Shown here one piece after another: positions 1 to 16,116 of a stretch of 16,116 nucleotides of DNA. The notes under the pieces were generated by a model. The model was given only the letters and a program-made list of their open reading frames with translations. It was not told the origin of the DNA and searched no databases. The position numbers were made by a program, and so were the translations under genes. This DNA comes from Candidatus Limnocylindrus sp. (GTDB taxonomy: Bacteria; Chloroflexota; Limnocylindria; Limnocylindrales; Limnocylindraceae), in contig JBBAWM010000009.1 of assembly GCA_040397175.1 (NCBI GenBank), positions 1-16,116 of the forward strand. The letters run 5' to 3'. Numbering within the stretch: position 1 is the stretch's first letter; each line of letters starts with the position of its first letter.

Positions 1-76
1 CCTGCTGAGCGCGGAGTCCCGCGCCCACGCCGCGGAGACGCGCCTGGCCGAGATCAAGCGCGCCTTCACCGGCTAG
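1..76 (+). CDS. 3' end of hypothetical protein (partial, ...LLSAESRAHAAETRLAEIKRAFTG*)
   Basis: Open frame from the window edge to TAG at 74-76 with GC3-rich codons, followed by a terminator-like hairpin. Confidence 0.6.
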   Translation, partial: LLSAESRAHAAETRLAEIKRAFTG

Positions 77-94
77 CGGCTCGCGGTCCGAGAC

Positions 95-131
95 AGGGCG
101 GCCTGGGGTATCCCCGGGTCGCCCTTCTCTC
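95..131 (+). terminator. Intrinsic terminator-like hairpin
   Basis: agggcggcctgggg-tat-ccccgggtcgccct (95-125, with G-U pairs) followed by tctctc. Confidence 0.6.
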
Positions 132-194
132 ATGCCCGGGTCGCGGAGCGGCCTGGGTGTGCACGGAGAAGTGGCGGCCTGGTCCGATCACGCC

Positions 195-219
195 CGCGGA
201 GACGCGGTAGGCTACCTGC
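195..219 (+). promoter_or_regulatory. Putative class II promoter (CGCGGAG..CGCGG-TAGGCT), leaderless
   Basis: TAnnnT hexamer TAGGCT at 208-213, then 6 nt, then ATG at 220. The same layout occurs at 6466-6486. Confidence 0.5.
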
Positions 220-456
220 ATGACGTACCCACTTGAGCTGCACCCCATCCCCGACGAGACCGAGGAGCAAGCCTCCGACTCCGCGGGTCTTCCCCTGGCC
301 GAGAACGACGAGGTCTGCGAGCACTGCGAGTCGCGGATCGGTCGCGGAAGGGGCATCTTCGTCCCGTACGTGGTCGTCCTGAACCAGGACGACGACTACT
401 GGTTCGTCTGCGAGAACTGCGCCGGTCCGGTCCTGGACCCCGGCATCCCGGAGTAG
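220..456 (+). CDS. Small acidic zinc-ribbon-like protein (CEHC...CENC)
   Basis: 78 aa, two CxxC motifs, phage-like codon usage, no SD (probably leaderless). Confidence 0.75.
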   Translation: MTYPLELHPIPDETEEQASDSAGLPLAENDEVCEHCESRIGRGRGIFVPYVVVLNQDDDYWFVCENCAGPVLDPGIPE

Positions 457-557
457 ACTGCACGGAGAAGCGGGCCTAGCCGGCTAGCCGCCTCAGCGCC
501 CTTGCGACGAAGAACAAAATGTCGCACCCCCACGGTATGCACCAGGGCCGATTAGTC

Positions 558-628
558 GTTGCCAAACCGTTGCAATGAATTATGCAAAACAGGGGCTAAA
601 ACGCCACTTCGTACGGTATAATTAAAGA
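558..628 (+). promoter_or_regulatory. Repeated promoter P1 (GTTGC boxes + TATAAT)
   Basis: GTTGC at 558 and 569. TATAAT at 617-622, 48 bp after the proximal box start. Confidence 0.8.
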
Positions 629-688
629 GTACAGGCAACAAGCACTCGAGCAGCCGCCCGGGTGAAAACGACGAACCCAAAGGACAAA

Positions 689-961
689 ATGACAGACTCA
701 AATCTCACATTCGTGGACGTGACCATCATGTTCAACCCGGCGCTGCCGGACGACCTGGACGACGTGACCGTCGTCATCGGCGACGGCACAGTCAAGTTCA
801 ACGAGGACTTCGACTTCGACGCCAGGGTCTACTTCTACTTCGACGACCTGGCCCTGTTCAAGCGCGCCCAGGTCGAGGACCTCGAGGAGGTCGGCTTCCA
901 GATAGTCAAGGTCATCGACCAGGACGAGGTCGACGCCCTGGAAGCTGAGGTGGCCAAGTGA
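689..961 (+). CDS. Hypothetical acidic protein
   Basis: ATG at 689 follows AAAGGAC RBS (preferred over GTG 662). 90 aa. Overlaps the next gene (GTGA). Confidence 0.8.
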   Translation: MTDSNLTFVDVTIMFNPALPDDLDDVTVVIGDGTVKFNEDFDFDARVYFYFDDLALFKRAQVEDLEEVGFQIVKVIDQDEVDALEAEVAK

Positions 962-1290
962 GCCGCCCGACAGACCAGCGCATGCGAATCGGCACCTGCG
1001 CCGTCGACTCCGGTCAGATCATGATTGTCGACCCCTGCTACCTCGACGAGTACAAAGCGGACGACTTCGAGCCAGGCACCGGCACCATCAACGAGTTCAG
1101 CTACTCCGGCGCGTGCAACACGACACTGAGCCAGCTCGGTGCCGGGCAGCTCGGAAGCATGACTGCCGTCGTCGCGTCGAGCGGCTACGGAGACGGGGCC
1201 TACCCTGTCTACGCGACCTACGACGAGGACGGCGTCATCACCAAGCTCGAGATTGAGTTCGTGTACGTCGACGAGGAGGACGAAGACTAG
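958..1290 (+). CDS. DUF4241-like protein
   Basis: Motifs VDSGQIMIVDPCY and SGYGDGAYPVY are typical of the DUF4241 family (recognised by eye). Confidence 0.7.
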   Translation: MSRPTDQRMRIGTCAVDSGQIMIVDPCYLDEYKADDFEPGTGTINEFSYSGACNTTLSQLGAGQLGSMTAVVASSGYGDGAYPVYATYDEDGVITKLEIEFVYVDEEDED

Positions 1291-1907
1291 TGGCCAACTT
1301 CATCGACAACGAGCTCAGGGTCCGACTCTCGCCGGGCGCCAAGCGAGTCCTCCTGGACATGTTCAAGATCCAGGCGAACAAGATCGACCCCGCCTACCAC
1401 ACGGAGGTGGAGGAGAACCCGGACGCGCCGGTCGGATACCGACTGAGCTTCTGGAACTTCGACCGCCCGAGTAAACCGGAGATGAAGGCCTACCAGGTCT
1501 CCACCGTCGGCGCGCCCGGCGGCTGGTACCGGTGGAACTACGAGCACTGGTCCACCAAGTGGGACGCGATGGAGGTGCACGGAACCGAGGGCGTGACCCC
1601 CGGCCGAGGCACCCAGTCGAGGTACCTCGTCTACCGCTTCACCACCGCCAACAGCGCGCCGGTCCGGGCGCTCGAGGCGATGATGAGGATGTTCCCCGAG
1701 CTCGAGTACACCCTGAAGTGGCACGACGAGGCCGGCCCTGGCGGGACCATCGTCGGACGCGAGGGCTTCTGGCTCACGACCGACTCGTACGGACCGGCGA
1801 CGTCTCACACCGAGGCGACCGAGCTCCGGAGACTTCGCAAGTGCGAGTGCCTGGTGACCGGCGGCGAGCACACACCGTTCCCCGACTGCCTCAGCGACGC
1901 TGAGTAG
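1290..1907 (+). CDS. YubB/DUF1281 (Api92-like) ferredoxin-like domain protein
   Basis: N-terminal MANFIDNELRV, WYRWNYEHWSTKWDA, YRFTTANSAP and FPELEYTL match the MPNW..N / W...NWGTKWD / F.TAWSPP pattern of this mobile-element family. Confidence 0.7.
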   Translation: MANFIDNELRVRLSPGAKRVLLDMFKIQANKIDPAYHTEVEENPDAPVGYRLSFWNFDRPSKPEMKAYQVSTVGAPGGWYRWNYEHWSTKWDAMEVHGTEGVTPGRGTQSRYLVYRFTTANSAPVRALEAMMRMFPELEYTLKWHDEAGPGGTIVGREGFWLTTDSYGPATSHTEATELRRLRKCECLVTGGEHTPFPDCLSDAE

Positions 1908-1909
1908 GA

Positions 1910-1980
1910 GTTTGGCAACGATTTGGCAACAAGCGCACCAAAGAGGCCAATTATGCAGATTGGCACGCTATAATTGAACT
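1910..1980 (+). promoter_or_regulatory. Repeated promoter P2 (boxes inverted)
   Basis: TTGGCAAC twice, 11 bp apart (ending 1919 and 1930). TATAAT at 1969-1974. ATG at 1981. Confidence 0.8.
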
Positions 1981-2028
1981 ATGAACGCACCAACCGGTGC
2001 GGGATCCAAAACGACGAAAGGACCGCTC

Positions 2029-2523
2029 ATGAGCGATCAAAAGACCATCGAGGTGAGAGGCAAGGCCCTGTACCTAGAGTTCAGGAACCAGGCCGCCACC
2101 TTCCAGCTGCTAGTGCACCCAGACGGCGTGTCGAGTCAAAACGACTACGTGCCGTTCGGCGTCTTCTACCGCAGCCTCAACGCCTCCTACCCGAAGCGTC
2201 CCTGGACGACCGCAAAGGTGAGTCGCACCACCGTTGGCCCTCGCATGATCGAGGCTGGCAAGATGCTCACCCTGACCGACGCCAACCTGGTGATCAGCAC
2301 CTCGAAGAAGTTCCAGGAGCACGTGGACTCGATCTTCGACCAGCTGACCCGTCAGGGCTTCAGCGTCTACAAGCAGCCGGTCATCGTTGAGATCTCAAAC
2401 GTCGACCTCGACGAGATCGGCAGCGACTCCACCCCGTACGCCCTGTTCAGACGAGTCATGTCTGCCCGCAAGGCGCTCGGCTTCCCTGAAGACCTTCTAA
2501 CCACCACCACCCCAACCCTCTAA
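2029..2523 (+). CDS. Hypothetical protein co-transcribed with AAA+ ATPase
   Basis: ATG 2029 after AAAACGACGAAAGGAC. An in-frame leaderless ATG at 1981 is an alternative start. Confidence 0.8.
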   Translation: MSDQKTIEVRGKALYLEFRNQAATFQLLVHPDGVSSQNDYVPFGVFYRSLNASYPKRPWTTAKVSRTTVGPRMIEAGKMLTLTDANLVISTSKKFQEHVDSIFDQLTRQGFSVYKQPVIVEISNVDLDEIGSDSTPYALFRRVMSARKALGFPEDLLTTTTPTL

Positions 2524-2542
2524 AACGACGAAAGGACGCACC

Positions 2543-3526
2543 ATGAACTACGACACAATCTACGCAGGACTCGGCCCACTGTTTGCCGAGATGACCAGCC
2601 AGACCCTCACCGAGACACCGGGTGTTGAGATGGACCGGTACCTATCGCACGCCGGCCGAGTGGTCATCCGCTCGGGCAGCTCGACCCCTCGAAAGAAGGC
2701 CGAACCCGTGGCTACCACCGTCACCGCCCTGGAAGGTGAGACCTTCTACCTCCGCCCGAACGGCGACAAGTACTTTGCCCGCAAGTGGGGAGAGCACAGC
2801 GACGTCGAGGTCATTCGCAAGTCGCGAGCCAAGAGCCACTACGTCCTCCTCTACGGAGCGCCCGGCTGCGGCAAGACCGCGATGGTCGAGGCCGCGTTCG
2901 GCGACGAGCTCGAGACCATTCTCGGCACCGGCGACACCGAGGTCAGCGACCTCGTGGGTGGCTACGTGCAGACCGCGACCGGCGGCTTCGAGTGGGTCGA
3001 CGGCCCGCTGCTTCGAGCCGCTGAGCACGGCAAGCCCCTGCTCATCGACGAGATCGGCATCATCGACCCGAAGGTACTGACGGTCGTGTACGGCCTCATG
3101 GACGGTCGTCGCGAGTACACCGTCACCGCCAACCCGGAGCGTGGCACCGTCAAGGCCAAGGACGGGTTCTACGTCCTCGGCGCGACCAACCCAAACGCGC
3201 CGGGAGTCAACCTCTCGGAGGCCCTGCTCTCCCGCTTCGGCATCCACGCCGAGATGACCACCGACTGGTCGCTCGCCAAGAAGATGGGCGTTCCGGCTAC
3301 CGCAGTCTCAGCCGCCCAGAACCTGGCAAAGAAGCGCCAGAGCGACGAGGTCAGCTGGGCACCTCAAATGCGCGAGCTCCTGAAGTTCAAGGAGCTGGCC
3401 GAGGACTTCGGCACCACCTGGGCCGTGAGCAACCTGCTCGCAGCGGCACCGGAGATGGACCGACCAATCGTGGCCGACACCTTCACTCGAGCATTCGCTG
3501 AAGAGTCGCGCCCGGCGAAAATCTAG
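2543..3526 (+). CDS. MoxR-family AAA+ ATPase (CbbQ/NirQ/NorQ/CobS-like, AAA_5)
   Basis: Walker A GAPGCGKT, DLVGGY, WVDGPLLRA, Walker B LLIDEI, sensor ATNP, arginine finger ALLSRF. Strong RBS. Confidence 0.92.
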   Translation: MNYDTIYAGLGPLFAEMTSQTLTETPGVEMDRYLSHAGRVVIRSGSSTPRKKAEPVATTVTALEGETFYLRPNGDKYFARKWGEHSDVEVIRKSRAKSHYVLLYGAPGCGKTAMVEAAFGDELETILGTGDTEVSDLVGGYVQTATGGFEWVDGPLLRAAEHGKPLLIDEIGIIDPKVLTVVYGLMDGRREYTVTANPERGTVKAKDGFYVLGATNPNAPGVNLSEALLSRFGIHAEMTTDWSLAKKMGVPATAVSAAQNLAKKRQSDEVSWAPQMRELLKFKELAEDFGTTWAVSNLLAAAPEMDRPIVADTFTRAFAEESRPAKI

Positions 3527-3554
3527 GTTGCTTCGTCGTTATCCTAGACCTGGA

Positions 3555-3584
3555 CCAGGGCCCCGGCGCACACCGGGGTCCTGG
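3555..3584 (+). terminator. Hairpin between ATPase and VWA genes
   Basis: ccagggccccgg-cgcaca-ccggggtcctgg. No U tract. Confidence 0.5.
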
Positions 3585-3589
3585 AACCC

Positions 3590-3660
3590 AGTTTGCAACG
3601 ACTTGGCAACAGCCGCCTGAAACTGCAAGATCAGGCGCTAAAGCACGCTATAATTGAACT
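3590..3660 (+). promoter_or_regulatory. Repeated promoter P3 (boxes inverted)
   Basis: GCAAC ending at 3599 and 3610. TATAAT at 3649-3654. Shares gcacgctataattgaact with P2. Confidence 0.8.
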
Positions 3661-3684
3661 AAGACATCTACGAAAGGACATCTC

Positions 3685-5472
3685 ATGACACACTTCGGAA
3701 CCTCCGGACACACCAAGGTCGACGCCCCCGAGTGGCTCAAGGTCGGCTCGGCCATCAGCTCACTCGTAAACGACTGGTCGCTACGCAGCGACCTCATCGT
3801 TCGCGTCGGACCAAACGAGAGCGCGCCGGCCCCGGCACTCTTCAACCCGGCCCTGGCCGAGGTAGAGGTCAACACCGTTCACGCCTTCGGTCCGTCCATC
3901 GAGCCCGAGCTCGTCGGAGACCTGACCGACCGCGACACCCAGTTCGACTGGCCAAAGGCCACCGGCGCGATCTTCCACGAGGCCCTGCACGCCCGCTTCA
4001 CTCAGTTCAGTCTGCAGGCCATCGCAGACGCCCTGCCTGCGGGACCGCTGGCTGCCCTGCACCTGCTAGAGGAGTCGCGCATCGAGGGACTCGGCGTTCG
4101 CGCCATGCCGTCCAACCGTGGCTTCTTGCGAGCCTGCGCCCTGGAGATCGTCCTCGGCGACCTGACCGCAGAGAAGCTGGCCGAGCAGGGACACACCCGC
4201 GCCGTCGCCCACGTCGCCGGACTCACCCTCGCCCGCGTCGACGCCGGAGTGCTTGAGCGCTCAGACGTCGAGTCGGTTGCCGAGTACGTCGAGACCTTCT
4301 TGGGCGAGGAGCTACTGGAGAAGCTGCGCGACATCTGGACCGAGTTCCAGGCGCACGCCAAGCACTCGTCTCACCACGAACTAATGCCACTCGCCATCGA
4401 GTGGGACCGACTCGTCACCGAGGAGTCGGAGAAGCGCGGCGAACCGCAGCCGGGCTCAGGTCCGGGACAGGACGTCATCGACGCGATCAGGGAGATGCTC
4501 GAGAAGCTGGCTGACGACGCCGGAGCCGCCGCCATCGGTGCCGGAGACGAGCTGGGCGACCAGCAGCAGTCCGAGGAGTGGAGCCGCGAGGTCAACGCCC
4601 GAGGCAAGGACTCACGCCAGCGCCAGCAGCACAAGGCCGAGGCCGCCAGGATCTTCGACAAGGGCACCGGCCCGGGCGAGAGCAAGAGTCGCTCAAAGTT
4701 GATCGAGCGTCGCCAGCCGTCCGGCGAGGAGCGAGCCGCTGCCGTCCAGGTGGCGAGACTGCTCGAGAAGGCCAAGTACCGCGACCGCTCGATGACCGAG
4801 GTCAACAGCGTGACCCCTCCAGGTCGCCTGAGAACCGGCGCGATGGTCCAGGCTGCCGCACTCAAGACCAAGGGCGTTCGCGCCCAGGTCGAGCCGTGGC
4901 GAGCCACCAAGCGCAAGCACACCGAGGACCCGGAGCTGAAGGTCGGCGTCATGGTCGACATCTCCGGCTCGATGGGCGGAGCGATGACTCCGATGGCCGT
5001 GACGGCCTGGGTCATGTCCGAGGCGGTCCACCGCATCCAGGGCAAGGCCTCGATGGTCTACTACGGCAACGACGTCTTCGCGACCCTGAAGCCAGGCCAG
5101 CACCTGCGCGAGGTCAACGTGTACTCGGCCCAGGACGGCACCGAGCAGTTCGACAAGGCGTTCAAGGCACTCGACGGCTCGATGAACCTCCTGCAGGGCT
5201 CTGGAGCCCGTCTGCTGGTCGTCGTGTCAGACGGCGAGTACGTGCAGGAGGAGAGACAGGCGGCGAAGCAGTGGATGCTCGCGTGCGAGCGCGCCGGAGT
5301 GGCGATCCTCTGGATCAAGTTCGACAGTCGAAACGGCAACCCTGAGCGCTTCTTGAACGGCACGTCCGGCGAGGTCGTCGTGTCAGACGGCGTCGCGTCG
5401 AAGGTCGCCAAGACCATCGGCGAGGCTGCCGCCCGGGCCCTGACCAAGGTCGGAGCCAAACAGGCGCGCTAA
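3685..5472 (+). CDS. CobT/NorD-like VWA-domain protein with N-terminal HEXXH motif (MoxR partner)
   Basis: FHEALH...LEESRIE in the N-terminal domain, low-complexity linker, MIDAS DISGSM, GTE and VVSDG in the C-terminal VWA. Adjacent to the MoxR ATPase. Confidence 0.88.
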   Translation: MTHFGTSGHTKVDAPEWLKVGSAISSLVNDWSLRSDLIVRVGPNESAPAPALFNPALAEVEVNTVHAFGPSIEPELVGDLTDRDTQFDWPKATGAIFHEALHARFTQFSLQAIADALPAGPLAALHLLEESRIEGLGVRAMPSNRGFLRACALEIVLGDLTAEKLAEQGHTRAVAHVAGLTLARVDAGVLERSDVESVAEYVETFLGEELLEKLRDIWTEFQAHAKHSSHHELMPLAIEWDRLVTEESEKRGEPQPGSGPGQDVIDAIREMLEKLADDAGAAAIGAGDELGDQQQSEEWSREVNARGKDSRQRQQHKAEAARIFDKGTGPGESKSRSKLIERRQPSGEERAAAVQVARLLEKAKYRDRSMTEVNSVTPPGRLRTGAMVQAAALKTKGVRAQVEPWRATKRKHTEDPELKVGVMVDISGSMGGAMTPMAVTAWVMSEAVHRIQGKASMVYYGNDVFATLKPGQHLREVNVYSAQDGTEQFDKAFKALDGSMNLLQGSGARLLVVVSDGEYVQEERQAAKQWMLACERAGVAILWIKFDSRNGNPERFLNGTSGEVVVSDGVASKVAKTIGEAAARALTKVGAKQAR

Positions 5473-5477
5473 AAGCT

Positions 5478-5548
5478 GTTGCCAATCTGTTGCAAAGAAC
5501 TTTGGCAAATTGGCATGATTTGGGCAATTGGCGTGCTATAATTAAAGT
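5478..5548 (+). promoter_or_regulatory. Repeated promoter P4
   Basis: GTTGC at 5478 and 5489. TGcTATAAT (5537-5542). ATG at 5549. Confidence 0.8.
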
Positions 5549-5629
5549 ATGCACCAAGCAGTCGACCTCGGTTGACTGGCCACAGGCGGCCAACCGGCAG
5601 TCTGTCCGAAACGACAAAAGGACACTACC

Positions 5630-5992
5630 ATCAGTACATCAACTGTTAGCACCACCGTTCGCACCACCAGCACCACCGTCAGCACCACCGAGCAGGTCGT
5701 TGACCTGACCGCCACCGACGCGAAGGCAATCTTCGCTGAGTACGAGGCTATCAAGAAGGCGAAGACCGATCTTGACAAGCAGGAGAAGGCCCTGAAGGAG
5801 AAGCTCCTAGAGCTGACCGGATGGACCGCTGACGGCGTACCTGCCGTCGCCATCGTGAACGGCGAGCCCCTGTTCAAGAAGCAGGCCGGCAAGTCGGTCA
5901 TCTGGGACGCCGAGCTGATGAAGCTCGTCTTCCCTGAGGCCCTCGAGAAGTGCCGCAGCGAGAAGCCAAACTTCTCCATCCGCGCCGCCTAA
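5630..5992 (+). CDS. Hypothetical coiled-coil protein with ATC start codon (120 aa, not in ORF track)
   Basis: ACGACAAAAGGACACTACC-ATC then an open frame STSTVSTTVRTT...EYEAIKKAKTDLDKQEKALKEKLLEL...FSIRAA* with strongly gene-like codons. In-frame TGA upstream at 5573-5575. Confidence 0.75.
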   Translation: MSTSTVSTTVRTTSTTVSTTEQVVDLTATDAKAIFAEYEAIKKAKTDLDKQEKALKEKLLELTGWTADGVPAVAIVNGEPLFKKQAGKSVIWDAELMKLVFPEALEKCRSEKPNFSIRAA

Positions 5993-6014
5993 CAACCGGC
6001 AACACCAGAGGCGG

Positions 6015-6045
6015 GAGCCTCGGCCCACCAGGGCCGGGGCTCTTC
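6015..6045 (+). terminator. Hairpin after ATC-start gene
   Basis: gagcctcggccc-acca-gggccggggctc followed by ttc. Confidence 0.5.
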
Positions 6046-6085
6046 GTCCACCAAGACCACTCACCCCAATCAAAGGACAAGACCC

Positions 6086-6367
6086 ATGATCTACGACGAC
6101 CACAAGACCCAGCGGCTCTCCCCGGTGCCCGGCACGAACAAGCGCATCGGCGTGGAGCACCTCATCACCATTGACCGGTTCTGGTTCTCGAACCGCGCCG
6201 GTCTACGCATCGGCGTTCCCCTCGCGACCATCGAGGCCCAGACGTTCGAGAACGACTTCCGCCTGGAGATTCACAACGGAAGCTCGGCCGGCGCGGTGTA
6301 CACCAACGCCAGCTACGACGCCCTGCTCCAGGTCCTGCTGCTCGCCGTCAACCACGGCAAGCGGTAG
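6086..6367 (+). CDS. Hypothetical protein
   Basis: 93 aa, AAAGGAC RBS, gene-like codon usage. Confidence 0.75.
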   Translation: MIYDDHKTQRLSPVPGTNKRIGVEHLITIDRFWFSNRAGLRIGVPLATIEAQTFENDFRLEIHNGSSAGAVYTNASYDALLQVLLLAVNHGKR

Positions 6368-6375
6368 CCCAAGAC

Positions 6376-6460
6376 GTCCGCGGCGTTTGTTTGTCCTTTC
6401 CCCGCGGACATGGCCCGGCCAGCTCGAGACTACTCGTTGGCCGGGCCACCCAACTTCCCC
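6376..6460 (+). ncRNA. Candidate structured 3'-UTR RNA with anti-RBS loop
   Basis: gtccgcgg/ccgcggac stem with loop cgtttgtttgtcctttcc, then a 13-bp stem at 6411-6448 and a cttcccc tail. Confidence 0.45.
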
Positions 6461-6465
6461 AATCG

Positions 6466-6492
6466 CGCGGAGCGGCGCGGTAGGATCAGATC
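6466..6492 (+). promoter_or_regulatory. Putative class II promoter of methyltransferase
   Basis: CGCGGAG-cgg-CGCGG-TAGGAT (6481-6486), same layout as 195-213. Confidence 0.45.
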
Positions 6493-6534
6493 GCAACCGG
6501 CACGCTCGCGGAGCGGCCAGAGAAGGAGAGACGC

Positions 6535-7038
6535 ATGCCAAATTTTGGAGGCGAGAGCTCGGTCAGCGGCACGGTCGTGTGGCTGACGCCGCCCTACATC
6601 ATCGAGGCCCTGGGCCAGTTCGACCTGGACCCGTGCGCGCCCGCTGCCGGGGAGAGACCGTTTGAGACGGCCGCGAGCTACTGGACCGAGGCCGACGACG
6701 GCCTGGTGCAGCCCTGGCACGGACGCGTCTGGATGAACCCGCCCTACGGCCCGGGCATGGTCAAGTGGCTCACGAAGCTCGCGACGCACGGAGACGGCTA
6801 CGCGCTGGTCTTCGCGCGGACGGAGACGCGGGCGTTCTTCGACGGCGTGTGGGACCACGCGGACGCGCTCTTCTTCTTCAAGGGCAGACTCAAGTTTCAC
6901 CGACCAGACGGCACGCCCGGCGCGGCCTGCCAGTCGCCGTCGGTGCTCGCGGCCTACGGCTCGCGGAACGTCGCGGCCCTGGAAGACGCGGTCGCCTCCG
7001 GCAAGCTCGTCGGCAAGCTCGTCTACCTGAAGCAGTAG
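6535..7038 (+). CDS. Phage DNA N6-adenine methyltransferase (Dam-like, PF05869 type)
   Basis: WLTP, FDLDPCA, DGLVQPWHGRVWMNPPY catalytic motif, ARTET, GRLKF. SD AGAAGGAG. Confidence 0.88.
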   Translation: MPNFGGESSVSGTVVWLTPPYIIEALGQFDLDPCAPAAGERPFETAASYWTEADDGLVQPWHGRVWMNPPYGPGMVKWLTKLATHGDGYALVFARTETRAFFDGVWDHADALFFFKGRLKFHRPDGTPGAACQSPSVLAAYGSRNVAALEDAVASGKLVGKLVYLKQ

Positions 7039-7049
7039 TTTTTTGAGAG

Positions 7050-7078
7050 ACCCCGGTCGAGAGACCGGGGTTCTTCTC
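7050..7078 (+). terminator. Intrinsic terminator (GAGA tetraloop)
   Basis: accccggtc-GAGA-gaccggggt then tcttctc. Confidence 0.7.
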
Positions 7079-7180
7079 TACCCCGGAGGCGCACGGAGAA
7101 GTCGGCGCTTGCCGGGCGACTCCGTCGCGACACCCTCGAGGCCGCAGCAAACTACAGGTCTGTGGTATGCCTGTTTTACC

Positions 7181-7251
7181 GTTGCGAAGTTGTTGCGAAG
7201 AGATTTGCCAAAAGTGGGCAATTATAGAGATTCATGCGCTATAATTAGAGT
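7181..7251 (+). promoter_or_regulatory. Repeated promoter P5
   Basis: GTTGCGAAG direct repeat at 7181 and 7192. TATAAT at 7240-7245. ATG at 7252. Confidence 0.85.
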
Positions 7252-7653
7252 ATGACAAACACAACGACAACCCTCGAAATCACCTGGACCGGCAACGAGC
7301 ACCTACCTGCCAAGTACCAGACGTCAGGCAAGCACACAAGCAGCCTGGCCGTAGCAGTCCACCACGACGGCAACGACCTAAGCCTCTGCGAGCGCGTGTT
7401 CGAAGAGACCAACCTCTATCAGGGCGAGCTCTGGGACCGCATCCAGCCGCTACTGCCTGACACTCGCACCCACACGGCCCTGAGCGTCGGAGACCTGGTT
7501 CGCATCGACGACCGCGTGTACAAGTGCGCGAACATCGGCTTCAAGTTGATCGAGGAGGCCGGCCGAACAGTTTACAACGTCTCGAGCGGGCACTTCACCG
7601 GTGCCGGGATCTGCGAGACCTGCGGCCCTCTCTGCGACGACGACGACGAATAG
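7252..7653 (+). CDS. YodL-like domain protein (leaderless)
   Basis: HTALSVGDLVRIDDRVYKCANIGF resembles the YodL S(L/M)SVGDVV...Y....GF motif. The C-terminus has CxxC..C. Confidence 0.7.
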   Translation: MTNTTTTLEITWTGNEHLPAKYQTSGKHTSSLAVAVHHDGNDLSLCERVFEETNLYQGELWDRIQPLLPDTRTHTALSVGDLVRIDDRVYKCANIGFKLIEEAGRTVYNVSSGHFTGAGICETCGPLCDDDDE

Positions 7654-7655
7654 TC

Positions 7656-7726
7656 GTTGCCGAACTGTTGCGGCGAATCCGGTCAAAAGTGGCCGGATCT
7701 GCCCGACAACATGCTATAATAGAACT
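7656..7726 (+). promoter_or_regulatory. Repeated promoter P6
   Basis: GTTGC at 7656 and 7667. TGcTATAAT at 7715-7720. ATG at 7727. Confidence 0.8.
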
Positions 7727-7786
7727 ATGAGCAAAACACTCGACCGGCCAGGCGGACCCTGGAGCTAGCAAAGGACACCACCGCTT

Positions 7787-8152
7787 ATGAGCGACCTAGA
7801 GACACCAACAGTAGCAGAGGCACGAATCGAGACCGACATGGAGCTCGAGGACTGGGACGACGCGAAGCACTACGCGACCGAGCTGGTCGAGAACTGGATG
7901 ACGGCACACGACGTCGACCCGAGCGACGAGATCCTCGTCAAGTACTCCGGAGCGACCTGGCAGAGACTGAGCGGCTCGGCTCCGGCCGTGGCCTCGTCGC
8001 TGCCGATGATCTTCAAGGTGAACGGCGACTACACCCTGACCGTCAAGTACGACTCGGCCGACCAGAGCCTCATCATCACGAGATACTCACACGACGAGCC
8101 GATGGGTGCGACTCACGTCATCGAGAAGCTCGACCTCTCCACCATCGAGTAA
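7787..8152 (+). CDS. Hypothetical acidic protein
   Basis: 121 aa after AAAGGAC RBS. Confidence 0.8.
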   Translation: MSDLETPTVAEARIETDMELEDWDDAKHYATELVENWMTAHDVDPSDEILVKYSGATWQRLSGSAPAVASSLPMIFKVNGDYTLTVKYDSADQSLIITRYSHDEPMGATHVIEKLDLSTIE

Positions 8153-8241
8153 GCCACCGCTGCGGCTGCCCGGTCGAGACTGACCGGGCGTGCCGGACGG
8201 CGAACCACCACCACCGACAACCAAACTACGAAGGGACACAC

Positions 8242-8445
8242 ATGAGCAGCAACGAGCACGAAGAGATCCGCCTGGACGTCGTCGAGGACTCCATCCTCAG
8301 GGTCGTCATCGACGACGTCAGCGACGGAGCTCGCACGGAGTTCAGGGCCTCGATCTACGACCGGGACCACGAGCTGATCGCCGAGGCCTGGGGTAAGACC
8401 CGGGCGGAAGCGGCAGCGGGAGCGACTGCGGACGTCTACAAGTAG
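8242..8445 (+). CDS. Hypothetical protein
   Basis: 67 aa after ACGAAGGGACAC RBS. Confidence 0.75.
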   Translation: MSSNEHEEIRLDVVEDSILRVVIDDVSDGARTEFRASIYDRDHELIAEAWGKTRAEAAAGATADVYK

Positions 8446-8454
8446 TCCAGGACC

Positions 8455-8526
8455 GTTGCGAAACCGTTGCCGAGAACTTTTTGGCAAACTGGCCGATCTG
8501 GCCAAACTGTGTAGTATAATTGAACT
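8455..8526 (+). promoter_or_regulatory. Repeated promoter P7
   Basis: GTTGC at 8455 and 8466. TATAAT at 8515-8520 (49-bp offset). ATG at 8527. Confidence 0.8.
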
Positions 8527-8550
8527 ATGGACATCAACGAAAGGATACAA

Positions 8551-8757
8551 ATGACCACCACCATCACCCGCTCTCCGGAGCTACTGGCACTACAGACCGA
8601 GCTCGACGAAACTCGCGAGCGCTGGTACCGAGACTCTGCCGGGCTGAAGCTCGGCAGCATCGAAGCTGCCCGAGTCAACGGCTACTACGCCGGCAAGACC
8701 TACGGCCTCGAGATCGCCATCGACCTCCTGGTCAAGCGAGAGGAGGCCGCGCGATGA
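8551..8757 (+). CDS. Hypothetical protein
   Basis: ATG 8551 after CGAAAGGATAC. An in-frame leaderless ATG at 8527 is an alternative start. Confidence 0.75.
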   Translation: MTTTITRSPELLALQTELDETRERWYRDSAGLKLGSIEAARVNGYYAGKTYGLEIAIDLLVKREEAAR

Positions 8758-8981
8758 GCCGGCACACGGTAGAGTCAAAAGAGTTTCGAATCGAGCTCCA
8801 CGGACGCACCATCTCCGGCACGCTGGCCTCGGACGACGAGGGCGGACTGGACGACCTGGTCGACACCCTGCTGGAGACCGGCGAGGTCGAGCGCATCGAG
8901 CTCCGAGACTCGGACTCGCACTACGTCTGGAGCGTCATTGAGCCGGGCGACAAAAACGACAACGAAGGGACCACCGAGTGA
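8754..8981 (+). CDS. Hypothetical acidic protein
   Basis: ATGA overlap with the previous stop, GAGGAGG SD, MSRHTVESKEFRIEL... Confidence 0.75.
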   Translation: MSRHTVESKEFRIELHGRTISGTLASDDEGGLDDLVDTLLETGEVERIELRDSDSHYVWSVIEPGDKNDNEGTTE

Positions 8982-9367
8982 CATACGAAGATCCAACCAC
9001 CACCAAGGTCCACGCCACCAGCACGGAGGCGACCTACCCGAACGCAGTCAACGGACCGTGGGAGACCCGGGTCGAGGAGTTCGAGTGGGAGGCCAGTGCG
9101 GGCAGGGGGACGCGATACCGCGTCCGGGCCCACAACGGCGGCTACCCGTCGCAGCTCGGCATGATCGTCGAGACGCTCGAGGAGGCCCTGGACCAGCTGG
9201 TCGAGCAGGAGCGGCGAGTCCGCGAGTCCGGCGTCAGCGCCGAGACCCCGCGCCTCGGACGTTGTAGCTGCGGCACGGAGGTGCCGACCGAGCGACTGAT
9301 GCGCTGGTCGCAGCGACCGTTCTCCAAGTTTGAAGACAACTACGACGGCTGCCGGGGCTGGGACTGA
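8978..9367 (+). CDS. Hypothetical protein
   Basis: GTGA overlap, ACGAAGGGAC RBS, 129 aa, C-terminal CSC...YDGCRGWD. Confidence 0.75.
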   Translation: MTYEDPTTTKVHATSTEATYPNAVNGPWETRVEEFEWEASAGRGTRYRVRAHNGGYPSQLGMIVETLEEALDQLVEQERRVRESGVSAETPRLGRCSCGTEVPTERLMRWSQRPFSKFEDNYDGCRGWD

Positions 9368-9651
9368 TGCGGCTTCGCGTCGCCCTCGGGTCCGTCATCC
9401 GAGAGGTGAGACTGGCGAGAGGCCTGACGCTCCGAGACGTGAGCGTGCGCGGAACGGTCGCGCTCGGCTACGTCAGCGAGCTCGAGCGGGGACAGAAGGA
9501 GGCGAGCTCGGAGATACTCGAGCAGATCGCCCGGGCCCTGGACGTGCCGGTCAGCGACCTGGTCGTCGAGGCCGGTCGCCGGATGGCCGAGTATGACCTC
9601 GGACTCTGGTACGACCTTGACCTGGACGAGCTGCTGCTCGCGCACAAGTAA
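9367..9651 (+). CDS. clgR: ClgR-like XRE-family helix-turn-helix regulator
   Basis: LGSVIREVRLARGLTLRDVS...VALGYVSELERGQKEASSEIL..IARALDV closely follows the actinobacterial ClgR signature (TLREVS...VSLGYLSEVERGQKEASSELL). Confidence 0.8.
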   Translation: MRLRVALGSVIREVRLARGLTLRDVSVRGTVALGYVSELERGQKEASSEILEQIARALDVPVSDLVVEAGRRMAEYDLGLWYDLDLDELLLAHK

Positions 9652-9657
9652 ATAGAC

Positions 9658-9772
9658 TCGCGACGCCCTTCCCCCTTTGGCGCGTCGCGACCGGGCCGGA
9701 GACTTCCCCTTTTGTCCGGCCCCTGAGCCCCCGGTAGTTACTGTCCTTTCGACCGGGGGCTCACCCCTCTCC
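9658..9772 (+). ncRNA. Candidate small RNA or 3'-UTR: three tandem hairpins with anti-SD loops
   Basis: Perfect stems at 9658-9690 (9 bp), 9693-9722 (8 bp) and 9724-9763 (12 bp). Loops ccttccccctttggc, gacttccccttttg and agttactgtcctttcg. Strand inferred from the upstream operon. Confidence 0.55.
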
Positions 9773-9792
9773 CGGCAAACTCCCGGGCAAAC

Positions 9793-9863
9793 GTTGCGAT
9801 GCTGTTGCCAAGAACTTTTGCGTTTTGGCATGATTTGGGCAGATCATGCGCTATAATTGAACT
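9793..9863 (+). promoter_or_regulatory. Repeated promoter P8
   Basis: GTTGC at 9793 and 9804. TATAAT at 9852-9857. ATG at 9864. Confidence 0.85.
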
Positions 9864-9934
9864 ATGAGCAAATGAATGAGTTTGCTCAGACGGCCAGGCG
9901 GCTCCCTGGACAATGACAAAAGGACAACACAAAC

Positions 9935-10180
9935 ATGAGCGCAAGCAAGTGGGTTCTACTGAACACCAGCGACGGATCACGTGGCGAAAACGGCAAGCAG
10001 AAGGTATACGAGGTGCTGGTCACCGGCACCACCGTCACCTTCACCTGGGGCATGGCTGAGAAGACCAGCCGCCAGAGCAAGACCCAGACCACCTGGTCAG
10101 AGGGCTCGGCTCGACAGGTCGCCCTCGATCAGGTCTACGCCAAGATGGCCAAGGGATACCGCCTGGCCTACTCGGCCTAG
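9935..10180 (+). CDS. WGR-like domain protein (paralog 1)
   Basis: KVYEVLVTGTTVTFTWGM...AKMAKGY fits the WGR fold pattern (K.Y.I......V...WGR...K..KGY). Confidence 0.75.
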   Translation: MSASKWVLLNTSDGSRGENGKQKVYEVLVTGTTVTFTWGMAEKTSRQSKTQTTWSEGSARQVALDQVYAKMAKGYRLAYSA

Positions 10181-10188
10181 CCACCCCG

Positions 10189-10220
10189 GCTGCGGGGCCC
10201 TGGAGACAGGGCCCTGCGGC
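10189..10220 (+). terminator. GAGA-loop hairpin (terminator or stability element)
   Basis: gctgcggggccctg-GAGA-cagggccctgcggc. No U tract. Confidence 0.45.
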
Positions 10221-10263
10221 AACACCCCACCCACCCACCCACCCACTACAGAAGGACACAACG

Positions 10264-10497
10264 ATGGCCACCATCATCACCACCACCACCCCGAAGCCAG
10301 TCCGCTGGTTCAACAAGATGACCGTCTCCTCGGAGGAGCTCGGCCGCACAGTGAACGTCACGTTCTACACGGACGACGAGGGCGTCGACGCCGACACCAT
10401 CGACACCGACAACGGCTACGTCCCCGACGATGTGTACGACCTCCTGGTCCACCTGGTCGTCGACCAGCACACCGGCGAGCTCAGCAAGAAGGAGTAG
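10264..10497 (+). CDS. Hypothetical acidic protein
   Basis: 77 aa after GAAGGACAC RBS. Confidence 0.78.
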   Translation: MATIITTTTPKPVRWFNKMTVSSEELGRTVNVTFYTDDEGVDADTIDTDNGYVPDDVYDLLVHLVVDQHTGELSKKE

Positions 10498-10510
10498 TCC
10501 GGCGAGGAAC

Positions 10511-10538
10511 GCCCCGGTCGAGAGGCCGGGGCTTCTTC
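10511..10538 (+). terminator. Intrinsic terminator (GAGA tetraloop)
   Basis: gccccggtc-GAGA-ggccggggc then ttcttc. Nearly identical to 7050-7078. Confidence 0.7.
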
Positions 10539-10563
10539 ACGCCCGGCAGCCCGGTCTCCGTGA

Positions 10564-10662
10564 AGCGGCTGCGGCCAGGAGCAGGGCACGGACGGCGACT
10601 ACAACCACTGCGACACCTGCCAGAGCTACAAGTACTTCGGCTGGATTGACGACGAAGAGTAG
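10564..10662 (+). pseudogene. Start-less 3' remnant of a zinc-ribbon gene
   Basis: Frame reads SGCGQEQGTDGDYNHCDTCQSYKYFGWIDDEE* with gene-like codons. It is preceded by TGA and has no start or RBS. Confidence 0.5.
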
Positions 10663-10671
10663 CCGGCAACC

Positions 10672-10731
10672 GTTGCAGAGCTGTTGCTCAAACATGGGCA
10701 AAACTCCCAGATCATGCGCTATAATTGAAGT
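10672..10731 (+). promoter_or_regulatory. Repeated promoter P9
   Basis: GTTGC at 10672 and 10683. TATAAT at 10720-10725. ATG at 10732. Confidence 0.8.
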
Positions 10732-10923
10732 ATGACAACAACCATCGAGTGCAAGGACTGCAAGAAGTCGATCACCAGGGTCTGCCGTCGCTGCAAGGAG
10801 GACGCTGAGTTCTACGAGGACTGCTGGGAGTGCGGCAAGAAGACCCTCAAGGAGAACCTGAGCGTCTGCGACAACTGCCCGGCGTGCGAGGACGATCACG
10901 ACTGCAACGAGTACGACCGCTAG
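10732..10923 (+). CDS. Cysteine-rich double zinc-ribbon-like protein (leaderless)
   Basis: 63 aa with 10 Cys, including four CxxC pairs. Confidence 0.75.
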   Translation: MTTTIECKDCKKSITRVCRRCKEDAEFYEDCWECGKKTLKENLSVCDNCPACEDDHDCNEYDR

Positions 10924-10942
10924 TAAACCAGGCGACGAAACT

Positions 10943-11002
10943 GTTGCAAAGAGTATGCGGCAAATGACGCAAAGCGTCAATGCCACGTGCTATAATTGAA
11001 TA
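10943..11002 (+). promoter_or_regulatory. Repeated promoter P10
   Basis: GTTGC at 10943. TGcTATAAT at 10991-10996. Confidence 0.8.
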
Positions 11003-11056
11003 GTAGCAAGCGCCCGGTCGACCGGTCGGGCGGACACCACGACAAAAGGACACACC

Positions 11057-11383
11057 ATCAAAACATTCAAAAACATCAGCAGAGAAGCGGCAGAAGTAGA
11101 CGGCGGCACCGGACTCGAGGGATACATCACCTCGACCAGGCGCGAACTCGAAACCGCGTTCGGAGCACCGGACGAGACCGGCACCATCGACAACAAGGTC
11201 ACGACCGAGTGGACCCTGAGGTTCAACGACGGAACCATCGCGACCATCTACGACTGGAAGCGATACGAGTACGACCTCGGAGCTCCGGAGCTCGACGAAG
11301 TCTACCAGTGGCACATCGGCGGACAGAGCAAGCAGGCAGTCTACGCCGTCTCGGCAGCGGTCGCCAGAGCAGCGATCGCGTAG
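11057..11383 (+). CDS. Phage hypothetical protein with ATC start codon (108 aa, not in ORF track)
   Basis: ACGACAAAAGGACACACC-ATC. Frame reads ...GTGLEGYITSTRRELETAFGAP...KVTTEWTLRFNDGTIATIYDWKRY...YQWHIGG..., resembling a widespread phage family (ATIYDWK...WHIGG). No ATG/GTG/TTG anywhere in the frame. Confidence 0.8.
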   Translation: MKTFKNISREAAEVDGGTGLEGYITSTRRELETAFGAPDETGTIDNKVTTEWTLRFNDGTIATIYDWKRYEYDLGAPELDEVYQWHIGGQSKQAVYAVSAAVARAAIA

Positions 11384-11398
11384 TCGAGCGGACCAGAG

Positions 11399-11428
11399 AC
11401 CCGGGCGGGAGACCGCCCGGGTTCTCTC
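11399..11428 (+). terminator. Intrinsic terminator (GAGA tetraloop)
   Basis: acccgggcgg-GAGA-ccgcccgggt then tctctc. Confidence 0.7.
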
Positions 11429-11520
11429 ATGCCCCGGGACTGCACGGAGCGGCGACCATCACTCGAGGGCTGAGAGTGCCGGGCGCTGCGCCCGGAGCGC
11501 CCTCGCGACGAGTCCAAATC

Positions 11521-11580
11521 GTTGCAAACTAATTTCGCAAACCAGGCTGATCTGGACCGTCAACGCGCTATAATTGAAGT
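11521..11580 (+). promoter_or_regulatory. Repeated promoter P11
   Basis: GTTGC at 11521. TATAAT at 11569-11574. ATG at 11581. Confidence 0.8.
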
Positions 11581-11826
11581 ATGACAACTATCACAAAGAC
11601 ACCCGCAGAAATCGTTCGCGCCGAGTACGGAGCCATCGTCGGAAAGCGCGTCCTAGACGTGCGGCCCCTGACCGCTGCCGAGCTCAGCGACCTCGCCTGG
11701 GACGACAGTTCCGGCACCATCCCGCTCGTCATCTTCTTCGAGGACGGCAAGGCCCTCATCCCGAGCATGGACCCGGAGGGCAACGGACCGGGACACCTGT
11801 TCATCGACGACTGGAAGCGCGCTTGA
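11581..11826 (+). CDS. Hypothetical protein (leaderless)
   Basis: 81 aa with C-terminal PSMDPEGNGPGHLF motif and gene-like codons. Confidence 0.8.
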   Translation: MTTITKTPAEIVRAEYGAIVGKRVLDVRPLTAAELSDLAWDDSSGTIPLVIFFEDGKALIPSMDPEGNGPGHLFIDDWKRA

Positions 11827-12257
11827 GCGCCCTGTCGCTGCGGCAGCGTCTCGAGGCCCTCGAGTTCGTCTGCGCCACGGGCGACCTGACCTTCCAGGTC
11901 CTCTACGACACTCTGTTCGTGGGCAACTCCGCCTGCGTCCAGGCCGACTCCTGGATGCAGACCCTCAAGGCAAACCCGCTGGCCTGGGGAGTCTTCCCCG
12001 CGAACGCCTGGATCTACATGACCGACGGCTGGGGCCAGAACCTGCTGATGCGCTACGCCGACGACGGGACCTGGCACTGGCACGACTCGGGCGCTCGCAC
12101 GGAGGACGGCCGCGTGCCGGAGTGCGACGACGACGGCGCCGACATCCACGAGGCGCTCAAGGACCTGCTGTCCGACGAGCCGACGTTCCTGCCCTCCGGC
12201 GGCTTCATCGACCCGGAGTTGCTGGGCAAGATCGCGCCCGAGCCGGAGGAGGACTGA
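11823..12257 (+). CDS. Hypothetical protein
   Basis: Probable TTG start overlapping the previous stop (TTGA). The C-terminal 144 aa of the 11574 ORF is the gene-like part. Confidence 0.7.
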   Translation: MSALSLRQRLEALEFVCATGDLTFQVLYDTLFVGNSACVQADSWMQTLKANPLAWGVFPANAWIYMTDGWGQNLLMRYADDGTWHWHDSGARTEDGRVPECDDDGADIHEALKDLLSDEPTFLPSGGFIDPELLGKIAPEPEED

Positions 12258-12523
12258 TGCAGACCTACGCAAACGGGAAGGTGATGGTCCGCTTCGGCGG
12301 CACGCCGAAGAAGGTCCACTGCACGTACGGCAGTTGGGCGCTCTGCTCCCCGGCAGACGTGCCGCTGAAGCAGCGAGTGGCCGTGACGAGTTCGAAGGCC
12401 AACGCCTGGGTCGAGGACGGCGAGACGCCGGAGTCGGTCGCCCGGCGACTGGCCGGAGAACTTGCGGACCGAGGGCTCGCCTCCGTGCTGTGCCCCAAGT
12501 GCCGAGCGGTCTACGAGTGGTAA
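12257..12523 (+). CDS. Hypothetical protein (possible Zn binding)
   Basis: TGATG overlap, GGAGGAGG SD, MQTYANGKVMV...HCTY...LC...CPKC. Confidence 0.75.
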   Translation: MQTYANGKVMVRFGGTPKKVHCTYGSWALCSPADVPLKQRVAVTSSKANAWVEDGETPESVARRLAGELADRGLASVLCPKCRAVYEW

Positions 12524-12561
12524 GAGAGAACCCCCTGGCTTCTGCCAGGGGGTCTCTTCTT
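12524..12561. terminator. Bidirectional terminator between convergent genes
   Basis: accccctggc-ttct-gccagggggt flanked by gagaga and ctcttctt. Confidence 0.7.
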
Positions 12562-12570
12562 GTCCTGCGG

Positions 12571-12834
12571 CTACTCGACCGGGATGACGATCGGGAAGCC
12601 CTCCCAGGCGACGTCGTGTTCCTTGTCGTCGTCGACCGGGTATCCCTCGAAGTCATCTCCGATGAGGTCCGGGTCTGCGTCCACCTCGATGGCGACCTTG
12701 TCCGGGTCCTTCAGTTTCGACTCCCAGCCGCCAATCAACTTGAGCGTCTTCGGCTCGCCGTCGATGGTGACCTCCCAGTAGACGTCGTACTTGTGCAGTG
12801 CTTTGGCCTTGGCCTGTCCTTTTATAGTTGTCAT
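12571..12834 (-). CDS. Hypothetical acidic protein (leaderless; only minus-strand gene)
   Basis: 87 aa. ATG lies 6 nt after the minus-strand TATAAT. Confidence 0.8.
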   Translation of the reverse strand: MTTIKGQAKAKALHKYDVYWEVTIDGEPKTLKLIGGWESKLKDPDKVAIEVDADPDLIGDDFEGYPVDDDKEHDVAWEGFPIVIPVE

Positions 12835-12894
12835 GTTTCAATTATAGCACATGATTCGCCACCAGGGCCCCAGTTTGGCAACTTTGATTGCAAC
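12835..12894 (-). promoter_or_regulatory. Repeated promoter P12 (divergent)
   Basis: Minus-strand GTTGC begins at 12894. TGcTATAAT at 12846-12841 (48-bp offset). Confidence 0.8.
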
Positions 12895-12900
12895 AAAGTT

Positions 12901-12960
12901 GTTGCAATGAATTATGCGCAAATGGGCTGAAAACGTCAATACTAGCGCTATAATTATTAC
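12901..12960 (+). promoter_or_regulatory. Repeated promoter P13
   Basis: GTTGC at 12901. TATAAT at 12949-12954. Confidence 0.8.
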
Positions 12961-13017
12961 ATAGCAACAAAAGCCTGGCCGACCGGTCAGGTGCCGGAAC
13001 GACAAAAGGACAGACAC

Positions 13018-13263
13018 ATGAACGAGCAGTACTTCGCACTTCTAAAGACCTCAGACGGCAACCGCGGCGAGGCAGGCAAGCAGAAGATCTACGAGATCCG
13101 AGTCCAGGGCCGCAAGGTCGTCTACTCGTGGGGAATGGCTGAAAAGACCGCCCGCCAGTCGAAGACCGTCTTCTTCGTCAACGACAACGTGGCGCAGTTC
13201 GAGGCCCTGAACCAACTTCGCAGCAAGGTCGTGGGCGGCTACCGAGTAGCCGTCCGCGCCTAG
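13018..13263 (+). CDS. WGR-like domain protein (paralog 2)
   Basis: 81 aa after ACGACAAAAGGAC. 41/81 identical to 9935-10180 by manual ungapped alignment. Confidence 0.8.
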   Translation: MNEQYFALLKTSDGNRGEAGKQKIYEIRVQGRKVVYSWGMAEKTARQSKTVFFVNDNVAQFEALNQLRSKVVGGYRVAVRA

Positions 13264-13282
13264 TCGCGACCGACCGGGACGA

Positions 13283-13312
13283 ACCGGGAGCGGACTCGCT
13301 CCCGGTCTTCTC
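13283..13312 (+). terminator. Intrinsic terminator
   Basis: accgggagcg-gact-cgctcccggt then cttctc. Confidence 0.65.
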
Positions 13313-13343
13313 GCGTCGAAGTGAGCCGCCACGTCTCCCGGGC

Positions 13344-13478
13344 GCGCTACAATTTTCAGGTGCCACTCAACCGGGTGGCACTTTCACGCGGAGCCGCCTC
13401 GTGCGGCTTCAGGGAGGGATTGCAAAAGAGCAACGACCGAGTGCTAACTCGTAAAACCAGGAAAGGTAGGTCGCCAGA
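13344..13478 (+). promoter_or_regulatory. gcgcTACAAT promoter plus structured 5' leader of the NlpC/P60 gene
   Basis: TACAAT at 13348-13353 with no GTTGC box. Hairpins at 13360-13381, 13390-13410 and 13438-13451. SD AGGAAAGG. Confidence 0.5.
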
Positions 13479-14141
13479 ATGAAACAACTCCTAACAGCAC
13501 TGCTCGTGTGTGTGACCATGAGCGGACCCGTCGGACCGGCAGTAGCCGAGGACCCACAAGCGCACAGCGCGCTAGTGAAGACCTCGACCGCGAGCCTCGG
13601 AACGACACGCAACACAGGCGGCACCCTCGGCACGCTGATCCAGCCGTCGACGTCGAACCTGACGTTCATGGCCCAGCAGGCGCAGAGGACCCAGCGACTT
13701 CGTGCCAACGCAGTCGCGATGGACAGGGCCATCAAGAAGTTGAGGAAGTACGTGGGTAAAACCTGGTACGTCTTCAGCGGCTCGACCCCGTCCGGCTGGG
13801 ACTGCTCCGGACTCGTGCGCTGGACCTACGAACAGGTCGGCGTCGAACTGGAGCACTCGGCCACAAAGCAGGCGCACGCCGGTCGGATCGTGAAGCACCC
13901 GCTTCCCGGAGACCTAGTCGCCTACCAGCACGGCAAGGGCTACTGGTACTACCACGTCGGGATCTACGTCGGCAACGGCATGACGATCCAGTCGCTGCGC
14001 GGCAACACGCGCACGATGCTGGTAGCGGCAAACAGCCCGGTGGTCGGCTTCGACAAGCCGGTCTACATCCGGATACTGGAGCGCGACGACTCGACCCCGG
14101 CCTCCCGGGCGAAGGCGGCCGCCACCCTGCCCGCGAACTAG
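13479..14141 (+). CDS. Secreted NlpC/P60 (C40) peptidoglycan endopeptidase
   Basis: Signal-peptide-like N-terminus, YVFSG..PSGWDCSGLV, PGDLV, HVGIYVGNG. Confidence 0.9.
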   Translation: MKQLLTALLVCVTMSGPVGPAVAEDPQAHSALVKTSTASLGTTRNTGGTLGTLIQPSTSNLTFMAQQAQRTQRLRANAVAMDRAIKKLRKYVGKTWYVFSGSTPSGWDCSGLVRWTYEQVGVELEHSATKQAHAGRIVKHPLPGDLVAYQHGKGYWYYHVGIYVGNGMTIQSLRGNTRTMLVAANSPVVGFDKPVYIRILERDDSTPASRAKAAATLPAN

Positions 14142-14222
14142 CGGCACCCCGAACCGGTGCGGCGACTGCGCGGAGAGACGCAGTCGCCCACCGGAACGGC
14201 AACCAACTACGAAGGACACCAG

Positions 14223-14414
14223 ATGCGCGTAAAGCCACTCGCCCTCGTCCAGCTCGCCCTGTCCGGCGTCTCGACCTGGGTCTGGGTCAACCTGGCCGGC
14301 CGCCTCCCCGAGACCGAGGCCGCCGGACTGGACCCGATGCCGGGACTCTGGTTCGTCGGGAACACCACCCTGCTCCTGATCTTCGGCGCGCTCGTCGCGC
14401 AGTGGCAGGACTAG
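14223..14414 (+). CDS. Small membrane protein
   Basis: ATG 14223 after ACGAAGGACAC. 63 aa with two hydrophobic segments. Confidence 0.7.
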   Translation: MRVKPLALVQLALSGVSTWVWVNLAGRLPETEAAGLDPMPGLWFVGNTTLLLIFGALVAQWQD

Positions 14415-14473
14415 TTACAGAAACGTTGCGCTAAATGTCGCGCTTCTGCCAGCTCTTATGCTATAATTGAAGT
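14414..14473 (+). promoter_or_regulatory. Repeated promoter P14
   Basis: GTTAC at 14414 (48-bp offset) and GTTGC at 14425. TGcTATAAT at 14462-14467. Confidence 0.75.
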
Positions 14474-14519
14474 AAGGCGTCCGACCGGGCGCCCGACCGC
14501 GACGAAAGGACCCCGCACC

Positions 14520-14798
14520 ATGAAGTCATTTATCCACAACCGCGACCTGCTCCAGCTCCTGCCGGTACTCCTCATCGGGTACACGTTCATCTACATCACC
14601 GCAGTGGCGTTCGGCAGCGGACCCATCCCGCCCCTGCACCTCTTCACCGACAACCTGGCCCTGCTCTTCTGGAGCTGGCTCACGGTGTTCGTCGCGAACA
14701 CCGTCCTGTACCGCATCGAGGTCCGCCAGGAGCGCCGCGAGCAAGCGGCGCGCCAGGCGCGCCTGGCCGCCCTACGAGCCGAGCGAGTCAGCCGATGA
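14520..14798 (+). CDS. Membrane protein (2 TM, basic C-terminal tail)
   Basis: Two hydrophobic stretches followed by an Arg-rich helix. CGACGAAAGGAC RBS. Confidence 0.78.
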   Translation: MKSFIHNRDLLQLLPVLLIGYTFIYITAVAFGSGPIPPLHLFTDNLALLFWSWLTVFVANTVLYRIEVRQERREQAARQARLAALRAERVSR

Positions 14799-15025
14799 GT
14801 AAGTTCTGGCACGGCTGCTACGAGTGCGGCGCCTCCTTCCAGGCCGAGGACATCGGCCGCTACACCTCGCGCCAGGTCTGCGACCAGTGCAAGGCCGAGC
14901 GCGCCGAGCGCTGGGCGAGGGTCGAGGCGAAGCGGGCCGAGCACGTCCACGAGTGGGCGCTGCGCGGAGACAACCGCGCCTGCGCCTGCGGCTCGACCCT
15001 GCTCGGGCCGGGAGACCTTGCGTGA
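14795..15025 (+). CDS. Small zinc-binding protein
   Basis: ATGA overlap. CYEC...CDQC and HVH...CAC. Confidence 0.7.
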   Translation: MSKFWHGCYECGASFQAEDIGRYTSRQVCDQCKAERAERWARVEAKRAEHVHEWALRGDNRACACGSTLLGPGDLA

Positions 15026-15225
15026 GGGGCATCGACCTCGCCCTGACCGTGACCGTCGGCGTGCTCACGTTCATCGCCGGCCGCCGGTCGGTCAAGCGCC
15101 AGTTCAAGCACATCGAGAACTCAAGCGGGCACACGCTCGTCATCCGCCTGGACGACGACGGCTGCCTGCACATCGAGGAGCCGGACGAGGAGTCCGCCCA
15201 CCCCAAGACAAAGGAACCCAAATGA
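15022..15225 (+). CDS. Small single-TM protein
   Basis: GTGA overlap. MRGIDLALTVTVGVLTFIAGRR... Confidence 0.65.
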   Translation: MRGIDLALTVTVGVLTFIAGRRSVKRQFKHIENSSGHTLVIRLDDDGCLHIEEPDEESAHPKTKEPK

Positions 15226-15416
15226 CCGCACGACAACTGGCCGAGGCGCTCGCCGTAGACGCCAGCACCAAGAAGTTTCGACCCAGCCTGCTCGACGTGA
15301 TGGACTGGGTCAACAGCGGAGACCTGCGCTTCGCCGGCTTCCTGCCGCTCAAGCGGGAGGACCCGCGCCTGGAGACCCTGCGGCAGATGCTGCTCCCGTC
15401 GGGAGAGCGCTCCTAG
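15222..15416 (+). CDS. Hypothetical protein
   Basis: ATGA overlap, AAAGGA RBS, 64 aa. Confidence 0.7.
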   Translation: MTARQLAEALAVDASTKKFRPSLLDVMDWVNSGDLRFAGFLPLKREDPRLETLRQMLLPSGERS

Positions 15417-15583
15417 TGGCCTGGGACGACGGTAGCGGAGTCAACGACTACGAGAAGAACGTCGACTTCACGTGCCGGTACTGTGAGATGGAGAACGTCG
15501 ACGTCACCGCCGGCGGTCTAGGCAGCACACTGTACGTGAGCTGCTCCTTCTGCAAGCAAGACCAAGAGATCTACCTAGACTGA
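15416..15583 (+). CDS. Small zinc-ribbon protein (55 aa, below ORF-track cutoff)
   Basis: TAGTG overlap. MAWDDGSGVNDYEKNVDFTCRYC...VSCSFCKQDQEIYLD*. Confidence 0.7.
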   Translation: MAWDDGSGVNDYEKNVDFTCRYCEMENVDVTAGGLGSTLYVSCSFCKQDQEIYLD

Positions 15584-15597
15584 CCCGGGAGAGTCAA

Positions 15598-15750
15598 ATG
15601 AACACACTAAACATCGCGCTGCTCGCGGTCCTGGCCGTGGCCCTGGTGGCCGGCATCGCCGTCGCGGCGGCAGCCATGCTCGCCTTCGTCTTCGCGCCGT
15701 TCGACGACAAGGGACTCGACAACTGGCAGCTGAGCGACGACGACTTCTAG
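15598..15750 (+). CDS. Small single-TM protein (50 aa)
   Basis: GGGAGAG SD, long hydrophobic helix, acidic tail. Confidence 0.7.
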   Translation: MNTLNIALLAVLAVALVAGIAVAAAAMLAFVFAPFDDKGLDNWQLSDDDF

Positions 15751-16116
15751 TGCCGCGGTTCCCGCCCGGCCTCGAGATACCGACGCCTGACACCTCCTCG
15801 TACCCGACGCGACCCCTGTGGACCGAGCTCGGCGGAACGACCCACGACCTGCCGCACGTGGACAGGGACCCGCTGTGGCGCACCCTGAACCCCGGCGTCG
15901 GCCTCTCGCCGTCCGGCGAGCTCGCCGTCGTGCTGCGGACCAGCAACTACTACCTCGACCCGTCGACCGGCGAGTACTTCGTCCTGGGCGGCGGACCGAT
16001 CCACAGCCGCGCCTACGTGGCCGGGCTGACCGAGGACCTGCGGCTCACGGAGACGAGGCCGGTCGACTGGGACCCCGCCGGTCCCGACATCCGACGCGGC
16101 GTCGAGGACTGCCGCC
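15750..16116 (+). CDS. GH130/GH43-like five-bladed beta-propeller protein (partial, runs off window)
   Basis: TAGTG overlap. TLNPGV...VLRTSNY...RGVEDCR resembles the NP.../ED.R motifs of beta-propeller glycosidases and phosphorylases. Confidence 0.6.
   Translation, partial: MPRFPPGLEIPTPDTSSYPTRPLWTELGGTTHDLPHVDRDPLWRTLNPGVGLSPSGELAVVLRTSNYYLDPSTGEYFVLGGGPIHSRAYVAGLTEDLRLTETRPVDWDPAGPDIRRGVEDCR

Follow-up and report, generated by a model that had tools for sequence, protein, structure and literature searches.

The loop of hairpin A, a GC-stemmed hairpin that begins 9 nt past the stop codon of a small gene at 6086–6367 (gene 6086), is complementary to the RBS of that gene. Both the hairpin and the complementarity are confirmed. 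In the phage family to which we assign this DNA, comparisons among lineages strongly support the folding of such loops back onto the leaders of their own genes, and for hairpin A itself the balance tips slightly towards a comparable role, in which it would act as an icaR-like 3′-to-5′ brake on finished messages. The DNA analyzed here (the window) is an entire contig of 16,116 nucleotides, C9, from a 30-contig, 1.38-Mb assembly. The features that bear on the argument are the following.

679–688, + strand: RBS of gene 689, with 10 Watson-Crick pairs to the loop of hairpin A
2543–3526, + strand: MoxR-type AAA ATPase gene, used as a query for relatives
3522–3548, + strand: weak hairpin over the AAA-ATPase stop codon, with a loop that complements 9 nt (2524–2532) of the AAA leader
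3685–5472, + strand: vWA gene, used as a query for relatives
5478–5551, + strand: early promoter/operator module, with repeat families D1 and D2 and TATAAT at 5537–5542
5630–5992, + strand: gene 5630, a 120-codon ORF with a phage-type RBS (5617–5624), an apparent ATC start and a weak phrog_434 match
6010–6048, + strand: long GC hairpin with a tetraloop between genes 5630 and 6086, like the phage's other terminator-like stems
6072–6081, + strand: RBS of gene 6086, candidate cis target of hairpin A by predicted pairing
6086–6367, + strand: gene 6086, a 93-aa ORF without PHROG or Pfam match
6376–6409, + strand: hairpin A, with an 8-bp GC stem (6376–6383/6402–6409) and an 18-nt pyrimidine loop (6384–6401)
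6390–6399, + strand: anti-RBS seed in the loop of hairpin A, resembling the 16S 3′ tail of the bin
6411–6448, + strand: hairpin B, a GC-rich, terminator/stabilizer-like stem without a U tract, directly 3′ of hairpin A
9658–9763, + strand: hairpin triplet with C/U-rich loops, 3′ of the HTH gene (loop 3 at 9736–9751)
9919–9934, + strand: RBS/spacer of the WGR-domain gene 9935, with 9 pairs, a bulge and then 5 to 6 pairs to hairpin A
13005–13016, + strand: RBS/spacer of the WGR-domain gene 13018, with 12 contiguous pairs to hairpin A, G-U included

Hairpin A, its candidate partner RBS and its likely message

The initial annotation described an 8-bp stem around CGTTTGTTTGTCCTTTCC, and this stem is present, with that sequence filling the loop. 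An extra pair, G6385–C6400, is possible and would leave a 14-nt loop (6386–6399). The predicted fold has an energy of −15.4 kcal/mol (z, −3.88), which 1 of 200 shuffled sequences equaled. The core TGTCCTTTC, proposed to be common to hairpin A and loop 3, indeed recurs at 9742–9750. The complementarity claimed between this core and the RBSs of genes 6086 and 689 exists as well, and the 689 RBS matches over 10 nt, but the register was off by a small shift: the complement of AAAGGACAA is TTGTCCTTT (6391–6399) rather than TGTCCTTTC, and the match of loop 3 to TTGTCCTTT is limited to 8 nt. Pairing of the seed with 6072–6081 comprises 10 contiguous pairs, 9 Watson-Crick and one G-U, with a predicted energy of −11.4 kcal/mol; for the 16S tail of the bin on the same site, the prediction is −5.8 kcal/mol. 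Opening would cost a predicted 3.3 kcal/mol at the RBS of gene 6086 and 0.7 kcal/mol at the loop of hairpin A. The labels 3′-UTR and cassette, which the initial annotation gave to this setting, are putative.

The shared 8-mer occurs 11 times on the two strands of the window, compared with 0.29 expected. On the transcribed strand, nine of these copies have the form AAAGGACA (eight on the plus strand and one in the minus-strand gene at 12815), and only two have the form TGTCCTTT (6392 and 9742), both in hairpin loops shortly past a stop codon. Loops with an anti-SD motif number 4 in the 16 kb of C9 versus 17 in the remaining 1.36 Mb of the bin. An Rfam search at 6376–6460 returned no match up to E 5, and exact hairpin A patterns were absent from metagenome and viral contigs. 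The 15-nt loop pattern had 146 matches in viral contigs, 100 of which were opposite-strand RBSs and none of which lay in a comparable hairpin.

The module at 5478–5551 is likely the start of the 5630–6086 message, and gene 5630 is likely the first cistron of a message that ends at hairpins A and B. Transcription would thus start at about 5549 and run through genes 5630 and 6086 into the two hairpins as a single message. Homologs of gene 6086 form three clusters (97, 85, and 75% identity); its alignment had no match in metagenome contigs, and the search of viral contigs gave a single weak 18-residue match, which we discarded. The search of viral contigs for gene 5630 found none, and one 40% homolog was seen elsewhere, in locus L002. 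Neither hairpin looks like a standard intrinsic terminator, hairpin A having a 14- to 18-nt loop and no U tract and hairpin B lacking a U tract as well. Actinobacterial terminators can be U-poor. The tip TCGAGA is common to the terminator-like GC stems at 7057, 8174, and 10518 (and 6424), whose tails are U-poor.

We compared the region 6050–6540 with contigs X12, X17, and X19 from related strains. None of the 22 counted differences of X12, nor of the 7 in the X17 piece (over 6364–6533), falls in 6368–6409 in this small set of related strains. The loop is also unchanged in X19, because it contains no A and the one further change in that contig is an A>G. From the 16 variable sites listed over three runs in 6410–6533, the approximate P value is 0.009 for 34 invariant nucleotides and 0.08 for the loop alone. 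In X17, a divergent allele replaces the 3′ third of gene 6086 and the hairpin is still unchanged; the loose end of X19, which is probably DNA, reads like this divergent allele. Nothing in the X20 metatranscriptome aligned to this region, a result that is neutral as to expression. Hairpin B, which lies within the annotated span 6376–6460 and went unmentioned there, shows a compensatory change in X12 and X19 (6413 G>A with 6446 C>T).

Other features of the window were seen alongside. At 5617–5632 and 11045–11059, a perfect phage RBS leads into two ORFs (120 and 108 codons) that carry ATC in place of the expected ATG. An ATG start is found in relatives of the 11057 gene, and the ATC codons at 5630 and 11057 are possibly deliberate noncanonical starts or shared mutations. 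Module repeats at 558–631, 5478–5551, 7181–7254, 9793–9866, 11510–11583, and other places carry tandem GTTGC boxes upstream of TATAAT, of which the window has about 13 sites; the boxes may be operators, e.g., for HTH gene 9367. At 5549–5575, 7727–7768, and 9856–9864, an ATG at the likely transcription start opens a mini-ORF of 3 to 13 codons before an RBS-led gene, and at 7252, 10732, 11581, and 12834 (minus strand), the same start-site ATG opens a leaderless gene. A second class of intergenic motifs, at 161, 460, 7091, and 11442 (GCACGGAG) and at 206 and 6479 (GCGGTAGG), could represent promoters of a different type, one of them ahead of the methylase gene 6535.

A loop class in a family of large actinophages

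The AAA ATPase of the window shares 67% identity with its counterpart in Actinomycetia phage DSL-LC01 (129 kb) and 43 to 53% with those of Microbacterium phages Pumpernickel, Cece, and A3Wally, and relatives are encoded on 58 IMG/VR contigs. Copies of AAAGGACA/TGTCCTTT number 11 in C9 and 6 in the other 29 contigs of the bin (1.36 Mb). Within the bin, the promoter motif GCTATAATT occurs in C9 only, and the promoter/operator module recurs throughout the contig. C9 is unlike the remaining contigs, and we take the window to be early-region DNA from a large, uncultured, DSL-LC01-like freshwater actinophage that was binned into a bacterial MAG. The methylase was the sole match of the window to phages by blastn. 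The 16S tail of the bin ends in CACCTCCTTTCT, and the bin may not be the host of the phage. Bin contigs C6 to C8, C11, and C14 have a GC content of ∼58%, versus 63% in the main contigs, and the bin may hold further foreign DNA besides C9.

To count loops across this family, we used the first set of loci and scored the 3′ segments of its called genes for anti-SD motifs in loops closed by at least 8 Watson-Crick pairs. Such loops were found in 37 of 1319 distinct segments, whereas 20 dinucleotide shuffles gave a mean of 1.05 and a maximum of 3; in the same segments, the opposite strand had 6 and SD-sense loops numbered 9. Of 815 distinct loops in a strand-symmetric search, 74 were anti-SD and 29 were SD loops, with some hairpins entered under two loop boundaries. 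The commonest 5-mers in these 815 loops (L002 to L060, several loci) were TCCCC (74) and CTCTC (47), and the loop CTCTCCCC recurs 3′ of small genes. The stems of the anti-SD loops are unrelated in sequence. G-T pairs outnumber A-C pairs by 53 to 10 in these stems, compared with 536 to 355 in other hairpins, which points towards RNA of the sense strand. We also considered a minus-strand gene that would use the complement of the loop as its RBS, and rejected it since no ATG or GTG stands at RBS spacing and the G-U bias favors the sense strand. Together, the enrichment across the family and the invariance among strains support the selection that the initial annotation suspected, and we regard the class as real.

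Within the family, loops of 10 to 27 nt sit on a dedicated GC stem adjoining the stop codon. The stems lie within ∼15 nt of the stop and overlap it in some AAA lineages. Hairpins without anti-RBS loops have similar stop distances, so that this distance, which we had considered as a sign of melting by ribosomes, is nondiagnostic. Some loops pair upstream of the SD, as for the AAA genes of L007, L017, L019, L021, and L016, or over the AUG, and some lack any anti-SD; the class is therefore anti-leader and not only anti-SD. A 9-nt complement of the own leader in the 3′ segment was found for only 18 genes under 300 aa (1111 called genes), gene 6086 included.

Own leaders and other partners

In relatives of the vWA gene, leaders as varied as GAAAGGACAAG, TGACGGAAGGAT, GGGAATAGGAA, GGAGAAGA, GATAGTAAGG, and AGGACAAGTAAAC, among others, have their complement in a loop ∼1.8 kb downstream, and the loop tracks the leader of its own gene as that leader changes between lineages, across many motif types. 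The first set contained 59 vWA loci, 17 of which were without a hairpin by our filter; the rest provided 28 distinct loops, 27 of them scored. The own leader was within the top 10% of phage-type leaders of the locus for 17 of 27 loops and within the top 20% for 20. For AAA loops, these counts were 10 and 15 of 31, obtained with a picker that kept the strongest hairpin alone and in many cases passed over the one that mattered. When the AAA and vWA leaders of a locus were swapped, the own pairing was better in 26 of 30 comparisons. Fifteen hand-picked pairs on the vWA tree (no row reused, two pairs on one short branch) favored cognate over swapped pairing by 9 to 0 with 6 ties for vWA and by 10 to 1 with 4 ties for AAA.

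A replication set of 80 loci, 79 of them with a vWA gene, yielded 21 new loops after 42 seen or duplicate loci were skipped and 14 without a hairpin and 2 unscored were set aside. The own leader ranked in the top 10% for 14 of these and in the top 20% for 18, and own pairing was better in 15 of 16 AAA/vWA swaps; the lineages are related, and these counts, like those of the first set, are not independent. Among 127 unselected stop-adjacent hairpins, 30 had their own leader in the top 10% (22/60 with pyrimidine-rich loops versus 8/67 with others). Many short loops after other genes, including the CCCCTTT type, showed no own-gene preference, and the L025/L054 loop fits other genes better, its own leader ranking 12th of 18. 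The vWA 3′ ends of L047, L064, and the L044-L053 clade fail or barely pass the filter, yet contain an 8-nt complement of the vWA leader in a looser structure.

Cultured phages gave mixed matches. In Pumpernickel, the hairpin that follows AAA gene 227 has a tip complementary over 11 nt to the gene 226 RBS, the best of 22 leaders. The Cece loop matches the gene before the AAA gene over 8 nt versus 9 nt for the gene after it, and the A3Wally loop ties at 7 nt for both. No comparable loop was found 3′ of the AAA gene in Gordonia phages Sixama and GodonK.

We ranked the leaders of the window as partners, using motif-based, imperfect gene calls and a start of the HTH gene (9367) set by hand. By energy, the own RBS of hairpin A was 9th of 32 with the 14-nt loop and 21st with the 18-nt loop (20th of 31 in another ranking), and the 5630 RBS was 19th to 20th. 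The 10 contiguous pairs of the gene 6086 RBS tie for second among the partners listed. The best partners are WGR genes 13018 (first) and 9935 (second), on other transcription units. These paralogs (9935–10180 and 13018–13263; weak Pfam PF05406) share their region with the vWA gene and the MoxR-type AAA gene; WGR, MoxR, and vWA are associated at the E. coli yeh locus. In relatives, WGR leaders were top-20% partners of vWA 3′ loops in 8 of 13 cases and, in the new set, in 3 of 4, compared with 2/20 and 2/12 for the gene before AAA and 0/7 and 0/6 for the 11057 family. This test was picked after the fact, and its four new cases represent a single motif lineage. The WGR fit may reflect leader variants shared by WGR and vWA genes.

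Other loops of the window were ranked in the same way. Loop 3 pairs best with the RBS and GTG start of 8978, a gene of the same run that lies upstream of it (1st of 32, 2nd with a trimmed loop). The AAA hairpin at 3522–3548 ranks its own leader 1st of 32 and is absent from the minimum-energy fold of the wider region. The vWA gene of the window lacks a strong 3′ hairpin, so hairpin A could also form the 3′ end of messages that read through from this gene, and the loop of hairpin A pairs over 8 to 9 nt with the vWA RBS. Overall, the proposed fold-back onto the own RBS is strongly supported in the phage family by the covariation of vWA and AAA loops with their leaders, but at hairpin A the upstream gene is not privileged and the WGR genes pair better.

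Possible roles and known systems

We slightly favor the view that hairpin A works as a fold-back brake. The stem would keep the seed single-stranded, and the loop would pair back onto the RBSs of its own message at high local concentration, with a 283-nt ORF between. By the predicted energies, loop-RBS pairing (−11.4 kcal/mol) should outcompete 16S pairing (−5.8 kcal/mol). Once the 3′ end is made, initiation on finished transcripts and their stability would drop, and each message would be translated mainly during its transcription. Because a single RBS motif recurs across the early genes, further early messages may be damped in trans by this loop as well. A 10-bp helix through a 14- to 18-nt loop is near the steric limit for loop-linear pairing. 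We infer repression from icaR (PMC3868564) and from the effects of distal anti-RBS sequences in Bacillus subtilis (PMC12697547). Against such a brake stand the middling rank of the own RBS and of the 5630 RBS at hairpin A, the weaker signal of AAA loops (10/31 in the top 10%), the vWA loci without a hairpin (17 of 59, 14 in the second set, and the window's own), the better fit of the downstream gene than of the operon head in Cece with the tie in A3Wally, and the fact that the anti-RBS 8-mers of PMC12697547 were shielded between pairing segments or two hairpins. A more elaborate scheme, which we consider quite unlikely, is a gene-end module of large actinophages, including the cultured Microbacterium phages: a stop-adjacent stem with a loop re-tuned to each leader would close the mRNA into a ring that terminating ribosomes open, a translation-sensing switch that would keep busy early messages on, lock idle ones off, and cross-silence a subset of AAA, vWA, and WGR genes.

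The ranking of the WGR genes bears on a mainly trans-acting hairpin, whose stable 3′ end or processed fragment would silence early messages with the same RBS motif, the WGR genes preferentially. The two best partners of hairpin A lie on separate transcription units, WGR leaders exceed both control families as partners of vWA loops, the hairpin stayed fixed in X17 and X19 while the 3′ third of gene 6086 was swapped, and the triplet at 9658–9763 has an sRNA-like build. The WGR test is post hoc, however, and open to explanation by a shared leader variant; the preference for own leaders and the swap tests weigh more, a promoter that could drive a separate RNA was not found, and the target search covered 16 kb of a genome of probably ∼130 kb. 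To our knowledge, Actinobacteria lack Hfq, which also weighs against action in trans, and we judge this reading unlikely, if credible.

The pairing could instead be positive or conditional, tethering the 3′ end to the leader in a closed loop that shields the 5′ end from nucleases or recycles ribosomes, with a ribosome at the stop codon melting the stem and freeing the leader, so that busy messages are on and idle ones off. The AAA loops that pair upstream of the SD, the stems close to or overlapping the stop, and the B. subtilis hbs message, where pairing of the 5′ and 3′ ends influences RNase Y cleavage (PMC5737220), speak for it. Hairpins without anti-RBS loops are equally near stops, hairpin A, like the majority of vWA loops, covers the SD proper, and distal anti-RBS sequences were repressive in PMC12697547, which makes a tether rather improbable. 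We hold it very unlikely that the loop mimics the 16S tail in order to shut off translation of host mRNAs, or serves as bait for S1 or another protein, and resembles phage RBS complements incidentally: the seed does look like the 16S tail of the bin, and CCCCTTT-type loops follow other genes without own-gene preference, but the loops follow phage-specific letters beyond the SD core, some lack an anti-SD, and outside C9 the bin (1.36 Mb) contains just 6 copies of the full 8-mer. An ordinary terminator or stabilizer with a neutral loop, or DNA inverted repeats for gene inversion, is likewise far from probable. Hairpins A and B are where a terminator is expected, and an RBS motif common in the window makes some match cheap, but the enrichment over shuffles and the opposite strand, the covariation, and the invariance of the loop argue against both, and the bulges and G-U pairs of the long-range helices against inversion. 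An inverted vWA gene was found in 0 of 61 and 0 of 79 loci, and no strand-change joint was among those listed for the window, so inversion was rejected.

The fold-back brake has its closest counterpart in icaR of Staphylococcus aureus, where a 3′-UTR pyrimidine motif, the 7-nt UCCCCUG, pairs with the SD of its own mRNA, blocks 30S loading, and invites RNase III; it concerns one chromosomal gene, with cis versus trans action left open in the parts of PMC3868564 drawn on here. Hairpin A likewise is complementary to the SD of what would be the same mRNA (6390–6399/6072–6081). It differs from icaR in that the seed lies in the loop of a dedicated GC stem and that such loops follow several genes of a phage family, re-tuned to the leader of each lineage; specificity for the own message is seen at the family level, whereas hairpin A ranks its own RBS 9th to 21st of 32. 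In B. subtilis, distal aSD-like 8- to 12-mers that lie hundreds of nucleotides away base-pair with the RBS on its 3′ side, which blocks translation, accelerates decay, and lowers mRNA levels, with protein down 44% at >500 nt (PMC12697547). Those sequences were engineered and are depleted from native genes, whereas here they are enriched and conserved, and their 8-mers were shielded between pairing segments, whereas the loops here are larger; the word phage is absent from the consulted portion of PMC12697547. The 5′/3′-UTR pairing of hbs (14 bp in one message) modulates RNase Y cleavage in the leader and, unlike that of hairpin A, does not cover the SD (PMC5737220). In OppZ/CarZ of Vibrio cholerae, an operon 3′ end pairs with its own transcript and inhibits translation, but these are RNase E-processed, Hfq-associated trans-acting RNAs (PMC7398697). 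A long-distance 5′-3′ interaction sequesters the SD in the full-length aapA1 message of Helicobacter pylori (PMC5416894).

In aapA1 and hok, messages are silent also while nascent, 3′ trimming activates them, and an antisense antitoxin exists, whereas here the nascent leader is predicted to be open and no antisense gene was seen. The full-length hok message is subject to fold-back inhibition. The nascent hiding of the SD typical of type I toxin messages is not predicted at the RBS of gene 6086, where opening costs 3.3 kcal/mol (an equilibrium, not kinetic, prediction in local context). A scan for sigma-70-like promoters on both strands of 5400–7300 found none, and it also missed the phage's own promoter. 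Like sX13 and other sRNAs with several C/U-rich-loop hairpins (PMC3771888), the 9658–9763 triplet combines several such loops; its match to sX13 (RF02232) at 9645–9767 reached 28.9 bits versus a gathering score of 50 (E, 0.04), which falls short of membership. By analogy, hairpin A would work like the pairing in icaR, hbs, and aapA1, possibly that of OppZ/CarZ, and belongs to no Rfam family.

We found no description of such loops in phages by title and abstract start, though supplements of structured-RNA surveys may list them, and the consulted portion of the DSL-LC01 paper (PMC10611076) contains none of the words hairpin, terminator, and Shine. Natural 3′-to-5′ pairing within bacterial mRNAs has so far been a matter of a few single-gene cases (icaR, hbs, and type I toxin messages). 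A 2025 preprint shows that distal anti-RBS sequences are repressive and as a rule purged from genes. The phage family appears to do the opposite: its anti-RBS sequences are built into loops and kept matched over kilobases, which provides comparative evidence for long-range mRNA pairing at 0.3 to 1.9 kb. The cultured phage Pumpernickel makes the loop pairing directly testable. Such loops suggest that early phage genes could be limited or timed without a protein, and they offer a portable part for the control of expression in actinobacteria.

Follow-up and report, generated by a model that had tools for sequence, protein, structure and literature searches.

6C RNAs are defined by two hairpins, each with six or more C residues in its loop. 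In Actinobacteria, the C-rich loops of these GC-rich hairpins pair with G-rich ribosome-binding sites (RBSs) without a chaperone, and in mycobacteria repression at the panD RBS AGGGGGG was shown experimentally, overexpression of 6C arresting growth (PMC6486639). The sX13 RNA of Xanthomonadaceae has three stable stems, their apical loops being C-rich (4C, 4C and 5C), besides a 5' part that is unstructured; it does not depend on Hfq to repress its target mRNAs, in which G-rich motifs lie close to the start codon (PMC3771888). Phages P1 and P7 have the c4 antisense RNA, whose loops complement the RBS region in one of the phage's own messages and prevent that message from being translated (PMC12197685). 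Pairing from a 3' end is described for S. aureus icaR, where a C-rich UCCCCUG in the 3'-UTR pairs with its own mRNA's Shine-Dalgarno (SD) region and blocks initiation (PMC3868564); pairing of this type also yields a substrate for RNase III. RNAIII and the cuckoo/alpha-r14 family carry a UCCC or CCUCCUCCC motif in several hairpin loops of one RNA (PMC4615179), and a study of E. coli reports that the loops of sRNA terminator hairpins are used as pairing sites, the sRNAs being enterobacterial and Hfq-dependent (PMC11979758). Antisense seeds in hairpin loops are a known principle; the hairpins described here, with constant loops carried on variable stems, would be a further form of it. In the literature covered, which is that outside subscription journals, hairpins like these have not been described from actinobacterial phages, and we found no regulatory RNA reported for phages of small-genome lake actinobacteria. 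To our knowledge, few phage-encoded regulatory RNAs have been characterised at all.

The locus analysed in this work lies in a window (the whole stretch of DNA studied, 16,116 bp) that is the complete contig C9 of an actinobacterial genome bin of 1.38 Mb and 30 contigs. The G+C content of C9 is that of the bin, 63.6%. The motif GCTATAAT is present in 12 copies in C9, in one copy in C6 and in none of the remaining 28 contigs, which makes C9 the only contig of the bin rich in it. The gene content is phage-like: a MoxR-type AAA ATPase adjoins a VWA protein; a Dam methylase and an NlpC/P60 tail-lysin domain are also encoded; and small ORFs are numerous. The closest named relative is the metagenome-assembled Actinomycetia phage DSL-LC01 (129 kb), which has the same ATPase/VWA pair, and a DNA-level distant search of the phage collection gave a coding match to DSL-LC01 as its sole match. 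The window, which the initial annotation had ascribed to a phage, is indeed a phage contig related to DSL-LC01 that was co-binned with an actinobacterial genome, and that genome may be the host of the phage.

The element starts 7 nt 3' of the stop codon of a ClgR-like gene, directly after it as initially described, and about 30 nt separate its end from the promoter module that follows (Table 1). The best NCBIfam match of this gene is ClgR (NF041677), with 85.5 bits, under the 170 cut-off of that family. A perfect-stem script returned the three back-to-back perfect GC stems of the initial annotation within 9658-9763, which measure 9, 8 and 12 bp and enclose 15, 14 and 16 nt of loop, respectively. 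The RNAfold analysis that had been suggested as a check gave the same picture: in the plus-strand fold of 9645-9800 hairpins 1-3 all form, hairpin 1 with two extra inner pairs, together with the hairpin at 9771-9787, and the minimum free energy is -70.3 kcal/mol compared with -51.3 +/- 3.7 kcal/mol for 200 shuffled sequences, none of which is as stable (z -5.18). We propose, with confidence that is evenly balanced, that the 3' untranslated/terminator region of the ClgR-like operon holds, in this element, a conserved structure predicted for plus-strand RNA. Its loops likely are antisense seeds that base-pair to ribosome-binding leaders and thereby prevent initiation.

Table 1. Features of the window that bear on the hairpin element
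Feature	Coordinates	Strand	Description
Hairpin 1	9658-9690	+	9-bp stem TCGCGACGC/GCGTCGCGA; 15-nt loop CCUUCCCCCUUUGGC, C-rich seed
Hairpin 2	9693-9722	+	8-bp stem GGGCCGGA/TCCGGCCC; 14-nt loop GACUUCCCCUUUUG, C-rich seed
Hairpin 3	9724-9763	+	11-12 bp stem; 16-nt loop AGUUACUGUCCUUUCG, antisense of phage leader/RBS CGAAAGGACA
Hairpin 4 (small)	9771-9787	+	CCCGG/CCGGG; loosely retained in relatives
ClgR-like XRE-family HTH gene	9367-9651	+	Last gene of the operon ending at the element; Pfam HTH_3, E 1.5e-11
RBS CGAAAGGAUA	8538-8547	+	Serves the first gene of the operon ending at the element, the promoter of which has its -10 at 8515; pairs with loop 3 with one G.U
VWA gene	3685-5472	+	Exact CGAAAGGACA at 3671-3680 is its RBS
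WGR-domain gene	9935-10180	+	Downstream of the element; leader/RBS GACAAAAGGACA at 9915-9926
Dam methylase gene	6535-7038		Region 6460-6540 upstream
Second-locus hairpin	6376-6409	+	8-bp stem, loop CGUUUGUUUGUCCUUUCC, anti-RBS at 9 of 10 positions; 9 nt after stop at 6367
Neighbouring hairpin	6411-6448	+	13 bp, apical UCGAGACUACUC; then unpaired CUUCCCC at 6454-6460
Promoter module next after the element	9793-9866	+	Opens the next transcription unit
Promoter modules, first part	558-631, 1940-1984, 3620-3664, 5478-5551, 7181-7254, 7686-7730, 8454-8529		Two GTTGC boxes, then GCTATAATTGAAnTATGA
Promoter modules, rest	9793-9866, 10669-10735, 10969-11000, 11510-11583, 12901-12956, 14440-14471		Two GTTGC boxes, then GCTATAATTGAAnTATGA
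Promoter module, minus strand	near 12846	-	

Compared with the described systems, the element is an analogue, not a member, of sX13 and 6C, because both Rfam scores are below threshold: sX13 (RF02232) aligns over its whole model (positions 1-115 of 115 on 9645-9767) with 28.9 bits and E 0.00062 for a gathering score of 50, and 6C (RF01066) gives 21.9 bits and E 0.62 for a gathering score of 47. Set beside the three stems of sX13 and their 4C, 4C and 5C loops, the element has three stems, with 5C and 4C in loops 1 and 2 and only CC in loop 3; sX13 belongs to another phylum and is a free-standing gene beside polA, whereas no promoter or U tail is seen for the element (PMC3771888). The 6C RNA comes from the phylum of the presumed host, and its C-rich loops have their likeness in the CCCCC and CCCC of loops 1 and 2. 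The element differs from 6C in having loops of 4-5 rather than six or more C, in being phage-borne and in a 3'-UTR position, and in that its third loop is directed to the leader of the phage itself. The c4 RNA has one specific target operon; here the leader is common to many genes and the element lies at an operon 3' end, and the c4 family was absent from the Rfam matches to the element at E up to 10. Similarly, icaR is a single chromosomal gene with a long 3'-UTR, while the element is a tandem hairpin array of a phage and has relatives in which the loops stay constant and the stems vary. RNAIII and the cuckoo family resemble it in that several loops of one RNA carry an anti-SD-like motif, but the motifs CUUCCCC and UGUCCUUUCG of the element are not those of these families and there is no evident homology. 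The E. coli terminator loops share the use of a hairpin loop as pairing site and differ in belonging to Hfq-dependent enterobacterial sRNAs.

Loop 3 is complementary to the phage's own leader. The UGUCCUUUCG in this loop is the exact complement of CGAAAGGACA at 3671-3680, as had been pointed out from the start. Fourteen copies of this 10-mer with at most one mismatch are present in the window, for 1.0 +/- 1.0 expected. Twelve of them are on the plus strand, mostly just 5' of start codons and at least one of them inside a leader, and the two on the minus strand are both hairpin loops, at 9742-9751 and 6392-6401. Conversely, the three GTCCTTT of the plus strand correspond to two hairpin loops and to the RBS of one minus-strand gene. 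The mean duplex energy of loop 3 on 12 phage start regions is -12.0 kcal/mol, compared with -7.5 +/- 1.3 kcal/mol for shuffled loops, none of 100 being as low. It counts against the proposal as a whole that any pyrimidine-rich loop complements purine-rich SDs somewhat, whatever its selection. On host start sets loop 3 is at background level, and a search of the bin with up to 2 mismatches gave no target of the whole loop 3; for comparison, the 16S tail has a mean duplex energy of -8.5 kcal/mol with the start regions of the phage and of -12.8 kcal/mol with the G-rich ones of the host. As in c4, loops of a phage RNA are complementary to the ribosome-binding region of messages of the same phage, here exactly at 3671-3680 and with at most one mismatch at 12 plus-strand sites. 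As in icaR, loop 3 can also pair with the first RBS of its own operon. This same-operon site, which had been placed at 8539-8548, does pair with a single G.U but lies at 8538-8547 (CGAAAGGATA), and because of the promoter at 8515 we infer that it is on one transcript with loop 3, which makes loop 3 a candidate 3'-UTR anti-SD for the SD of the same mRNA.

The start regions of the window suggest two kinds of message. The promoter module GTTGC..GTTGC..GCTATAATTGAACTATGA is present in at least 12 copies in these 16 kb. In about five genes an ATG is found 6-7 nt past the -10 box (1981, 7252, 10732, 11581 and, on the minus strand, 12834), and an ATG at this distance also opens several mini-ORFs of 3-13 codons (5549, 7727 and 9864). 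This proximity to the -10 box makes leaderless starts plausible and agrees with the leaderless genes announced in the initial annotation. The remaining genes of the window have a common leader, (A)AACGACGAAAGGAC(A). The ORF 1981-2523 has two possible in-frame starts, the leaderless ATG 1981 at the promoter and an ATG at about 2029 behind the leader AAAACGACGAAAGGAC. Upstream of the Dam methylase gene there are a -10-like TAGGAT of host type and an AAGGAG, the canonical SD, in place of the phage promoter and leader; this gene may be expressed under different rules. A 219-nt contig of a relative in the metatranscriptome run X20 (12 differences, span limited to 9897-10115) takes in the WGR-domain gene's leader and 5' half; its start is about 35 nt past the predicted start of the promoter at 9852.

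Relatives of the element allow loops and stems to be compared, the triple array being known from two to three independent lineages only. In the metagenome contig L028, which encodes an HTH protein 80% identical to that of the window, the same array follows the same gene. One pair per stem is changed on both sides (three in all), hairpin 2 showing a compensatory C-G to U-A change, and in the alignment of L028 with the window 94% of cells are paired, compared with 32-52% after sliding of the partners. L028 has an identical loop 3, and its loop 2 retains CUUCCCCUUU, CUUCCCC being kept. In hairpin 1 the loop is replaced by a stem extension, which gives a longer stem and a 7-nt loop, so that loop 1 is not conserved at this greater distance. 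Closer relatives, about 90-95% alike, were found in the run contigs X3, X7, X8 and X14, which come from four studies, were aligned to 9630-9800 and represent perhaps two or three independent lineages. All four show zero differences within 9725-9762. Their loop 2 retains CUUCCCC and varies at its 3' end alone (UUUUG changed to UUUCG, or one extra C), and in their loop 1 the C5 run has become GCCCC, the loop reading CCUU(C/U)GCCCCUUUGUG. In hairpin 1, wobbles replace pairs at G9660.U (X7 and X8) and at U9664.G (X3 and X14), both of which would be A.C mismatches on the minus strand. Single-base indels at 9668/9671, 9713, 9720 and 9724 argue that the element is non-coding. Finally, in the viral contig L086/G001 the 16-nt loop recurs unchanged on another stem, of 13 bp, and this hairpin is 10 nt past a stop codon. 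Across the copies in the window, in L028 and in L086/G001, pairing of hairpin 3 is 100% and 3 pairs carry double changes; loop 3 is identical in 7 of 7 sequences (window, L028, L086, X3, X7, X8 and X14). Loops that drift while stems are kept had been named initially as evidence against the proposal; loops 2 and 3 do the opposite, being kept while the stems change, and loop 1 does vary.

Hairpins of similar design are found elsewhere in this phage group, in which the layout is constant: a stop codon, one or several hairpins, a promoter and a leader. In the window, the loop of a second locus (6376-6448) contains UGUCCUUUCC, although its hairpin 6376-6409 is absent from the minimum free energy fold of 6366-6475. 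Hairpins of the GUCCUUU type follow stop codons in DSL-LC01 (30146-30199, 16-bp stem) and twice in G001 (34420-34454 and 38248-38285), and the sole sense-strand GTCCTTT of DSL-LC01 is in the loop of hairpin 30146-30199. The upstream leader block AAACGACGAA has its antisense in a second constant loop, UUUCUUCGUCGUUU, with 13 of 14 positions paired including two G.U in a hand alignment. This second loop is borne by at least six unrelated GC stems after stop codons, among them DSL-LC01 41343-41376 and two in a three-hairpin array of G004, 9 nt past the stop of the ATPase gene and ahead of the VWA gene with its promoter and leader. In the part of the viral contigs that was scanned, 13 of the loop's 122 exact matches were in hairpins, including four further unrelated GC stems of 8-10 bp; by estimate, roughly 1000 viral stretches contain this loop type. 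Other searches were less productive. Of 33 exact matches to the loop 15-mer of hairpin 3 in viral contigs, one (L086) is in a hairpin with that loop; about ten of the others are opposite-strand RBSs and the rest are apparently due to chance. The covariance model R1, built from three copies of hairpin 3, matched its training copies alone (in the window, L028 and L086/G001) and is too stem-specific for the variants of DSL-LC01 or 6376. A scan for the two-loop pattern gave 9 viral and 120 genome loci, in diverse genomes of mostly low GC, and the hairpins of the element were in none of them.

Several additional hairpins were seen beside these. The apical U(C/U)GAGAC(U/C)ACUC of 6411-6448 is shared with L253 18994-19031 on the minus strand (G004 98994-99031), on unrelated 13-bp stems with a 3-bp extension and a 4-nt loop, in phages of 64% and 47% G+C; no complementary target of UYGAGACYACUC was found. 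Distant relatives of the HTH locus carry large pyrimidine-rich loops, ACCCCCCCUC on a 9-bp stem in L009 (2017-2044) and L010 (2017-2043), and UUUUUUAUCUCCAUUUCUCU on a 16-bp stem in L014 (2071-2122). A hairpin with a GUCCUUUU loop in L038-L041 was dropped, being inside the HTH coding region.

The location of these hairpins is also what could be expected of a multi-hairpin terminator or a 3'-end protection signal that serves the ClgR-like operon only and in which the loops have no pairing role. The element is 7 nt past a stop codon and just ahead of the next promoter, all the related hairpins are between stop codons and promoters, a U-rich run follows the third hairpin of the G004 array, and no promoter was seen in the sequence between the HTH gene and hairpin 1. 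A canonical intrinsic terminator, with a short loop of 3-8 nt and then a U-tract, is a different object: here the loops are 14-16 nt, the U-tract is absent after hairpin 3, which is followed by CCCCUCUCCC with no T run, and a terminator scan reported nothing at 9658-9772. The element may be a U-less actinobacterial terminator. However, the other operon-end hairpins folded in the contig (3555-3584, about 8160-8195, about 10186-10222, 12530-12553 and about 13283-13310) have loops of 4-6 nt, and among the hairpins folded large loops occur at two places only, the element and 6376-6448. This census of post-stop hairpins is incomplete and was made by manual inspection, because in this high-GC contig the automatic gene calls place spurious long ORFs over the element. 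Moreover, a terminator would not be expected to keep a 16-nt loop invariant in all seven sequences amid changing stems, nor to use two different constant loops both antisense to a shared leader. We consider this explanation unlikely, while giving it serious weight.

A second alternative is that the element is a landing platform for a protein, either a rut site for Rho or a site for a phage or host RNA-binding protein, the complementarity to RBSs being a by-product. Rho prefers C-rich unstructured RNA, and the loops are 69-80% pyrimidine with many YC steps, in an untranslated RNA located directly past a stop codon without an intrinsic U-tract. Most of the element nevertheless consists of G-rich stems. 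Exact sequence conservation is not known for rut sites, whereas loop 3, with its 16 nt, does not vary and fits the leader at 10 of 10 positions, and loops of the second type fit a different stretch of that leader. These properties make a protein platform improbable.

The other proposed target is the host. Loops 1 and 2 are the complement of AAGGGG(G). The initial annotation had paired them with AAAGGGG-type SD sequences, which is correct for the loop sequences but finds no target in the window, where the plus strand contains no AAAGGGG and one AAGGGG. On phage start regions both loops are at the level of shuffled loops (loop 1, -8.0 kcal/mol compared with -8.1 +/- 1.2, 50 of 100 as low; loop 2, -7.2 compared with -7.1 +/- 1.2, 45 of 100 as low). 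On host G-rich start regions they reach -17.2 kcal/mol (shuffled -14.9 +/- 1.1, 3 of 100 as low) and -14.2 kcal/mol (shuffled -10.8 +/- 1.4, 1 of 100 as low), respectively, values that are modest (z -2 to -2.5) in a test that is partly circular because the G-rich set was picked by motif. Hexamers of the bin were ranked by their enrichment 4-9 nt 5' of the ATG or GTG opening ORFs of at least 100 aa in contigs other than C9. The top hexamer is the leaderless -10 box TAGGAT (z 12.7), the presence of which at ORF starts points to leaderless genes in the bin. AGGGGG (75 of 590, z 8.8) ranks 2 of 3938, ahead of AGGAGG (z 7.4), and AAGGGG ranks 13, with the phage-type hexamers AAGGAC and AGGACA at ranks 1443 and 2409. 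The reverse is observed in the phage, as AAAGGA, AAGGAC and AGGACA lead in the window plus DSL-LC01, and AGGGGG and AAGGGG are rare. Extended targets for loops 1 and 2 in the bin amounted to only a few weak candidates. The bin also contains, at G000:C11:7342-7437, a sub-threshold 6C-like locus (26.8 bits, gathering 47) with seven C in its first loop, UAACUCCCCCCCU; it may be the host's own C-rich-loop sRNA.

These observations bear on the strong form of the original proposal, a free-standing gene for a trans-acting sRNA that shuts off host translation. The alignment over the whole sX13 model and the complementarity of loops 1 and 2 to the G-rich SD type enriched in the bin favour it, and there is the precedent of mycobacterial 6C repressing the G-rich panD RBS (PMC6486639). 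Such a gene is nonetheless quite improbable here: neither a promoter nor a terminator tail is seen, loop 1 is variable, no extended host target was found in the bin, and the best-conserved loop targets the phage's own leader rather than that of the host. Of the initially proposed sRNA that occludes SD-led mRNAs, the structure, its conservation and the complementarity of the loops stand; an own promoter and a U-tract were not seen. Host shut-off by loops 1 and 2 would be deduced from a bin whose genome is only possibly that of the host.

The weakest alternative, in which the minus strand functions as a decoy for ribosomes or proteins with SD-like GGA loops (the CsrB-like variant initially envisaged) or the inverted repeats are DNA sites, is very improbable: the minus strand folds well too (z -3.05), but the wobbles G9660.U, U9664.G and a U.G of L086 work on the plus strand only and turn into A.C mismatches, the neighbouring genes and promoters are all on the plus strand, and the three repeats are not sites of one DNA-binding protein since they share no sequence.

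We therefore return to a plus-strand 3'-end RNA with antisense loops, which likely damps translation by pairing, because its conserved open loops mirror ribosome-binding sequences. If the element is RNA, it would most simply be the 3' end of the transcript begun at the promoter near 8515, and may persist as a nuclease-resistant 3' fragment. The stems would hold pyrimidine-rich seeds open, and pairing of these seeds with purine-rich ribosome-binding leaders would block binding of the 30S subunit. Loop 3 would pair with SD-led phage messages, in trans if a stable 3' fragment acts on all leader-carrying messages; alternatively, it might act on the 5' leader of its own mRNA, in the manner of icaR, or in cis on the next leader when transcription reads through into the next unit. 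For loops 1 and 2 the partners would be G-rich SD sites of host type, and leaderless messages would escape pairing. The most ambitious version of this model is a three-seed phage RNA, in which loops 1 and 2 imitate a host 6C-type sRNA and silence host messages with G-rich SDs, loop 3 silences the phage's own leader-carrying early messages, and ribosomes are left to the leaderless messages, the RNA belonging to a broader group of anti-leader hairpins of freshwater actinophages, hitherto undescribed, that combine constant loops with variable stems. In this complete form we regard it as distinctly unlikely.

If the antisense reading is correct, these phages write into their operon ends an RNA 'off switch' for the ribosome-binding leader that their genes share, and the phage of the window also encodes seeds against the G-rich RBSs of its host. 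Such an RNA would be a counterpart of the protein translational repressors of T4-like phages, and it would offer a direct route to testing the balance between SD-led and leaderless translation during infection. The pattern of constant loops on variable stems is in itself a simple search rule for more elements of this kind.

What the first reader, a model, noticed from the sequence alone, without database searches (positions are those of the whole stretch)
11057..11383. Intact gene that can only start at ATC
Seen: complete cassette (P10, hairpin, RBS ACGACAAAAGGACACACC, ORF, terminator) in which ATC sits where sister genes have ATG (compare GGACGCACC-ATG at 2543). The frame from the upstream TGA (10997) to TAG (11381) contains no ATG, GTG or TTG. 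The product looks like a conserved phage protein. Known: AUC/AUU initiation is rare and normally suppressed by IF3. Inference: deliberate non-canonical initiation, either to tune down expression or to respond to IF3 status during infection.
Basis: partly seen in the sequence, partly recalled or inferred. Interest (0 to 1): 0.75.

Follow-up and report, generated by a model that had tools for sequence, protein, structure and literature searches.

The report
Lake phage genes starting at ATC
Two intact genes of an uncultured freshwater phage have ATC where related genes have a normal start codon, and other strains carry the same ATC, so it is not a sequencing error but likely a very weak start that keeps these proteins scarce: a known trick, here predicted in a probable actinobacterial phage.

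Summary
Confirmed. ORF 11057-11383 has no in-frame ATG/GTG/TTG; ATC lies 6 nt behind AAGGA, where orthologues start (150 of 160 loci ATG; the closest lineage TTG). It is no error: contigs from 3 of 4 further studies match base for base through the ATC (the fourth has one unplaced difference), one on an otherwise 7-14% divergent strain. The contig is a stray piece of a DSL-LC01-like phage, probably of Actinomycetia, not of the bin's bacterium. Best reading: selected weak initiation that keeps two accessory proteins scarce (0.6); in M. smegmatis SD+ATC made 0.2% of selected reads against 20.5% for ATG. Nothing supports IF3 sensing: no IF3 in 5 relatives, no extended SD. Translation is untested; both functions are unknown. 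Near-cognate starts are known (infC, Deinococcus dnaA), and this scan noted similar starts in six other phage genomes. New member of a known kind.

The parts
10991..10996 (+). -10 promoter hexamer TATAAT of gene 1 (predicted TSS about 11003)
   Evidence: sequence; motif recurs before most cassettes, 6 nt ahead of a leaderless ATG in several; TSS inferred
11011..11032 (+). 9-bp leader hairpin with C-GACC-G loop, one of a family of C(R)ACC-G leader hairpins shared with ATG cassettes
   Evidence: X18 changes the two first loop bases
11039..11056 (+). Ribosome-binding region ACGACAAAAGGACACACC (SD core AAGGA 11046-11050, 6-nt spacer), predicted unpaired
   Evidence: duplex -5.9 kcal/mol, unpaired probability 0.85
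11057..11383 (+). Gene 1 (P0001, 108 aa), likely starting at ATC; widespread uncharacterised phage protein with a confidently predicted alpha/beta fold
11395..11427 (+). GC-rich hairpin after gene 1, probable terminator without U-tract
   Evidence: z -4.4; not called
5537..5542 (+). -10 hexamer TATAAT of gene 2 (predicted TSS about 5549)
5611..5629 (+). Ribosome-binding region ACGACAAAAGGACACTACC of gene 2 (one base longer than that of gene 1)
5630..5992 (+). Gene 2 (P0014, 120 aa), second gene likely starting at ATC; first in-frame canonical codon is GTG at codon 76; weak match to the C-terminal part of phrog_434 (RecE-like exonuclease)
6010..6048 (+). GC-rich hairpin after gene 2, probable terminator
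   Evidence: z -3.9

Best explanation
Gene 11057-11383 and gene 5630-5992 are intact accessory genes of a probable actinobacterial phage that likely start at ATC, a near-cognate codon predicted to give about 1% of ATG output, and this weak start is likely kept by selection to hold the proteins at a low level. Shown: each gene has its own -10 box, leader hairpin, ordinary SD and 3' hairpin like its ATG sisters, with ATC at the codon where orthologues have ATG, GTG or TTG; the ATC occurs in several strains. Inferred: a strong host-type promoter makes the mRNA, the SD in an A-rich open region places fMet-tRNA on AUC with a third-position mismatch, IF3 rejects most such complexes, and the leak makes a Met-started protein at a low constitutive rate. 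The start codon acts as a dial independent of the shared promoter design; leader-plus-start alleles (ATG, GTG, TTG, ATC) probably move between gene bodies by recombination.
For: ATC is real and shared: 0 differences through the codon in contigs of X9, X4, X10; the X9 contig differs at 28 of 422 and 46 of 338 positions on either side, with an in-frame 82-to-85-nt replacement, and the 12 listed gene-body changes give 3 synonymous codons and 6 residues that occur in orthologues. Position: close homologues begin M/L-K-T-F at the same column; L081-084 have TTG there; JGI entries P0002, P0009, P0181, P0183 begin with L, i.e. a non-ATG start, and P0008 reads KGHD-L. The AlphaFold model includes residues 4-14 as strand and helix (mean pLDDT 92.7). 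Second gene: ATC in L084 (82% nt identity over 1588 nt), Ile at that codon in P0015, P0173, P0174, GTG in P0019; dN/dS 0.21 between the two ATC copies, ATG controls 0.16-0.61. The 22-nt stretch ACGACAAAAGGACACACCATCA is identical in gene 1 here and gene 2 of L084. ATC can initiate: Deinococcus DnaA by N-terminal MS (PMC2830850, passages); 1-2% of AUG in E. coli (10.1101/063800, passages); above background behind an SD in M. smegmatis (PMC4633059, passages).
Against: No RNA, ribosome or peptide data. In M. smegmatis ATC was used as the negative control and made 0.2% of selected reads against ATG 20.5%, TTG 28.7% and ATT 9.8%: output may be too low to matter, and TTG is not weak there, so the TTG of the closest orthologues is no clear sign of selection for low output. 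The SD is not strengthened (-5.9 kcal/mol; several ATG sisters -9.5). The dN/dS of gene 1 (0.40) is measured against a TTG lineage, so it does not date selection to the ATC state. In the gene 2 tree the ATC/Ile rows do not form one clade: M-start rows P0016, P0176, P0177 join the window's copy (81/94, most forks open), so part of the conserved divergence may have accumulated under stronger starts. Why a low dose would be favoured is unknown.
Confidence: 0.6

Rival explanations
1. ATC is an off-switch allele: the genes are effectively silenced (for example because the product is costly or triggers a host defence), the leader allele spread recently by recombination, and the frames look intact only because gene bodies keep being exchanged with expressed ATG/TTG/GTG alleles.
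For: ATC about 100-fold below ATG in M. smegmatis selection; the 87-nt leader is identical in X9 while its flanks differ by 7-14%, as a recent exchange would give; start codon tracks the first few codons rather than the gene tree in gene 2.
Against: Promoter, hairpin, SD and spacing are all kept, though breaking any would silence more fully; ATC occurs in two different genes and in phages 18% apart; no stop or net frameshift seen in any ATC/Ile copy examined (window, L084, P0015, P0173, P0174, listed X9 changes).
Confidence: 0.15
2. ATC is a sensor: output rises when the IF3-to-ribosome ratio falls during infection or in a given host state, as for infC.
For: IF3 discriminates against AUU/AUC and infC uses this (PMC5499595, passages); S. 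aureus ccpN AUA output changes with medium, 10% to 30% of AUG (PMC13009471, passages). Any AUC start should respond to IF3 level mechanically.
Against: No feedback logic: neither product matches a translation factor. No IF3_C in 0 of 5 related viral records, 3 complete. Gene 1 orthologues use TTG or ATG, which IF3 accepts, so sensing is not a conserved need of that gene.
Confidence: 0.12
3. This phage lineage or its host reads ATC efficiently (a phage-encoded IF3 antagonist, an altered initiator tRNA, or a lax host), so ATC is a private start codon and not a weak one.
For: ATC cassettes were found only in the high-GC clade (2 in the window, 1 in L084) and in none of the cassettes scored in low-GC relatives and DSL-LC01; about 85% of this phage's genome is probably unseen; no SD compensation.
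Against: Only 2 of 10 SD-led promoter cassettes use ATC; no initiator-like tRNA in the 11 loci scanned; no IF3 homologue in relatives, though those relatives lack ATC starts.
Confidence: 0.06
4. Translation starts elsewhere: leaderless at the 5' GUA (11003, in frame and open to the ATC), or at ACG 11039 or ATC 11075.
For: The predicted TSS is in frame and open in gene 1, and P0173/P0174 read openly from the promoter into gene 2.
Against: Only ATG and GTG initiate leaderless in mycobacteria; the window's gene 2 has a stop in that frame; L084 gene 1 has a 61-nt, out-of-frame leader; orthologues start exactly at the ATC column; 11039 lies upstream of the SD and 11075 is 24 nt behind it.
Confidence: 0.05
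5. Sequencing or assembly error for ATG.
For: One base (11059) separates ATC from ATG; only contigs, no raw reads, were seen; one X18 difference is unplaced.
Against: ATC in contigs of three studies other than the possible sources; second ATC gene repeated in an independent assembly.
Confidence: 0.02

Closest known systems
Deinococcus dnaA ATC start (PMC2830850; passages read)
   Same: ATC at the start position, shared by related genomes, missed by annotation
   Different: Shown by N-terminal MS in an essential cellular gene; here two accessory phage genes, translation untested, orthologues switch between ATG, GTG, TTG and ATC
infC AUU/AUC start with IF3 autoregulation; E. coli pcnB AUU (as described in PMC5499595 and PMC2830850; passages read)
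   Same: Near-cognate AUH codon behind an SD, subject to IF3 proofreading
   Different: No feedback partner: the products are not IF3 and no IF3 gene was found in relatives
S. aureus cvfC1 AUU and ccpN AUA starts with extended SD (PMC13009471; passages read)
   Same: Conserved weak start that lowers output
   Different: There an extended SD compensates (about 10% of AUG); here the SD is ordinary
Mycobacterial leadered initiation (PMC4633059; passages read)
   Same: Same phylum as the probable host; mix of leaderless ATG genes and SD-led genes as in this contig
   Different: ATT is the robust near-cognate there and ATC barely above background; this phage uses ATC
Actinomycetia phage DSL-LC01 (OQ999401.1, metagenome-assembled; PMC10611076, passages read) and Microbacterium phages Pumpernickel/Cece
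   Same: AAA ATPase 67% and 53%/43% identical; ATPase-vWA pair and neighbours shared with DSL-LC01
   Different: 54% against 64% GC; no tblastn match to gene 1 in DSL-LC01; no ATC cassette found there

Membership tests
Near-cognate (AUH/CUG) bacterial initiation, infC/dnaA type | Near-cognate codon at SD spacing at the position where orthologues start | tested here: met
Near-cognate (AUH/CUG) bacterial initiation, infC/dnaA type | No canonical in-frame codon that could give the conserved product | tested here: met
   none in gene 1; first GTG at codon 76 of 120 in gene 2
Near-cognate (AUH/CUG) bacterial initiation, infC/dnaA type | Codon present in independent genomes | tested here: met
   gene 1: contigs of 3 of 4 other studies; gene 2: L084. 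Not kept in distant orthologues of gene 1 (0 ATC in 160 loci)
Near-cognate (AUH/CUG) bacterial initiation, infC/dnaA type | Initiation shown by N-terminal peptide, toeprint or ribosome profiling | not testable with these tools
   needs an experiment
IF3-sensing autoregulatory start (infC) | Product is IF3 or acts on initiation fidelity | tested here: not met
   no Pfam family for either protein; no PHROG for gene 1 family; gene 2 only weak RecE-like C-terminal match
IF3-sensing autoregulatory start (infC) | Phage carries IF3 or a modulator | tested here: inconclusive
   0 of 5 related viral records have IF3_C, but they are low-GC relatives and this phage is known from 16 kb only
IF3-sensing autoregulatory start (infC) | Output changes with IF3 level | not testable with these tools
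   needs reporter assay
Extended-SD non-canonical starts (S. aureus type) | SD pairing longer or stronger than in canonical genes | tested here: not met
   -5.9 kcal/mol for both ATC genes, ATG sisters -5.8 to -9.6 (anti-SD taken from the bin's 16S, the host's is unknown)
DSL-LC01-like large freshwater actinophages | Shared AAA ATPase-vWA block and neighbours | tested here: met
DSL-LC01-like large freshwater actinophages | Terminase, capsid and portal phylogeny | not testable with these tools
   these genes are not on the contig and no DSL-LC01 structural ORF matched the other contigs of the bin

The most novel reading that the evidence does not exclude
This phage clade uses a portable leader module (C-RACC-G hairpin, ACGACAAAAGGACACACC, ATC) as a conditional translation switch: silent in normal host translation, opened when infection lowers IF3 proofreading or a phage factor relaxes it, and shuffled by recombination among accessory genes as an alternative to ATG/TTG/GTG alleles.
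Probability: 0.1. Interest if true: 0.75.

Novelty: new member of a known kind. Interest (0 to 1): 0.4.

Why it matters
It adds a well-supported natural ATC start in a probable actinobacterial phage, a phylum in which ATC has served as the negative-control codon. Gene callers drop gene 1 entirely and truncate or falsely extend gene 2 (P0170, P0171, P0175 are 48-51-aa stubs; P0015, P0173, P0174 run upstream into the leader or promoter). The same gene bodies occurring with ATG, GTG, TTG and ATC give a natural allelic series for asking how little expression a phage accessory gene needs and whether start codons respond to IF3 in infection.

Tried and rejected
No RNA holder listed. Single-sequence scans of viral contigs found no relative of gene 1, and the gene 2 alignment none; gene 2 has no match in annotated phages. 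Pattern scans of viral contigs for the RBS+ATC module (7 loci) and for the promoter-leader start (5 loci) gave only unrelated or ATG-followed matches. The Dam-methylase scan gave no relative above 63%. Genome scan gave 6 distant loci in unrelated bins. Window DNA in 41 congeners of the bin: only matches of 65 nt or less. Function of gene 1: no Pfam, no PHROG in 123 members, no PDB sequence match; Foldseek PDB none at E<=0.001, best 6z1p_AR (Tetrahymena mitoribosome chain, E 2.6e-3; VIA Z 8.4, rmsd 3.6, 104 aligned, 14% identity), a middling score from which I draw no function; the paper's passages did not identify the chain. BFVD hits are uncharacterised phage proteins. The gene 2 model was low-confidence (pLDDT 58.5) and was not searched; Atlas neighbours of P0016 are unnamed viral clusters; no Atlas result for gene 1. 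Extended SD, leaderless GUA start and phage IF3 were tested and not supported. A genome-wide RBS+ATC count on the bin was not done because the bin is probably not the host. Literature searches listed no paper on a natural ATC start in an actinobacterial phage; subscription journals and supplements were not seen.

Full report
Observation. The cassette is as described: TATAAT at 10991, in-frame TGA at 10997, a 9-bp hairpin at 11011-11032, ACGACAAAAGGACACACC, ATC at 11057 and 108 codons to TAG 11381. The frame has no ATG, GTG or TTG; other near-cognate codons exist (ATA 11000, ACG 11039, ATC 11075 and later), but only 11057 sits at SD spacing. The 3' hairpin is strong (z -4.4) but lacks a U-tract; the consensus scan called neither it nor the promoter.

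What the DNA is. The window is the whole contig C9 of a 1.38-Mb bin. Promoter and RBS motifs are dense only on C9, and 41 congeners hold no part of it beyond matches of 65 nt or less. The bin lacks RbpA at 91.5% completeness; earlier notes of this scan call it Chloroflexota, which I did not test beyond that. The AAA ATPase is 67% identical to that of Actinomycetia phage DSL-LC01 and 43-53% to Microbacterium phages, and several neighbours match DSL-LC01. DSL-LC01 is metagenome-assembled, with a predicted Actinomycetia host (PMC10611076, passages). C9 is thus most likely a stray piece of the accessory region of a large freshwater actinophage: many single-gene cassettes, some leaderless (TATAAT, 6 nt, ATG), some with leader, hairpin and AAGGA. 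The host is inferred, not shown.

The ATC is real. Contigs of X1 and X2, possible sources, match over 10600-11700. Laid on 10975-11061, contigs of X9, X4 (three records) and X10 reach the end with 0 differences; X18 has 3, two in the hairpin loop and one unplaced. These four runs are from four studies. The X9 contig is a different strain: 28 differences in 422 nt upstream and through the start, an in-frame replacement of 82 by 85 nt, then 46 differences and 3 gaps in 338 nt (26 rows of that table were not displayed). The 12 displayed changes inside the gene touch 9 codons: 3 synonymous and 6 giving residues seen in orthologues. All of this is contig evidence.

The gene is real and starts there. 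Twelve close homologues were found, and a profile finds 2445 representatives at E<=0.001. Close homologues begin M/L-K-T-F in the column of the ATC. Of 160 loci, 150 scored ATG, 7 TTG (4 are one lineage, L081-084, 65% amino-acid identity; 3 are doubtful calls), 3 unscorable, none ATC. JGI entries that print the literal first residue give L for P0002, P0009, P0181 and P0183; two of them are otherwise identical to ENA entries printed with M, so an M in the other close entries does not prove ATG. The AlphaFold model is confident (pLDDT 92.7) and includes the N-terminal strand and helix. Function is unknown.

A second ATC gene. At 5630-5992 the same anatomy leads to a 120-aa ORF whose first canonical codon is at position 76. 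In L084, 82% identical over 1588 nt, the orthologue also starts at ATC; P0015, P0173 and P0174 have Ile there (codon not seen), P0019 has GTG, P0020/21 an internal Met, and six others a canonical codon of unknown kind. dN/dS against L084 is 0.21 for gene 2 and 0.40 for gene 1, with five ATG controls at 0.16-0.61. The 22 nt ending ATCA are identical in gene 1 here and gene 2 of L084, which may reflect copying between leaders, but L084's own gene 1 leader is also similar, so origin is open. In the gene 2 tree ATC/Ile and M rows are interleaved, with weak support: start alleles either revert or are exchanged.

How common. Among de-duplicated SD sites within 120 nt of a -10-like box: window 8 ATG, 2 non-canonical only, 1 none; L081-084 9 ATG, 2 GTG, 1 TTG, 2 non-canonical; DSL-LC01 30 ATG, 2 TTG, 5, 4; other loci 484 ATG, 16 GTG, 2 TTG, 36, 188. 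Of 49 non-canonical rows I dropped 40 that had an upstream in-frame canonical codon; of the 9 left, 3 are the ATC starts above, 4 have a canonical codon within 3 codons, and 2 (ATT, L058, L062) are unresolved. The filter can miss cases whose frame runs open through the promoter. ATC starts thus look specific to the high-GC clade.

Mechanism. The SD is ordinary (-5.9 kcal/mol; ATG sisters -5.8 to -9.6) and predicted open, with an A-rich start region in gene 1. Near-cognates give 1-2% of AUG in E. coli (10.1101/063800, passages). In M. smegmatis, SD+ATC made 0.2% of selected reads, against ATG 20.5%, TTG 28.7% and ATT 9.8%, 'low, but above background' (PMC4633059, passages). The likely outcome is a low constitutive leak from a strong promoter (0.6). 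The same paper weakens one argument: TTG is not weak in that host. An off-switch allele spread by recombination remains open (0.15). IF3 sensing (0.12) has no positive evidence: no IF3_C in 5 related records, none among DSL-LC01's annotated products, no initiator-like tRNA in 11 loci; these relatives, however, lack ATC starts, and most of this phage is unseen (private ATC reading, 0.06).

Known cases. ATC initiation is proven for Deinococcus DnaA (PMC2830850); infC and pcnB use AUU/AUC, and mutant phage genes with AUA/AUC/ACG starts give reduced output (PMC5499595); S. aureus has conserved AUU/AUA starts behind extended SDs (PMC13009471). Six searches listed no report of a natural ATC start in an actinophage. 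Earlier notes of this scan describe ATC/ATT/ATA starts in six other phage genomes and one further record; I did not test them.

Verdict. Real, replicated, probably functional weak start codons in two accessory phage genes; new member of a known kind; translation and purpose untested. Interest 0.4.

Noticed in passing
window 1991, 5591, 7741, 11019, 12980, 14482; L081, L084 leaders: Leader hairpins closed by C-G with a (G/A)ACC loop and varying stems: CRACCGG lies within 75 nt of 6 of 13 promoters in the window and 9 of 12 in L084, but 14 of 1249 in low-GC relatives. Found before ATG and ATC genes alike; possible protein-binding or 5'-stabilising element or operator.
   Followed up: partly
G000:C3:4052-4129 (-) and the bin's genus: The bin has tRNA-Ile with anticodon TAT and only two CAT tRNAs; TilS (TIGR02432) passes the cut-off in 0 of 42 genomes of the genus. 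Suggests lysidine-free AUA decoding in this genus.
   Followed up: partly
G000:C2 infC (L161): The bin's infC frame has ATT as its second codon after the upstream stop, the likely start, as usual for infC.
   Followed up: no
window 1981, 8527 (also 5549, 7727, 9864): Leaderless ATG at the predicted TSS; at 1981 and 8527 it is in frame with a second SD-led ATG (two possible isoforms), at 5549, 7727 and 9864 it opens a short uORF. 8 of 10 leader lengths in the window are multiples of three, but only 2 of 8 in L084.
   Followed up: partly
window 5478-5551, 7181-7254, 9793-9866, 12828-12930: Repeated GTTGC-N-GTTGC elements about 45-65 nt upstream of the -10 boxes (D1, D7, D10, I11), a candidate activator site for a phage regulator.
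   Followed up: no
G000:C7:28587-28778; C6: A WhiB gene on C7 and DSL-LC01-like hits on C6 (both 58% GC) suggest further phage contigs in the bin.
   Followed up: no
window 5630-5992: All 8 members of the gene 2 family match the C-terminal part of phrog_434 (RecE-like exonuclease) weakly (best E 1.4e-6) and phrog_1956: possibly a stand-alone recombinase-associated domain.
   Followed up: partly
L058:4789, L062:4635: Possible ATT start behind AAAGGG in low-GC relatives, spacing long, unresolved.
   Followed up: no
L084:1588-1661, L111:2487-2562: tRNA-Ala(GGC) in the L081/L084 phage and tRNA-Ile(TAT) in a low-GC relative.
   Followed up: no
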